Assembly: GCA_037447605.1 (NCBI GenBank)
Contig: CM074805.1
Coordinates: 2,141,361 to 2,205,360 of the forward strand
Reading direction: 5' to 3'
DNA from: Zygnema circumcarinatum SAG 698-1b
Lineage: Eukaryota > Plantae > Zygnematophyceae
DNA length: 64,000 nt
The notes beneath the pieces were generated by a model. It worked only from the letters and a program-made list of their open reading frames with translations. It did no database searches and had not been told where the DNA came from. This document shows positions 1 through 64,000 of this stretch, piece by piece (positions within the stretch are counted from its first letter, which is position 1; every line of letters begins with the position of its first letter). The position numbers and the translations under genes were made by a program.

Positions 1-320
1 ACAACCGTCTTTCCTACGTTGATCTATCTGCCTCTGTTGAAAACTAATACTTTCAACCCCATGTTTGGCAGTATGGCTCTCGTCAGAGTCAGGTGCGGAT
101 GTGAGGACCGCAAGAGAAGGAAGAAAACATGCGAAAGTAATCACGAGGAGTCACATGACGGCAGATAGTCACACAGCAAACAAAAGTGAGAGAAACATGC
201 CAAAAGTAGCTTCGTATATACTAAAGCCATAGAATAAACTTTGTCACCGGAAGACCAGCGACGCGAGCAGGTGTCAGCATACAAAATTGGAGTGCCTTGT
301 GACACTGAACAGAGTACCTG

Positions 321-1148
321 TTACAAGGGCGGTCCTTTTGACACCGATTGGCCAACTTGGGACCTGTTCAAGGCTTCTTTAGCGGCCAGTTTCTTCTTCA
401 CCTCCTCCTGCAATCTCAACACCTCCCTTTCCATTCGGCGCATGCCCCTCCATGCATACGTTGCGTATAGACCCAGAGACGCTGCAGCCGCAACAATGGT
501 CCAATTGTACTCTTAAGTAACAACGTCGCTCCCAGGTATCTCCGTTAACTAAAGAAAGAAAACTAGCATAGGGAAAGGCACACGTGAACTTGCAAATTTT
601 CGAGAGTAAAGGACATCTAAGAGAGAAAGGTAATAGATTTAGAAAGGATTGGTTGAGCGTACAGTCGATATAATATGTGCAACAGTCGAGCAATTCATTG
701 CGTCCGCAATTGTTCAAAACAACGACACGTTTCAATAGAGGGGTTGAGCCCTCAGCGTCCCTTGACTTATCGAAAAAAGAAAACTAGACTCTGAAGCATC
801 GAAAATTTGAAAAAAAGGGCTTTCCTGACCCGTGGTGACCTAAAATAAATGGCCCACGCAATGCCAGGAAACGAGAACCCGTTGAAAGTCTGGAAAGTGA
901 ACACCCTCATGGACGCAAATTCTGAACATCGATAACTAGGCCATGCCATCTTAGAAAGCAGGCCCTCCCACTCCAGCTCCCATTACCCGTTTTTAGGTCA
1001 CGGGCGACTCACCAAACACACAAGCGTACGAAGCCCACACGTACGGATACTCCTCCGAATGCCTCTTCACTCTCTCCAGCTTTGCAAGCACCGTTTCTGT
1101 GGACCGCATCTGCTCTCCTTCTTGCCCCGTCCGCTGGGAATCGCCCAT
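321..1148 (-). CDS. Small single-pass membrane protein (~98 aa), plant YPYVW-motif family; exons 1013-1148 and 321-481
   Basis: ATG at 1148, G|GTGAG donor at 1012 and CAG acceptor at 482, both phase 1. Product: MGDSQRTGQEGEQMRSTETVLAKLERVKRHSEEYPYVWASYACVFASLGLYATYAWRGMRRMEREVLRLQEEVKKKLAAKEALNRSQVGQSVSKGPPL*. The hydrophobic segment is followed by a coiled coil. Family recognised from memory; not in the ORF track. Confidence 0.72.
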
Positions 1149-1939
1149 CCAAATCTTCAGTAGTTTTCCTGCGGCTGGGATGAAATCAGACCGTGTGCAC
1201 AGTCGATGAACAAAGCCAAACGAAGAGCTGCAAAAATTTGCAGCGATAATTAGGGTATCTTAACATTTTAGGTTTGAATCCGCCCTCCGAACGCTCTCTG
1301 CCCAAAACTCACAAGGCAGTCAGTCCCCATTCCCAGGCAGCAGGCAGGGTCCGCAGGGGGCTCTTCCGTACTCATTAGAAAGCAGGACCGTACCGTACCT
1401 TTTCGTTTCGTACAAACCAAGATCCATGCGCCGAAGTGAGATTTGTTTTGCGGAACAGCGAACTGGATATGTTTTTCACATAGATTTTGGATCGTCATTT
1501 GTTGCTTTCGATTAGAAATTTGACCACTTAAAGTATGCCACGTGGCATCGCACGTGTGTAACTTCCTTAAATGAGCAGCCACAGAGCCGCCGCCTGCCGT
1601 ACGGTCACGCTGGCTTCACGTGGGCGCGCGCTTGGCTTGTACGAATAGTTTGTCGGTTTGTTTGCCTTCGTACAACGCCGCCTGGGAGACAGGTGGCCGC
1701 CGCGTGAACGAAGGAGACGACAAACATTGACACGTGCGGCGTCAGACCATACGAGCGGACGACTTTCCGTACATAGGTGCTTGTACGGCAACGTGATGGA
1801 CTGTAGTAAATTATCGACACAGCATGCTCATGCGTGCGGCCGGGCTGGCGGGCACGGCCGGGCTGGCGGGCATGGCCGCATGAGGGCATGCTCCGAGGTC
1901 ACCATGACCAGTTCCGCGCCTCGAAAAGGGGCGCGGCGA

Positions 1940-2052
1940 CAGACAGCCAAGACAGACAGACAGGCAGACAGGCAGACAGACACACAGACAGAGACAGACA
2001 GAGGCAGGCACGCACACAGTCACAGACAGACAGACCGACCGACCGACCGACA
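1940..2052. repeat. (AGAC)n / (ACCG)n compound microsatellite
   Basis: gacagacag...cagacagacagaccgaccgaccgaccgacag visible directly. Confidence 0.85.
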
Positions 2053-2998
2053 GCTCTCGTTCGTTCAAGGCGGGTGCTCCACGCGCGGCAGCGAGTGGAT
2101 GGAGGCGCAGAGAGCAGTCGGGGCCAGACATGGGGCGGCATAGCACGGTGCACGGTATGCAATTGCAAGGAAGGCCCACAACACAGGTTTCCCGTCACAG
2201 TGCTTTCGCTCTTCTATGGACTTCGTCCTAGTTTCAGAAAAAAAAGAAAAAAAGAAAGGCATTCCAAGGTAATCCAGAAGCTCCCTGCACCCCTTCGCAC
2301 TCACTCGCGCAGCCGCAGTAGGCACAACGCTGCCTTCGCCTGACCAGACCCTGCTAGAAGGGGTCAGGCAAAACTCAATCTGGAGCCTGCTTTACATACA
2401 AACTAGAAAGGACTCTCAGGATCCTGAGAGCCTTCAGGCTCAAACGGACAAAACAAAAAAAGCTCCACTGCTAGCTTGGAGGCCTTCAAGCCTCGAGCCA
2501 CGCAGCCTCTTCTCCATGCTCCTTCCTTGAGCCGATTCATGTGGTATTCCTCTCTCAACCGCTTGTCGCACCACGCTTTTCAAAACAGATGATGATTGGT
2601 GCCTAAAGAGGCTAATCAAGCTCCGGCACAAAGAAGCCATCCCCATTATTTCCGAGTGGATGGAGTGCCAATCGGAAAGGCGAAACGTGTCACAGCAACT
2701 CCAGCGCTTACTTGAGAGCTCCATGATGTGCAGTCCACTCACAACTTCTCTTCCCTCTTTCCTCTGCCCCCGACTGGGCCCCAAAAATCCCATCCGCCTA
2801 AAACGCTCTTCAAGCTCGCTCCTGTCTTCTTCTTCATGAGCCTTACACTCTCCCGCTAGTCACCAGCAGAAAACGAAAGGAGACCCTTCTCTCAATCGCA
2901 ACAAGTCTGCATAATGGGCTCGATGTGTACGAAAGCCAGAAACGGCTGCTCAGTGGAAGAAAACAGACAAAGGCGAGACAAAAGTGCTTCAACAAATC

Positions 2999-5333
2999 TC
3001 AGAACATGCTCCTTCGTAGCGTGCGAGTGGTGGCCTGATAGGATCTGACAATTATGCCGACCCCAATCCCTATGCCGAGGCACATGCCCAGGCCAAGTCC
3101 CACTCCCACACGAACGCCTGCATTGAACCACGACATTTCTGGCTCCTCGCCTTCACCATATGGGCCCCCTCCATACCCGAGATCGCCGAGAGGAAGATCA
3201 TAGATGCTATTATAACCGACTGTCTGAGGCTTGTCTAGCAGGCCATCACCAGATCTCTGCACAAATACAAGCACTGCTGATATCAGAAAACAGCAGCTGG
3301 TGAGTAAGGCTGCGTCGTACAGCTTACAAGACTAGAAAGCTCTGACCGAGTTTTTGCAAACCAAATGACAGCCCATTTGACTAGAGCTCACGACACAACC
3401 AGCAAATGGGCCTATGAACCAGAAGGCTCTCCTCTTCGCAGAAAATAGACGGAACGAATTCGTTTCGTTGTTTTACACGAAACGAATCTGCAATTGCAAA
3501 AAAGACATGCACAAGATAACTAAACATTTTGGTTTCAGACAACAGAACGGCTATGCAATTTAATTCTTGTGTTTGGTTGCTCATTAGAAGGATGGAAAAC
3601 CTCTAGACACTAGAAAGGGTTTTAAAGAGAAAGGGAGACGAACGAGATAGATTCTCTGATAGACACGGCATTATATCCCCAAATAGCTGCAACTGCTAAC
3701 AGCACATAAAAACCAACATATAGTAACGGGAAACTGTCGTTCAAACAATCTACATTCCAGGCGCAGACATGCTAGAAGTTCAAATTACAGCCACACTCAC
3801 AAGCAGCAAGATAATTAGCGCTAAATCCTCAAGACTCTCTACTGAACAAGATAATTAACAAGAGGCGGAGCAAAGATCCAACGACCAGACACTAGCTGGT
3901 CAAAGCTACAAGTTAAAGCATGAAAGTACTCTATCAACCTTGTGGACATGAGATTACACAGAGCAAAAGAGCAGCAAGTCAAAAAAGGAGGGGAGGGGAA
4001 GTAAGGGGGACGAGTCAGATGAGAGGGGAGCAAAAAGAGGGGAGAGAAAGGGAAAAGGGGGAAACACAGACCGAGCCAGAAATGGGCAGAGACAGTGAAG
4101 CCTTGACAAACAAAATACGGCCCTAGCTATTACACCAGCAGTTTGGAGAACCTCATCTTCTAACGAGCATCGTCTCCGATAATGTTCTAGTTGACGCAAT
4201 ACCTGGAGGCAAGCTACAAATACATGATGATCCCCGTACATTCGTTTTCATTTTAGAACAAAAGTTAGGAGCAATTGAGATGCTCGGTTGTCAGACTGTT
4301 TGCCAAACTCTGACGGTAGACCACATGCATGCAATGAAGCGCCAGTTCATTGCGAAACAAAGATACAATCAGAAAAACACTGGCTTCTATACCAAAAACA
4401 AGCTGGGTGCAAAAGTTATATGCTACTTTCAACCAGCAAGAAACTTACATTAAGCCTGACTAATGAATTATCTGAATTGCCATCTGTTGGTGGTCCACCC
4501 CGCTGAGCGCTTGCCCTGTCTGCCTCATCCGCTTCTGGAATTGCGTCCAGGGCTACCTTCCTGAGATTTCTACGTCGAGCTGTTAGGATGACGGTCTGCG
4601 TTAAAATCACCGGCAAATTGTTGAACCTTCCGACGATACAGACCTCCATAGACGGATGAACTAGAGGAGTTGTATAGTCATGCTTTGTCCTCAAGAAGAC
4701 ACAGCCGTTGCCGCCTACAGAACAGGAACACTCTAAGGTCCAGCCTACATTCACATGGCGAGGGTGACTTGATAGCAGCACATTCCCGACGTCTCCCGCC
4801 TTTCCGTCCTGTCCATGCACCGTGCCACACAGCAACTGGTCATCGTCGTGCAAAACTTCAAAAAGGATGGAGCCACTTGTCCTCCACCTGTCCGTGCTAA
4901 CATAAGTCGCTTCTGATGATTCGCAGTCAATTCGGTCCCTCCGTAGAGTCAGAACGACTTCTTCAGATGGAGATATTCGCGCTCCATTCACCTCTACAGC
5001 ACAGCCGATATCTCTTGGTGGACACTTGAACCTCAGTGTTTCTGGCGTTACTTCATCGTCAACAGGGCAGGAACTCAACCGCACATATATAACCCGGACA
5101 TCAAACCAGCTAACTTGTCCAGCAGCTGCTGCAACGGCGCCACCCCCCTTATGTCCCCTACTCATTGCAACCTTTACATTGCGAGAAAGTCCCCCTCCCA
5201 CCTCTACACATGCTTGCTCATCCGTCGGACGACCCCACAAGCATAATTCCTCTTCAACAGCCATCCCATGGCCATGGCCTGCCATCACAGGGCCTCCTGC
5301 AGCCTCTGCAGCAGCCTCTACTAATGATTGCAT
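2999..5333 (-). CDS. At1g01500-like uncharacterised plant protein (often annotated 'erythronate-4-phosphate dehydrogenase family'); three exons (~4450-5333, ~4137-4202, 2999-~3256), C-terminal membrane anchor
   Basis: Motifs WFDVRVIYVRLS, VNGARI..LRRDRID..SEATYVSTD and MEVCIVGRFNNLPVILTQTV in ORF 4416-5333. The C-terminus EMSWFNAGVRVGVGLGLGMCLGIGIGVGIIVRSYQATTR in ORF 2999-3274 is the family's hallmark tail. Internal exon boundaries are approximate. Confidence 0.85.
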
Positions 5334-7011
5334 GGAGTCAGACCAACACCACCAAAGAAAGACTTAAACGCCTGAGAAAAAAATGTAGTTTCCCTCGGGA
5401 ATGGAAGACTTCTGCAACGATTCCGTCCCTGTTTCCTCAGGTTTTTAGGTCTCACGATAATCCATCCATCTCTCACAGTCTCCACTGCGTTTCCTCCTGA
5501 CCTCGTCCCCATCCTCCATCTGCTCAGGTCATACGTGATAGGGCCAAATGCGACAAAGAAAAGGTATTCAACACCACAAGTCTGCTCCCGACACACATTC
5601 CCTTTCAATTTCTGTCTGCTCGAAGCACTGCACCCCCCTTCCGTGAGCACCACCCACAGCCGTCCCAACCAAGTCCCTTTCTCGCCCCTTTCCGTCCTCA
5701 CCACACCCTGAAACAGAAGCTCCTGCCCCACCTCTGCCTCCCGCCGACTTCCTAAGCAGCACAGCCGCCAGTCCTTCCTTCCTGCCTCTCTCCCACCACC
5801 AGCCTCTCCCCTCCCTCCCTGCCCTCAGTCATTCTCCTCTTAAAAAACCACCCCTCTGCTCCTGCTGCCCTTCCTCAAGGAACAAGAGGGAAGCAAGCCC
5901 TGGCACCTCCACAATCGGTACCGCGCAAAGGAGCCGATCACTGGCAGGCGGCCAGAAGAGTACTCATTTTAACGGAGTTTTTGCGTCGTCCGGTCGTCGG
6001 TGTACCGTGTGAATACCTTCCGGGCACCGCCCGACCGATCGGGTCCCGCACCCCTCCGGCCAATCGTGTGGCGCCGCGGCGCGTGCCGCCGTTGGAGACG
6101 CCACGTGTGGGGGGAGCGCGCACGCACGTGTGCGGCCCGCCTTTAAGCGCGGGAGGGCGGCCCGGCCAGGCCCGTCCCTGCCTCCGTCTGTCGGGCCGAC
6201 CGAGACGACACGGGGGACTGGGACTGGAACTTTGGCGGTCTCCATGCATTCAACAGTTCGACAGTTTCGAGCACAGTCTTTTCTTTTTTGAAGGCCTTGA
6301 AACTAGTAGAGGTTGAACAGTTTTTACTACGGGCTCTCAGAGAGTCAACAGAAGAGTGAGCTTAGCGCTCTGCAGATTCTTGAGTTGAGCTCTGCGTTGC
6401 TAGGCCATTGCGATGTGCTATAGTCGTACAGGACAGAAAGGGGAAAGACAATTGCTTCTCTGCGCTCATTGAAGAACTGCTTTTCGATTCTTTTTCGCTC
6501 AACTTGCAAATGTTTTCGTGATGCCTTTTGAGGGGCCGTTCGCCTCTCCAGCAGTCGTCATTCCTATAAAGAAAGCTTGAGAACCATTTTATTGCCTAAA
6601 GAACGCGGATAAAGAATGACCCCACTTGCCAAGTACTCCGAAACACACAGCACAGATCGCAAACCAATCCCTGACCCATGCTCTTTTCTCCTCCATGACG
6701 TATATATTCCCCCCCCCNNNNNNNNNNTTCCCCCCCCCCCCCCCCCCACCCAAAAAAAAAAAAACTGAAAATGCAAATACCCAAGCAACGTCCCTATGGC
6801 CACCCTATGTTTCCATCCCTCTCAAAGGCGAAATTAAGAAAAGTCACTCCCCCCAGTTGACCCCACGTCATGATGAGCATTTCCATAGTGGGCAAAAAGG
6901 TGCAAACACATTCACCAGTCCAGTCGACCATCGAGCATTTCAACTTGCACCAATGGGGATACAGATACTCAAGTCTCCTAGCCACAGACTGCTCTCTCAT
7001 GCCCCACCGCC

Positions 7012-9452
<2,441 letters not shown>

Positions 9453-9516
9453 GGCTGCCGCGCGTGATCGCTCCGCAGAACCCCGCGGAAGAGACCCCCT
9501 TCGCTGGAGGCGCTGC

Positions 9517-9595
9517 CTTTTATACGCGGCTGCTAGCGGCGCCGCGCGAGCGTTTAGGGTTCACGTCCGCTCCGCTCCGTCGCGCCGCGCCCATA
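9517..9595 (-). promoter_or_regulatory. RPL10 core promoter: TATAAAAAG, telo-box-like AACCCTA and site-II-like ATGGGC
   Basis: Minus strand has TATAAAAAG at 9525-9517, GAACCCTAAA at ~9552-9561 and ATGGGCG at ~9588-9594. Telo-box plus site II is the known plant ribosomal-protein promoter module. Confidence 0.6.
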
Positions 9596-11188
9596 AAAGA
9601 GAGCGCCCGCCAGTAGAGAGGGTCGTAGCTTCCCTCCCTCCTTCCTCCCTCCGCCTCGCCGGGCGGCGGCCGAAGGGCATGGAAGGAAGGAAGCGCCCTC
9701 GCGCTGCTGCGGCGAAGGCGTCCTGCGCACTGCCGGCTGAGCAGTAGTGACAGGGCGGGAGGTCAGCGGTCTTTGAGGAGGCGGTGGTAAGAAAGTTTGT
9801 GCAGACAAACAAAGAGGAGTGAACCAGGAGCTACAACTGCTCGTTGCGTGAATGGACGACTGCGTGCTTTGCAGTGGTTATCATCGCTAGTGAAGGGAAA
9901 GGAAAGAAACAGTCGTTATGGTGCGGCCTGTAGAGAGATAGAACGGTAGCTTTGCAAAGTGGTCTGAAGGGGATGAACTTTGTGACAGTTAGTAAATATG
10001 CATCTGCTTGCGTTGCGATTTCGCATGCTTCACGAAGGCTACGAGGGATTAGTCAAAGTGCGGGCGTTATGACATGTTCAAGTTGTCCAGCAGGAGGCAA
10101 AGCCGACCTTGGGCAGATATGAAGAAAAGTCCTAAGAGTCGGTAAAGGAAATGAAATATCCAAGATGTGGAGAAAGAACTCGCGAAGGTCTTCTGCCATC
10201 TCCAGATGGATAATTTTCTCCAAACGACTCAGGAAGGAGCTTTCAAATAGGCCATGTCAAACTTAAAAATCGTCAGTAGCATTGAAGGAAAGGCATCAGT
10301 CACTCGGATACCAAAACGAGTACTCTGTGGACATAGCGATCCGCTTGCAAAACTGTGCTCCGTATATGTTATCTTTAGTACTACTTACGAAAGAGAGAGG
10401 GAGGGAAATGGCAAGAAAAAACTTCCATTTGATTTTGTGAAGTCTGGCATGCCCTAATAGCAACATGACAAGAAGAATATCCATAGGATGACAGCTCGCA
10501 AAGCAAGCGCCACAAGCGCGTCACGAGCACACGGTCAGCGTTGGCCAGGCTGAGCCGACCGTGAATCCTTTGATCCGTTGTTATTTTTTTGAGCCATAGA
10601 GATGCAAGGTGCAATTGTGAACAGCACAAGAGAAAGCTGAACTGTTGTACTTAAGTCCAAACGTAGGAAGCAACCTATTCAAACAGCACCGCACAGGCTT
10701 CCACAAATTACAGTGTTTACTGAAATGCCGGACTTGGAAAATGGAAGTGTTTCTTCGACTATCTCCACGGTACTATACTGAACACTACCGCAGTCTTGTA
10801 CGCAAAGCCGATTTTCAAAGCTTTTTTCTCATCCTTTTCTGTACATCACCTATACTGATATGTATCTTTATACCACCAGTACTCTAGTAGAAGCTCACAA
10901 GGTCATATTCATCATGACCGCACCTTTCGTAGTATTTGCTGTTCCCTTTTTCCACTGAGATTGTCCAACCTTGCATGACTCGAGGTTTTTGACCATTCCA
11001 TTTCAAACAGTATTTGCTCCCAAAAGATCAAAGAAGCACGGGCGCATGGTAACTGGTTCTTAAACGCAGATACGAAGTACATTCGCAATGAGAAAACCAC
11101 CAAAAGGACATGGAGAATGAGAATTGTTGGAAAAAATCACTGTACAGCAGGATCCCTCTGACTTGTCACTGGCACAAACAGCACCCCT

Positions 11189-12805
11189 CTAATTTCTGCC
11201 TCGCTTCTTCTTCACTGGAAACAGCTTTTTGCCCGTCACACCAATTAAGTCTACGTGGAGATTCTCCCGAACCAGGCGCCTCCTAACGACCTCTTTATTG
11301 ATGCAGATTTTACACAGAGTGAACTTCAAGGGCGCATATTGCATTGCAGCCTCGTGACGCACTGGAAACTCTCCACGCAAACCGCATGAGCGACATGCCC
11401 GCTTGCTGTACAGGCTGCGCCACTGCCGTGAAAAACACAACATCAGCAAAGCTATTTGAAACATGAACATAACATAATTAAAAAAAACATAACTGAAATT
11501 GAAAAATGCTTTACTTGCTTCAACTAATGAACCTGCCTCCTGTGATCCACGAGTTCTGACTTACAGTGAACAGCCTCAAGCAATCACAGACTACAAGGAC
11601 CAGGGACACAGCGAAATCTCCCATTCCCAACAAACTGATAAATGATGATGCCAAACACGGCTTGTGACACGTCATGTTCCTGAAAACTGGCCATGACATG
11701 GCATGCAGGATCAAGAAAAGCATCAGTCGTCAACATGTATTACTTTGAAAAAAAGCGAACAGTCAAACTTACAGGAAAACAAACTTTACAGGATAGACCC
11801 CTGGGGAAACGAGGGAGGTTCCAACGTCGTTGATCACACTCCTGCTTAAAGATGAGCTCAGCAGCTTCCGCCCAACTCTTGCATACCTGAAATGAAGCAT
11901 CGACAAAATCAAGTTTTTAGAGGATGAACACTCTACGAAGTCACGAAACTACTACGCCACATGCAGGACCACGATACACAACCACAACCGCAAATGTATA
12001 GCTGCGTCGAAGAGCAGCATATGCAAGTCTCATTTAGCCGACATGTGGGATTGAGAAAAACATGGAGGCAAGCATATCAGGATACTCGTATTTAAATTAA
12101 ACGCTGGGTTCATCAGGCATTGTTTCGGAACTTTCAAGGCCATCATTAGTTGAGCACACCTGAGAGGCTTGGAGTAATTGGGGTAAAGAAAGACAAGAGA
12201 GGATGTGCTGAAGCAGGTCAGCTTGTGATCCATTTGTTAGCTGCTCCAGAATATTGGAACTGCAAGCGCCAGCTATAACCCTGAACAGGAACGCCTGCTT
12301 TGGACTTTCAAGGAACGCACTCTGCGCTGGCATAACTCCACGTCAACCAAAACGACAATGTTATTGAGCAACTCTTCACATGCTCAACCACATATATGAT
12401 GAATAGCCTCTAAACTCCCCTACCAGCTGATTCTACAACATACAGCCTGATGCCAAGGCAGAAGACGAACATCAGGAAGTTCAATGCAGGCGCCAAAATC
12501 GACTTTTGAGTAAATACAGCATGACAAGGAATAAAGAACACACTCACAAATGACAATTATTATTGAAAGAGAATGGATAAAATCTGCAATCACATACCTT
12601 CTATAGAAGGTCTGCGTTTTCCCAGCATAGAAGTTCTCCTCCTCCTAGTAGAATCTCCAGCACTATTTACATTGAAGCCCGAGCATTCATTCAGACCTTG
12701 CGACACCTTATTCGAAATCAGAGTGTTTTTAACCGGCTGAATTCTCTGTTCTACACCTTCTACATAACGTACAGTTTTTCCGCCTATGACAAGTTCCTCT
12801 TCCAT
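11189..12805 (-). CDS. F-box protein with three C-terminal CxxC motifs (~240 aa); exons 12598-12805, 12160-12326, 11773-11886, 11189-11422
   Basis: All three introns are GT-AG and phase-compatible (1,0,0). F-box-like segment DLLQHILSCLSLPQLLQASQ|VCKSWAEAAE, then LSCKVCFP|WRSLYSKRACRSC...LCKIC. Confidence 0.75.
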
Positions 12806-12998
12806 TTCAGGAGAATCACTTCACCAAACGAGGTGCTTCAAAATGCCTAACTGTTCATCGACCCAGCTACCTCTCACGAGATAAGCGAAAGACTCAATTC
12901 CTGCAAAACGACCTCTCTACAAGTAGTCCTAGTCTTCCCGTCTACCTGCCACCCAGAAACCACCCTCCTCACCTACCAACCCCTCGTCTGTCTTCCTC

Positions 12999-13712
12999 TC
13001 AACGCCGGCTACGACTCGGCCGGTTGTATTCGTCAGGCAATTCTTCCAGGGACGACCACCAAGCACGTTCATCCATAGAGGCAGGAGGTGAAGCACGGGA
13101 ACGATGCTGCTCCCTCAGTTGAGCAGAATCAACCAAGCCAAACTTGTCTTCAGGAACCCAAACCCCTGAAACTGGATCAGGATGCCACCACTTCGCATTC
13201 TTCTGCTTTTCCCAAAAAACGGGATCAACTCCTTGCTTCTCGGCAGCTTTGAAATCCACTTTAAAACCCTTCTCCTTTTCAATTATTTGTCGCTCACTAG
13301 GTTCATGAATGTCGTCCTCGATATCCTCCACAGCAGAACCAAAAGAGCGCCTGAAACATCAACGCATTGGGTAAGCAAAGTGATAGACGCCAATACCAAG
13401 GAAGTCATCCTCTAAAAAATAAACCCTTGGAAAAAAGACTACCATTTTAACACCAGAGCTGTCTGCTTAAGTCACTGCAACGAAAGAGCACACCAAACCC
13501 CGATAGACCATCCAACCATCACCATTCAACCCCAAGTCCTGCCGCCACTTTCCACCTCTACCAACCCTGCTGCGTCACTCATGTCCCAAAAAACAAATGA
13601 ACTCAAAAACGGCGCTTGTTTCCTACCAAGCCTGGACCGCAGCCGTCCTCCCACTCTGACTCTGCCGTTGTGCGGCTGTCCTACCTACCACCACCAACGC
13701 CCTAATGCTCAT
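12999..13712 (-). CDS. LEA_3 (LEA5/SAG21-like) late-embryogenesis-abundant protein (~145 aa); exons 13627-13712 and 12999-13350
   Basis: Phase-2 GT-AG intron. The N-terminus MSIRALVVVGRTAAQRQSQSGRTAAVQAWRSFGS resembles a mitochondrial presequence. Diagnostic motif WWHPDPVSGVWVPED, followed by AQLREQ and WWSSLE. Confidence 0.85.
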
Positions 13713-13989
13713 TGCTGACCGAGAAAGCACCCCTGCTTCCCTGCACCTCTGCCAACCTTCCCCCTCCCAAACCCCTCCCTCCGCTCGCCTACCTTCCAAA
13801 CCCCTCCCCCTGCAATTCCCCTTCCCTTCAAAACCCTTCCTCTCCCTCAAGCCTCCCCCACCACTGCTCACCTCCTACCGTCGCTGGCCGGCTGGAGCCA
13901 TAAGTAGTCGGCCGGTCAGTCCCGGGGTCCGGGCGGATAGGCCTCCGCGGCCCGCTTCGACCTCCCGCCTGCGAGGGAGGGCGCCGGGC

Positions 13990-14123
13990 CACGTCGGCTC
14001 GGGACCACTTCGCGCGCGTGGCGTGCTCCGACGGCCCGGGAGGCGGTCAACGCTGTCACGTGGCGGGAGGTCGGAGTCGCGCTGCAGGTCGCTGACGTGG
14101 TCGCTTACGTGGAAGTTCCACGT
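13990..14123. promoter_or_regulatory. Cluster of five ACGT-core ABRE/G-box-like elements upstream of the LEA_3 gene
   Basis: CACGTC 13990, CACGTGGC 14057, ACGTGG 14095, ACGTGG 14107 and CCACGT 14118, lying 280-410 bp upstream of the ATG. Confidence 0.6.
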
Positions 14124-14744
14124 CGGCTTCGAGCAAGGGTCGGGTCGGCGGGAGGCAGAGCCAGTAACGCCCTGACTAGCCTGACTCATATGACCTGGTC
14201 AACCAGCGCGGTCCGAGCTGAAACGCTTTCGCAGGGAGCGACCAGCGACTCACTTTCACATTAAGCAACCAGTTGCGCTTTTGTTTGTTTTCTTTGTTGT
14301 TGCAGATTTTAAGCTATTTGGCCGATACACAATTAGTTTGATTTTTTCTTTTGATATTCATTGTGTGTGCAATGATTGGCATTGAACTGACAATGGCGAT
14401 GCCATGAAATGTGCATTGACAACAACAACACGAGACCCACGAGGAACTGACCGGTCGCAAAGGACCTGAGGAAGAACGAAAAGAGCCATGAGCGGAACTC
14501 TGCTTCCAGCCCCACCCAACAACAACAACAAGAAGGCGGCTCTGGCATCCGTCATGTCATGTATGTATGGATATACAGTGTACTCGCAGTGTACCATGTC
14601 GGCCCCCATGTATTTATGTCACTATATCCGTAATAACCCGTTTGTCACTTCACATGACCGCCTGTCACTTTTTTTCTTCACATATATAGTGACGGTGTTA
14701 TTACAGATGTCTTTGCTGTGTATCCGTACATATTTCATACCGTA

Positions 14745-15822
14745 CAGTAGGACCCCGTCATATTTTCCACCTACATTTGGCAAAAATCGGGCGAAAATAT
14801 TGTATTTGGCAAATATAAGGTCCGTGTTACCAATAGGCGAGCGGAATTATGTTAGAGTTCATGTATGTTCGTACATATCGTATCGCTTGCTGTAATATCG
14901 CATCGCATCGTACCGTATCGTATCGTGGCAAACCGCATACAGTACATGAAGCACGCCTTAGCGTTTACTGAGGCAGCAAACCAAAAAGCTTCGAGCCCGT
15001 AACGGCTACTACAGCTCGTACGGCTCGTACGGATAGTACCGTACCGTATCGTATCGTATCGTATCGTATCGTATCGAAGCCAAGAAGAAGTGGAGAAGAG
15101 CGAGCGCCTCTTACGGCGGCACGTGCGGGGAGAATAGGTGAGTTTTGCCGCTTTTGCGTAAGCCCGTGACGGCTAGTACAGCTACAGTCTAATCACGTTA
15201 TAGTGACACTGTTTATAAGAACAGCATGGATATACTGACTTTTTTTCCGGGAACGGAATTGCACCACTGCAGATCCTGCGCCAGTAGTGACGCCATTACG
15301 GATATAATGACGTTGAAAAACCCTGATTGTTACTATATATTCAAAATGTCGATATTATCCACCCACGTATTGGAATATGCGTTACAAATATATTTACGAC
15401 CGTACACATTATCGACTAATATCGTCAGATATCGACTTGACCGTACATATCAAGTTGTCCGTACACATGCTCACTAGGGTTCGTACACACCTACCCACGT
15501 GACGACTGCCCAAAAAGTACAATGTACGGAATCAAAGTCGTACGGATATACCGCAAAAACATATGTAATAACATTGTTACTATAAATGTGAAATGACAAA
15601 CGGGTCATTACCGATATAGTGACACAAATGTGTGGGGACCGACATGGACACTATAACGTGATTAGACTGTAGTACGAGAAGTACGGTTAGTACGGTTAGT
15701 ACGGTTAGTACAAATAGTACGGATAACACAAGTTACCGTACAAAAAGGTGGTTTCGGCAAAATCGGGGCGAATTTCTTGGGGACGCACTTTTGATGGTGG
15801 AAAATATGACGGGGTCCTACTG
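14745..15822. mobile_element. MITE family A (Tc1/mariner-type, TA TSD), ~590 bp without its insert, inserted in family B
   Basis: TIR CAGTAGGACCCCGTCATATTTTCCACC...GGTGGAAAATATGACGGGGTCCTACTG with TA flanks. Internal (CGTAT)n and (GTACGGTTA)n arrays. A second copy lies at 44282-53503. Confidence 0.9.
15185..15669. mobile_element. MITE family B, inner copy (485 bp), inverted relative to the outer copy
   Basis: TIR CAGTCTAATCACGTTATAGTG...CACTATAACGTGATTAGACTG with TA flanks. This segment is absent from the family A copy at 44-53 kb. Confidence 0.88.
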
Positions 15823-16937
15823 TACATTGTACTTTTTGGGCAGTGGTCACGTGGGTAGGTGTGTACGAACCCTAGTGAGCATGTGTACGGTCACGTCGAT
15901 ATCTGACGATAATTGTCGATAATGTGTACGGTCAAACTATATTTGTAACGTATACTCCGATACGTGGGTATATAATATCGAGATTTTGAATATATAGTAA
16001 CCATTAGGGCTTTTCAAATGTCATTATATCCGTAATGGCGTCACTACTGGCGCAGGATCTACAGTGGTGCGATTCCGTTCCTGGAAAAAAACGTCATTAT
16101 AAAACATTGTTACTATAACGCGAGTACACTGTATGGACGTTATGTCGTGGTTCGTTCCATTCAAGGGCACCTTTGTTGACGTCGGCCAATGGATGTTGTC
16201 ACGTAAGCATGGCTGCGCGCCAGCGTGGCAACAGCCCCGCACATGGCGTTGGCACTTATCCACGTCTGCGTTTTGCGGAACCCGTCGCGTTCGTGCGCAG
16301 GAGAGTTCAAACGCAGAACGCGATCGCGTGTTTCCAATCGCACGCCGCCACGTGGGCCAAAAAAAGCTCTCGTCCAACCCGGACCCGCGTCGCGCCACGA
16401 TCGCTCGGCGGAGGCGAGGTCCGCCCGCGCTGTCACGGAGATTCATGGCCTCCATCACTTGTCATTCTTTTTTTTATTTTTTTAGCATAGCATCAGATTT
16501 ACAGTAGCGTGAATGGCGACAGGACGCTGCAGCCAGAGCTGCCTCCCTTGCCAAACTTTTCTAGAATTTGTTAAAAAAATCTGTAGCGCCGTTGAGTAGT
16601 CACAGGCGAGGCAAGAGTCACCCTGAACCGTCCAATTCCTCACATACGGCCCCGCCTGAAGATCAGACACAGGCAATGCCCCATACAAGTTGGTCCACTC
16701 ATCTCCTTCACTTCAGGTCAACGCTCCGATTCTAACTGTTCCATCGCAACATTAGAGTAACCACTGCCACAATCTCTTGCACCGCCGCACTCCAAACGTG
16801 TGCCGCCTCTTTTCCATCGCTACTCCATACATCAATAAATAATGTCTATTTGCGTGCACCCGGGCCGTCCCTTGTACCAAAATGGACGCAGGGCCAGCTC
16901 GTGGGGCACATAATTTGCCGAGTACAATGCCTACTAC

Positions 16938-18593
16938 CTACCAGTCATGATCATGTCTGCCTTCACTATGATGCTCGTCCTCCTCATCATCTGTCGCATC
17001 TTCGTCCAGATTCTTAAGAACGCCGCTATGCTCAATTGATGATCCCAGTGAAATACTCAGTCTGGCCTTCTCCAAAACAGCCATGAGCTGCGCCTGCAGC
17101 CGTTGCCCACGACCCGCCATGCATGGCATGAACAGCAGGCTGTGAGCATCTCATCACAAGGGAGACAAACGGAGATTCTCCCTCCCTCACAATGCCGCCA
17201 TTTATAAAAAGCCGACTAATTGTTGGACATGCAGGAATCTGCCTCTGTCTCGCCCTCACAGATGTCTAACGGAGCTGCAGAAGTGGCAAAGGAAGACGGC
17301 CATAATGGTCTTGCTGTGTAAGTTAATTTTGACTTAAATAGGTTCTGCACAAGAGCGACGTCTGTCTCACTCAAGAAAGGCAAAATTTGAAGTCTTTCTG
17401 CCGCTCAGAAACCATCAAATCTATTGGCATACGAGCCTATTATGGACTCTGCCTTCATTTTCTGTCAACGATCACCTCTTGAAACCTGTGACAAGGTCCA
17501 CTTAGACCACCATGACATCTCCTTTGTTATGCATGCTTATGTTTTTCATCTCACCTACAACACCACAATGCAGGCCCTGAGGTGCATACCAATGAAAAAA
17601 ACAAGACACTTGCTAATACATACGTTTTTTAAGGTGTCAGGCTATGGCACCAAAATGGAGGGAGAAGCGCACCTTTTTTTTCATCCCCGTTGCGCCATCC
17701 ACAGCCAGGAGCTTTAATTTGATGCTGTGACGAACTCTCAGCAACTCGTTAAGTGCTTCCTGAGACCTCTGCACTAAGTAGAGAAGAGCACTGATTGCAT
17801 CTTCCTGCGTCCGGGGAGTACCGCTCTCCACCGCCTTCACTAGAAGACCTACTGCCCTTTCCTCCACAATGGCCTCTCTCCCATCCTTTCCCCTTGCCAG
17901 CTTGCAGAGGACAGCGACCACTTTTTCCTCCAACTTCGGATCTCGCTCTTGAAGCAGGAAGGCCAGGACCGACACAGCACCCGCCTTCACCATCTCCCGC
18001 CGGCACACCGCATGCAGGGAGAGAGAAAACAGTGCTAAGGCAGCATCCTTCTTTCCTCGTGTAGTTCCGAACCGAAGCAGGTCTACAAGGGGCACGATAG
18101 CATTGGCTTCCAAAATGGCAAGCTTTCGATCTGGTGAGTCTGCAAGGCTACTTAATGCGGCCGCTGCATTCTCTTTGGACGCATGACTGCCTGTTCTAAG
18201 AACGTCGACAATGCTTTCAATTCCTCCAGGTACAGCAAAAATGTAGCCTCTAACGCAGGTGGTCAGTGAGGTATTGAAAAGAGTCGTCACTGCATGCTCA
18301 ACCGTTTCTTTATCAGAAGACCCAAGAAGACGGACAAGATATTCCACTCCGTCAGCTGCAGCGAGACGAGCGCGGTTCAGTTCATCTTCCTTTCTTTTAG
18401 TCAAAGCACGAAGGGCGGCTGCTACTGCCCGCTGTTTGGCCACAGAGGACTCCCCTCTCCGGCCTGCCTCAAGGAGAGGCTCGAAGTCTTTTGTCGTTAT
18501 TACAAGGTGGACAGCTTGCCTTATCAGCTCGTCCTCTGGCTTCAGAGCAGCTTCAACCGAAAATGTGGGTTGGGATACAGCGCGCCCCCTCAT
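16938..18593 (-). CDS. ARM-repeat protein (PUB-type ARM repeats, no U-box seen), short paralogue; exons 17673-18593 and 16938-17093
   Basis: Repeats ETVEHAVTTLFNTSL, SKENAAAALSSLA, TTRGKKDAALALFSLSL, LEEKVVAVLCKLA and TPRTQEDAISALLYL. Phase-0 intron after KKK, acidic tail. The first ATG in frame is 18593; the ORF track's longer start is a GTG upstream of a splice acceptor at ~18664. Confidence 0.85.
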
Positions 18594-20354
18594 GATAGGA
18601 CCTCCTTCAACGTTTGCCAAAATCACACCTGCTTTTGACTCCGATAGTATTTCCAGGAACGTCCTGCAGAGCCCCAGTAGAGCTCCCGAAAGTAAGCTCA
18701 CAAGATGCTAGCCACTTTAGTTCATCAACTATGTCTCGTATGTTGTGCAATAAGGGGCAATCGAGCTAGCAATAGCACTGAAACTGGAAGTTGAACTTAC
18801 AAAGTACCTTACCCAGGTACAAAACCATATAAACTGCAAGAACTGAGGGCTTCCGGCAGCTAAGTAGCGAAAGGAAAGGGAGGGGGTCAAAATGGAAAAG
18901 CTCAGAAAAAAAGGGAACGTTACCGCCTCCACATGTGGCACTGTTCATCCAAGCAGCCCTTGCTATGATTGGAAAAAACGAAACGCCAGTCGCATACCGA
19001 CATCTATTCATGGCATTCTTCGAATCATATATATATATGCCGGGAATATACACTAACAAATAGTTTATCCGGCACAAACTCGTCCATTAAACCCGTATAT
19101 GGTTGTGCTTAAAAAATCTGCACGTAAAACAGGACTGACTGACCCGATGCCATTGAGAAAGGCGAGCGCTCACCTTTTCCTCGATTAAGGAGTGGCAGAA
19201 TGCTAAGATTAAACTCAGGAAAGTCTCCCATACGCTTCCCTAGAAAATCTTGAGACCTGTCCCGTATAGTCCACAAGCTCAGATGAGCACCCACTTCCTC
19301 CTCCTTTGCACAGAACGAGCCACCCGGAGCTGCATTATCGGCACTATCCTCCCTTCCCTCTCTCTCTCCTCCCCTTCTTCCCCTCCCCTTTCCCTCTCCC
19401 TTCCCCTGCCTCTCCTCCCCCTCCTCCCCCCCTTCTCCCCCCCCAGGCCCAGCCCCACCTTGCTCCGCATGGCTGCCTGCCTAGCTGGCTCCCTCCCTCC
19501 CTGGCTCCCCCGCGGGAAGAAAACGGGCGACCGCGGCCTCGATCCCCTCCCTGCTGGGCCGGCTGTCCGTACACACCGTACGGTACGGCTCGGGGGGCTC
19601 GGGGTCGGTCGGGTCCCTTGCGGGCCTCGGGGCGGGCCGCCCGCGTGGGATCGCGTCCGTACGATACGGACAGCGCGGCCCGCCGCGGGGCGGGACATGA
19701 ATGCGGCAGCGGCCTCGGCCCGTCCGTACGGCTGCTCGCCGCCGCGCGCTGCATGCGGGCGGGCGGGCGGGCATGTGCGCGCCACAAAGGGCGGTGCTTG
19801 GGGATGGCGGAGGGAGGGACATGGCATGGCATGGCATGGCATGGCGGGATCAGGCAAGGCAGCATGCATGCATTATGCATGCATGCGTGGCTGTAGGGGT
19901 GCATGTGGAGGCTGTTGTTGTGGAGGCTTTGGTGGACGGCTGTGGACTCGAGCGTGGTGGTGGAAAAATTCGGGACCAAGCCACTCCAAAATACTAGTGT
20001 TAGTCTTCGAATAAAGATCATAACCACTGACTAATACGAAAGGAAAAGACGTAGATTTCGATTTTTTTTTGTTAGAAAACTTGATAGCATTCATTAGTAC
20101 GTGTGTAAAATTGAAATACACATGAAAAGATTAATCGTGGTTTCCCATGATGATTTTTTCCATGTACATTTGATGGCCTCGCCATCGTGAGATCAATGCC
20201 CCTTCCAGTCCAGTAGTAAAGCTTGGTAGGTTCTATAGCATTTAGAAACCGGAAACCACCCTCACCGGCACACAGTTTCCAAGTTCCAATCGGGACCTGA
20301 AAATAAATGGCTGCCATATGGCATCGCCCAAAGCCAAAGTTCATGATGACAATA

Positions 20355-20720
20355 GCTCCGTATTATACACTTTTAGGTTCGATACAATGTATAATACAGT
20401 ATTAATACTGTATTATACACTGTATAATACCTTAACGCAACTGTTAACAGCCGTACAATCGGAACATAGATATGTACGGAAATTATGTACGGAAGGGGTG
20501 TACCAGCATGTACGGACCAAGTCACACGTGTTGAGTGTTTGGCACGTGACGTGACTTGGCAAGTGCTGGAACTTCAATATTATAATCAATCTTTGTTCAA
20601 CTAAGCACGAAAATAAAATAAATACGTTAAATACATTTAAAATACACTGTATTTTTAAATGTTGTATAATACGCATGTATTATACAGTGTATTAATACAC
20701 GCGTTTGATACATACGGAGC
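20355..20720. mobile_element. Stowaway-like MITE (366 bp)
   Basis: TA|GCTCCGTAT...ATACGGAGC|TA. AT-rich interior with internal palindromes such as TACAGTATTAATACTGTA. Confidence 0.65.
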
Positions 20721-21563
20721 TATAATGATGACACATGGTTCTTTGACCCCGCTCCGAGCTGGTAGGGTCGCCGAAAGACCAAGCCTTCCCATTTATGTGA
20801 TTCTAAGTTTGAACGGGTTGGCACCTTTTCAAACGTACATGGGGAGAAACCTCTCCTGTACTATTCGGAGTACGCTCCCCCCCCCCCCCCCCCCCCNNNN
20901 NNNNNNCCCCCCCCCCCCCCCGATTAACTTCAATTACTTCTGTAGTTTACTGCAATCGTCCAAAACTGTAATCTCCAACTCCCTGCCTGAGGCAACGCAA
21001 AAATCACGCCGCGTACCTCTTTGGATAAGATCAGCCTACAAACGTATGACAATGTAAGATATACCACGCAGACACACGAAGTGCAAACATTGCCCAACAC
21101 AACTCTACGGTTACTTTTATTGGCCTTAGTACAAAACCTGAAAATGAAGCAGAATTGTGTTTTCAATTCAACACAAGCCAAACATTGTCCCCAGTGCAGC
21201 GAGAAAAAGGAACTATGGCACACAACACTTCCTCTTCATCCCAAGCAGCGTGCAGTTGCACGCCCTCCTGCTGTGGGGGAGAATGAGTGTGTTAAGGAAT
21301 AAGCCAACCCTACACGGTATGACGCCACATAACTATACAAGATAGCCTCCCTGTAAGATACATCACCACCGTGCTTCATCTTACAATACCCTCTATGGTA
21401 TATGTTCTTTTAAAAAGCCCTTCGCGTCTGAACCCTAGACAAATTATGATAATTCTAAAAAAGGCACGTGCCCACCTTAGCCCACATGGCACCACCACAA
21501 GTACTTCCAGATTTCCACAGTGAAAATGTCGCCATCCTGCGACACTCCCGCTCATGACTGAAC

Positions 21564-23905
21564 TTAGTCGTCATTGTCGTCCTGACTTCTGCAAGAATCA
21601 GCAAAAGTGCTGCTGGACATGTCCAAGGGAACTCCAGTTGAAAGAGTGTTCCTGACCAACTTAAGAAAATTGATGAGCTCCTGCGCCTGCAGTCATTGCA
21701 GCAGATCGACGGGGGATTAGACAGCAGGTGATGCACGTCCAATTTTGCTCGCAAAGAGGAACTCTTAAAAAAGCATGAAGAAAACTGGAAGGAACTGCGG
21801 CACCAGGGTAAGCTCATTCGATGGTCAGCCCCTTCCCCAACCTGCTATCCTCGCGACACTAACATCTCCAAAACCATTGCCTCACGCAAACTCATTCTCC
21901 TTTCTAGACTCCAAGCCATCTCCAAATGATAAAACAACTGCCCATGGCTCAAGGCCTATTGAATCACAAGGTGACATTGTCTTCGCCACCCCAATTCAGG
22001 AGAGTGATCACCAACCTTTTTTTTTGATCGAGGCGTGCCCTTGATAGCCAGGGAGCTAAGAGTAATGTCAGGAGGGTCTATCAAAAGCTCATTCAATGCA
22101 TCTTGAGACTTCTGCGCCAAAGTCAGGAGGGCACTGACTGCATCCTCTTTCGTCCGGGGAGAGCCACTCTCGGCTGACTCCACCAGCAGACTAATTGCCT
22201 TCTCTTCCACAATCGCGTCTCTTCCCTCCTTTGCTTTCGTCAGGTTGGATAGTACAGCCACCACTTTTTCCTCAACTCCCGCCTCAGGGTTCTGTAGCAG
22301 TAAGACAAGGGTCTGCACGACGCCCTCCTTCACCATCTCCCGGCGACAAGGACCATGCAAGGAGAGGGAGAACAAAGCTAATGCTGCATCTTTCTTTCCT
22401 CGTAAAGTCCCAGTCTTTAGCAACTGGATGAGAGGCTCAATTGCATCCGCCTGTACAATAGCAAGTTTGCGCTCTGGCGTATCTGCCAGGGCGAAGAGCG
22501 TTGCTGCACTATTTGCCTTGGCTACAGGACTTCCAGTTCTCAATACATTTGTGATGCTGCGAGTCCCCCCTGGTAGCACAAACACGTACCCTCTAACGCA
22601 CTCAGTCAGCGAGAGGTTGAGGAGAGCAGTCACCGCATGTTCTATGGTTTCTTGGTCAGACGACCCCAGACAATTCACGAGGAACCCCACGCCATCAGCT
22701 GCCGCAAGACGTGCTCGGTTCAGTTTATCTTCATCCCTCTTTGTCAAAGCACGAAGTGCTGCTGCCACCGCTCTTCTTCGTTCTACAGAGCCCTGCTCGT
22801 CCTCGCTTGCCTCCAGAAGAGGCTTGAAATCCCCTTTTTCTAAGACTACGTCGATAGCATGCTTCAGTACTGGATCGTCAGGCTTCAGAGCGTCCACGAC
22901 CGAAAACACAGCCTTGGAAATGTCAGAGTTCGCATTGATAGACGAGCGCCCTTTCATACTCAGAGCCCACGGCAAGGTCGGCCGCGCTGCTTCTTGATTG
23001 CTTGTGGATGCACTGCGGGGCAGTGGAGGTTTGTTCAAATAGAATTCTGGGGATTCAGCAGGAGTACTCAGCAAACTTTGAGGAATAGAACCTGTGTCAA
23101 CAGCGTTATCAGGAACATACTTTGGCGTCCCTCTGTTTCCCTCGTGTAACCCCGGAAGGGGGATCTGCAAGGGTGCAGGGCGAGGCCGGCCCACAAGGGA
23201 TCCCGCAGCAGAAATTGGGACACCTTCATTACTGCCCACAGGGCTTTTACGGTCGGATTGGTCTTGGAATGCCAGGAGAGCGTTCTGTGGAGGGTAAACA
23301 GACTCTGAAATTTCCTCCACCTCTACTCTCACCTGTTGTGGGGCAAGTGATCCTGAGCCACTCGGACAGCTCCTATTTAGGTCCTCACCATCTCCTTGGC
23401 TGGGCTCCATCGAAGTACCTGCCTCAGCTTGGTGACTGCTCAAAACTTGCTCTGCGACTCTTTCCCCATTTCCAACAACATTTTGCCGGCCGACTGTGGT
23501 CCTCGCTTTGCTAGCTCTTTCTATTCGCTCTCCGCCACTTGAAGACCGCTCTCCCATGTCCAAAGAAACCTGTTCAACGACATCTGGCACTGTTTTCCTA
23601 GTTCCTACCATCTCCTGCCCTGAATTCGCAGTTTCTTCCTGAACTTTACCTTTGCCCAACTGCTTAAACATCGACACCAGACTCGACTTCCTGCCCACTG
23701 ATTTGGCGCCTGTATAGCCCCAGGTACCATTTTTCCTGGCTCCAGTTGCCTGCTTCGTGCTGCAGGTCGGGATTGGCAGCTCATATGAACCGCTTCGTGA
23801 GCTCAGTGAGTAATTATTGTCAGGTATCAATCCGAACAGCACTTCAACATGTCGATTATCAACAGCAAGCTCCTTGTCGACTCCGTTTTCCACGTGCATA
23901 CCCAT
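21564..23905 (-). CDS. ARM-repeat protein (PUB-type ARM repeats, no U-box seen), long paralogue with ~310-aa low-complexity N-terminal extension; exons 22016-23905 and 21564-21686
   Basis: ARM region aligns residue-for-residue with the 16.9-18.6 kb gene (ALKPDD, RARLAAADGV, GKKDAALALFSLSL, VEEKVVAVL, RTKEDAVSALL) and has the same intron position after KKK. Exon 2 reads AQELINFLKLVRN...DDNDD*. A 5'-UTR splice acceptor lies at ~23919. Confidence 0.88.
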
Positions 23906-26562
23906 TGTTACAAAGAACCCTGCTTGCTATAAGCTTGAACGCACTCTCAAGCTGCAAACATAGCAATGTGGAGCTGCTGGCTTCACTTCAGTTCTGTTGC
24001 TCGACCAAGTAAGGAATGCCAACTGAAGTGAAGCTATTACCTGAACAGAAACGAACGCACATGTCCACATAAGCATATTGCAAAGAACTTGTCTTTTACA
24101 AAAAAATGCAAACATTGCGCTGCGATAAACTCATGCTCATCAGAGGGCTTTCCACGCTTCAGGGCACCGATAGCGAATGCAGCTGTTAATCCACAGGAAG
24201 TCAAACATACATCGAGTAATTAATGCGTCGGAATAACTTGCACCGGAGGCAGAACAGATAAAGTACATGCCATGCCTGCTGTCTGGCATGAAGACAGCAT
24301 TCATGAATGGTCACGCTGTATGCACTGTACTTGCTCACTAACATCACCCGCAGCGCTACAACCATAAAATTGGAAGTCATCATTTCACCTCCCAGAAACA
24401 AGGGCAAAAACAACATAAAGTATGCTAAACGACTCCTTGAAGTGGACGGAGGGTGAAATCGTCTTCTTAACGTCAATTCAACAGCCCAGGCTTTCAGAAG
24501 CAGGAAGGACGCTCCATTCACGTCGTGACTCATCCTCACATTGCCAGGGCAGATATGAAAATCCCCTCAAGATAATGACTGTCACAAGTGCAGTCAAAGA
24601 GCCGGATCAGAAAGACCACTGGGCCCTGGAACGCTGGGCAACTTAACGCAACAGATTCCCTTTGAATGCCTGCAATCGCCTCTCCCTGCAACCAGTGAGT
24701 GCACAGCGTGCACTCCATTCTTCGGCAATCCAAGCCAAACAAACTAATGCATGGCGATAGTCCAACTGCTGCCGTGCAGCGCCTGAAACCTCCGATGCCA
24801 GGTATGAAAAAAAAAATAATAAAACACAACAAAACCGCGAACTACAACAAAAGTGCGGGAAGTGAGCGTGGCAAACAGCAGTAACTAAATCGCCTCCACG
24901 AAAGCAGAACTTTACTCTGAAAGTGAATGCCCGCATCAGCTCGTTGCTCGCACACTTTGTTTGAACCCTCCTTACATACGTGCCCAAACAATCAGCCATT
25001 TCATGCTAGAGGATAAATCCTCTCTATACAAACACAACACTTGTCGCGAAGACTGGCTTGCGGCCATTGTTGATGCGAACAACGACATTCGCGAGACACG
25101 AATACCAGCAGCACCGCCATGCGACAGACCGTCTCATCCGGCAGCCCTGACCAAGACAGAACAGACCAGCACGAAGGCAAACCCTCCCTTCCGCCTCCGC
25201 CAACAGCCATTGCAGAACTTCCATAACTGCTGATTCCCAGCACATGCGAGCAGGCCATGATTCTATGCCTTCTCCTTACATGCTCGCTGCCAGCGCTCCC
25301 GCACACCTCCTCTTTCCGCGTCTCTTGCGTCTGCCGTCCGAGAGAGAGCAAGCAGGTCGCCAAGCTCCTACGCTGCAGCTTGCAGATCTCAGCGCAGGGT
25401 AGGCACATCCCAGACTTCCAGGACAGGGTACCTCCGCCTGCCCGCGGTGGACCCTAGGTCCACGTGGAACCACAAAGTGGATCCCTCTTCCTCGTGGAAG
25501 AAATCCACTTGCGCAGGTGAGCCGCGCCTACGGCATTTCAACCGCGGCCCGCCCGCCCGCCTGGCGGCCGCTGCGCCGCTCCCCGCCGGGCCGGGCCGGG
25601 CCGCGGATCATCCATCCATCCATCCGTCGGCCAATAGCGGGCGAGAGCCGCGGCGCCAAAACAGAGGCAGGCGTTGACTCCGCCCCGCCCCGCCCCGCGC
25701 CACTTGTCCCCGCGCCGCGCCGCGCCAGCAGGCGAATCCACCGGTTTCAACTGCGCCACGTAGGCAGGAGAGCAAAGCGGAGATCCAGGGACGGTACGAA
25801 ATCGGAAAGCAGCTCGGCGCCGGCGCAGAGCGGCAGCCAATGGGAGCGGCGGGAGGGGTCGCGTGGCGGGCCGCCAGTGGCGCAGGTGGGCGCTGGCAGC
25901 CGGCCGCCAGCCGGGCGCAGGGGCGCCGTATGGCACGATCTTGTCGCGATGGGTGCAAATCTTTCGTACCACGGCCTTATGAAAGGGGCCGTACGAACAT
26001 CGAACCACAGCCCAGAGGTCGCCAGCCGCGTCGACAGGCCGCAAGGCCGTACAGTGGAACCAGCCACCTCTAGGTTACAGTACTGTACTCAATGAGTCAC
26101 AACAGGCGAGGCGCCAAGATCAACCCTCCCTTGCACCTTTCCTATTTCGGGACGCCGGCCGGCCGGCCTGCCTGTCTGCTGGCTGGCAGTGGCCGGTCCG
26201 TACCGTACGGTGCGCTCGGAAGGAAGAGAGGCTGCGCGCGGGGCAACTTGAGCGCGCCTCGCTGCGGCTTGGGATCGGCTCAATCTGAGCCGTCCGATGC
26301 CCCCGGGCGGGTCAAGGGCCGTCGCAACATGGCCCACGGCCGTCGATTCGCGCTTTCAGGCGCCTCTTAAAATCTGTACGGACTGCGTAATGTTGCCGTC
26401 GTCCAAGCGTTGAACAGGGTCGGTGCGGAGCGAGGTCCAAATGAATGGCGGTCACGTCACGCGGTGGCCGCCACTGGGGCTCGAGATTTCACGTCTGAAT
26501 GCTTTTACTTCGTAGATTTCCGTTTGTAGGAAAATATGAGAACCGTTTCCATTTACCGTATA

Positions 26563-26662
26563 GGCTTTTTCTTTTTGTCCTTAAGTCCATTGTGACCTTT
26601 TCCTTTGGTTCCCCGTGTTGATCTTATCCATGTGCATTTGATGGCCTCGCCATCGTGAGATG
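26563..26662. repeat. Dispersed ~100-bp repeat; other copies at 20136-20193, 26963-27267 (interrupted) and 53563-53666 (reverse)
   Basis: Shared core CCCCGTGTTGAT.TT.TCCATGT.CATTTGATGGCCTCGCCATCGTGAG recognisable in all copies. Confidence 0.75.
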
Positions 26663-26720
26663 AACGCAAGTTCTCGTCGCTTTTACTTCTCGACCATTCT
26701 AGCTTTTTCCTGTTGCGGTA

Positions 26721-26960
26721 GGGGGTGTCCGACTTAACACCAAAACGAGTACGGTACGGTTCTCCGGTGACGTCGCGATACGCTTGAAGAGGACTGCTTC
26801 AATAACTTTTTTTGTCGTAAAATTTTGTTAAGTCTGACACCTCTTCGAATGTTACGAACAAGGAAGTTTCGGAAGTACTCCGCCGCAGCAAGATCGCGAT
26901 GTCGCCGGAGTACTCGTTCTGGTCTCAAACTTGCAAATAACATTTAAGTCTGACGCTCCC
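26721..26960. mobile_element. MITE family C copy 1
   Basis: TA|GGGGGTGTCCGACTTAA...TTAAGTCTGACGCTCCC|TA. Shares the internal block GTACTCCGCCGCAGCA..GATCGCGAT..GGAGTACTCGTTCTG with copy 2. Confidence 0.8.
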
Positions 26961-27028
26961 TATTGTCTTTGGGTCCTTTGTGACCAGTTCCTCGTGGTCC
27001 CCCGTGTTGATTTTGTTCATGTACATTA

Positions 27029-27185
27029 GGGGGTGTCAGACTTAACAAAATCTTACGAAAAGCGTTACGAAAAAAAAGGTTACGAAAGTACTCCGCCGCA
27101 GCAGGATCGCGATTATACTGGAGTACTCGTTCTGATGTCAAACTTACGAACACGCGTACTAAAATTTTTTAAGTCTGACACCCCC
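27029..27185. mobile_element. MITE family C copy 2 (157 bp)
   Basis: Perfect TIR GGGGGTGTCAGACTTAA...TTAAGTCTGACACCCCC with TA flanks. Confidence 0.85.
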
Positions 27186-27190
27186 TATTA

Positions 27191-27252
27191 GGGGGTGTCA
27201 GACTTAAAAAATTTAACGCTTTTCGTAAGATTTTGTTAAGTCTGACACCCCC
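27191..27252. mobile_element. MITE family C copy 3, minimal 62-bp element
   Basis: Same perfect 17-bp TIRs with only 28 bp between them, TA flanks. Confidence 0.8.
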
Positions 27253-29360
27253 TATTTGATGGCATCGTTATGGTCATGCTGTGCTGTGCGGCACATTCGC
27301 AGAGGGAGGAGGGAGCGGCGGAATAATTTCTCCATTCATTCATTCATTCATTCGGCAACTATTTTCCTTGTCGACCGTACGGCGAATCTCGGCATGTTCC
27401 GCGGCGGGCGCTGCCCGAGATCCGATCGTCGCGCTAGCCGCGGCCCGCGACGATATGAGAGGCCGCCGGACGCGGGGAAGGAGGGAGGGGAGGGGGCGCG
27501 TACGGCCATGCTGACAGCATACCGTACAGAGGTATTGTATGACGTCATCATCGCCATTGTGAGATCAACGCCACATCTCTCCCAAGGGCCCAGACAGACT
27601 TAACTCGCGGATGATTACAGTACAGCAGTACGGCTCTCATCAAGGTGCGGGAACGTCCGTATTCCTTAGGGCACGGTGGGGACGCCGTGAATTGTAGATG
27701 GGCAAATAATGGAAACCGAGCGGATCAACATCGTGGGATCAATGAATGCCACGTGAGTTGATCATCTAGAGACTTCCTTAGATCAAACTAACCAGACGTC
27801 ACTACCGCGGTGGGACTCTCGGAGTCGACATATGTAACAGGATGCCTAATACGGTCGCCAGGGGAAGTTGAAGGACTATGCGAGCGAGCCAGAAGTAGTT
27901 GCCAACGAACAGGGTCCTGACCACACGTAATGACCAGTGCCACTGTCATTTCAGCCAGGGGCGGTTGCTTGACTGGCTCGACTTCGCCACAACTTAGACA
28001 CATTTGTAGTGATAACGGGCGAGAACCTGTGGAAAATGTGACGTTATGCCCGAGAGCACTATCCCAATTTGATCCGCGCAAGAATTAGTCGTAGTTAGAA
28101 ACTCCCCACTAACAATTAGGGCGGCCTTAGTTACCGCCGTCGTTGGCTGTGGCCACTTGCCCTGCCGCCGTGGCATCAGCGCATCCAGGATTTGAGTTTA
28201 GAGACGGCTGACCAGCGAGGCTGACCAATGAGTTGAGAGCAGAGGAGGAGTGGAGATAGTGTGGGGCTATGGGGGGAGGGGGGAGAGAGGAGGGCGGGAT
28301 CGAGAGGCAGACAGAGAGGGGGAGGCTGGGAGGGAACAGGAGACGCGGGAGAGAGAGAGAGCACGCGGGTAGAGAGCGCGCGGATAGAGAGCGGAGGGAG
28401 AGTGAGATAAGAAAAATTGAAACTTCCGAAACTTATGTTCAATTTATTTGAAGAATAAGTCCGAAAATATGTTCAGATGTTCAAAAATGTTAGTTTTACT
28501 GGATGGCGCAACCAGTGTGTGTCTGGCCGTGTACATGTAACGAAAACCACCGACATCAATACCGAATGGCATAAATACTCTGATCCACAGTATGCACGCC
28601 ATTACCAATGACTGTGCGCGCGTCTTCAGTGTGGTCGCGCCATTAGAGGTAAACCAGGAAAATAGACGTGTTTGCAATTAGCATGTCTCGCACGTCTAAG
28701 ACAACATCCTCAAACTTGAAAAAATCGGAAAAAATGCAACAAAAAGAAAGGAATCGAGTTTTGTCGAAAATAGAATTGATTGAGCAATGATTGACAATTC
28801 ATACTGGGGGGCGGTCTGCTCGGCGTCCAGCCATGCTTGCAGAGAGCAGCAGGAGCAGCATGCATGCTTTCAAGCCAATAAAGCCACTCCCCCCTATGAT
28901 GGTAGCCGAAGCCACCTCTGAAACAATTTGAGCTTGAACTCGCCTGAATAAGTGTCCTAGTTCATTCGCCACAACTGGCTCAGCAAAACGCTGCCTCTGA
29001 CTACTCTCCACATATAGGGCCCCCTTGAGAGTTACAGGCCCACTCCAGCGCGTAATGATTCAATACACTAAACATAAACGCAAGTAGTTTAGCCATGTTG
29101 ACTAGTTCCCGCTAGGGTTACAAATAAGAAAATGGCCACGCCAATTCGCATTTTTTTAAAAGAGCTGATCTAGGAAACTGTTGGCAAAAAGTCAGCAGTG
29201 TGCGGCAGTTCAGAAGCGATAGGTTAACGCTTCTTCGGCTGCATAGAACGAAATTCGTCTGCTTAATTTTGAAAGAAGGTGATAACAAAAAGAGTCAGTG
29301 GTGGAGGAGTGAAGGACAAGGGTCGAAGGGAATTGCACAGTAATAAACATTTTGTTCAGG

Positions 29361-31408
29361 TCAATATCCTGACTTGAAAAGGAGCACGGCATGGCTGTCG
29401 ATGTAGAAATAGAGAAAGTGTTTGGACTCATGCGTTACATATGAACCTGGCAAACATAAAACGAACATGTGGAACCACACCCAAGTCAGTTAACAACGTA
29501 AGCTCAATCCTCTGAACTGATACCAGCAGAGGTATAACTGATACCTCTTCTATACCGTCGTCCTTCAGTAAGACTGGTCTAATCTGGACAGTGAACAAAA
29601 CGAAACAAGAGTGATGGAGCTTGGTGAGCAGCATCCTCTCTACAACTCTTGGACAACCTTTCTGCTCAAGCCCAACATCAGGCAACTGGAAAAAGAACGA
29701 CATAGGATTGATTATCCATATGCGACATAATGCTTACATAATGTGGGCAACTTCATATGCAAACACAGGAAGGGGCTGTCGACGGCTAGTTCGATAAACT
29801 TTTGGCATGAGAGGACTGAACACTTACCAAAACTTCGACCAACTACACAGTGCCAAGTGGGCCCGTAATTCCTGTCGAACTCTTTCTTTATGTAGGTCGC
29901 CATGTCCTTTTCTATGCTGAACTTGTCAAGAGCCTGCCATGCTCAAATAATGCCAAAACAGTGACATCATCAACCCCGTCAAATGACATGGAGTAAAAAA
30001 GCACGCTAGGAAGCAGCAATCCCCGGTCAAGGAATTGCCCACGACCCTAACTTTCCCTAGGTTAAAAAAAAATGAAAAAAGAAAAAGATTAAGATTCCAG
30101 AATAGAGAACAGGAAAGCAGGAGAGGGAAAGGGGTTTAATCTCAGTGGCAAAATACGTCAAAAAATCTGAAATTGGATGGCTTACAATTACGCATAATTC
30201 AGCATGTATTTAAAAGTACTGAGAAGTGTCAGATAGTGCACAGAGGCGTAAACAGGAGCTAAAAACAACGTCGTCCTCTGCGAGTCTTCGCAAAGAGTAA
30301 CTCCTTCAGAAACGCTGATTTCCAAATTTACCTTTTTAACCGCGAAACAACCCTTAAAGCAGTCAGCTCATTCTTTTCTCACTCCAATTCACGACAGGAA
30401 GTCAGAACACATGTTCCGTAACCATTCAGTCTAAGTTTGTAAAGTCTGTCGAACGGATTCACTGTTGACAAAAATATTCTTTCCGTTGACCAAACCGCGA
30501 AAGCCAGCGGCTTCATGTGCCCTTAACCACCCTAATATTCCATGACCTGTACAATGAAAAGTTTGAACCAATAAACTCTCACAGGCTGCCGAATGCGAAT
30601 GACCGACTCGATTCAATTCGTCCAATTTTCTCAACAACCTCCAATTCGTCCGGTTGCCGCCACTAGGGCATGTCAGACATGCAAAAATCGAACGGAAGAA
30701 TTTTCTTCAGTAGTACTGCAGATATTTTATACGGAGTACACTTTTGAAGGCGAATAGCGATGACCCCAGACTACTCGTTCTGGTATCAGATTTACGGAAG
30801 TTTTTTCTTCAGTGCTACTGACGATTTTTAAGTGTGACATGCGCTAATTCTTGCATTTGCAGTTCGTGCTCCCCGTAACTGCAAGACTATGGAAGGACAT
30901 CCATGGTGCAACGGAAGAACGCCAGACACATGACTGCCTCCCTCTGCAGGCACCTTAGTTGTCCCGTGTCTCCCTCTTAAATTATACCAATTATCAGTAT
31001 CGAAGCTGACATTGACCTAAAAAGTAAGTGGCACTATCAAGTCCACCCGCTCCCGACTGCGCTAGCCATCCGCATGCCATGCAAGGTTCGATTCGCGTCC
31101 TATCGAGCGGGACCTGCTAAATAGTACATCCACTCTTTCTCAAAACGTGAGCAGCAACGGTCTGCACGTACTCTCCCCTGAAACGTTATAGCTAGCGCCA
31201 AGCTCACCTGCTAGCTACATTTAAAGTAGAGCAATTAAAGGTCTCTAAAAAGCAAAGCAAAGGTCACAGCAAAGCAGACCCAGCGCCACAGCCATGGCGG
31301 CAAAGCTCTCCAGAACCCGCTCACCTGCGAGGCGTACTGCACGGCGGCGGCCTTCATATCCTCGTCCATGTCAGCGCTCTTCATGGTGACACGCCGCATG
31401 GCCGCCAT
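29361..31408 (-). CDS. DYNLL/LC8: Dynein light chain LC8 (91 aa); exons 31325-31408, 29828-29933, 29361-29446
   Basis: [28 protein letters not shown]|[36 protein letters not shown]|[27 protein letters not shown], with phase-compatible GT-AG introns. Confidence 0.95.
30666..30844. mobile_element. Degenerate MITE family C copy inside DLC intron 1
   Basis: TA|GGGCATGTCAGACATGCAAAAATCG...CGATTTTTAAGTGTGACATGCGC|TA. Internal CTACTCGTTCTGGTATCAGATTTACG matches family C TACTCGTTCTGATGTCAAACTTACG. Confidence 0.6.
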
Positions 31409-32346
31409 TCCCCTTCGCCGGCAGCACGCCAGCGTGCCCTCCCCGCCTCCTCTTCCCCCTCTCCCCCTCTCCTCCCTCCTCCCCCCTCTTTTCCCTCCCA
31501 CCCCCCCCCCTCCTCCCTCTCCCTCTCCCTCTCCCTCTCCCTCTCCCTCTCCCTTCTCCCTCTCCCTCCCTCTCCTCCCTCTCCTCCCTCCCTCTCCTCC
31601 CAAGCACCTACCGTGCTTCCTTTCTCCCTCCCTTACGTGGCCGCATGAGGAGCCTCCACGTGGGCAGACAGGTGGCTGCCGATGGTTTCGCGGACGTTCT
31701 TGCCCCGACCCATGTACTCAGTTCCCGTCGCAGCGAACTGCCACGTGGCGCGCACATGGAGCCGCGGCCTCGAGAATGTGCCGGCGCGCAAGGACCTCCG
31801 CCAGATATGGTTCCGGGGGGCGGAAGAACGTTATAACGTATCGGTACTTCGCACATCATCATTAAGTTTACTTTTGTGAAATAGAGAAGTACTACACCTC
31901 CGTTCGGTGCATCTCGGTAGGGAGGGCGAGCCGAGGGACCACTCGCCGAAAGTCATGTCCGTATGACCGTACTGGCACCAGCTTTGAAAAGCCGTACAAT
32001 TCACCGTACAGATCAGCCGTATGATCACAGAATCCAAAAAGCCGGCGGTTACAGTGTACGGCAAAATTCAGTACAGTACATCTTCGTACAGTGATGTTGC
32101 CGCGGAGCCCTACAACTGTTCTGTTTCACGTGGCGTGGGATCCCTGCCGAACAGGGAACTGCGCAGGGGCACTGAGCTATAGTGTAACTGGAACCGAACT
32201 GGAACAAGTCTGAACATCTGTTTCTAAGAGCTGAACTGAGCTGAGCGCGAACGGAGCAGCAGGGAGAGCCTCGCGCAGGTGAAGGCGCGCCTTGGGCAGG
32301 GGAGCCTTCCCCCGTCCTCGTGGTTTGGGCGCGTGGGCTGCAGGCG

Positions 32347-35300
32347 ATGCGGCCATGGCGTCGCTCTCCTCTGCGCGGAGCCTGGGAGCTGGCTGGGCGG
32401 TGCGGGAGGAGCCGAGGGGCGTTTGCTGAGATCCCGCTCGGTTGCTGTACCTCCAATCCTCCCTCCGCTTGTGACCCTGCAGCAGGCGCCATTGCCGAGG
32501 GCGAGCGACGCTGGAAGGGCCCTGCAGCGCCGAGGCTCTTCCTGCAGCAGAAAAACCTCCACTCCGCGGCCAACCCCTTTCATTGGCTCACGGAAGGTCT
32601 GCCTGTGTTCGTCGGATCCAGCGAGAAGGCGGGCAGGGGAGTTTTTGCTGCACGCCAGTTGGAAGCGGGGGAGATCATACACTGGGCAACGCCGGTTGTA
32701 GCTCATCCCGCGCTGGAATGCATGCAGCAGGTTGGAATGCAGCGGGAGAATTGATTTTCTGCTGCTTTGTAAGCAGCAGCTTCTTGTTGAATAGAGCGTG
32801 TGCGTTCATTGAAACTGCAAGGTTTCGGTTGTTTTCTCGCTGACGCCACACTGCGTGTCTTAGGGTATGAAAATAACGTGCAATTCATAATAGGTTACAC
32901 AAGCAAGAGGAGTAGAGCGTGTCTTGCTCTCACTTTACCACTTTTTACTATCCACCGTCGTTGGAGAGCTGTCCATATCAATTTTAAGAAGTTCACATGG
33001 ATGTACGTTAAAATTATTGAACTCATGCCCCTTTGGTAACCCTGAACTTCTACTTTGGCGAGACACAGGTCTGTTACATGTGCTTGCATCCGCTCCCATC
33101 CACAATAGAAGGACGGCTTCCAATTGGCGGTTGTGAAGAAGCCACAGAAGCTGCATCGTCGCCTCACTTTGAAGCAAGGCCAATAGGAGATGAGATGAGG
33201 AAAAGCAATGGCTGGAACAGTTGGAACTCTGTAAAGAGGAATAGAGGATCGGTGCATCGTGCTAGCTGCAAGTTTCCGCTTAAAGACGGTCGTTCTGGGG
33301 AGATGGAGGGGGAGGTGCTCGGAATTAACGTTAGATCAAGAAGCCAGGATGTGTGGTTTTGCAGTGAAGAGTGCTGTAACGTTGCCTGGGTGAGGGTTCA
33401 CAATCTATTCCGGAACTTTGTTGGAACTTCTGGATTTTAGGTCTTGTACAGTTTTCCATTGGATTCACTTTCACTTTCGTTATATTTCTCCAACAGTAGT
33501 TATTTTTTTACACTTTAAAATCGCATGTCTCATTAGCAGCGAGGGAGTTTGGAAGGTTTCAGGATGGCTTCCACAGGATAGAGGCTACTGCCGATTGGGG
33601 TCCACTTCTGGAGTATTGCATGTAAGGCAAATGCTCCCGCTGGATCCTGTGACCCAAATGAACAAAATGATTTCTTTAACATTGCTGTCGTTAGTTATTG
33701 GCGTTTCCTTGACTTACCATCGACTCTGTAGAACTAATCATATCGCCAGTCATTTGTTTTTTCCGTGAACTGCAAACTTATTCCATGCTCCATTCGACGA
33801 GTTGTGGAATGTTTTCCCTGTTTAGTATTTTCAATTTTCCTTCCTTTTCTTTTTTTCCATTTCTTTTTTTGTGCTCATTTTCTTTTTCATATACAAAATG
33901 AGCATTTGCATTTTGGTATTAGCTTCGATACAGGCCTGTCAATTATTGAAAAGAAATCTACTTGATATCTAATTGCTAGGGATGATTCACACTCATCAAG
34001 AGCATTGAAAGGAGTGTGGCTTGGTCAAGTAAGTTTGTATCTAGTAACACCAGCCATAACTACTAGTAGTTGCCAAATGTTGAGGATGCTGCGAAGTGTT
34101 TGAAAGTCAAATTACCTCATCACGCCGTAGTAGCGTAATAGTAAGCTATAGTAACATCTTCTCTGGAATGCTTTCACATTGTGCCAGAGATGGAGGTGTT
34201 AAGTTCTCACTGGTAGCCCGTCGCCTCGTTTGCATGGTCCTTTCGGGAACGATCTCTGCAAATGCCTTGCGACCAATGTGCTTTATGGAAGTGACGGGAA
34301 CGCATCCACAACAGGCAAGTTGAGGGTGACAGTAGCTTGTACTTTGAACGGTTTAACATGGATAATGAAGCTGTTCCCATTGATTCAAGTTTCCTAGTGC
34401 GTGACTGTGGGCTGAAGCAATTTTATAATGGTGCCTTTGAATCAATACTGAGGCGATTCGATGGGCTTTCAGTGGGTGCAGGAGCATCAACTCATAGTGG
34501 ATGCATTAAGGTCTGGTGGACAGTCAGCCGCGGATCTTGAATGTATGGTATTTTCTTTCTACTTTTCCTCTCCCCAGTGCTGCCAGCACAACGTAAGTCA
34601 CTGTTTTGCAATCCAGAAACTCGAATATCACGATGTTGCTTTGTCCCATATGTGTTGCATTTTGTCCTTCTTTACAAGTAAAATCATATACCTGACGATT
34701 AGATATAGCCCCGGTCTTGAATCGTTATGGCGTGGGCCTGCTTGTTTGCTTCCTTTGTTAGGAGTTCCGATGCCTATCTTAGGCTCCCTAAGGCTTGAAC
34801 TCATGGTCCTTTAGAGTGCTATGCTTGGGCTGAAATGGATGGATTCCAGTTCTGAACATTGATTGGTATTCAGCAATCATCGCCCGTCTTCACCTGAATG
34901 CCTTCCAAATCGCAATGGCTGCGCCTCTCCCTGGGCAGTCCATGCTGGACGCTGCTGCGGCAGCTGTAGAGGGTGACGGGTCTGTCGGCACGGCAATCTA
35001 TATGCTCCCTTCGTTTTACAACCACGATTGCGGTAAAGCCGTACAACCCCTGACGATGACCGTATGGATATGCTTTAAAGACTCCCTTTCATTGTGTATG
35101 TTTTGGAAAGTAGCGCGTCTTGGAGGCATACCAAGAGGCGTAGACCAGCTTTGCGTCACTTTCATGATGCCAAAGATTCATACCAGTTTGTGAGTGAAGT
35201 CAATCGTCCACAAGTTAGGAATGCAGTTGATGATATCTGATTGGGGATGTTTTCATCAGCGTTGGAGTCTTCGCATGTTGTCCACTGTTGCAGATCCGAA

Positions 35301-35744
35301 TGTGGACATATCGTGGCCGAACAACGATGCCTCTTCGCGGCTGGTGGCACGCCGCACAATAGAGGAAGGTGGGTGGGGCCCATAGGGGGGTGAGCAAGAC
35401 CCCCGCCTAGCGTCAACACTTGGCCAAGGAGTTTGGTCGGTTTGAATCGCAAAAGAAGGACCTGACGCGAGATTGGAGTCCTGTCTTCTGCTTAGAAGTG
35501 GCCAAGGAAACAGGAGTGGTGCAGTCTGCTTTCTTTGTATTGTTTGTTTTATTTCATTCGTCCTAATACGTGTTTCGATTTAATTGTTGTTGTCCTTTTT
35601 CGCTGAAACTCTTTGCGGGTCGAAGGGGAGGAGCTGCGAATAACATACTTGGACACGAGCATGGGGCGGCGAGCGCGGCAAGCCCTCCTCCAGGGCGCAT
35701 ACGGCTTCGCTTGTGACTGCCCTCGCTGCCGGGACGAGGAGTAG
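32347..35744 (+). CDS. ATXR4: SET-domain (SMYD-type) methyltransferase, ATXR4-like, ~8 exons
   Basis: SSEKAGRGVFAARQLEAGEIIHWATPVVAHP|VCYMCL...WFCSEEC...W|DGFHRIEATADWGPLLEYC|..KFSLVARRLVCMVLSG..|WVQEHQLIVDAL..|LNIDWYSAIIARLHLNAF..GTAIYMLPSFYNHDC|DPNVDISW..|GEELRITYLDTSM...YGFACDCPRC*. The N-terminus is Arg-rich and transit-peptide-like. Confidence 0.9.
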
Positions 35745-36223
35745 TAGCGGGAGCTGTACGCAGGCAATTCAGGAATCGTAGGGTAGCAGAAGCAAAGGCC
35801 AGGTAATGAATAAAGCTGCGCGGTACATGTTTCTTTTCCGAAAATGATCCACTTAAAAAAAAAGTTCTTGGTTCTTGTGGAACAAGCAAGCAAAGATTGC
35901 CAGCGCGTCAGCCATGGCCTTACATTGTTCTCCGTTTTGCCAAAAGCAATCAACCACATTTAAAACCTTGGAAGTTGGCAACTTTCTGCAAGATATAAAG
36001 GCCAAAAAAACACATGATTGGCTGAAGTCCTCTTTTGCCAGGCTGGTCTGGATGTCCCTAATCGCATTTCAGTGATTGCGTCTCATGAAGAAGCAGCTCC
36101 GTAAAAGCCACAACAAAGTGGATAGCCGTATCTCACGATTCACCCGAGAGACAATGCGTTAATTCTGCCGAGTTGAGTCACATCAAGAGGTGCCAGCTCC
36201 AGTAAGCACTTGTGGGTGAATGG

Positions 36224-37130
36224 CTACTTCAGGATCCCCCCTTTACCTGGTTCTTTCTTAGCCTGCCCTTGTCCTGTTGCAACTGCCAAAGATCAATGAA
36301 AGAGACGGATGTATGAGGAAGCCTGGTTCTAGAATCACTACTCGACAAAGTGGCTGCCACGAATCGTCGACATTGTCTGGCATGCAAAGGCCGGCATAAT
36401 GAGAAAATGGAGAAACATTCTAATGAAGGATCAAAGTATTGCCTCCGAAGGGCCATCAGTTGTAGCCCTCAGCTTGCGTTTACCGAAACAGCCCATTTTT
36501 GGCAAATCATTCCCAAGTCAATGAGAAAAATGCTCCTGTGAATGGAAAAACCTATGAAGCAAAACAATCTGTGGACGAATCTATAGAAAGCAAAATCGCA
36601 GGGATGTGCAGCCATAATCGTCTCGGGTCCACCGCGAGCTCAGCATGAATTCGAACGCACTATCCTTTCATATAAAACAGCTGGAAACATGTATTGTTTC
36701 TTGCACATGCACCATCCATTCAGCCAATCTTAACAGCCATGGTTGCTCGACCGTACCCGCACATTTTTCATCTGACACAACCAACAAGCATATCCTTGGA
36801 CCCCCTTCGGCAAAATTTAGCGAAACTCTCCAGCATCTGATGACCAGTAGTCACCAAACAATTGCCAGTTCCAAAAATTCAGCAGTGCACGTTTCATATG
36901 CTTCTCATAGCCGCAGCAGAGACAGCGCCAGTGCTGCACCGCCTGGTCTGCAAAGGTAAGCAGCGTTGAACAGAGAGCAAAGCATGTGTACCTTGGCCAG
37001 TCTTCCCTTTAGTCGCTGCGCCAAGTTTTTCCATTAGGTTGTGGCTCCCGCCCTGCGGAGGGCCGCTGGAGATCCCCTCCTTGTTCAGAATGCGCTGCAT
37101 GGCCTGCTCCTCCTTCTTGGCGCCCGCCAT
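36224..37130 (-). CDS. Putative 81-aa Lys/Gly-rich orphan protein with a WRCLCCGY motif; exons 36992-37130, 36891-36947, 36224-36273
   Basis: Two phase-1 GT-AG introns give an uninterrupted frame, MAGAKKEEQAMQRILNKEGISSGPPQGGSHNLMEKLGAATKGKTGQDQAVQHWRCLCCGYEKHMKRQGQAKKEPGKGGILK*. ATG context is GCAGCCATGG, with a G-box promoter upstream. The donors (GTACAC, GTGCAC) are weak. Confidence 0.5.
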
Positions 37131-38034
37131 GGCTGCGACCGCCTCTATCCTCAAGTGCCCCTCGACTTTTACCCCTCCGCTCCAATTTTCCTTACTTTTG
37201 GCGTCGCTGCCCGCGGACAGAAAAAAAAGCGTTTGGGAGGGAACCAGGGAGCGACACGTGACGGCTAATGGCGATTTTGCATGGGATGACACGTGGCAGG
37301 CACAAGGCTACGGAGACATGTCACATGGAAAGACGGAGAATAGTCAAACGGAGAGACACGGAACTGTGTTCACAGAGTGTGCAGAAAACTGGCCCTGGCC
37401 CTGGCCCCTCGGGCCCTCAGGTGGGCGGGCGGCAGCCAGGAGCGAGGCGGTGGGGGGGGTCAACATGTGGCGGTTTGAGCGCTCGATGCGCCATAATTAC
37501 AAAATGAAAGTTATTTCTGAGGCTCCATTAGATTCACGTTTATTAGAAACTAAATGTAGCTTCAATTCAGAGAGGCGCAATGAAGAAAAAGAGCTTGAAG
37601 TCGATAAGTACTCATGGAATTTGCCTTTTTATTTCCAACCATGCATTAACTCGGTCGGTGCCTATGATCCCGAATGCTTCCCTGAAACCCTAATGAAATG
37701 CCCTCATGCTTCAGTAGCCCTCTTTTTCTAATGTTGCAGATGTCAGCAACAGAACTTTATTGCCGCAGCAAGCGCATGCATGCATGCAGGCAGCACACCC
37801 ACTAACGTGCCCCTCCCTCTACTCTGTGCCGAAATCGAATCGGACGGCTTCGCCATAGACGTCGCTCACTGCAAAACGGGTCTAAATAAATAAACTGCGT
37901 TCCAGGCTCTTCAGTAGACACGTTATTTGCTGCACCTCAAGACTGATAAGTGCAGACGCGGAACACTTCCAGCAGCAAAAGAGTGACGGGACAGTTGCGA
38001 GTGAAGGACTGTTTCACTCCCGCACTGTTCGCGC

Positions 38035-41000
38035 TCACTTCTTTCCGTTAAAGTTGCGGAATAAATGGAATACGTTCTGTTTGCGCCTCGCAGCAAACTT
38101 CTCCCTCAGCCTCATCTGGTCGATCATGTCGCTGGCATCCATGTATTCTAGCAGCTTCCTTCCCATGGTGCGCTTGCGGAAGACTATCTTCCTCACCATG
38201 CCGTGGACTCCCCAGTTGTTGTCAACGACCTGCGGAAGGTGGGGAAAAGTCGGTTCAGATTTTCTCCAGAGATCCATGAACGCTTAATCGAAGAGAACAT
38301 TTATATTAAAAAATAAATAAATAAATAAATAAAAAGACAGAAAGAGAAAGAGAGAGCAAAGGTTTTCAAAACACAGGAGAGCTTTTGAGTTCACTTTACC
38401 TGGGTCACTACAAAGTCCACCGAAGTGCTCATGACTCCAATGCTCTCCGTCTCCTGCAGGAGGAAGGCGTCCATCAGGAAATTGCGGGTCTTGTCGAATG
38501 CGCCGCGGAAGGCACGGTCCAGACTGGCTCCCGCCACGTTAATCGTAATAGGGCTCTCAAGTTCACTGAGGTAGTCGGTGTATGAGTATCCATGAATCAT
38601 ATACACCTGCAGCAGGAGGAAGAAAACCGAGGCGTAAGAATGGGAAACGGAGCAGTAGAACTGGCAGTTTGAAGCATAAGCAGAACATGCAAAACTCTTT
38701 TGCAGCAGTGCAGGTCATGGAACTCTTTTGATCATCAAAAAGGTGATAAGCTTACAAGGGCTGTTTCTCCAAGTGGAAAGTTGAGCATCTTGATGGATTG
38801 AGGGAGTGTCGCCTGCAGAACCATAGACCCGGCCCTAAGCAGTAAGTTCGGGTAAACTTCACTAAAACGTCATTGACTTTCTGCTTTGCGTGGCCATCAA
38901 TGCTGAGGGCTCGTCTCCCATGTCAGCACAAACATTTAGCAGTCGCATTACTTCACTTCGCACATAACGCATCCGTATAAGCTCCAAGCGATAGGTTTTG
39001 CAGAGTCTCTTATACACTGAAAACCTTGACAGCCTACGACCGGTTCTCCAAAAATATACTTACAGCGGGGAGGAGTGTTATGCGCAGCACGACAGTGTAC
39101 GATGTTTCAATGGCCGTCCCGGACAGCTCGCTGTCTCCTTGCGCTGCCAATGAAGCAGTCACAGGGGGAAGCTGTCAGACGCGCCATCAAAGTCTATCAT
39201 TTTTCGAATGCATATTGATCTTAGTGGTGTGTATCAACAAGTTTTGTCTTTCTCGTCCCACCTCCAAGGGTCTTCATGCTGCCTATCTTGAACTAGAAAA
39301 GGGTCACTAAACGCTCGGTATGCACCCGAAGGGTATATCATCAATCTAAGCATTTTAGACCCATCGGAGGTAAGAGCAGCGTTTGCAGACCTGCATGCGT
39401 GTCAGCGAGAACGAGCCTCGCGCCTTCGAGCTGAGCCTTGTAGTACATGGTAGTGCCTGTTGTGACGCGCCAATTGTCGATATTGCCTCCAAACCTGTAC
39501 AAGGAAAATACACATCATTTCAATCTACTCACCCTCTTGTGCTTGACACACTGCTGACATGTGTGGTTAAGCTTACTTCACAACAGCTTGAAAAGCTGCT
39601 ACCATTATGAGAGAGAGGAATTGGGGAGGAAGGGTTGGGGGAGGGAGAGAGAGAGTGGGGGGAGGGAGAGGGAGCAGTCGTACAGGCTGGGAGAGACGGT
39701 GCTGGCCCCTTTCGTGCCACTGGGAGCACCCACGAGGAAGTTCTGCCCGTTCGCAGGCATGACGGCTGCGCGGCCATAGCGAGGAGGTCACGCTCTGGTC
39801 AGTTTGGTTTAACCAGGCCAAAAAACCAAAAATCAACCACAAAGGGAAGTTGCGGGACGGCCGGGAGTCTGACAACTTACCCATAATGCCAATATGAGCG
39901 CGAAGCGGGATCTGGAATGCCAAACTAGCGTTGGTGTATGTGATGTTGGTCAGATTGTTTGCGAGAGCGAACTGGAAGCCAGGGAGGTATTTCACTGGTT
40001 TATTGCTTAATCCTGCGGCGCCAGGACATACTAACCACCGCCTTTCAGAAATGTTCCTCAAAAAATAGAACACATTGTGTCAAGTTCGCCATTCAGCATG
40101 CCGTGTGCTGAGTTCAGACATGGCAGACAAAGATAGCCAAGTGTCTAAAGAAGATGGGATTTTAGCGTTCACCCTTACCTATGTCAACTGGGTGGGGGGT
40201 GATGTAGCCGATGGGTTGTGTGGTGGGCGTGGTTGGTGGTGCAGAGTTAGAGGGATCAATAAGAGAGGGTTGCAGGAACTGAAGCGCAAGCAGGAAACGA
40301 AGAAAAGGAAGGAAGTACAGGAAGTATTAGTAATCGCACGCAAGCAGCTAAGGTGAAGCACAGAGAGCACTCGTGTTTTCCAATTCAAAGTTCGCCTAAG
40401 GGAAACAATAGACTCTTTATGACGACTGTTCCATAGAAACTGGGACTATACCTGATATACAGGGACTCCGTAGTATCCCTTGAGCACCGCGTCATACGTG
40501 ATGTGGTAGATAGTGATGGTGGAGGCATCTCCTGTGAAGTTTGTTCCATCGCGCTTACCTCCCCTGGTGTAGTGGTACCTGCAGGGGGGGTCAAGCAGGA
40601 GGCAAAGAAGTCACTTTCGGCGGATGAAAGATTCGTGTACTGAGATTTCTACTTTTTCCAAATCACAAGCAAACCATCAGTTGAGAACTGGGAAGAATTC
40701 GAAGTACTCCACGTACTAGCGTGGGACATTCCATTGAGTGCTGCTCTGATAACTGTTTCCAGAACGGAAAGGTGGAAACACATACCCAAAGTTTGTGAGA
40801 ACGTTTGCGCCATATGCCCTATTGGTCTTAGGATTCCTGCGAGGCGTCATCTTCAAAATTTCCACCTGCCCCATGCCTCACCATCACTTCAGTATTCGTG
40901 CTCCCCCCTTCCACACCGCCTTTGCGAAGCAACCTTAATCATACATCCAACGCTTCATTCAACTATCCTGCATACATAATATGTGCCGCCTCGTCTGCAA

Positions 41001-41825
41001 GGCACGGCTTTCTTCTGGACCCCATCGATGATACAAGGAGAGAGCATCACATTCTCATCCCATGTGCCATACATACCTGGACGACATCCCCCGGCATCGC
41101 TCCGCAGACGTTGATGGGCCCAGTCACAATATGCGAGCCGCTGGCAGGAGGCTTCGGCACGCTCTTGTTGCCGGCGGTTTCTCCTTGCATCCACTTGTAG
41201 ATGGACTCCAACCCCGGGTCTCCCTGCAGCCCCCCCAACCCACAAAGACAGATTGCATCAGATTGAATTCTCACCCTTTGATTGTCTGTTTCTTTGATTT
41301 TACCTAGCAACACTATCCAGGGATTGTAGCACAGAACCGCAGAGCAAGATAAAAATGCAGCTCCCAAGCCCACTTCAGCTCACAGAGCGAGAGATGCGTT
41401 AGCAGGAGTAAATCTCTCGATTAAGAGATCCCCTTCGAAGCGGGGTCAGGCCACACCTTGATCATCTTGCTGTAGTCAGCGCCCGCCGTGTGCGTCCCGA
41501 CCTCCACCGTGATGGTGTCCCCGCTCCGCACGTGCGCTGCAAAGGGGCGCGCCAAGTCGTAGTACCCCCACATCACCGTGTCCCTGCAGCACGCCCCGCT
41601 CAGGTAAGGAGGGAGGCCATGGATCGAGCAGGGCCTCGCACGGCAGCAGAGGTATTCACAAGGCATCAAACAACTAAAGGCCATGGCGGTTGCTTACTTG
41701 TTAATTGGGAGGTACTCCGTGCTGGGGCCCATGCACGTCCCCGGCTGGGCTGCTGACAGCAGGGGGAAGGCGAGCAGCAGAGCCGCAGCGAGGAGAGCCA
41801 TAGTGGGGCTGCCAGCTGCCGCCAT
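38035..41825 (-). CDS. Acetamidase/formamidase (FmdA/AmdA family) with N-terminal signal peptide, ~11 exons
   Basis: MAAAGSPTMALLAAALLLAFPLLSAAQ..|DTVMWGYY..VRSGDTITVEVGTH..MIK|GDPGLESIYKW..GSHIVTGPINVCGAMPGDVVQ|VEIL..|..|FQIPLRAHIGIMG|..FGGNIDNWRVTTGTTMYY..VLADTHA|AQGDSELSGTAIETS|..SLDRAF..VDFVVTQ|VVDNNWGVHGMVRK..*. Confidence 0.9.
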
Positions 41826-42087
41826 GGCGAGGTCAGGTGAGGCGAGCCGAGGCGAGCCGAGAGCAGAGGAGAGGAGGCACGTAGCGCTGAGAGAAGTCTC
41901 CCTCCTACCGGCCTCGCCCTATCCTTATAGGCCCCCAGCCAGGCCCAAGCCATGCCCAGGCCAGGGCCCGGCAGTGGCGGGGAGTGGCGGAGGGAGTGTG
42001 GCGGCGGCGCGCTCCGACTCTGACAAGGGCCGACGGTGCGATGTCGGCGCGGCCCCGCACCGACATGCCGCGGCCGCGGGGAGTGGG

Positions 42088-42121
42088 CCACGTGGGCCAA
42101 CGCGCCACGTGGGATCACGTG
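42088..42121. promoter_or_regulatory. Triple G-box (CACGTG x3) upstream of the amidase gene
   Basis: CCACGTGG at 42088 and 42105, CACGTG at 42116, about 265-295 bp upstream of the ATG. TATAAG on the minus strand at ~41925. Confidence 0.55.
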
Positions 42122-42599
42122 GACGTCGCGCAGCCAATGGAGGGAGCGGGCGGGCGGGCGGGCGGGGGCGTCACCTCCCCCAAGTACCGGCACGCGGCGG
42201 GGCAGGTCCACCTACAGGCGGCTGCCGCCGTTGGATTCGGAGATCCGACGGCGAAAGATGCGCCAACGTTCTGCGGACAAATGCGGCCGCCGCCTGCGCC
42301 GGCTCGTCGCATCCGGGGAAGGGGCATTCTGGCAGGCTGCGTACGGAGGCCGCGGTGTGGGGACACGTGGTGCACGAAAGGTCGGGCCGCGGCAGCAGTC
42401 GATATCGAGGAAGCTTCGTCAGTACGGCGCCTGGGAACTGCAGATGGAGTTCTATGGAGGCGGGCGGCGTCTATGGCCTCACAGTTCCGTGCAAAATTCC
42501 ACAAGTTACTGAACTGGCGGCGGGCACCTGGAACTGGTTAGAACGAGTCGATTGCTAGCCGGGCTTGGCTGGGACAACTCTCCCAAAAAAAATAAACAA

Positions 42600-43315
42600 G
42601 GAAAATGATACTTCGCCCCCTTTTTTTTGAAATCCCGCCCTCCCATTTTGGCTATTCCGCCCTCTGTTTTGGATATCCCGCCCTTCCCCATTTTGGATAT
42701 TCACCCCCCTGTTTTCTCCTTCTCACATATCAGCGCAACGTCCGTAAAGACATTCGCAGAGAGAGAGCAGAGCAGGGGAGAGAGAGTGAGAGAGAGCAGA
42801 GAGAGCAGAGGAGAGAGAGCGCAGAGGAGAGAGAGAGAGCAGAGGAGAGAGAGAGAGAGAGAGAGAGATAGAGAGAGGGTAGAGGATAGAGCAGAGGAAC
42901 AGAGGAGAGAGAGAAGAAGAGAGGGAAAGCAGAGGAGAGAGAGCAGAGGAGAGAGAGAGTAGAGGAGAGAGAGAGAGAGAAAGAAAGCAAGTAGGCCAAT
43001 CATTACATCATCACAGAGCTTCACACCCACCGCAAAATATGAACAAAAAGAGAATAAAAAGTTCCTAAATATAGAAAAACTCGACAAAGTGTCTGCGCAT
43101 TTGAAGCCTACAAGCTGCCAAACTAGTTACACCTAAGAGTCTAACGTGGGGTCTAGAGTACAAATCTACATTGCTGGAGCCAGCCTGCCAGAATACATAT
43201 GGGGGGGGGGGGGGGGGGGGGGNNNNNNNNNNGTAAATAGCCAAAATGGGAGGGCGGGATTTCAAAAAAAATGGGGCGGGATAACCCCAAAAGGGGGGGG
43301 GGTGTATCATTTTCC
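42600..43315. mobile_element. Non-autonomous TIR element, Mutator-like, with internal (GA)-rich block and a poly-G/assembly gap
   Basis: GGAAAATGATAC...TTTTTTTGAAATCCCGCCCTCCCATTTTGGCTAT (42600-42656) is inverted at 43237-43315 (ATAGCCAAAATGGGAGGGCGGGATTTCAAAAAAA...GTATCATTTTCC). No clean TSD seen. Confidence 0.6.
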
Positions 43316-44503
43316 GAAAAGAAAGGGCTTTAACCACGGGGTTCCTAAGAATTAGTCGCGACCAGCTCATATGTGACGAAAGAAAAACTTGCGAGTGAGA
43401 TAAGTCGAGCATATCCGAACTGACTAAACGTGTGATTGAGAATCAAATGACAAGCCAAAACCTGACAACAATTTTACTAAAATGCGCTCAGTCATGTTTC
43501 GGTACGTCAATAGTCGACAACGAGGAGTTTTCCCTTCAATGGTAGTTTTATGGCTAGTAAGTTCTCGTAGAAATGAAGTAATGGTGAGCAATTTCCGTTG
43601 AGGAATCCGAAATTCCCAAGTCACGATTTGCCACCGCTATTGCACAGGTTCACTCTTCACGCAAGGGCGGGTCTACATGTACAAGTTAGGGGGTCTCCCC
43701 TCCCTCTCATATTCCGAAAATTCAACTCCCTTCTTATTTTTCATGTATGTACTTCATTGTATTTTATGCTGAGGGTGGACCCTCGGCAGAGATCCTGGAT
43801 CCACCACTGACTTCACATGGCCAGTGGTGTGATGTGATAAGGATTCGACCTCCGAGTGTACGGACAGAAGCAGCCCGGCTCCGCCCAGCCCTGTCCGCGT
43901 TACTCTCTCGCCCTCCCCATGGCCGACCATTTCTCTACCATAGAACCTGTATCACACGAACGACCGAGGACAAAAGTGAAAGGGGAAAATGGGCGGGCGG
44001 GCAGATACGCAGAAAAAATAAACGGAGACGAGGAGAGCCGGTGGGGAATGGAGGCAAAGCGCGCAGAGGGAGGGAGGGAGGGAGGGAGGGAGGGAGGGGG
44101 GGGAGGGAGGGGGGGTGAGAGGGAGTGAGGAATGGAGGGAGGGAGGTTAATACACTCGTCTGATACATACGGATCTATAAGCACATCCCTTATAATCAGT
44201 TAAACTATTTTTAATTTTTGTCCGGCTTGCTCTCGACTTGAGTGAAATCGTGATCCCCCTGTACGGTAAGCGTGTACGGTACAGTAGCACCCCATCATAT
44301 TTTCCACCTCCAAAAGGAGGTTCCCCCTCGTGAGTTCAATCAAACATCATTCCTTCTCCAAAAGTGCGTCACCAATTCGCACCAATTTTGCCGAAACCAC
44401 TTTTTTGTACGGTAACTTCGTGTTAGCCGTACTATCCGTATTATCCGTACTATCCATACTATCCGTACTATCCGTACTATCCGTACTAGCCGTCACGGGC
44501 TTA

Positions 44504-45293
44504 TGTAGCACAAGATAAGTGGGGTTAAAAGGAGATTGCTGAGCTAGTTGCAGGTGCTGTACGGCCACTCGCGCGTCCGTGCTGAAACTGATGAAGGGTT
44601 GGGTTGGTGTTGTGGATCTGCCTGCAGCATAGAGCCAGGATCCGGGGGATTCAGAGGTACGCGCAGCGGAAGACGTAGGGATCCTGAAGATGTTCCCACC
44701 GGCAGCTGGACTCGATGCGCAAAGAGCCCTTCCTTGGGGGCTCTCTTCCCCTGTCCTCCCTTCGGCTATTCTCTTCGCTAGACTTCTAGTTATCATCGGT
44801 CATTGGGAGGAGTGTAAGGCAGGATAGCACAAGATGGTAGCTTGGCATAGTGACAGCAAGGGGAAAACAGGACTCAACTTAGATAAAGGTGGTATTTTGG
44901 AAACTCACCCCAGCCAGCGGTTGGCTGGGGATTGTCATTACAATGAAAGCGTCTTCTCACTGAAATCTTTGTCTGGCTGGGCTGAATGGGATGTCTAAAT
45001 GCTATCAGCAAGAAGACTCTTTCTCTCTCTCTCTCTCTATGCCATGGAACTCTCTCTCTCTCTCTCACTTAGCATCTGTTGCTGTAACTGAAGAGGAAGA
45101 AAAGGAAGAACAAGACAACAAACCACACAGCAAATACAAATACTAAGCCCAGCACTAAAAGACAAACTAGCATCACTGACATCCCATCTACTTAGCGCTG
45201 ACAATAGATCTTGAGCCTTAGCAGTGACAGTCCCTGATTGGCCAACTGCCCACTGAGTGGCCTGACTGACTGCGTGGAGCCTTCGGATTGGTC
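44504..45293 (-). repeat. 3' LTR; inner boundary lost in the gap at 45294-45303
   Basis: Starts TGTAGC at the TSD and is near-identical to 52470-52969. Confidence 0.85.
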
Positions 45294-45599
45294 NNNNNNN
45301 NNNGGGATCTCCGACGGACCGACACAAATGAAGGGGCCCAACCACGGAAAAGCCCGTTGAGTCGGTTTGGCGAGATTCCTGAGCCAAATGAGCTGACGGG
45401 GCGCGACCTGATTGGGCGGGAGAGCAGCGCGTCGGCGCCTCCCAAAGTCGGTGAGTTGTCGTCTGTGCGCGCGTTCGAGGTGGTGGGAGGCCATGGAATC
45501 TAGGGTTTGGAAGCGGAGGGCCAGGAGCTGAAGCTGGGCGACCCGATCCGGGGAAGCGTCATACGTAGAAAGAATTTCAGCCGAAGAGGAGGAAGTCAG

Positions 45600-46110
45600 A
45601 TCACGGGGCTTCTGACCATAGAAGGCTTCGTAGGGAAGTGGTGGAGAGTGAAGCAGAAGGTATTTATGCGGTAAAGAAGACTAGGGAGGTATGACCTGGC
45701 GCCCGGTCACGCCCCTCCGGCTCAGCGCGGCAGCGAACACCGCATCCTTGGCGGTCTGTAGTGGATTACGCAGAAGCCCACGTGCGAGGGGAAGTAGGGG
45801 CTAGAGAGTGCGGTGAATGATCACGAGAAGTCACGCCAGAGCTTGGCAAACGCCTTGTATTGGTGCCGTGTAGGTGGGCGGAGTAGGGGAGAGTGGCGGT
45901 GAATGATGGCCATCGGGGAGGCGAGTAGAGTGGGCGAGTGCTTAGATTCCGTCGCGTGAACTTCCACCCACTTGGTGTATCTGTCCACTGCTAGGAAGAC
46001 CCGAATGTAGCCAGAGGGGGTGCCGAGCTGGGGGATAGAAAAGGTGTCGATGTTCCAATCTTCCGCAACGCCTCGGATCGGGATCTCACCCATCTCTAGG
46101 GGTTGGCGGT
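45600..46110 (-). pseudogene. Degenerate integrase fragments
   Basis: WNIDTFS..GYIRVFLAVDRYTKWVEVHA (rve core) and LPYEAFYGQKPR in different frames. No intact HHCC motif seen. Confidence 0.7.
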
Positions 46111-46749
46111 GGGGAGGAAGCGGCGCTTGCGTTGGCGGCCCGGAGTGCGAGGATTTCGATGCTAGCGGCGGCTTCGCGCCATGGAGGCGGGCGATAATAG
46201 CGCTCTGCGGCCCGAGGCGACCATCTTTTACAGCCCAGGTGGAATCACCGAGGCTGAGCATGCGTGTCGCGGCGTCGGAGGCTTCCATGCGCTTCGTTGG
46301 GGGAAAGAACGGGGAAGGCGGAGGGAGGTAGAAATCTGTCCTTCATCATCTGAAGGATTACGGCCTTGGCGGAAGCGACGAGCCAGCTTCGGTATCCCGT
46401 GATGAGAACATGCGAGGTCGCCCAGCGTAGCGAAGGGAAGGAAGTCGAGAATGTGGGCGTCGGCCAGCGGCGGGAAATGGGGAGGAAGAAAGGGAGCTTC
46501 GCCATCGTCATCCATGAGGAGTTCCCACGGATCCGCATGGGGGTGGCCGTGGGTGAAGACAGGGTCCTGCCAGCGATGGAGGGTGGTGGCCGTGGCCGGA
46601 ATGTCGATCAGCCCATCCGCGAATATGACATCATTCAGGTCTTGATCGGCAATGAAAATCTCAATGGGAAGATGCTCAGGGTTCAAGAGGGTGGGTGGAG
46701 GGATGGGTTCAGGAACGGCCGGATCGTGACAGAGGAGTGGAGCCGAAGG

Positions 46750-49700
46750 ATTTCGACTGAGGCCGTCAGCATTGCCGTGACTACGGCCGGGACGGTGAGT
46801 GACTTTGAGTACATTATACTCCTCCAACTTCATCACCCATCGTGCAAACTTAGGTCGCAGGGTAGCCATAATGTGCAGCCAAGTGAGTGGCATGTGGTCA
46901 GTCCGAATGACAATAGGCTGGTAGGCTGTAAAGAGCTTGAACTTCTCCAGTGCCCAGAGGATAGCCGCTGCCTCACCCCCAGTAGGGCTGTACTTGGTCT
47001 CGGTTTCCGAACAAACCCTGCTAGCATAACTGAGCGGGTGTTCCCCATCCGAGAATGCTTGACTGGCCACTGCCCCAAAGCCCGTCTGACTCCAGTCGGT
47101 GTCAATAATTGTGGGCAAAGTGGGGTCGAATTGATGCAGACAAGGAGCCTGAAGGAGGGCACTCTTGAGCGCTTGGAAGGCCAAATCCTGCGCTCGGCTC
47201 CATTCGTAGTGGACTCCGTGCTTCTCCAAGGCATGTAGGGGACGCGCGATAAGGGCATATCCCTTGATGAACCGGCGATAGAATGAGGTAAGTCCCAAGG
47301 AAGACTTGAGCTGAGTGAGGTTCTGTGGAATTGGCATAAGGTCAATCGCCTCAATCTTGTCGAGTGATGGTTTCAGTCCATTGATGCCGAGGCGATGCCC
47401 TAGATGAGTGATCTCCTGATGGCCCCATTTGCACTTCTTGGGAGCAATCTTCAAACGCGCACTGATGAGCTGTTGAAGGACTTGGTCAATGTGTTGCAGG
47501 TGGGAGGACCAATCCTTGCTGTGGAGGGAAGCATCGTCCACGTAGGGTTCACGACAGGGGCCGAATACCTGGTTGGCCAAGCGCTGGTGAGTCTGGCTGG
47601 AATTCTTGAGCCCAAAGGGAAGCACTATCTGTTGATGTATAGGGTACATCAAGGTGTTGGTACTTAGTTCCTAGTATGGATGTTGTCCGGGACATCAATG
47701 TGGTGGTATAGGGACAATGTCATGTATGAACGGTCATGTTTGGTGTAGGACCGAACATGGGGGGTGCCCGTATCGTTAGGGCATGGTACGGCAGGTCTAG
47801 GGAAGGTCTAGGGTCGTAGAATTACGGCTTAGGCTTAGACCGTACCAAAGGGGGTGCACGGAATGTGCTTGACCGAAAAGGAGCGCGGCCGTACGGACGG
47901 CGCGCGACTGTACGGACGACGCGAAACAAATGGACGCGGAGATATTTGGCGCGAGAGGCGGATCTGCACGAAGCGACATGATTGGTCGCGCCAGCGTGCA
48001 GATAGCGACGCAGTCTTCGGGCGTGACGTGACGCGGAAGTCGGTTGAGAGACTGAAGATGTCGGCGGCGAATGAGGAGGCGGCACGTGGCATTGCGTGGA
48101 CCCTTAGTGCGGTCCTCGGCTCTGACGAGGTCAACTCAGAAGGGGACCGAGTCAGCACTTGAGCGGGCGGCGGATATGTACGGCTGGGCGGCGGACGTGT
48201 ACGGCCGGGCGGCGGAACAGTACGGACGACCTTGCGTAGGTCGGTGCTGGCGTAGGTTTACGTGAAGTCGTGTAGCTGGCTGTTGAACGCGTAGCTGGCC
48301 GTTGAACGGCTTGCTGGCTGTTGAATGCATGCGCTTGCTAGTGCGCCTGTGACGTGACATCGGGTGTCACGTCACGCCGGCCGCCATAGTTTAAGAGGGA
48401 GCAAGCTTGGCTCTCTCACTCACTCACTCTCTCTGAATGTTATGCTGCTCGACCGTTGTTGTAAAGGAAGAGTAGGCAGAGGCTGAGGCCTAGAGGAGTC
48501 CGGCCTTGTGTATGAAGGTCGTGAAGGAACTAGCTCTCATCATGCTAAGCTTTAGTGAAGGAGCTAGATGGTGTGTCCCTCATGTGTTGAGGTAGAGGAG
48601 GAGTTCATGGAGGCGAGTAGTGCTTGGCTACTGCAGTTGGGGTGTAGGCTATCTATGAGAGGATAGGATAGTGCTCATGAGAGGAGGAGAATCTAGCATA
48701 AGGGATCTATGTAGATTTCCTCAAGAGCTTGTATTACACTCATGGAGTTTAAGGAGTTTTAGGGCCGTGGGCTTTCTCCTTACTACTGTATCATTCGTCA
48801 TGTGAGTCCTCGTGTTGGATTGACGTGGTGGATGAGTGGAGGCGACCATTGTATGGGCGGTGTGTTGCTCCACACGAGGAGATCATTGGAGGAGCGTGGA
48901 GTTGAGGAGCCGAGACCATGGAGGAGTTGAAGAAGTGCAATTGTAGGTGGGGTGTTTAGTTTTCCGCTGTGCGCACCTGGCGAGAGGTGGACGAGAAGGC
49001 ATATCGTGGCGGAAGCGGTATGTGGCCCAAGGAGAAGCAAAAGAAAAGTTTTGAGCTCTGATACCCAGGGCATGTGTTGCCCTTTCCTTGTGTCTTTCCT
49101 TTCTTGCTGCCCCTTGCACCAACACTGTCCACTGCACGAAGCGCGTGGCTGTGCGAAGCCCTGTCTTGCAGCGATCGGCCTGTCGCAGAGGGATCTGCCA
49201 GAAGGACTTCTGCATGTCCAGTGCCGAGAACCACCGGTCCTCAGGGGAGACGCCGTGGAGTATAAGGTCCACATCCGGCAACGTATAGGGATCCCACTTC
49301 GTCACTGCATTCAGTTTCCGATAGTCTCCACAGAAGCGGAGTGTGCCATCCGGCTTTGGGGGCAGAACGGCCGGGCTGGCCCAAGGTCCTTCTCCAGGTT
49401 CCATCAATCCGGCAGCCACATTCTCATCGATCTGTCTTTCGACATCGGCCNNNNNNNNNNTCTCGTGGGGGGGAAAGCTGGGTGCAGCTATCACCGGCGG
49501 CAAAAGTTCTTCCGTCGGCGCCCAGAGAGCTGGACTCGGAGGAGCAGGAGGGGGAGTCTCGTCATCGGTATCAGAATTGGCCGATCCATAGGAAGAATGG
49601 GGGCTGCCGACCGCATGGTACATGGTGATCTCTGGGTAGGAGACCTGCGCCGTGGCGTGGCGTTTGGGGAAGGCGGAGGTGGCAAGGGACTCGAGGATGA

Positions 49701-50030
49701 TGGGGAAGGAGCAGTCTGTCCCGCCAGCAGATAAGTGCAGCTGACATGTAGCAAAGTCGATTTGTGCTCCCATCGCAATGAGCCAATCTGAGCCCAGCAG
49801 GATAGAATAGTGCTCAGCGGCCGTGATGACCGCATTCACCGTGGCTCCCATCTCGCCAAGGCTGATGATCACTTGGGCACTGCCCAATCCTTCATGTGAA
49901 CTCCGTTAACCCCCACATATGGGGAATGGGCTGCGTCTTGTCCAACAACACAGCCCCTTCATCAGCGGTTTGGACAGGCGTGCGCATAGCTCACGTGTAG
50001 ATCATGGCCTTTGGGATGACGTTTAGCTAG
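46750..50030 (-). pseudogene. Protease-RT-RNase H of the gypsy element, interrupted by a solo LTR and a gap
   Basis: Protease active site degraded (AMI-Y-T-stop in place of IDTG), then ILLGSDWL. RT motifs GPWASPAVLPPKPDGTLRFCGDYRKLNAVT, FSALDMQKSFWQI, QWTV|LPFGLKN and YVDD. RNase H motifs IDTDWS, LSYASR..ETKYS..E, RTDH..L and ADGLSR. Confidence 0.9.
47630..49124 (+). mobile_element. Solo LTR of a different family (1495 bp) inserted in the RT domain
   Basis: TGTTG...CAACA termini and 5-bp TSD CTATC/CTGTC (one mismatch). Removing it restores Q-W-T-V-L-P-F-G. Orientation is inferred only from the CT-rich, R-like block at ~48410. Confidence 0.82.
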
Positions 50031-52755
50031 ACATTGACAATGATTCGCACGTTGGGTGTTGGGATCAGAGGGAGGACAGGAATCTGGCGAGGAGGATGGC
50101 GGGGGGAGCGAACTGGATCTGGAAGAGGCGCCGTGGCCATGTGGTGTATATCTGCCGGCGAGGGGATGTCCGGAGGAGGTGCCATGGGAACCGTGGGAGG
50201 CCGCAGGGTGGCCTCTGCACTGTCGGCCAGCTTACGAACTACGGCTGCAGCACCTGGTACCAGCTGCATCAACTGTGACAAGGTAATGCCGATCTTAGCC
50301 TTGTCTCCCATGAGCTGATGAACCATGCGTTCAATCAGGGATAGGCCATCTGTCGGGGGGGGTGGTCGACGATCGGCTGCTTGGGGGTAGAAACGGGCTG
50401 CCCGAGGGCGATGGGGAGGGTTGACGTGCATTTCTTCTGTCGCTGGTGCTGTCGGCTCTGGCTGTGCCGCTGTCGGCTCCTCCTCATTGAGATCGTCTGT
50501 TTCCTCCTCAGGCATGGATCCCAAGGGATGACCCGTGGAAGGAGGGAGGACTGAAGTTCTCCGGACAGGGGTGGCGACCGGTGGAGCCGTGCCAGAGGAG
50601 CTGGCGCCATTGACATTGGCAGGGAGGAATGGCAGGGGATGAGCATGAGGATCGCTTTGGTTGACAGGGAGCCTGCGCAAGGCAGTTGCAATCTCGGCGA
50701 TCCGGGCTTGAGCACCTTCTTCAGAATTGATGGGTGATTCAGACCAAGCCGGCTGTAATGCCGCGGCAATCTGTGCAGTGCGGGCGCGGGCAGCCAGATC
50801 GGGCTCGGCCTCCAATGCGTTTGTCAAGGAAGGGGACTCCATGGGGTGCAGATGTATCGGCGGACGCTGCAGGATGGTATAAGCGGGTGAAGGAGGTGGA
50901 GGCGAGCGAAAGGGAGCCGGAGTTCTCGGTGGTGTGTGAGTAGCCGGGAGCATGTCCATGAAGGTGATCTCTGCAGGTGAGCTCCCTGCAGCTGCCTCTT
51001 TCCCCTTTNNNNNNNNNNAGGGGCTGCCCGGACGTCCTGAGCAGGGATGCCGGAGAAAGACGGCTTGTTCCTAGAAGATGTAGCGTAGGGATCATACAAC
51101 TGCTGATTCTGTGTCTTCAGGAACTGCTGGTATAGTCGATCTTGTCGTGGATCGGTAGCATTCATGTAGTGTGGTCGTACATTTCGGTTGCCTCTCTCTT
51201 GATCCTTCTGAATTCGCTCTGCTCTTTCTAACAAAGCCTGGGTATCTGCTGGTGGGTTGTCGCGCAGTTCACGATCCAGGTGAAGATCTTTCTCGTTGAT
51301 AGCCTTGCGGAACCACTGGAGAACCTCGGGAAAGTCAGGCAAGTTCTCGATCGTATTTGCCATGCGTACAAAACGCTCAGTGAATTCAAACAGCCGCTCA
51401 TCACTGTAGCATTCTATGTAGCGAAGTCGGTCTAGCACAGTGATTGGATCTGAAATCCAGCGTTGTCTGAAAGCTTGCTTGAATGTGTCCCTTGTCAGGG
51501 TGCCGACGACATCCGCTTTGTGCTAGTTTCGGGACAACTTCCAATTGACTGCCTCTCCTTCCAGCGCTCCAAGGGCCAGCTTGATCCACTGGTCCTCCTT
51601 CAGGTCTGCTTGCGCTGCCTTCTCCTCAAGGTGTCTCAGCCAGGCTTCTGCATCTTCCTGCTTGCCGGTGAATCCTCTGGTGATGATGCCCGTGGTATCT
51701 CTCACCTCACTCTTTTCAGGAATCATGGCTATCAGTTTTGTCATCATCTCTTCCATCTTGCTGGGAAACTCAGATCTGATACGTGTGCTTCTCTGCAGGT
51801 TGGTGCGAAAGCTGGAGGGTCCTTGCGATCGTCCTGCCCTTGCCCCTGAAGCCGCTCGCCTGGGACTGCCGGATGGGTAAGTTGTGAACGCCGGAGGTGA
51901 GGGTGTCTTCTGAGGAATCCCTTGCTCTGCTGTAGGACTGCGTGCCGCTGCTGTGCTGGATGGGACTCCTGGTGCAGTAGTTATCCGACTGAGATCCCGT
52001 GGGTTTTGTCCCTGGTGGGCCGCAGGGGGGACCTCAGGTTCAAACGGAACTCCTCTCTTCACGGCATCTGCGACCGTGACAGCAACTGGACAGGCTGCAA
52101 GCTTGATCATTCTTGGCGCGTATATCACGTCGGCGCTTGCAGTCCATCACCGCCTAGATGGAGTCGGCCGCAGCCTTCCTCAACTCCACTGATCTGCTCC
52201 GCGTGTAAGCCAAACCGGGATAAGGGTTCTCTCGCGGATGCCCATCTTCAGTCTTTCTCTGACTGCTTCTTCCTCTGAGTCTGAATCCGTCCTTGGATTT
52301 CCTATCGTCTGCTCTTCTTGATGTCCCAAGTCTTCATCTGAAAATTCATGAAGATCTGCTTGTCCCTCTTGTTGCAGCTCTTCATCCATGGCGGCTGTGA
52401 CACGGGTCACGGGATCGGCAGCCTCACGTATCAAGGTACGTGGATCTGCAAAACCTTCGGCTCTGATACCAAGATAAGTGGGGTTAAAAGGAGATTGCTG
52501 AGCTAGTTGCAGGTGTTGTACGGCCACTCGCGCGTCCGTGCTGAAACTGATGAAGGGTTGGGTTGGTGTTGTGGATCTGCCTGCAGCATAGAGCCAGGAT
52601 CCGGGGGATTCAGAGGTACGCGCAGCGGAAGACGTAGGGATCCTGAAGATGTTCCCACCGGCAGCTGGACTCGATGCGCAAAGAGCCCTTCCTTGGGGGC
52701 TCTCTTCCCCTGTCCTCCCTTCGGCTATTCTCTTTGCTAGACTTCTAGTTATCAT
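50027..52755 (-). pseudogene. gag region, with frameshift, an in-frame TAG at 51523-51525 and a gap
   Basis: MITRS start, FTGKQEDAEAWLRHLEE..WIKLALGALEGEAVNW (retrotrans_gag-like), continuing in frame past the TAG to FKQAFRQRW..EFTERFVRMA. No CCHC knuckle seen. Confidence 0.8.
52459..52471 (-). other. Primer-binding site complementary to initiator tRNA-Met
   Basis: TGGTATCAGAGCC on the minus strand immediately after the 5' repeat. Confidence 0.9.
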
Positions 52756-53150
52756 CGGTCATTGGGAGGAGTGTAAGGCAGGATAGCACAAGATGGTAGC
52801 TTGGCATAGTGACAGCAAGGGGAAAACAGGACTCAACTTAGATAAAGGTGGTATTTTGGAAACTCACCCCAGCCAGCGGTTGGCTGGGGATTGTCATTAC
52901 AATGAAAGCGTCTTCTCACTGAAATCTTTGTCTGGCTGGGCTGAATGGGATGTCTAAATGCTATCAGCANNNNNNNNNNTGCGCCTAGCTGGATGGTGTG
53001 CTGTTCCGTGGGCCGCCAACACATGGCGCCGCCTTCTCGCATTTTCCGTCGGCAACTCCTGGATTATGTCGGTCCGTGACACTGAATATGAATATGTCAA
53101 GTACAACTGAACGGACGCGGATCCGTCGAGCGCAGCTCCGTTACGCTACA
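52472..53150 (-). repeat. 5' LTR, internally collapsed by the gap at 52970-52979
   Basis: Matches 44513-45010; outer end GCTACA at the TSD. Confidence 0.85.
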
Positions 53151-54088
53151 CTTACGCAAAACTCACCTAATCCCCCCGCACGGGCCGCCGTAAGAGGCGC
53201 TCACTCTTCCCTTGTTATTGGCTTCGATACGGTACGACACGATACGAAACGCCCCGATAGGGTACTATCCGTACTAGCCGTACTAGCTGTACAGTAGTAG
53301 CCGTTAAGCGCTCGAATTTAAACGATACGGTACGATGCGTTACGATATGCCAGAAAACGATACGATACGATACGTACGGACATACATGAACTCTAACATA
53401 ATTCCGCTCGCCTATTGGTAACACGGACCTTATATTTGCCAAAAACAATATTTTCGCCCGATTTTTGCCAGATGTAGTTGGAAAATATGATGGGGTCCTG
53501 CTGTACTCCGCAGTCCGTACACATCCACTTCAGAATACGGAAGAAAAAGGTGGTTGTTTGAACTCACGATGGCAAGTCCTGAAGGCCATCAAATGATCTT
53601 GGATAAAATCAACATAGGGAACCAGAGGAAGCGGTCACAAAGGACCTAAGGACAAAGAGAAAAGCCTCGAAACGGAAATCTACGGAAGACGGAAGAAGCA
53701 TCTTCCGCAATCTCACACGCCCCAACGTGACGTGACCGTCATCGGCCCGCGGCTACGGACCCGCGTGAGGCAAGGGCCAACAGTTTTTGTGAGATGACGT
53801 CATTTTTGTTTGAGATGACGTCGTTTTTGATTGAGATGACGTCATGCCACTCCAGTCGGAGCCCGGAGGCCGAGAAACTGTGGCGGGCGCCACGTGGCGG
53901 CACGAGAGGCGACGGCGGCCTCGCGCTACCGCCTCGCCGCGGGCCAGTGCGCGATTCGCCCTCCCTCCCTCCCTCCCTCCGCGAGGGCGAGCGCAAGGAG
54001 CTGCGGCCGAGGCAGGGCGAGGGACGCGGGAGAGGGAGGGAGGTAGGGAGGTAGGGAGGTAGGGAGGGAGGGAGGGAGAGGCTGCAGC

Positions 54089-55492
54089 ATGTCGAGCCGG
54101 AGCTGGTCGAAGGTGCACGGCGAGGCGGTGCGGCATCCCGGCAGAGTGATCGCAGTGCTCATATGCATCGTAGTGGTGCTGTATGTGCGCAACGCGGTGG
54201 TCGGATGCAGCATGCTGCGGGCAAAGAGCAGCAGTCCGCCTGCGCAGCAGCAGGAGCAGGAGCAGAAGCAGGGAATGGTGGTTGCAGATCTTGACACGTG
54301 GCTTTTGGAGAACGGGCTGGCAGGGCGGGGGGTTGTGAAGGAGAAGAGGCTCAAGGTGGCTGTAGTGAACAGCGTTTCTTGGCACAACGAAGTTGTATTT
54401 TGGCTGGTGTACACTCTTCGCCTCGTCCCGAACTTGGATCTGACGCTGTACACTTTCTGGAAGAAGTACGGATCTGAAGAGTTTTTGAAGAAGATCGATC
54501 GACCCCAGAAGTTCCAGATGCTTCGCACGTCCCGGTTTCAAGCTAGTGACTCTGCTGGAAAGAATCCTGACGCTGTGTTTTTGACCACTTGCGGTAAAGA
54601 CATGATCAATGTTGGCGCGACTGTGACAAGAATGCTTGAGCTGAACCCTAGTCTAAGAGTGATCTGCGTCGTTCATCATCCCGAGCTTATCTTGAATAAC
54701 ACTGAAGCGCTTCTGCCTTTCGCCAAGGCTAAGGCGCTGACTTTCCTCAGTTTGGCGCCTCACGTAGCATCATTTGTGCAATCAGATATCATTCCTGAAT
54801 TGGTTCACCACTCTCTGCTTTTCGCTCCGGTTCCAAGCGTGTATGCTCCTGCTACCTTTCTCTATGAGCCTAAGTCTCCCTGCCCTCGAGACATGTCGGA
54901 GATACATCCTGCCACTTTTCCGGAAAATACAAATTGCTTTAGTGACTTTGTCATTCAAGGAATGGTGGAATTTCAGCGCCGTAATTACACGCGAGTGTTT
55001 GAAGGACTGAATGGGAAACTGAAGAAGCGTCCAGCAGACTGGCGCACTTTCCATCTCAACCTGATGGGGGCCAGTGAGACAGGCATTACGTTCCCGAAAC
55101 CGGTCGATAAGAAGTTGCGATTTTTCAACGGGCTTGAATACGAGGGCTTTTATGAGAGAATGCATCACAATGCCGCTTTGCTACCGGCCTTTGCTTCGGG
55201 TGTTTATTACCTCAATGTCTCGTCGTCCTCAGTAGCCGCTGCACTTATTGCGGGCGTTCCCGTTGTAGGAGATGAGAAATTTCTTCAGGCTTACAGTTTC
55301 TTTGAGGAGGATGCTATCTATATGCAGAAAGTGGGCGAGACTGAAGCGGACACCATGGAGCGGATTAGAGGGTTAAGTATGGCTGAAGTAGTAGAAAAAA
55401 GGAGAAAACTCGCTGCATTGAACATTAGGTTGATTGCCAAAAATGTCCTTCATTTTAGGTCTCTTATCAGGGAAGGCTGGAGCAGTGCATGA
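54089..55492 (+). CDS. Intronless 467-aa type II membrane protein, probable GT-B-fold glycosyltransferase of uncharacterised family
   Basis: Single long ORF. N-terminal TM (VIAVLICIVVVLYV) and Q/E stem, then alternating beta/alpha motifs KVAVVNSVSWHNEVV, ICVVHHP, FVIQG..QRRNY, LLPAF..YY..SSSSVAAALIAGVPVVG. The fold is inferred. Confidence 0.8.
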   Translation: MSSRSWSKVHGEAVRHPGRVIAVLICIVVVLYVRNAVVGCSMLRAKSSSPPAQQQEQEQKQGMVVADLDTWLLENGLAGRGVVKEKRLKVAVVNSVSWHNEVVFWLVYTLRLVPNLDLTLYTFWKKYGSEEFLKKIDRPQKFQMLRTSRFQASDSAGKNPDAVFLTTCGKDMINVGATVTRMLELNPSLRVICVVHHPELILNNTEALLPFAKAKALTFLSLAPHVASFVQSDIIPELVHHSLLFAPVPSVYAPATFLYEPKSPCPRDMSEIHPATFPENTNCFSDFVIQGMVEFQRRNYTRVFEGLNGKLKKRPADWRTFHLNLMGASETGITFPKPVDKKLRFFNGLEYEGFYERMHHNAALLPAFASGVYYLNVSSSSVAAALIAGVPVVGDEKFLQAYSFFEEDAIYMQKVGETEADTMERIRGLSMAEVVEKRRKLAALNIRLIAKNVLHFRSLIREGWSSA

Positions 55493-56532
55493 GCTTGGCT
55501 ACTTGCTATTCCAGGCAGTCAAACCTGCCACCTCAGTCGTCTGCATTGTTCGCATTCTTTCATTATTCCATAAGCACCTTGTTACCTTGCTTCGCTGAAC
55601 ACGATCTTCTCTGCCAACAGCGTCATAGTCAGCCATGTGCATCCTCAACTCGCTGTTTCCGTTTCTTTTTCCACATCCCAGAGGATGCCAACACCATCAT
55701 CATCATCCTTCGAGCCGAACTGTGCATTCAATGGGCCAAAGCTTGTGGAGAGGACTAGTGCTCCTTCTCCCTACAACTTTGAGGCGTATAATTACTTATA
55801 AGTAAAAGTTTTCTTAGAAAATTAGGAAGTTATAAATACTTTTAGTAACAATTAGGTTTTTAGAATTTGTAGTTTATGTTAGTACTGGAGTTAAGAAATA
55901 CTTACAGTTTATAGTTTAGTTTGAATAAATGCTGGAGGCAACAGCTGTCATCGAGATGTACAGAGTTCTTATAGATACTTTTTTCTGCCCCTGCTTGAAC
56001 CTCCCTGACACCAGCATCAAGTACACATGCTCTCAAATAGGCATAGGAGACATTTGCCTTTTCACGCTGACAGTGGATAATTGTACACATATTTTGTGAC
56101 ACAATTTATATATTTTTTTTGTTGCTCACGAAGGAGAATTAACATAATATCTCATGTTTATTCGACTGGAAGAAAATGTGAACATCGATTTGCACAACCC
56201 TTTGCCGTGTTCATGCGAAGATGTTCTCGTAACCGCCCGCAGAGCTAAAACCCTAACACAGACTGAGAGAACAAGGAAAGCTAGCTACAAAACCTGCCCG
56301 CAAAAGACAACTGAAATGTAATATGAGTGCTCCAACACACTCTTATCAACCAGACAAAACTCCAAAACAGACAGCGCCAGAGACCGGCACAAAGAATAAA
56401 GAGGAACTTAACCTCTCCCCATATCTCTAACTGCGCCTCTCTGAATCATATTCAAGTGGGTTTCATGGTAAAACAGGGTCGCCGGTAACTGAAAGCATAA
56501 CCGGTCACTACTGCGTCTTCAAACTCCCACGG

Positions 56533-56578
56533 AAACGATGCTGAAGCCTACTCGAAAACGATGCTGAAGCCTACTCGA
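56533..56578. repeat. Perfect 23-bp tandem duplication
   Basis: AAACGATGCTGAAGCCTACTCGA x2. Confidence 0.9.
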
Positions 56579-57052
56579 ATTCGCCTCCAGACCGTCCGGA
56601 GGCACTACTAGGGCCTGAAAGGCGTCTTTGCCAAAGCAAGTTACGACCCTTGGCAGAAACTCCCATAGTTTTCGTCCTCATCACCACAGATTGGTCACCC
56701 TTGTGGAAAATTGTAGTATGGTTGCAAGAAACTGAAAGAATTGTATACATCAGGTATTCAAATTACGCCACTTGCCGAACGGTAGACAAGATTTCCTCTG
56801 TAGATACGATCCCATCGATTGTACCTTGGCGGAAAGTTACGATGAGAGCGGAAGCAAAAATGGTCACAATTGCCTCATGTTAGCAGGCAATCATTAGTCT
56901 CGCTCAATTCGGGACTCTTTATTCCGGAGCCTGCTGGCTCTCCCTGACTTCCCTTGCATCTGGTCTTCAAATTTTACTGGTGACGCTAAGGGCCAGAATG
57001 AGGTGTAGATGGCCCCATCACCCTTCTGCAGCAGCAGAAAGCCCTTCTGCAC

Positions 57053-60000
57053 TCACTTCTTTCTCCCACTTGTCGGCTTTGCAGCAGCCTTGATGGCCCT
57101 CTCATACGCAGGGTTTCCAGGAGCTGCGACGTGGTGGTTGGCAACACTCCACTGCTCATTACAGAGCGTGTCCAAAAACTCCTTATTGTGAGAAATAATG
57201 ACAACTGCGCCACCATAGTCCTTGATGGCACCCGCAAGCGCTCCTAGGGAGTCACGATCAAGGAAGTTGGTCGGCTCATCTAGCACCACCATGTGAGGGT
57301 TGCTCCACATGGCTGCAGCTAGAACCACCTTCACCTTCTGCCCTCCTGCACAGCACAAAAAACACATCCCACATGCATGCCTTCAGTTACCCAGAGTCGC
57401 ATGCAGTCATAGTTAACACAAAAAAAAAAGCCCACTATAGACACCCATGTTAAGGAAATCTGAGAAGACGAGGGACCGACGAAGGGGCTGGAAATGAAAT
57501 AAAAACTATAATTGCAATCTTCAAGTTGATCCAAACAGGGCCCTCTTATCAGACAGCATGTTATCAGCAACTGCGCATACACAGTTCTCACTCCAGTCAC
57601 CACTACCTTTCATGTGCCCCCACATTAACCAGCAAGCAAAATGGGTGATGAGAAACAAACTAGTGTATTGCCCGTACCTGACAAGTTCTTGATCTGCCCG
57701 TAAGTTCCGAACTCAGCATCAAGCCCAAAATCGTCAAAGTGTTGCTGGACACCCGCAATCGTGCAGGGTCGCGAATAGAGCCCTAATCGAGCCACCTCCT
57801 TGGAATCAATCTCATGCACGAGCTTAACGAAGCCCATGTCCTCTAAGAGCTCCCGCGACAACCAAGTGTTGAAGACGTCTTTCATCCCCACCCACTGCAG
57901 CCCCGACAGCTCCAAACAGTTCAGACACAGCAACACATACAGACCATTTCATTTTCCACTTTCACTGCATACAGTATCATAACAGTCATCACATCGACAT
58001 CCCCCATCAGAGTTCTTGAAAAGAAAGCAATTCGAACTCACTATCAACAGAAAACTCTGAAAGTCAAACAGTACATCTAACAAGAAAGCATAGCATAGTA
58101 AACTTGCACAAGGCACATCCTTAAAAGAAATCAGCTCCATGCACAACAGAAGTATTTGATATTAATGGACAAAAAACGTTAGAACCAGCCTGCCGGTCTG
58201 TCAACAGCCCTCTAGCTAGCATGCATGGAAGGAGTGTGCACACCTTCACTTCATATTCGTATGATTTCTTGGACTTGCGACGACCAAGTAATCGCTCCAC
58301 TTGCTTCCTCTGCCCGTTGTGCATAATAAGCTCCTCCATTTTCTTTTCCTCATCCTTAGAAATTTTTCTAGTTACCTGGTTGCAAGTCCAGAGAAGAAAG
58401 GTCAGTGCAAACCCCAACATTTTCTGGCTCCTTAGCTCCATCTTACAACTAAAAATGTGCAGATTGAAGCGTAAGTCAGGACCACTGCAATCTACCATCC
58501 ACACTCTGTTCATAGTACGATGATTCACTTGTTCAACCGACATTCAGAACCCCACACTCCACAGAAACCTCAAAAGAAGCTACTTCGCTAACGATCACTG
58601 TACTCCACTTTCCTCACCCAATTGCCACTGTTGAACCCAATTTGACAGGAAAAAACTTGCTCCAGATCCTCACAACTTTCTATTGTTGAAACCAGTGGAA
58701 GTCGCAAGCCAGCAGCATAACTCAACAACAATGACGAATCAGCACCATAAGCTCACTCAACATCCCCAGCATCTGCTTTGGCCACAGCTCCAAATGCCTT
58801 CTGCCAGCATTCTCTGGAAAAAAACCACAGTTTCCTGCTATAGGTCGCACCTTGTTCTGCTCTTCCCGGTCTTCCCCTCTATCAAAACGCCAGCGAATGT
58901 ACTCGTTGGGACTCTTTTCCAAATGCTGTTCCACGTGATGAAATGCATGCTGCGCAACATATGCAATACCCAAGTTGGGATGTTTCCAGACGCTTCCAGT
59001 GGTAGCCTTCAGCTCTCCTGTAATAAGCTTGATCAAAGTGGACTTTCCAGCTCCATTGGCTCCCAGCACAGCCACACGGCCGCCCAGGCCACACTGCACA
59101 TTCACATCTATAAGCTGCGGTTTATCACGCCCAGGATACGTCACAGATACATTCGTCAACTTTAAGATTGGGGTCTCCTTGCGCTTGATACCCTCCAAGA
59201 ATCCAGGCTCGGGAAACTTGTACTTGAAAGGAGAAGCATTAAGGTCGTAGTAAACTTTGCCAGCAGGGTTCACCTGGACATCACGTTGCAAAGCAAAGTT
59301 TTACGTGCAGCTCTTCTAGCAGGTGTCCATATTTCAGGAGATTGCAATGAGTATTCAACAGCATACCTAAGATAAATACCATGCGCTTGTAACATCCAAG
59401 ACAGGAGGTGTCTGCATGTTAAATATTGTGAAATGCCAAAGCATATTCATCACCGTCAACAAGTCAACACCTCAAACTATGCGACCAATCTTCGTTATGA
59501 ATGTACCTTCACAAATGCAGCGAGGTTGCCCTTGTAGTGCACCAGTTTGCGCTTCTCATAGTGGATGATATCGGTGCACACATTGTCAAGGAATCCCGAG
59601 TCGTGTGACACAATCATGCATGAGACTGTCTTCATAGAGGTAAGATAATGTTCAAGCCATGCAACATTTGTCACATCAAGATGATTTGTCGGCTCATCTG
59701 TTTCAGCCCATTTTCCAAAAGCCAAGTCAGAACAAGTAACACACGGACACTGCAACTGCAGGACCAGGACAAATGTGGGACGTGAACAACACAAAGCCTC
59801 CTCTTATGTTGACAACACGAGCACAAGAAACAGACCTCAAGGGAACATACACCTAATTACTACTGAAAAAGTATATCCCTCTAAAAACAGGACAAATGCA
59901 TAACTTTTTCTGGCCAGCTTCTGCAGGCAATAATCGTTTAACCTGGGAACCAAAACCACTGTCGAGCGAAACTGCAACAACTAGGATCACCCAAACGAGC

Positions 60001-63000
60001 TAATGATCATCATGCTCCCGTCTACGCCCCAACATGCGCATCTGTAACATGTCAAATACTTAATCGTTATCTTTCCAGTTAAAAGTGAAAGAGACCATGA
60101 AGTTATGTGATGTTACGCACCTAGCAAGAGAATGTCGGCTCCAAAGAGTTGCGCTCGGACAAGTGCCAGCTTCATTTTCCATCCACCAGAAAGCGAAGTG
60201 ATGGGAGAAGTAAGCATTGACTCGGTGAATCCAACGCTTTTCAGCGTCTCCTCAATCTCAGTCTCTGACTTTCCTGCGAGCAGCTTGTCTTTCAACAACA
60301 CATCAACAGGGTTGAAATCGACCAATGACGAGTCAAGGTCATGCTCGACATAAATTGTTTTCAGAACCTCTGCAGGCGGAAAACCATCCAACTTCCCGTT
60401 TGAAATGGCTCGCATTAGTGTTGACTTCCCTGCCCCGTTATGGCCACAAAGTCCATATCTTCTACCCCTCTTCAACCATAGCCGTGTGCTGTTCAGTAAA
60501 ATCTTTCCACCATAGCCTAAAGAAAACTCGCAGTCACAGAGGTCCTCGCCCTCGTCATCATCATCCACTGCTTGGTCACTCTGTCGGCATGACTCCACAA
60601 TCCGAGTTAGGAAAGTTTTGCACACTGTCTCAGAGTCTTCGCCCCAAGGGGCCAAAAATGGTTCCAGGTAGGGTGTCACGCACTTGTTCCATTCTGCGGT
60701 GGACAAAACAAGCCAGGCAAACGTGCATCAAGTAAGTCTAAGCATACATCTGCAGCGTACACTGTTTCAAGAAGCAATCAAAGGAAACGGTATGTGTGAC
60801 AAAATTTTCAAACAAAGACCAAGTGGTGTCTACAGAGCAGCAGCAGCAGCAGCAGGGTAGCGCTATCCATATAAGCCTACGTCCTTCAATGTGCACTGAT
60901 CTCCCAAAATCTCCTCTCAACGTAACTGGGAAAGCCCCACCGGTTGCCTCCAACCTGCTCTCCTCAACTGCTAATTGGGCATAACAAAGGCTTGGCAGAT
61001 GGGCCAGCGAAAAAGCCAAAAAATATCAGGAACTTAGTTCTAGACTTTGTTAGGGTTGAACCTCTTTAACTCTTGCTCTAGTGTGAAAGACAGCCAAGAT
61101 ATGAAGCATGGTCGAGTAATTTTTTTACATTCATACATACTCGGCGTATCTTCAGCCTTCAGCCGCTTCTAAAAAAAAAAGGCAGCCTTGCAATTCGCAT
61201 ACACTATTGAACATTTGATGGTGCAGTTTCTCACCTTCCACTTCAAAGCACTTGCTGATGATGAGTCCAGAGCACATTCTCGCGACATAGTCCAAAGTCT
61301 GTTTAAACAATGGCGCGTCAGCTTCCTCTCGCGCATTTGAGGCAATGACACTCTTAAGTACCGACAACACCACTGCTGGGTCTGCTTTCTTCTCCAACTC
61401 CTTCTGATCAGACTCCTCAACATCTTTCTGCATACTTTTCAAAGCTTTCACCACCTTTGCGCCGGTCGCTCTACACTCTGGATCAGCCACTTCTTCACTC
61501 ACACGCTCCACTCCAGGGAGCAACTGTGGCAAAAAAGGTGCAGCCTCTGATGGATCATCAACAAGTCGGGTCATGTTATCTATGACCACGACTGTACGTC
61601 GTTTCACAATTGTAGCTCGCTCCTTCATTCCTCTAATAAGAAGGGGCACCATAATTGAAAGAGCAGGTGCTTGAACAGCTTGCACGAAGGTAATGCCAGA
61701 CAGCTTGTAGATGCACTCAGGCACCTGGGCCGGTTTGACAATACAGTCAACCAGTTCGGGCACAAACTCTTCGATATCTCGGTTTCCAATTATACTGGCC
61801 ACTTCTGACATAGTCTCATACGCAGCCTTCATTACTTGCTCTTTTCCATCAACCATATATCCCGATAACAGTGGCACAATGTCGGGCAAACACCGAGCAA
61901 TCTGCCGAGGCCCCGTTTTCGCCAGCTGAGACAAAAGGAGAATACTGCCTTCTTGCGCTTTCCAGCTTTTTTTCTGGTTGGCACCGTCAAATATGACTGT
62001 TGACAAAAGCCGTGAAACCCAAACAAATACGAACAAGAAAAAGCACAATCACCTCATTAGAACCATCACATGGCGTCACAGGCATGAAGTTCAGAGCAAG
62101 ATGCACATCAGACAGAAGTGAAGTGTAATTAAAAGGCAAAGAATAAATCCCTCCCACCAGCCCCCCTCTAACTGACATCTCAATCCACCCTAGAATTCAT
62201 ATGACAACTCTAGAAAAAAACCAGCAAAACATGAAGTTACAAAGAATCCCGCGTCTAGAATAAACCCAGCAACCGGTTATTGGAACTCGCAGGTAGAGGG
62301 GCAAATCATTCAGCCAGCACTTCTGAAAATAGGACACATTTGAAGTAAGCTGACCTGGCAGAACAATCTTGATCGCATGTGGGCATAATATGTTCATGAG
62401 CGCCTTCGCAGCGTTCTCTGCAGCTAGTTTCACGGGTACCACTTTGTCGCCTATCCTCTCGAGAAGCATGGGCAGCAACTGGACCAGATGCGGCTCACAC
62501 GTGTGGCCCACTTGTTCACAGAGCGTCGCATACAAAACTAGTGCGCCTTCTCGACCAAGGGCACTTTTTTGGTCATCCATGGCCGCTCTCATTTTGTCAA
62601 AGAGCCCAGACGACTGCAAAAGAAAGCATAAAGAACAACTAAAAAATAAGAAATAAGAACAGAGACAAGGTGTTCAGAAAAAGAAGCTATATCAAAGGAA
62701 CTTGCTGTCCAAACGACAATAACCTAACCGTCCCACCAACCGCCTTCACTTTTTTTTTGCGAATAGAAGATTAGAAGGGACTTGCTTGCAGAGCTTGCTT
62801 CGGTCCCATGGACACATCCGGTACTGTATACACATGCCCAAAGGCAACGGTGCATACATGCCCACAGACAACGGAGAGATCCAGCTTTCAACTGGAACAT
62901 CAAAACACATAGATCTGTATGCAAGCAACTAGAAATTCCAGAGAAGGGTCTGTGATGCATCTAACGCGATCAGTACAGCTTTCTGATCAGTCACGGCTGA

Positions 63001-63681
63001 CTTTCAACCATGGCCCAATCATGGCGAAGCTTCAAAAAAGCGTTGACGATGCTTTCGAGGAGACGAATCAAACCCATTAGCAGGCACGGACCCGCCTATA
63101 CACCTTACAAAACATCGTGAAAGCCTATGCTCGCAAAATACGACTGTTTGAGATGAGAAGCTAAGAAAGTCGTTTGAAACTAAAACAAGCATATACACGG
63201 TCGTATTGACGATCACCAACACGACGGTACGACATACGTAGCTGCAAGACGATCAACCAGAGTCAACGGCACTTGACTATAACATGTGCGTGCTCTTGTT
63301 TAAAAAACAGTTGATGAGCAGTGTATTGTAGAGACTTTAAAAGGTTACATCCGCCCAAGACAAAAATAAATCCTTAGAACGTGGCAGAAAAATCTCTTGC
63401 AGGTTATCCGGAAAAAAACTACTGCAAAATATCCAGCCAACACTCTTCACAGTTTTCATCATTAAGATTCTCAACCACCAAACTCCAAACCATCCCACTA
63501 TCCTCTCCAACGAACACGCCCTACTTTCTCCACACGCCCTCCGCACCTGCAAAACTGCAACGCCGCTTGCTTTCACAGCCGCAGTCAACTCCATGGACGC
63601 GACCCTCCGCTCAGGTAGCGACTGCGCGGCCATGACGCTCTGCCACAAGTCGCCGACCTTCCCGCTGCCATCGCCAGCCAT
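57053..63681 (-). CDS. eEF3: Translation elongation factor 3 (eEF3): HEAT repeats, two ABC cassettes, chromodomain insertion; ~9 exons
   Basis: HEAT region ([17 protein letters not shown]; [14 protein letters not shown]; [19 protein letters not shown]). ABC1 [52 protein letters not shown]2 [21 protein letters not shown] with chromo insert [19 protein letters not shown]|WVGM..NTWLSRE, then [28 protein letters not shown]. Confidence 0.95.
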
Positions 63682-63699
63682 GGCGGATTCGCCTGCGCG

Positions 63700-63707
63700 A
63701 AACCCTA
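63700..63707 (+). promoter_or_regulatory. Telo-box AAACCCTA 19 bp upstream of the eEF3 ATG
   Basis: Exact octamer. A G-box CCACGTGG lies at 63877. Confidence 0.6.
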
Positions 63708-64000
63708 GCAGAGAGGAGCGGAACAGTCGGCCCTGCAGCAGCAGGCAGGCAGGCAGGCAGGCAGGCCCTCCCTCCCTCCCTAACTTGGAGCGCGAGGGGC
63801 GAGTCGGCCGCTTGCAGCACAAAAGGGCAGCCTTTCTCCCTCCCTCCCTCCGTGGGCCCGCGGACCGCAGGAACCGCCACGTGGACGCGGCCAGCGGACG
63901 GCCCAGCGCCACCGCCCGCGGATCGCACGGCTGGCGGCGGCGCGTCAACGCGCAAGGGGCGGGCGGGCGGTGGGCCCGGGGGGCGGCGCCGGCCAATCGC

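Follow-up and report, generated by a model that had tools for sequence, protein, structure and literature searches.

Two closely spaced genes on the minus strand of Zygnema circumcarinatum SAG 698-1b, one encoding a LEA_3 protein and the other an F-box protein, raise the question of whether they are transcribed separately or as one unit carrying two open reading frames. They are situated in a 64,000-nt stretch of contig CM074805.1 (termed the window). The initial annotation, made from the sequence, proposed a dicistronic unit with no room for a second promoter. Assembled RNA contigs, protein family searches and comparisons with other species are used here to analyze this proposal.

Exon and intron structure

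The LEA_3a gene has two exons, with its ATG at position 13712 and a TGA stop codon at 13001–12999. The F-box gene has four exons, with its ATG at 12805 and its stop codon at 11191–11189. The open reading frames are 438 nt (145 aa) and 723 nt (240 aa) in length, respectively. Both are on the minus strand, as are all features described below, and the spacer between the LEA stop codon and the F-box ATG (positions 12998–12806) is 193 nt long. Thus the orientation and the approximate 193-bp distance originally given are borne out.

Four introns, with sizes of 271–350 nt and a U content of 0.34–0.39, are real: their GT..AG joints are found in assembled RNA contigs in all four runs, which come from four studies. 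LEA_3 exon 1 (13627–13735), defined by the contig splice together with the sequence, contains the ATG and encodes 28 codons plus 2 nt. The LEA_3 intron (13351–13626) is 276 nt, has GT..AG ends, and its joint is at 13349/13626 (cut +1; four of four runs); contig 30 of run X8 shows positions 13735–13626 joined to 13349–12598. A lariat-type joint in X8, which goes back 255, places a branch A near 13372 in the sequence CTTAC. The next exon is a composite of 753 nt (12598–13350) that includes the LEA_3 exon 2 coding sequence (13350–12999), the spacer, and the first F-box coding segment (12805–12598). F-box intron 1 (12327–12597, 271 nt, joint 12326/12598), intron 2 (11887–12159, 273 nt, joint 11884/12158, cut +2) and intron 3 (11423–11772, 350 nt, joint 11422/11773) were each detected in all four runs. 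They separate exon 2 (12160–12326), exon 3 (11773–11886) and exon 4 (11045–11422), and the 3′ UTR extends at least 145 nt beyond the F-box stop codon.

The LEA_3 and F-box proteins

The assignment of the upstream gene is confirmed by a match of LEA exon 2 to Pfam LEA_3a (PF03242) above the curated cut-off (31.7 bits, cut-off 24.7, E-value = 2.2e-7). The LEA_3 core W-x-PDP-x-(S/T)G-x-W-x-P is present, and the segments WWHPDPVSGVWVPED and ASMDERAWWSSLEE are invariant between this protein, Closterium and other orthologues. The N-terminus is rich in arginine and has no acidic residues. It looks like a presequence and hints at mitochondrial targeting.

Exons 2–4 of the downstream gene can be aligned, in colinear order, to a small and conserved family of F-box/CxxC..CxxC proteins, in agreement with the original identification. 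Exon 2 encodes the N-terminal half of the F-box (LLQHILSCLSLPQLLQASQ), exon 3 the C-terminal half followed by a W-x-LPR-x-PRG motif, and exon 4 a family-specific domain, WRxLY..CRSCG..GEFPVR..LCxxC..VDLxGxTGKKL. The F-box domain is split by an intron and exon 2 by itself scores 16.4 bits, below the cut-off of 20.5, but colinear homologues score above this value (32.7–34 bits for P0017 and 23.8–29.1 bits for P0004).

The family profile matches the F-boxes of FBXW7 and SKP2 in the PDB (E-value = 6e-6). An AF2 model of a family member, P0005 (pLDDT 90.8), has residues 18–94 that match Skp1-bound F-boxes (Cdc4, FBXO3, FBXO31, FBXW7) with Z values of 5.5–6.7. The model thus predicts the three-helix F-box fold for this homologue, and Skp1 binding is putative. 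The C-terminal four-cysteine domain displays weak fold matches (Z = 3.0–3.4) to ZZ, B-box or RING-like structures. Foldseek gave no match beyond the F-box part, the protein atlas gave generic F-box clusters only (below 0.9), and a word search with F-box exon 4 yielded no match. With the family alignment as a query, 3 of 8000 word-search candidates passed. The alignment has eight invariant columns, four of them cysteines, and there are only 40 matches among 1.84 billion cluster representatives. This is a conserved, uncharacterised Viridiplantae F-box family.

Transcription across the gene pair

The RNA data are four runs in the form of assembled contigs, which are blind to strand, starts, poly(A) ends and single molecules. 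That the runs represent RNA is shown by minus-strand GT..AG ends at all joints, by depths of 5–24 in introns versus 100–320 in exons, and by a depth of 0 at the intergenic positions 14256–14449.

In every run a single unbranched contig of 754 nt (12598–13351) connects LEA exon 2 to F-box exon 1 across the spacer, with depths of 116, 299, 242 and 285. In X8 LEA exon 1 is also spliced to the spanning contig. The two genes have comparable RNA levels. Over the four runs the LEA junction has depths of 79.5, 178, 181 and 285, F-box junction 1 has 71, 249, 134 and 180, and F-box junction 2 has 60, 322, 179 and 186. The ratio of the LEA junction to F-box junctions 1 and 2 is 0.55–1.6, and the overall LEA to F-box ratio ranges from 0.55 to 1.8, approximately 2-fold either way, in a comparison of four points where contig depth is a crude measure. 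The neighbouring RNA at 9692–10850 varies from 21 to 1344 in the same runs, about a 65-fold spread. Contigs that retain introns are also alike in depth in both genes (LEA 11–24, F-box 5–15).

The LEA_3 and F-box genes therefore probably constitute one transcription unit that gives rise to a bicistronic mRNA, a reading held with moderate overall confidence, and there is a reasonably good likelihood that this RNA is the main RNA of both open reading frames. Co-transcription, as first proposed, is supported by the unbroken spacer contigs in all four runs, by the similar junction depths and by an RNA contig from a second species with the same order of open reading frames (described below).

A contig across two genes does not, however, show a single transcript, since overlapping transcripts would merge. 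The competing explanation is that there are two separate, overlapping mRNAs: an F-box mRNA that starts in the spacer or in LEA exon 2 from a weak promoter with no island, and a LEA_3 mRNA whose poly(A) site is within the spacer or F-box exon 1. This we regard as fairly unlikely. An example of such merging is present at the locus itself, where one contig in X3 and X4 joins F-box exon 4 to the adjacent 9692–10850 RNA; the latter is presumably a separate transcript, because an adapter marks an end of it at 9692 and its abundance is very unlike that of the F-box gene. The LEA to F-box junction ratio, which varies 3-fold among runs, also favours two mRNAs, and together with an approximate 1.5-fold depth step at the LEA/F-box boundary in X8 it makes some LEA-only or F-box-only RNA possible. 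On the other hand, depth in X1 and X3 changes gradually along the unit and goes on changing within the F-box gene, with no steps at the boundary. Near-equal RNA levels in four studies, and equal depths of unspliced introns, would be unexpected if separate promoters drove the genes of a regulatory F-box protein and an abundant stress protein.

The distribution of promoter elements also speaks against two mRNAs. On the 5′ side of LEA_3 there is a GC-rich promoter island with a purine-rich leader (13736–14260). The island is 560 nt, has up to 0.76 GC and contains six ACGTG cores at 13990–14119, two of which are ACGTGGC. The main transcript start is somewhere in 13735–13870, and RNA depth drops to 0–13 above 13868. 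A minor alternative 5′ exon (13872–14190) is spliced to 13350 (joint 13349/13871) and bypasses the exon with the LEA ATG. Its joint has depths of 6.6 in X3 and 13.4 in X4 (contigs 16 and 23), about 2%–5% of the main form. Neither a GC island (≥0.62 GC) nor an ACGTG(G/T)C sequence is found at positions 11673–13620. The observation that the spacer lacks the GC-rich, G-box-bearing type of promoter is thus correct, with no GC/ACGTG island belonging to the F-box gene. The 193 nt are too few to accommodate a 3′ UTR plus a promoter and a 5′ UTR, unless the promoter is inside the LEA coding exon.

The initial annotation also envisaged an ABRE-driven mRNA that would couple stress protection to targeted proteolysis; both the ABRE-driven expression and the coupling are hypothetical. 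The ABRE-like sequence ACGTG(G/T)C occurs 33 times in the whole window (11.3 expected), which has about ten strong GC islands, and it is present in most promoter islands. Therefore the motif is not specific to the LEA_3 gene.

The spacer

A near-consensus 72-nt intron had been proposed in the spacer at 12901–12972. The motifs are found at these places (tag/GTGAGG at 12972 and TTTTGCAG ending at 12901), but the segment is not spliced: none of the four runs has a 12972/12901 joint, and the 754-nt contig keeps positions 12901–12972 at full depth. In addition, the candidate is G-rich and U-poor (GC 0.54, U 0.25) and is four times shorter than the real introns. It is therefore rejected as an intron.

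The close spacing and the splice-like motifs are also the only points in favour of a single gene for a LEA_3–F-box fusion protein, with the LEA stop codon removed by splicing. Such a fusion is extremely improbable and is contradicted by the data. The candidate intron is 3′ of the stop codon and is unspliced, no joint leaves LEA exon 2 in the four RNA runs, an in-frame TGA is present 18 nt 5′ of the F-box ATG, and no member of the F-box family has a LEA_3 domain at its N-terminus.

The predicted fold of the spacer RNA is no better than that of shuffled sequences (z = +0.37), and Rfam shows no match in 9300–14400. On these grounds an internal ribosome entry structure in the spacer was rejected. 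Neither AATAAA nor TGTAA is found within the 193 nt, although this alga may use a different poly(A) signal. At its start the spacer has a stretch of ~90 nt with 63%–70% purine that resembles a leader, a property that would suit a separate F-box mRNA. The F-box gene had been described as lacking the purine-rich leader found before other genes. This is only partly so, as the stretch is moderately purine-rich, yet it is a weaker and shorter version of the LEA leader (150 nt, ~80% purine).

Linkage of the two genes in other species

L006, a Logan contig of ERR11260153 from another species, displays a LEA_3 open reading frame, a 252-nt spacer and an F-box open reading frame (P0017), in the same order as in the window. 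Its LEA_3 sequence carries the same ASMDERAWWSSLE motif as the window LEA_3. At the intron positions of the window genes both of its open reading frames continue without a break, which shows that L006 represents spliced RNA.

Linkage is not found in Closterium, which has its LEA_3 and F-box genes on separate contigs and no LEA gene within 8 kb, or in Sphagnum, where there is no LEA gene within 10 kb of the F-box gene. Nor is it present in an alga from a marine metagenome (L015) or in RNA contigs L004/5, L007–9, L011 and L014. An ancestral linkage was rejected for all of these. A search with the LEA alignment yielded no confirmed locus. In a species with a 74%-identical LEA (L001), the sequence after the LEA stop codon shares only purine richness with the window spacer, and the contig ends 197 nt after that stop codon. 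Synteny of the pair, which had been suggested as a check, thus holds in one second species and fails in Closterium, Sphagnum and several others.

The closest F-box relative, P0004/P0044, forms a clade with the window F-box protein (support 98/87). Its contigs (L004 and L005) end in sequencing adapter approximately 210–245 nt 5′ of the ATG and have no LEA sequence. This relative has its own transcript start, and both this and the restricted occurrence of the linkage count against the bicistronic reading. The adapter-marked ends are at a distance from the ATG that is near the 193-nt spacer length, and this is a further point for two overlapping mRNAs at the window locus.

Possible translation of the downstream open reading frame

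On the preferred reading of a bicistronic mRNA, transcription would start at the GC-rich, ACGTG-bearing island (~13740–14260) and the product would be one spliced mRNA of about 1.6–1.8 kb with five exons and four introns. It would carry two separate open reading frames, the 145-aa LEA_3a with its presequence-like N-terminus and then the 240-aa F-box protein with its C-terminal four-cysteine domain. The LEA_3 AUG has G at −3 and A at +4, the leader has no AUG upstream of it, and ordinary scanning would bring ribosomes to LEA_3 at this first AUG. The F-box AUG, with G at both −3 and +4, is in the strongest context of the unit. It is preceded by five AUGs where 7.9 are expected, which is not a significant depletion (P = 0.13), and four of the five have T at −3. 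In L006 AUGs upstream of the F-box AUG are enriched, with 13 present (8.2 expected), seven of them in the spacer (3.0 expected). An AUG-rich spacer such as this fits poorly with scanning from the LEA cap and so favours two overlapping mRNAs.

Because it is behind a full-length open reading frame and five further AUGs, the F-box open reading frame would be accessible to only a minority of ribosomes, either by leaky scanning or by reinitiation. LEA_3 would then act as a very large upstream open reading frame that limits F-box synthesis and couples it to LEA_3 transcription. Actual translation of the F-box protein from the bicistronic RNA is possible but somewhat doubtful.

A further alternative is that the spanning RNA is real and the F-box open reading frame on it is untranslated. 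The RNA would function as a LEA_3 mRNA whose long 3′ UTR contains introns, maybe regulated by decay, and any F-box protein would be made from another, rare RNA that is monocistronic or has an alternative start. The position of the open reading frame, after 145 codons that begin with a purine at −3 and after five more AUGs, agrees with this, as does a spacer with no unusual RNA structure for internal entry, and a minor isoform with an alternative 5′ exon exists. Second open reading frames of Arabidopsis read-through bicistrons are rarely translated and the RNAs are targets of nonsense-mediated decay (NMD) (PMC9768141). By analogy with these, a LEA stop codon followed by three introns should lead to NMD in plants, which is a point against a bicistronic mRNA. 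The alternative is nevertheless quite unlikely. The F-box open reading frame is intact, correctly spliced and strongly conserved, and is therefore under selection and translated from some RNA, while no separate RNA is visible. Moreover, its AUG has the most favourable context, the spanning RNA is abundant compared with Arabidopsis read-through RNAs (~0.06% of all transcripts; PMC9768141), and the order of the two open reading frames is kept in a second species.

Comparison with known bicistronic transcripts

Polycistronic loci of chlorophyte algae (Chlamydomonas, Chromochloris and Auxenochlorella; PMC7896298, PMC11291117) have two small, unrelated open reading frames on the same strand with a gap of about 200 nt and one promoter region. 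Their two open reading frames are similar in RNA abundance, with a co-expression r of about 0.97 (PMC7896298), introns occur inside the unit, and the arrangement is kept in one further species or more. The window pair agrees with this in its open reading frames, RNA levels, introns and occurrence in a second species, and a single promoter region is suggested by the absence of a GC island and of ACGTG(G/T)C before the F-box gene. Its sizes (438 and 723 nt, spacer 193 nt) match the chlorophyte medians of 444–600 and 852–876 nt with an inter-ORF distance of 212–260 nt (PMC7896298). There are differences, however. The host belongs to the streptophyte algae, with Closterium as its nearest named relatives. 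The chlorophyte criteria are the presence of both open reading frames on single full-length molecules (Iso-Seq), one promoter with no start-site mark before the second open reading frame, and one poly(A) site that follows the last of them, whereas the window pair is known from short-read contigs. In bicistrons translated by leaky scanning the first open reading frame has a weak start context and AUGs are depleted before the second (PMC11291117). This signature is absent here: the LEA AUG has its purine at −3, and AUGs before the F-box open reading frame are not depleted in the window unit or in L006. The mechanism demonstrated in chlorophytes is therefore not obviously applicable.

The CDC26-TTM3 pair is a conserved bicistron of the plant lineage, in which a short upstream open reading frame and a functionally unrelated downstream one share one mRNA. 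CDC26 is much shorter than LEA_3, and the CDC26-TTM3 pair is conserved very widely. In contrast, the LEA_3–F-box pair is seen in two species only and is absent from Closterium and Sphagnum. The CDC26-TTM3 transcript of land plants is cited in both PMC9768141 and PMC11291117.

Arabidopsis read-through bicistrons are rare, arise by intergenic splicing and are found beside dominant monocistronic mRNAs (PMC9768141). The window RNA is similar to them in having a first stop codon followed by a second open reading frame and introns, and poor translation of that second open reading frame is predicted. It is unlike them in that the depth of the spanning contig equals that of each gene and there is no intergenic joint.

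A resemblance to mRNAs gated by upstream open reading frames is also seen. A regulatory protein is preceded by an upstream open reading frame and by a three-codon mini-uORF (ATG AAC AGT TAG) in the spacer at 12849–12858, 44 nt 5′ of the F-box ATG; the leaders of the monocistronic F-box relatives L004 and L005 are likewise rich in upstream AUGs (five in ~245 nt). Here, however, the “uORF” is a full-length, conserved 145-aa protein recognized by Pfam.

Significance

A search of literature text showed no report of a nuclear polycistronic mRNA in zygnematophyte or streptophyte algae. A speculative proposal, which we consider unlikely in its full form, is that the full-length and well-initiated LEA_3 open reading frame is a translational gate for an orphan F-box/zinc-finger adaptor. 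F-box synthesis would be locked to LEA_3 transcriptionally and released only when stress changes start-codon stringency or reinitiation, and the unit would have to escape or exploit NMD despite the three introns after its first stop codon. In that case no earlier nuclear bicistronic gene would be known from the algae that are sister to land plants, and this one would work in another way than the chlorophyte bicistrons.

Nuclear polycistronic mRNAs are known in chlorophyte algae and for a few land-plant genes, and a validated case in the window would bridge both groups. With gene callers that expect a single open reading frame in each transcript, one of these genes would be overlooked or wrongly joined. 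If the unit is real, a bicistron with no leaky-scanning signature would be a test of how an open reading frame behind another of 145 codons is reached, and it would provide a testable regulatory context for this Viridiplantae F-box family.

Gene structure and protein families

The LEA_3 and F-box genes were initially placed on the minus strand, and the gene models (13712–12999 and 12805–11189) agree. The LEA_3 gene has its ATG at 13712, a first exon ending at 13627, an intron at 13626–13351, and a second exon from 13350 to the stop codon at 13001–12999; the coding sequence of 438 nt encodes 145 aa. Exon 2 matches Pfam LEA_3a (31.7 bits, cut-off 24.7) and shares invariant WxPDPxSGxWxP and ASMDE(R/K)AWWSSLEE blocks with its orthologues. 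The closest named relatives of the protein are in Closterium spp. (53%–59% identity), which points to a zygnematophyte-like streptophyte alga within the plant lineage.

The F-box gene starts at 12805 and has exons at 12805–12598, 12326–12160, 11886–11773 and 11422–11189 (723 nt, 240 aa). A LEA_3–F-box fusion protein has a negligible chance of being the product. The coding exons were searched one at a time, and an exhaustive HMMER search of 1.84 billion cluster representatives yielded only 40 relatives of exon 4. The family proteins are 140–370 aa long. Trebouxiophyceae (Symbiochloris, Apatococcus, Myrmecia, Coccomyxa), Closterium and the mosses Sphagnum and Physcomitrium supply the named ones; others derive from marine transcriptome datasets (MMETSP, EukProt) or unnamed contigs. 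Three conserved exons of the window gene align colinearly with family members. The layout is an F-box, then W-x-x-PR-x-PRG, then a C-terminal domain of ~75 aa with four invariant Cys arranged as CxxC...CxxC. The AlphaFold model of one member, P0005, is confident (pLDDT 90.8). In this predicted structure the N-terminal half resembles Skp1-bound F-boxes (Z 5.5–6.7), and the C-terminal domain resembles ZZ, B-box or RING-like folds only weakly (Z 3.0–3.4). The second-best relative (P0005/P0060, EukProt Trinity transcripts) is annotated ".p2", the second ORF of its Trinity transcript, which implies a further ORF on that RNA. In a longer isoform the F-box ORF is extended N-terminally, without any LEA motif.

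RNA across the two genes

Logan contigs from four runs (X1, X3, X4, X8) of four studies were placed on 9600–15400. Every joint is a minus-strand GT..AG, depth is 5–24 in introns vs 100–320 in exons, and depth is 0 over intergenic 14256–14449. The four runs thus behave as RNA. Each of the four predicted introns is confirmed in every run. An X8 joint in the LEA intron that "goes back 255" (13627 to 13373) has the pattern expected from a read across the lariat; the branch A would then lie near 13372, within CTTAC and ~22 nt ahead of the acceptor. The 72-nt intron that the initial annotation proposed in the spacer (12972–12901) is not spliced: a joint was sought and found in none of the four runs, and the composition of the candidate differs from that of the real introns.

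In all four runs a single unbranched contig of 754 nt (12598–13351) takes in LEA exon 2 and F-box exon 1 together with the entire spacer between them, and in X8 LEA exon 1 is spliced onto this same contig. Junction-contig depth is the most local measure to hand. For X1, X3, X4 and X8 respectively, the LEA junction gives 79.5, 178, 181 and 285; F-box junction 1 gives 71, 249, 134 and 180; junction 2 gives 60, 322, 179 and 186; and junction 3 gives 49, (merged), 174 and 156. The depth shift in X1 and X3 is a gradient that runs on within the F-box gene and resembles positional bias along a single RNA, whereas X8 displays a ~1.5x step at the gene boundary.

An unspliced RNA of ~1.15 kb at 9692–10850 is also present in all four runs, with a 65-fold spread in depth (X1 1344, X3 62, X4 753, X8 21). 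No ATG ORF in it exceeds 67 aa and Rfam gives no match; it may be an lncRNA or a small-ORF gene. It is presumably a transcript separate from the F-box gene, given an adapter-marked end of its own (9692) and an abundance that differs greatly. In X3 and X4, one contig nevertheless fuses it with F-box exon 4; the two RNAs therefore overlap or abut there, and contig continuity alone is weak evidence.

The case for the proposed shared RNA therefore rests jointly on continuity across the spacer in all four runs and on similar junction depths. Contig depth is crude, and a contig over two genes is no demonstration of a single transcript. The two genes probably form one transcription unit, whose bicistronic mRNA is the predominant RNA for each. 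Overlapping independent LEA_3 and F-box mRNAs, which such contigs could also join, are unlikely.

Promoter and leader

The 64-kb window contains ~10 strong GC islands (maximum GC ≥0.70). One of these (13701–14260) lies directly upstream of LEA_3 and has six ACGTG cores; another (9341–9860) holds the adapter-marked RNA end at 9692. A motif and island scan found neither a GC island nor ACGTG(G/T)C in 11673–13620. Thus the F-box gene indeed has no GC-rich, ACGTG-bearing island of its own. The spacer was also said to have no long purine-rich leader; its first ~90 nt are below the LEA leader (~80% purine over 150 nt) but still 63%–70% purine. ACGTG(G/T)C is enriched window-wide (33 vs 11.3 expected) and common in GC islands, and therefore gives little information on ABA-type control of LEA_3 specifically.

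The GC island also holds a minor alternative 5′ exon (13872–14190), which joins 13350 and bypasses the LEA-ATG exon (depth 6.6 and 13.4, compared with 299 and 242 for the major isoform). Within this exon, a 104-codon ORF opens at 14189 and closes shortly before the donor. Upstream of the LEA promoter, at 14600–15400, many partly fitting contigs with loose ends and a skipped repeat (15029–15088) suggest a transcribed repeated element.

Proposed translation of the downstream open reading frame

The LEA AUG (G at −3, A at +4) is the first of the RNA. Between it and the F-box AUG (G at −3, G at +4) lie five others; four of the five have T at −3, and one starts a 3-codon mini-uORF at 12858. Five AUGs vs 7.9 expected is not a significant depletion (P=0.13). 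In chlorophyte bicistrons, ORF 1 has a weak start context, AUGs are depleted and 5′ UTRs are short (PMC11291117). In contrast, the LEA context is not weak and AUGs are not significantly depleted, and the unit thus departs from these hallmarks. Folding of the spacer RNA revealed nothing special (z = +0.37).

By analogy with Arabidopsis read-through RNAs, the three introns downstream of the LEA stop codon would be expected to trigger NMD, and translation of ORF 2 (F-box) to be poor (PMC9768141). The spanning RNA is abundant despite the expected NMD. The downstream ORF would be reached inefficiently, by leaky scanning or reinitiation; such translation of the F-box protein from the bicistronic RNA is proposed tentatively, the odds being somewhat against it.

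Conservation of the pairing

L006, a 1287-nt Logan contig (ERR11260153), has a LEA_3 ORF, a 252-nt spacer and an F-box family ORF, in that order. It is a spliced RNA, as both ORFs are uninterrupted at the positions of the window introns. The LEA_3 ORF (120 aa) falls just below the LEA_3a limit (E 3.6e-5, 24.6 bits vs a 24.7-bit cut-off) and displays 45% identity to the window LEA_3 across the conserved half. The F-box ORF (P0017) is 198 aa. L006 has an AUG excess (13 vs 8.2 expected). The domain tree does not resolve the place of P0017 and so gives no support for it as sister to the window F-box.

P0004 and P0044 are the closest F-box relatives of the window gene, in a clade with 98/87 support. 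The 5′ ends of their contigs are sequencing adapter ~210–245 nt upstream of the ATG, and LEA sequence is absent; these RNAs look as if they have an independent start. The leaders of these monocistronic-looking RNAs (L004 1–270, L005 1–236) have five uAUGs. Restricted translation may thus be a general trait of the F-box family.

The LEA_3 and F-box genes are on separate contigs in Closterium, and no LEA gene lies within 10 kb of the F-box gene in Sphagnum. No LEA ORF is present in the 323 nt upstream of the F-box gene on a marine metagenome contig (L015), and several further RNA contigs have the F-box ORF without a LEA ORF. The pairing is therefore lineage-restricted and not ancestral to the F-box family.

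Literature text searches found no report of a nuclear bicistron from zygnematophyte or streptophyte algae. As a probable bicistronic transcription unit, the LEA_3/F-box pair joins the nuclear bicistrons of the green lineage, with atypical features.

What the first reader, a model, noticed from the sequence alone, without database searches (positions are those of the whole stretch)
38035..41825. Secreted, intron-rich acetamidase/formamidase of bacterial type
Seen: exon 1 encodes a classical signal peptide (MALLAAALLLAFPLLSAAQ) spliced in frame to the FmdA/AmdA domain. A Pro/Thr-rich insert (APPTTPTTQP) resembles an O-glycosylated linker. Established: characterised plant formamidases are soluble cytosolic enzymes. 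From memory, the motif set (WGYY..SGD.IT.E..TH, MIKGDPG.ESI..W, GGNIDNWR, QGDSEL.GTAIE.S, VD.NWGVH) resembles a bacterial subfamily more than the angiosperm enzyme. Inference: an old horizontally acquired gene domesticated, with about ten introns and a triple G-box, for extracellular scavenging of amide nitrogen.
Basis: partly seen in the sequence, partly recalled or inferred. Interest (0 to 1): 0.75.

Follow-up and report, generated by a model that had tools for sequence, protein, structure and literature searches.

The report
Signal-peptide amidase gene of an alga
This is an expressed, 13-exon nuclear gene of a green alga close to land plants. It encodes an acetamidase/formamidase-family enzyme with a secretion leader, and it belongs to an old, little-studied algal clade that I did not find in land plants, so it is a sound but fairly ordinary new family member.

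Summary
A minus-strand gene (41825..38035) has 13 exons and 12 GT-AG introns and encodes 521 aa. Spliced contigs in four public runs (three studies) confirm every intron, including the exon 1-exon 2 joint.

The protein belongs to the FmdA/AmdA family but not to the canonical formamidase type. Its solved relative is 3b9t, an uncharacterised Methylobacillus protein deposited as a "Tat pathway signal protein": an orthologue scores 300 bits against it and 55 bits against formamidase-type 2wkn.

Full-length orthologues (61-70% identical) come from Mesotaenium, Spirogloea and two algal transcriptomes. Further relatives occur in Klebsormidium, Chlorokybus, chlorophytes, diatoms, pelagophytes and Vitrella. 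No embryophyte appears among the best hits.

The core eukaryotic sequences form one clade (100/100) with shared indels and a shared C-terminal extension. The window gene nests among Zygnematophyceae, and four of its intron positions are shared with a Klebsormidium gene. The gene is therefore old and vertically inherited in streptophytes. A bacterial origin is plausible, but the tree has no root.

Entry into the secretory pathway is well supported. An extracellular role in scavenging amide nitrogen is only inferred.

The "Pro/Thr insert" is a variable loop, not an insert. The triple G-box is real but untested.

The parts
38035..41825 (-). Coding span of the gene, start codon to stop codon: 13 exons, 12 GT-AG introns, 521 aa
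   Evidence: Model. All joints are confirmed by spliced contigs.
41698..41825 (-). Exon 1: start codon, signal-like peptide (residues 1-26) and the mature N-terminus QPGTCMGPSTEYLPIN
   Evidence: The orthologue P0096 resumes with QPGTCVGPST right after its own hydrophobic leader.
41748..41825 (-). Predicted signal peptide: uncharged n-region, h-region ALLAAALLLAFPLL, c-region SAA, inferred cleavage A26|Q27
   Evidence: Hydropathy peaks at 2.8 over residues 10-20 and there is no other membrane-like segment. SignalP was not available.
41826..41902 (-). 5' UTR as far as the contigs reach; it contains no upstream ATG
   Evidence: Contig ends lie at 41867-41902. Sequence check.
41457..41583 (-). 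Exon 2 (WGYYD...SGDTITVEVGTH...MIK)
41077..41223 (-). Exon 3 (GDPGLESIYKW...HIVTGPINVCGAMPGD). Carries Cys125 (41104-41106) and the N104 sequon
   Evidence: Pfam FmdA_AmdA weak hit, 17 bits; 3b9t E=0.003
40786..40865 (-). Exon 4
40452..40578 (-). Exon 5
40179..40278 (-). Exon 6. Contains the Pro/Thr-rich loop APPTTPTTQP (40213-40242)
   Evidence: The loop aligns with equal-length loops in homologues.
39881..40012 (-). Exon 7: eukaryote-specific insertion with three N-glycosylation sequons (N256, N259, N264)
39684..39765 (-). Exon 8 (second eukaryote-specific insertion, NGQNFLVGAPSGTKG)
39391..39494 (-). Exon 9 (GGNIDNWR ... ADTHA)
   Evidence: Pfam FmdA_AmdA weak hit, 14.5 bits, collinear with exon 3
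39064..39143 (-). Exon 10 (AQGDSELSGTAIETS)
38756..38812 (-). Exon 11
38400..38606 (-). Exon 12: the longest exon, used as the search query
   Evidence: 3b9t E=6e-10. 91 hits in 1.84 billion representatives.
38035..38229 (-). Exon 13: VVDNNWGVH, then the eukaryote-specific C-terminal extension (residues ~478-521, 38038-38169) with the GRKLLEY motif, then the stop codon
   Evidence: The extension is predicted helical in the Mesotaenium orthologue.
37600..38034 (-). 3' UTR. It is covered to the edge of the stretch laid, and contig lengths imply it runs on to about 37300-37480
   Evidence: table 8
42089..42121 (.). Three CACGTG (G-box cores) within 33 bp, about 190-240 bp upstream of the transcript 5' ends
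   Evidence: Function not tested.

Best explanation
The locus is an expressed nuclear gene of a streptophyte alga. Judged from the gene tree, the alga is most likely a zygnematophyte.

The gene encodes a 521-aa amidohydrolase of the acetamidase/formamidase (FmdA_AmdA) family. It belongs to the subfamily whose bacterial members carry Sec or Tat export leaders and whose only solved structure is the uncharacterised 3b9t.

The protein starts with a cleavable-looking signal peptide, so it should enter the ER. The mature part has exactly two cysteines, and these covary across the family as a disulfide pair would. It also has five N-glycosylation sequons and no retention signal, second membrane segment or GPI-type tail. 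It therefore most likely ends up outside the cell, in the wall or the medium, or less likely in the vacuole.

The family's conserved motif residues are intact, so the protein is probably an active hydrolase of small amides that releases ammonium. That would fit scavenging of organic nitrogen.

The gene is an old resident of algal genomes, inherited vertically within streptophytes, and was not found in land plants.

Shown here: gene structure, splicing, family and subfamily, clade membership, age.
Inferred: cleavage site, disulfide, glycosylation, final location, substrate, physiological role.
For: Gene and transcript:
- 13 exons, all GT-AG.
- All 12 joints are present in spliced contigs of 4 runs from 3 studies.

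Family:
- Exons 3 and 9 give weak, collinear PF03069 hits.
- Orthologue P0002 (61% identical over residues 31-514) scores 98.9 bits on PF03069.
- The joined model, kept local, scores 648 bits on a profile of the subfamily and 343 bits on a bacteria-only profile.
- 83 of 93 columns that are at least 95% conserved are kept, including H116, D131, N312, D314, D339, H341, Q344-G345-D346 and E348.
- The predicted structure of the Mesotaenium orthologue (pLDDT 83) matches 3b9t at TM 0.83 and other acetamidases at lower scores.

Subfamily:
- Exon 12 hits only 3b9t in the PDB, at E=6e-10.
- P0002 scores 300 bits on 3b9t and 55 bits on 2wkn.

Export:
- The hydrophobic leader has small residues at -3 and -1.
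- Every full-length streptophyte orthologue has a non-conserved hydrophobic leader, and sequence conservation resumes at QPGTC.
- 76 of 96 bacterial members have a hydrophobic leader, and 22 have a twin-arginine-like motif.
- The Cys31/Cys125 pair in bacterial homologues: both present in 56, both absent in 108, Cys125 alone in 0.
- The window protein has 5 sequons against a bacterial mean of 0.9.
- Klebsormidium paralogues carry Ser/Ala/Pro-rich stretches directly after the leader.

Age:
- The core eukaryotic clade has 100/100 support, Zygnematophyceae 100/99, and the window gene with P0096 100/98.
- The eukaryotic sequences share indels and a C-terminal extension.
- 4 of the 12 introns share column and phase with a Klebsormidium nitens gene, where about 0.1 would be expected by chance.

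Role (indirect):
- Acetamidase/formamidase transcripts are among the top nitrogen-limitation genes in Klebsormidium flaccidum (PMC12540246).
- Two genes of a 'poorly characterized clade' of this family are strongly induced by nitrogen deprivation in Phaeodactylum (PMC4588885).
Against: - No signal-peptide predictor, proteomics or localisation data were available. The n-region of the leader has no basic residue.
- The disulfide rests on covariation among related sequences. I had no coordinates to measure the distance between the two cysteines.
- No member of the 3b9t-type subfamily has a known substrate.
- Bacterial gene neighbourhoods are variable and gave no clue.
- I could not confirm that the nitrogen-responsive Klebsormidium flaccidum and Phaeodactylum transcripts belong to this clade.
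- The basic, helical C-terminal extension of about 45 residues is unexplained. It could redirect the protein, for instance to the vacuole, or attach it to something.
- The runs are not on record as RNA. That the contigs are RNA-derived is inferred from their spliced form.
Confidence: 0.62

Rival explanations
1. The gene and enzyme are the same, but the protein is not secreted. The signal peptide takes it into the ER, and the conserved basic, helical C-terminal extension (GRKLLEY...) then sorts it to the vacuole or another endomembrane compartment. There it would recycle internal amide nitrogen.
For: The C-terminal extension is present in all core eukaryotic members and absent from bacteria. 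It is predicted helical. The Phaeodactylum paper leaves open an intracellular or an extracellular source of amides.
Against: The extension contains no recognised sorting motif. Klebsormidium paralogues have Ser/Ala/Pro-rich stretches typical of wall glycoproteins. The bacterial homologues are exported to the periplasm, which is an extracytoplasmic setting.
Confidence: 0.2
2. The clade came from the cyanobacterial ancestor of plastids by endosymbiotic gene transfer, and reached diatoms, pelagophytes and Vitrella through secondary plastids. On this view it was not a separate horizontal transfer from soil bacteria.
For: All identified eukaryotic carriers are photosynthetic lineages. In the unrooted tree the eukaryotes attach next to a small bacterial group that holds Leptolyngbya PCC 6406, Nodosilinea and Paenibacillus. 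That group, like the eukaryotes, lacks the 16-19-residue loop that most bacteria have.
Against: The tree has no outgroup, and the polarity of the loop character is unknown. Cyanobacterial sequences fall in two separate places among proteobacteria, so they look like recipients of transfer themselves. Only filamentous Leptolyngbya-like cyanobacteria carry the gene. Apatococcus, together with an unidentified sequence, forms a separate lineage.
Confidence: 0.2
3. The enzyme does not act on formamide or acetamide. It is an exported hydrolase for another amide-type substrate, such as amino-acid amides, lactams, or wall- or peptide-derived amides. In that case the nitrogen-scavenging story would be incidental.
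For: The subfamily shares only about 55 bits with characterised formamidase-type proteins. Family members are reported to act on lactams and aliphatic amides, and some are linked to uptake of amino-acid amides (bioRxiv 10.1101/2024.02.22.581678). The eukaryote-specific insertions may reshape the surface of the protein.
Against: The family motif residues are conserved. Transcripts of the family respond to nitrogen limitation in two algae, although membership of this clade was not verified.
Confidence: 0.3
4. The gene is bacterial contamination or a recent transfer into this one genome.
For: The nearest solved structure and many database hits are bacterial.
Against: The gene has 12 spliceosomal introns, all confirmed in transcripts. 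Its closest relatives, at 61-70% identity, are zygnematophyte proteins, while bacteria are 36-42% identical. Intron positions are shared with Klebsormidium. The gene lies between eukaryotic features in the window.
Confidence: 0.01

Closest known systems
PDB 3b9t, predicted acetamidase/formamidase YP_546212.1 of Methylobacillus flagellatus KT (molecule name 'Twin-arginine translocation pathway signal protein')
   Same: Same subfamily and fold. Exon 12 matches it at E=6e-10. Orthologue P0002 scores 300 bits. The orthologue model aligns at TM 0.83 and 36% identity. Both proteins carry an export leader.
   Different: The bacterial protein has a Tat-type leader, a loop 16-19 residues longer after GDPG..W, no eukaryote-type insertions and no C-terminal extension. 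It is itself functionally uncharacterised.
Annotated 'acetamidase/formamidase' proteins of streptophyte algae: Mesotaenium ME000248S04250 and ME000448S07414, Spirogloea SM000053S17414, and six Klebsormidium nitens proteins
   Same: They are orthologues or paralogues at 52-64% identity over nearly the full length. They share the signal-like leaders, the insertions and the RKLLE C-terminal extension. Four intron positions are shared with K. nitens P0098.
   Different: They are different species. Klebsormidium copies add Ser/Ala/Pro-rich linkers after the leader. None of them has been studied experimentally in any paper I could find.
Canonical FmdA-type formamidases (Methylophilus FmdA, Aspergillus FmdS, Arabidopsis and lupin formamidase; structural representative 2wkn)
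   Same: Same Pfam family PF03069, with the shared core motifs around HxxTGP, GGN.D and QGD.E.
   Different: The relationship is distant: 55 bits against 300 for 3b9t, and TM 0.37-0.46. From my own knowledge these enzymes have no leader peptide.
[quoted passage not shown]
   Same: Diatom members of the present clade exist: Amphora, Fistulifera, Seminavis and Cylindrotheca. The paper's description fits, and those genes are strongly induced by nitrogen deprivation.
   Different: I could not verify that these two Phaeodactylum genes belong to the same clade. No Phaeodactylum name appeared among the listed hits.

Membership tests
Acetamidase/formamidase family (Pfam PF03069 FmdA_AmdA) | Match to the family profile above the curated cut-off (27 bits) | tested here: inconclusive
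Taken exon by exon, only exon 3 (17 bits) and exon 9 (14.5 bits) hit, collinearly and below the cut-off. Orthologue P0002 (61% identical) scores 98.9 bits. The joined model, kept local, scores 648 bits on a profile built from PF03069-annotated relatives.
Acetamidase/formamidase family (Pfam PF03069 FmdA_AmdA) | Conserved core motif residues (HxxTGP, GGNxD, DxHxxQGDxE, VDxNWGxH) | tested here: met
   83 of 93 columns that are at least 95% conserved are kept. The 10 that differ are mostly glycines in loops.
Acetamidase/formamidase family (Pfam PF03069 FmdA_AmdA) | Family fold | tested here: met
   Tested on the Mesotaenium orthologue (64% identical), not on the window protein itself. The model has pLDDT 83 and pTM 0.85. 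Foldseek matches 3b9t, 5ubu, 3tkk, 2ii1, 2f4l and 2wkn, all at probability 1.00.
Acetamidase/formamidase family (Pfam PF03069 FmdA_AmdA) | Amide hydrolase activity | not testable with these tools
   This needs an enzyme assay.
Exported 3b9t-type subfamily | Closer to 3b9t than to any other solved family member | tested here: met
   Exon 12 hits only 3b9t. Exon 3 scores 0.003 on 3b9t against 0.73 on 2wkn. P0002 scores 300 bits against at most 61 bits for the others.
Exported 3b9t-type subfamily | N-terminal export leader | tested here: met
   Judged by a heuristic only: the hydrophobic core is ALLAAALLLAFPLL, with Ser at -3 and Ala at -1. Orthologues and 76 of 96 bacterial members have leaders. 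SignalP was not run.
Canonical FmdA-type formamidase (plant, fungal, Methylophilus) | Nests with, or is most similar to, canonical formamidases | tested here: not met
   The orthologue scores 55 bits on 2wkn against 300 on 3b9t. No embryophyte protein appears among the best 120 hits of two searches. A joint tree with plant enzymes could not be built, because no such sequence was available.
Core eukaryotic (algal) clade of the subfamily | Shared insertions, shared short loop and RKLLE-type C-terminal extension; falls on one side of a supported branch | tested here: met
   Alignments. Tree support is 100/100.

The most novel reading that the evidence does not exclude
An algal-wide clade of secretory-pathway amidases of bacterial, possibly cyanobacterial, descent was present in the earliest streptophytes. 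Klebsormidium and the zygnematophytes kept it and land plants lost it. It would give these algae extracellular access to amide nitrogen, or to a still unknown amide substrate, through a eukaryote-specific C-terminal module whose function is unknown.
Probability: 0.3. Interest if true: 0.5.

Novelty: new member of a known kind. Interest (0 to 1): 0.38.

Why it matters
If the protein is exported and active, streptophyte algae close to land plants have an extracellular route to organic amide nitrogen that land plants appear to have given up. That bears on how nitrogen nutrition changed when plants moved onto land.

The whole 3b9t-type subfamily, bacterial and algal, has no known substrate. An expressed eukaryotic member with clear orthologues in culturable algae (Mesotaenium, Klebsormidium, diatoms) is a practical way in.

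The gene is not a surprise for specialists. Its relatives are already annotated as acetamidase/formamidase, and a diatom paper has already noted a 'poorly characterized clade'.

Tried and rejected
1. Pfam scans exon by exon gave only two sub-threshold hits. Family assignment had to go through orthologues and a local profile.
2. Searches failed on reference syntax and were repeated correctly.
3. I looked at bacterial gene neighbourhoods for a substrate clue. The neighbours vary: a phosphoribosyltransferase, a VWA protein, an M48 peptidase, a chemoreceptor, an FAD enzyme, and once a copper amine oxidase. No conclusion follows.
4. I tried to root the tree with the most distant hits. The AraC-fusion proteins and P0048 fall inside the bacterial clade, and P0034 pairs with Apatococcus. 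There is therefore no outgroup, and the direction of transfer stays open.
5. I tried to link the clade to the nitrogen-induced Phaeodactylum genes by searching with the Amphora protein. No Phaeodactylum entry was named.
6. Literature searches for this clade in streptophytes, for a secreted algal formamidase and for a reported transfer found nothing specific.
7. Contamination or a recent transfer is rejected by the introns, the transcripts and the orthologues.
8. The reading of APPTTPTTQP as an inserted linker is rejected, because the loop has the same length in homologues.
9. There is no paralogue in the window and no evident divergent gene that would share the promoter.
10. The joined 521-aa protein was used only in local scripts. 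It was never sent to a database, structure or family tool.
Full report
**Observation**

The minus strand between 41825 and 38035 holds a clean 13-exon gene. I placed exon ends by reading frame and splice consensus.
- Exons: 41825-41698, 41583-41457, 41223-41077, 40865-40786, 40578-40452, 40278-40179, 40012-39881, 39765-39684, 39494-39391, 39143-39064, 38812-38756, 38606-38400, 38229-38035.
- Every intron is GT..AG, and the CDS is 1566 nt (521 aa).

I laid the contigs of four public runs (three studies) on 37600-42300.
- All twelve joints appeared at these coordinates without mismatches, including exon 1 to exon 2 (41582->41697).
- The contigs start at 41867-41902 and run past 37600 in the 3' UTR.
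- A few low-depth contigs retain introns, as pre-mRNA would.
- The runs are not on record as RNA. I infer that they are RNA-derived from the spliced form and from the share of words held (0.35-0.39, about the exonic share).

The first ATG of the transcript is at 41825, in a GCCATGG context. The 77-nt leader has no ATG.

**Family**

Single exons give only weak PF03069 hits: exon 3 at 17 bits and exon 9 at 14.5 bits, collinear with each other. Against solved structures:
- exon 12 hits only 3b9t, at E=6e-10;
- exon 3 prefers 3b9t (0.003) over the formamidase-type 2wkn (0.73).

A search of 1.84 billion representatives with exon 12 found only 91 proteins at E<=0.001, some of them full length.
- Compared locally, the joined model is 61% identical to P0002 over residues 31-514.
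- It is 70% identical to P0096, 64% to P0094 and 62% to P0093.
- P0002 scores 98.9 bits on PF03069, 300 bits on 3b9t and at most 61 bits on the other solved family members, with 2wkn at 55 bits.
- The joined model scores 648 bits on a local profile of the subfamily and 343 bits on a bacteria-only profile.
- It keeps 83 of 93 highly conserved columns, including the HxxTGP, GGNxD and DxHxxQGDxE motifs.
- An AlphaFold model of the Mesotaenium orthologue (pLDDT 83) matches 3b9t at TM 0.83 and the other acetamidases less well.

The protein is therefore an FmdA/AmdA-family member of the 3b9t type, not of the canonical formamidase type.

**Who else has it**

The sources name P0002 as Spirogloea muscicola SM000053S17414, and P0094 and P0095 as Mesotaenium endlicherianum proteins. 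P0093 and P0096 come from transcriptome contigs (ERR2041114, SRR8128907). Other carriers:
- Klebsormidium nitens, with six copies;
- Chlorokybus;
- the chlorophytes Prasinocladus and Apatococcus;
- diatoms (Amphora, Fistulifera, Seminavis, Cylindrotheca);
- Pelagophyceae sp. CCMP2097;
- Vitrella.

No embryophyte protein appears among the best 120 hits of either search. After the algae the lists pass directly to bacteria at 36-42% identity: Methylobacterium, Methylophilus, Methylophaga, Bradyrhizobium, Variovorax and Leptolyngbya-like cyanobacteria.

**Phylogeny and age**

A careful maximum-likelihood tree of 72 rows gave these supports (the quick tree of 104 rows agrees):
- the core eukaryotic sequences on one side of a branch, 100/100;
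- Zygnematophyceae, 100/99;
- the window gene with P0096, 100/98;
- Klebsormidium plus Zygnematophyceae, 98/89.

The partial Chlorokybus sequence groups weakly (94/78) with the ochrophyte branch instead, so the streptophyte sequences are not one clade in the best tree. No well-supported branch forces that split.

The eukaryotes share four features absent from most or all bacteria:
- two insertions (about 25-45 and 13 residues);
- a short loop after GDPG..W;
- a C-terminal extension with an R-K-L-L-E-type motif.

I mapped the introns of K. nitens P0098 (14 introns) by exact spliced matching.
- Four introns coincide in alignment column and phase with four of the window gene's twelve (after residues 85, 134, 160 and 280).
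- A fifth lies within one codon.
- About 0.1 coincidences would be expected by chance.

The gene was therefore already intron-bearing in the common ancestor of Klebsormidium and zygnematophytes, and it has been inherited vertically since. 'Old and domesticated' is supported.

'Horizontally acquired from bacteria' is plausible, because the family is mostly bacterial and the eukaryotic clade is confined to algae. It is not shown. None of my candidate outgroups fell outside the bacterial clade, so the tree has no root.

In the unrooted tree the eukaryotes attach next to a small group made of Leptolyngbya PCC 6406, Nodosilinea and Paenibacillus. That group shares the short loop. This keeps a cyanobacterial, even endosymbiotic, origin open as a rival.

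**Export**

No signal-peptide predictor was available. The case rests on six points.
1. The leader has a 14-residue hydrophobic core, small residues at -3 and -1, and the protein has no other membrane-like segment.
2. Every full-length streptophyte orthologue has a hydrophobic leader that is not conserved in sequence. Conservation begins just after it. In P0096 the true ORF starts upstream of the called start and reads ...CHVES|QPGTCVGPST, against ...LSAA|QPGTCMGPST here.
3. Most bacterial members have leaders, and some carry twin-arginine motifs. The 3b9t depositors named it a Tat signal protein.
4. The mature protein has exactly two cysteines, C31 and C125. Among bacterial homologues both are present in 56 and both absent in 108. 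C125 alone never occurs, and the eight with only an N-terminal Cys include untrimmed upstream translations. This is the pattern of a disulfide, which suits an oxidising compartment. The sequences are related to one another, so it is suggestive, not proof.
5. The window protein has five N-glycosylation sequons against a bacterial mean of 0.9.
6. Klebsormidium paralogues carry Ser/Ala/Pro-rich stretches right after the leader, as wall glycoproteins do.

There is no KDEL/HDEL signal and no hydrophobic C-terminal tail. Entry into the secretory pathway is likely, about 0.8. The final destination, whether medium or wall or vacuole, is open. The unexplained C-terminal extension, helical in the model, may matter for it.

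APPTTPTTQP (residues 216-225, exon 6) aligns with GGTTAVITTQP in Mesotaenium and with an equally long loop in bacteria. It is a Thr/Pro-rich variable loop, not an inserted linker.

The three CACGTG at 42089-42121 are real. The motif is also enriched across the whole window (36 sites against 13.5 expected) and clusters at several other places, so it looks like a general promoter feature of this genome. Nothing here tests its function. No divergent gene is evident upstream, and the window holds no paralogue.

**Function**

The substrate is unknown for the whole subfamily, and bacterial neighbourhoods are inconsistent. Indirect support for nitrogen scavenging comes from two papers.
- In Klebsormidium flaccidum, three acetamidase/formamidase transcripts are among the 50 transcripts most strongly regulated under nitrogen limitation (PMC12540246).

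I could not confirm that those transcripts belong to this clade. Other family members act on lactams or are linked to amino-acid amides, so a different amide substrate remains possible.

**Novelty and verdict**

Relatives are already annotated as acetamidase/formamidase, and a diatom paper has noted the odd clade. I found no paper on its secretion leader, its distribution in streptophytes or its absence from land plants.

This is a new member of a known kind with some unexplored biology, and its interest is moderate to low.

**Rule compliance**

The joined spliced protein was used only in local scripts. Remote searches used exon references or database orthologues.

Noticed in passing
P0069, P0084, P0086, P0088, P0028 (database proteins): Several bacterial representatives of 554-798 aa combine an AraC-type regulator (AraC_binding_2 + HTH_18) with the FmdA_AmdA domain in one predicted protein. 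This is either a real fusion or adjacent genes called together.
   Followed up: partly
P0215 (Vitrella brassicaformis, 972 aa): The Vitrella member is about twice the normal length and behaves as a tandem duplication of the domain. Both halves sit on very long branches.
   Followed up: partly
P0297, P0300, L072 (Paenibacillus); L068:1-1209 (Leptolyngbya PCC 6406): Paenibacillus members carry a C-terminal copper-amine-oxidase-N1-type domain (PF07833). In Leptolyngbya PCC 6406 the gene lies directly downstream of a copper amine oxidase. This may hint at amine or amide metabolism outside the cytoplasm.
   Followed up: no
P0097, P0099 (Klebsormidium nitens): Right after the signal-like leader these paralogues have long Ser/Ala/Pro-rich repeats (for example APSAPADAPSAP...), which resemble arabinogalactan- or extensin-type linkers.
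   Followed up: no
window 1539-1736, 6102-6130, 20525-20548, 37255-37295, 42089-42121: CACGTG is about 2.7-fold enriched in the window (36 sites against 13.5 expected) and occurs in tight clusters at several places besides this promoter.
   Followed up: no
window 38783-39092 and 39467-39680: Low-depth contigs retain the intron between exons 10 and 11 and part of the intron between exons 8 and 9, as unspliced pre-mRNA would.
   Followed up: no
window about 43200-43230: A translated ORF shows a run of X, so there is a short run of N, an assembly gap, upstream of the gene. It is flanked by simple GA/CT-rich repeats at 42600-43100.
   Followed up: no
window 37300-38034: The 3' UTR implied by the contig lengths is long, roughly 560-720 nt. 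I did not check whether it overlaps a neighbouring transcript.
   Followed up: no

Follow-up and report, generated by a model that had tools for sequence, protein, structure and literature searches.

The window analysed here, a stretch of 64,000 nucleotides from Zygnema circumcarinatum SAG 698-1b, carries an eEF3-like gene on the minus strand (ATG 63681, stop 57053), an RPL10 gene also on the minus strand (ATG 9452), and several exact copies of the telo-box AAACCCTA. The eEF3-like gene has nine exons and eight introns, all of which are GT-AG, and its coding sequence of 2985 nt comprises 994 codons plus TGA with no internal stop in any exon. No in-frame ATG was present within the window 5′ of 63681. 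In addition, the N-terminus encoded by exon 1 agrees with the full-length transcript of the closest relative.

The exons, all on the minus strand, follow the domain order of an elongation factor of the eEF3 type. Exon 1 (63547–63681, 45 codons, ATG at 63681–63679) was read from the sequence and begins the N-terminal HEAT domain. The HEAT repeats continue in exon 2 (62355–62613; Pfam HEAT_EF3_N, E 3e-20) and are completed in exon 3 (61235–61996; HEAT_EF3_GNC1, E 1e-35; HEAT_EF3_N, E 1e-19). The matches of both exons are all above the Pfam cut-offs, and an EF3-type N-terminal HEAT domain is present. Exon 3 also includes a region aligning to the yeast four-helix bundle; the Pfam 4HB family was unreported on single exons, but the alignment of this exon to yeast eEF3 reaches residue ~378, and PF17947 was found in the close relatives P0001 and P0153. 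The first cassette, ABC1, occupies exon 4 (60121–60693), with Walker A (GHNGAGKST) and the LSGG signature, and ends in exon 5 (59507–59697) with EPTNHLD and the H-loop SHD; intron 4 interrupts the Walker B Asp codon. ABC2 starts in exon 6 (58851–59273) with its own Walker A (GANGAGKST). It is interrupted by the chromodomain insert, whose first half lies in exon 7 (58244–58375, ending in YEYEVK) and whose second half (WVGMK...NTW) lies in exon 8 (57678–57894), which then returns to ABC2. The two halves are divided by intron 7, whose splicing was confirmed; singly they fall under the Pfam reporting level, and PF00385 (Chromo) was found at the same position in relatives, including P0152, which is 79% identical. 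Exon 9 (57053–57345) carries the ABC2 signature, Walker B and H-loop, and closes with a short tail (KPTSGRKK) before the TGA at 57055–57053. Pfam ABC_tran was matched by exons 4, 6 and 9, that is, in both cassettes. Furthermore, Walker A, the LSGG signature, the Walker B glutamate and the H-loop are all intact in ABC1 and ABC2.

Spliced contigs in three runs, each from a different RNA study, confirmed introns 1–7 at single-base precision. For instance, the join of the exon 1 donor to its acceptor (63547 to 62613) was observed in all three runs, and the splices on both sides of exons 2 to 7 and the exon 8 acceptor at 57894 were confirmed likewise. The read check spanned 6 kb; intron 8 and the 3′ end lie outside it and rest on alignment to relatives with the same endpoint, the exon 8 donor at 57678 being placed from its GT, the reading frame and the homologues. 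Read depth was ~135–5800 in exons vs ~0–130 in mainly intronic bins, and one contig extends ~2.7 kb farther upstream of the gene. In a 2017 RNA study (X7), the words of the gene were absent, which is uninformative and not evidence of silence. The locus is confirmed as a real and complete gene in the nuclear genome of a zygnematophycean alga, both spliced and transcribed. The earlier note had described a complete gene with HEAT, ABC1 and ABC2 (with chromodomain) and no disabling stops, and the exon reading, the Pfam matches, the motifs and the spliced RNA bear this out. Meanwhile, the lack of expression that it had named as a possible objection is answered by the spliced contigs in three RNA studies.

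Telo-boxes mark plant translation-machinery genes. An exact AAACCCTA, which reads TAGGGTTT on the coding strand, lies on the plus strand at 63700–63707, just upstream of the ATG as the earlier note had said; it is antisense to the gene, and 18 nt separate it from the ATG. It is the sole such motif in 62600–64000. The window holds five exact copies vs 1.57 expected, a count reached in 2 of 100 shuffles, and three of the other copies are tied to no translation gene. At the window rate (1.57 in 64 kb), the chance that an exact copy falls no more than 30 nt from any one ATG is ~7e-4, and plant telo-boxes sit in this kind of position, near the start codons of translation genes. In addition, TRB proteins, which bind telo-boxes, have been reported across streptophyte algae (PMC12616469). 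Regulation of the eEF3-like gene through this motif would be in line with these observations. Nevertheless, the motif is a single antisense copy, and it is not kept at the orthologues: neither the exact telo-box nor its 7-mer was found in 1.5 kb upstream of the Closterium clade A gene of Naga37s-1, in 6 kb upstream of that of NIES-68, in 4.7 kb upstream of the Closterium clade B gene (one species), or in the ~145-nt 5′UTR of the transcript of the closest relative, P0152. A chance 8-mer with no regulatory role, next to a gene outside the telo-box regulon, is a serious alternative, to which we give a little less than even weight. The statement that the gene is wired to a telo-box went too far for an element of this kind.

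The RPL10 gene presents a different picture. The exact AAACCCTA at 9282–9289 (plus strand) lies in RPL10 intron 1, ~160 nt downstream of the ATG, and a separate AACCCTAAA at 9553–9563 (minus strand) is sense-oriented, ~105 nt upstream of the ATG and ~30 nt upstream of TATAAAA. The similar element that had been noted for RPL10 lies within an intron and not upstream of the gene. Unlike that of the eEF3-like gene, the RPL10 layout recurs in two Closterium species, which also speaks against pure chance at the eEF3-like gene. Because these motifs are kept in the window and in both Closterium species, a telo-box regulon probably exists in the Zygnematophyceae. In an earlier study, telo-box enrichment at ribosomal protein genes was described as land-plant-specific (PMC3212954). 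The conservation of the RPL10 layout between our alga and Closterium suggests that ribosomal protein genes came under plant telo-box control before land plants arose. Compared with the plant telo-box/TRB regulon, the eEF3-like gene shares the exact motif near the start codon of a translation gene and a neighbourhood in which RPL10 has telo-box motifs; it differs in that its motif is single, antisense and unconserved at orthologues, and is placed relative to the ATG only.

To place the gene, Pfam, PDB and word searches were run exon by exon, or with the full-length relatives P0152 and P0001 as proxies; the representative search was seeded with the HEAT exon, and the word searches were then seeded with full-length matches. 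Exons 3, 4 and 6 were entered into the trees as separate rows, and exon 9 was left out as too short. S. cerevisiae YEF3 and NEW1 stood outside the trees, with basidiomycete orthologues labelled by PDB scores as stand-ins: Pisolithus P0271 for eEF3 (970 vs 718 for New1) and Meira P0064 for New1 (758 vs 601). GCN20 and generic ABCFs were assessed by PDB scores only. The three exons join P0152 and P0153 within a zygnematophyte clade, clade A (SH-aLRT 100), whose members include proteins of Netrium, Mesotaenium, Closterium and Spirogloea, all Zygnematophyceae. Clade A has a long, fully supported stem and is sister to clade B (SH-aLRT 99); both lie inside the green algae, and the green-algal group containing the window exons has a support of 85–96. 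The fungal eEF3 P0271 groups with Mucoromycota copies, apart from this green clade, and the chlorovirus copies cluster with Micractinium, not with streptophytes. New1 identity was rejected: the New1 scores are lower than those for eEF3 (HEAT exon, exon 3: yeast eEF3 157 bits, New1 103, GCN1 83; full-length P0152: eEF3 831, New1 768), and both trees set P0064 well apart from the window exons. A generic ABCF was rejected likewise, with P0152 scoring 212 for ABCF1 vs 831 for eEF3. The phylogenetic check proposed earlier, run with these stand-ins, gave no clustering with New1 or viral copies.

Judged from its sequence and tree position, the gene is an eEF3L under the naming scheme of Murina et al. 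2019 (PMC6723617), not fungal eEF3 in the strict sense. With eEF3L it shares the HEAT repeats, ABC1 and ABC2 with its chromodomain, and the lack of an Arm-type architecture, and exon 3 aligns with the four-helix-bundle region; the gene is also non-fungal and nested with the green-algal members of Coccomyxa, Myrmecia and Chlamydomonas. However, clade A is without the C-terminal extension that eEF3L "commonly includes", an extension described as common, not universal (PMC6723617). With S. cerevisiae eEF3 (YEF3; PDB 2IW3, 7B7D) it shares the domain order and the intact ATP sites, and the proxy P0152 aligns over residues 59–974 at the 831 bits given above; it differs in lying outside the fungal clade and in having no lysine-rich C-terminal tail, and its activity is assigned by analogy only. 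The title of the earlier note, a complete eEF3 in a streptophyte, holds for membership of the eEF3/eEF3L/New1 group with nearest relatives in the Zygnematophyceae, but not for its rank, the gene being a tail-less eEF3L paralogue.

The tail sets clade A apart. Like its closest relatives in clade A (P0152, P0153 and Netrium), the window protein stops ~14 residues past the core, and the clade A proteins of Mesotaenium and Spirogloea have longer ends that are unrelated to the conserved tail. That tail, ~60 residues, basic/acidic and lysine-rich, is kept in clade B, Chlorokybus, chlorophytes and fungi, and is absent from all clade A members; its loss is specific to clade A. Clades A and B are both present in Mesotaenium, Spirogloea and Closterium. 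The trees and alignments thus place the gene as a zygnematophyte-specific paralogue whose relatives also retain the canonical tailed copy. Clade B eEF3L (Mesotaenium ME000121S00097, Spirogloea SM000021S06412) comes from the same algal class and has the same core domains, but is ~54% identical to the window gene and keeps the full tail; furthermore, the Closterium B copy is intronless vs eight introns in the window gene.

To our knowledge, biochemical or genetic evidence on factors of this kind comes from fungi and oomycetes only. The Phytophthora protein is the only non-fungal one shown to complement yeast yef3 (PMC5754060). We consider it likely that the locus is a genuine, transcribed and vertically inherited eEF3L gene of clade A that has lost its tail and whose product acts on the ribosome much as yeast eEF3 does. 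Clade A would have arisen when the canonical gene (clade B) was duplicated during vertical inheritance in the green lineage, and would then have lost the ~60-residue tail carrying the tract that binds eEF1A in yeast eEF3 (PMC6723617). The core modules with which yeast eEF3 acts on the ribosome all have a counterpart in the window gene: the HEAT domain, the region aligned to the four-helix bundle, the two intact ABC cassettes and the chromodomain in ABC2. By analogy with yeast eEF3 on the ribosome (PMC7957392), the protein would sit on translating 80S ribosomes, spanning the central protuberance and the head of the 40S subunit; the L1 stalk would be kept open by its chromodomain, with ATP hydrolysis promoting late translocation and E-site tRNA release.

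The missing eEF1A-binding region means that the window protein may not act as a general elongation factor, and a tail-less, lineage-specific paralogue is not obviously the canonical elongation factor of the alga. A New1-like specialisation, in which clade A serves a subset of ribosomal states (candidate tasks being termination or recycling, stalls, stress or ribosome assembly) and the general role is left to tailed clade B, therefore deserves a hearing. The tail loss common to clade A, the co-occurrence of A and B in three genera and the long, fully supported stem of clade A all fit it, and a comparable split is known from fungi with New1 (PMC7145556). New1/Elf1 (PDB 6S47) has the same core architecture and is likewise a lineage-specific paralogue beside a canonical copy; it differs in keeping a basic C-terminal tract (PMC6723617), which clade A does not. 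On the other hand, every ribosome-contacting module and both ATP sites are intact, the spliced contigs are deep in 3 of 3 RNA studies, as for a bulk translation factor, and the linkage to RPL10 is conserved. In addition, the crystal structures of yeast eEF3 reportedly used a C-terminally truncated protein, so the tail would be dispensable for folding or ribosome binding. On balance, we regard such specialisation as rather unlikely, and the yeast-like reading is kept, with ribosome binding and E-site activity predicted by analogy.

A foreign gene, whether from fungal or chlorophyte scaffold contamination or by recent transfer from a giant virus, is very improbable and close to refuted: giant viruses often carry eEF3-like genes (with matches in 399 viral contigs) and viral transfer has been deemed possible for eEF3L generally (PMC6723617), but the eight spliceosomal introns (introns 1–7 seen spliced in the alga's own RNA), a base composition that matches the window, nearest relatives from other Zygnematophyceae in an order resembling the class phylogeny, a streptophyte clade without any viral sequence and the gene order all argue against it. 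As for the gene order, in two Closterium species the clade A orthologue lies immediately 5′ of RPL10, both genes being on one strand, and their order and orientation are alike in the window. The ends of the tblastn alignment blocks also suggest that introns 4, 5, 7 and 8 are common to the window gene and Closterium A. Contamination, which the earlier note had wished to see checked, is ruled out by the introns in the alga's own RNA, the zygnematophyte relatives and the RPL10 synteny.

The usual account of eEF3 is of a fungal factor missing from plants, and this absence underlies its discussion as an antifungal target. We found no paper linking eEF3 with streptophyte algae. The published eEF3L survey sampled no streptophyte alga and reported none in Physcomitrella (PMC6723617). 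Not one land-plant protein was among the best 120 matches of either word search, and this fits a loss of the factor on the land-plant stem. An intact, spliced and transcribed gene in the group closest to land plants likewise places the loss late. Neither Klebsormidium nor Chara was among the best 120 of either search, which reach ~50% identity, and this is not evidence of absence. The proposal that the window helps to date the loss is consistent with these results, but the dating already follows from the public gene models of Mesotaenium, Spirogloea, Closterium and Chlorokybus.

Since the algae nearest to land plants have intact and expressed copies, the loss in plants is narrowed to the land-plant stem. 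Furthermore, an association of eEF3L with EFL has been reported (PMC6723617), whereas the lineage of the window gene is reported to use EF-1alpha, not EFL (PMC2652445); the zygnematophyte copies are a counter-example to that pairing. Telo-box control older than land plants would agree with reports that TRB proteins arose in algae. In the tail-less paralogue, nature has provided an experiment on the purpose of the eEF1A-binding tail. In addition, a comparison of zygnematophyte and bryophyte ribosomes might help to trace how plant ribosomes came to do without eEF3.

The eEF3 gene lies on the minus strand at 63681-57053, and together with its telo-box it spans 57053-63707. It has nine exons, at 63681-63547, 62613-62355, 61996-61235, 60693-60121, 59697-59507, 59273-58851, 58375-58244, 57894-57678, and 57345-57053, all on the minus strand, and their 2985 nt of coding sequence give 994 codons and a TGA stop. 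Each of the eight introns has GT-AG ends, and none of the nine exons contains an internal stop. Exon by exon, Pfam returned HEAT_EF3_N, HEAT_EF3_GNC1, and ABC_tran (the last on three exons), all over the curated cut-offs. In addition, Walker A, the LSGG signature, Walker B (including the catalytic Glu), and the H-loop are all intact in ABC1 and in ABC2, and the chromodomain motif (YEYEVK/WVGMK...NTW) is interrupted by intron 7. The domains, the intact motifs, and the 994 open codons bear out the earlier note, which had described a complete HEAT-ABC1-ABC2(chromodomain) gene with no disabling stops.

Six public RNA runs from three studies contain most of this stretch, and four runs were compared with 57720-63719. 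In three of them, each from a different study, contigs join exactly at the predicted splice sites of introns 1-7. The depth was ~135-5800 in exon bins versus ~0-130 in mostly-intron bins, which is the pattern of RNA with a small admixture of pre-mRNA. Thus, transcription and splicing follow the gene model, and the lack of expression that had been raised as an objection did not occur. Intron 8 and the stop lie outside 57720-63719 and are based on the reading frame, the GT-AG sites, and relatives with the same end point. One run also contained a minor form of intron 1, which retains 62786-63546 and removes a GC-AG intron from 62785 to 62614 (junction 62786/62613; region 62613-63576), at a depth of 28 versus 278 for the main form. 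Upstream of the ATG, the frame is open as far as the window end and holds no further ATG. Meanwhile, one RNA contig with exons 1-3 extends ~2.7 kb upstream of 63719, past the window end. This additional RNA could be a long leader, more 5′ exons, or an overlapping neighbouring transcript.

Homology searches used individual exons of the gene or full-length relatives as queries. Against PDB, the HEAT exon scored 157 bits with yeast eEF3, 103 with New1, and 83 with GCN1, and P0152, a transcript-derived relative standing in for the full-length protein, scored 831 with eEF3, 768 with New1, and 212 with ABCF1. In the representative search, the HEAT exon matched a 995-residue protein of the zygnematophyte Netrium digitus (69% identity). 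Among the matches listed in word searches with full-length relatives were at least two from Mesotaenium endlicherianum, at least three from Spirogloea muscicola, several from Closterium, and at least one from Chlorokybus; chlorophytes, early-diverging fungi, and protists ranked below these streptophyte algae. The tblastn identity to the window gene was 79% for P0152 (a Logan transcript), 74% for P0153 (another close relative), 68% for Netrium, 67% for Mesotaenium, and ~60% for Closterium and Spirogloea, with another group of sequences from these genera at ~54%. By the naming used in PMC6723617, the window protein belongs to the class eEF3L.

Two maximum-likelihood trees were built with exons 3, 4, and 6 as separate rows. 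In both, these exons grouped with P0152 and P0153 inside an all-Zygnematophyceae clade of tail-less paralogues (clade A; SH-aLRT 100). Its sister was clade B, the tailed, canonical zygnematophyte copies (A+B support 99), and both fell within the green-algal group. Basidiomycete labels were taken from PDB scores, by which a Pisolithus protein (P0271) is eEF3 proper (970 vs 718 for New1) and a Meira protein (P0064) is New1 (758 vs 601 for eEF3); both were placed away from the window exons. The clustering with New1 or generic ABCF proteins that the earlier note had named as refuting was not seen. New1 itself was rejected by the position of P0064 elsewhere in the trees and by the higher eEF3 scores of the HEAT exon and P0152, and a generic ABCF protein by the 212 bits of P0152 against ABCF1 versus 831 against eEF3.

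Clade B, Chlorokybus, chlorophytes, and fungi all have a tail of ~60 residues after ABC2, which carries a conserved DAFGN motif and a Lys/Arg-rich tract and ends in an acidic stretch. Clade A is without this conserved tail, and the window protein stops ~14 residues past the core. In yeast eEF3, the basic tract is within the eEF1A-binding region (PMC6723617). Furthermore, A and B copies occur together in Mesotaenium, Spirogloea, and Closterium. Therefore, the window gene is probably a derived paralogue and not the sole or canonical eEF3 of the alga. The clade B gene of Closterium sp. Naga37s-1 (L003:4776-8150) aligned as one unbroken block, so it appears intronless; introns are numerous in the clade A gene. 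Downstream of this clade B gene are five exact telo-boxes (L003 9838-11235), two with identical flanks, which may be a repeated element.

With the yeast eEF3 mechanism as the model (PMC7957392), the intact modules indicate that the window protein should act on the ribosome. It would bind the 80S ribosome, its chromodomain would keep the L1 stalk open, and ATP use would complete translocation and free the E-site tRNA. A serious alternative, which we consider possible and clearly the less probable, is that clade A has a specialised, New1-like role; the loss of the conserved tail speaks for it.

RPL10 lies immediately downstream of the clade A gene, in the same orientation, in both Closterium sp. 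Naga37s-1 and NIES-68 (L001:10001-19190; L004:6001-15011). The gap is ~480 bp in NIES-68, and the Naga37s-1 annotation merges the two into a single gene model. This order and orientation recur in the window (eEF3 at 63681-57053 and the RPL10 ATG at 9452, both minus), where ~48 kb with other genes and retroelements separates the pair. In addition, the ends of tblastn alignment blocks suggest that introns 4, 5, 7, and 8 are common to the Closterium A gene. The shared order and orientation and the apparently shared introns argue for vertical descent of the window gene; together with its place in the zygnematophyte clade, they disfavour the scaffold contamination that the earlier note had named as refuting.

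The gene had also been described as wired to a telo-box. An exact AAACCCTA is indeed present 18 nt from the ATG (63700-63707, plus strand), and at the window rate (1.57 expected per 64 kb) one would fall no more than 30 nt from any given ATG with a chance of ~7e-4. It is antisense to eEF3. Speaking against a regulatory role, it is the sole such motif in 62600-64000, and no exact or 7-mer telo-box was found in the regions scanned upstream of Closterium A or B genes or in the ~145-nt 5′UTR of the P0152 transcript. A similar element had been claimed for RPL10; an exact copy exists (9282-9289), but it is inside intron 1 and not upstream. Further RPL10 motifs are at 9315-9321 and 9553-9563, the latter a sense AACCCTAAA ~105 nt upstream of the ATG, just before a TATA box. 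Both Closterium RPL10 genes have the layout of the window: the sense motif, here AAACCCT, precedes a TATA box, and a 5′ intron contains TAGGGTTT in antisense (L001:16363-16372, 16790-16797; L004:12141, 12612). Because this layout is kept at Closterium RPL10 and the motif was not found in the regions scanned at the eEF3 relatives, RPL10 has a conserved telo-box link, and for eEF3 the link is no more than suggestive.

Other exact AAACCCTA copies in the window are at 37685-37692, 45501-45508, and 56248-56255; one is ~350 bp from a formamidase-like gene, one within an LTR retroelement, and one ~800 bp beyond the eEF3 stop codon. Upstream of the eEF3 telo-box, short (CCTG)n and (GGGA)n repeats occur in the GC-rich stretch 63745-63830, and GGGCCCAC with the site II core GCCCA is found ~146 nt upstream (63852-63859), a weak match given the base composition.

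Giant-virus eEF3-like genes are widespread (399 viral contigs matched in IMG/VR; L007-L086). The chlorovirus copies, in chlorovirus-sized genomes, cluster with Micractinium, which is related to their Chlorella hosts, and this placement fits capture from the host. No viral sequence joined the streptophyte clade in the tree. One eEF3-like protein of 980 residues (P0288), which NCBI lists for Rhizobium sp. AAP43, has the length of the Micractinium proteins P0290 and P0295 and a similar identity to the query; it is probably algal contamination of that assembly.

No land-plant protein was among the best 120 matches of either word search, though these lists reached as far as chlorophyte and chytrid proteins with 50-55% identity. 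Klebsormidium and Chara were also not among these best 120, which is not evidence of absence. In the survey of PMC6723617, eEF3L is reported as missing from Physcomitrella and date palm, and no streptophyte alga is included. Since eEF3 is present in Chlorokybus and Zygnematophyceae and no land-plant copy is in these best 120 or among the survey entries above, the distribution fits a loss on the land-plant stem. We found no literature linking eEF3 with streptophyte algae. The streptophyte-algal gene models are already public, and the tail-less variant is the part worth a specialist's look.

Telo-box-binding TRB proteins have been reported across streptophyte algae (PMC12616469), and telo-box enrichment at ribosomal protein genes has been called land-plant-specific, with only Chlamydomonas and Ectocarpus as the algae tested (PMC3212954). 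The RPL10 layout common to three zygnematophytes suggests that this plant link is older than land plants. Furthermore, eEF3L has been reported to be associated with EFL (PMC6723617). Because use of EF-1alpha is reported for streptophytes apart from Mesostigma (PMC2652445), streptophyte algae with eEF3L would be an exception to this association.
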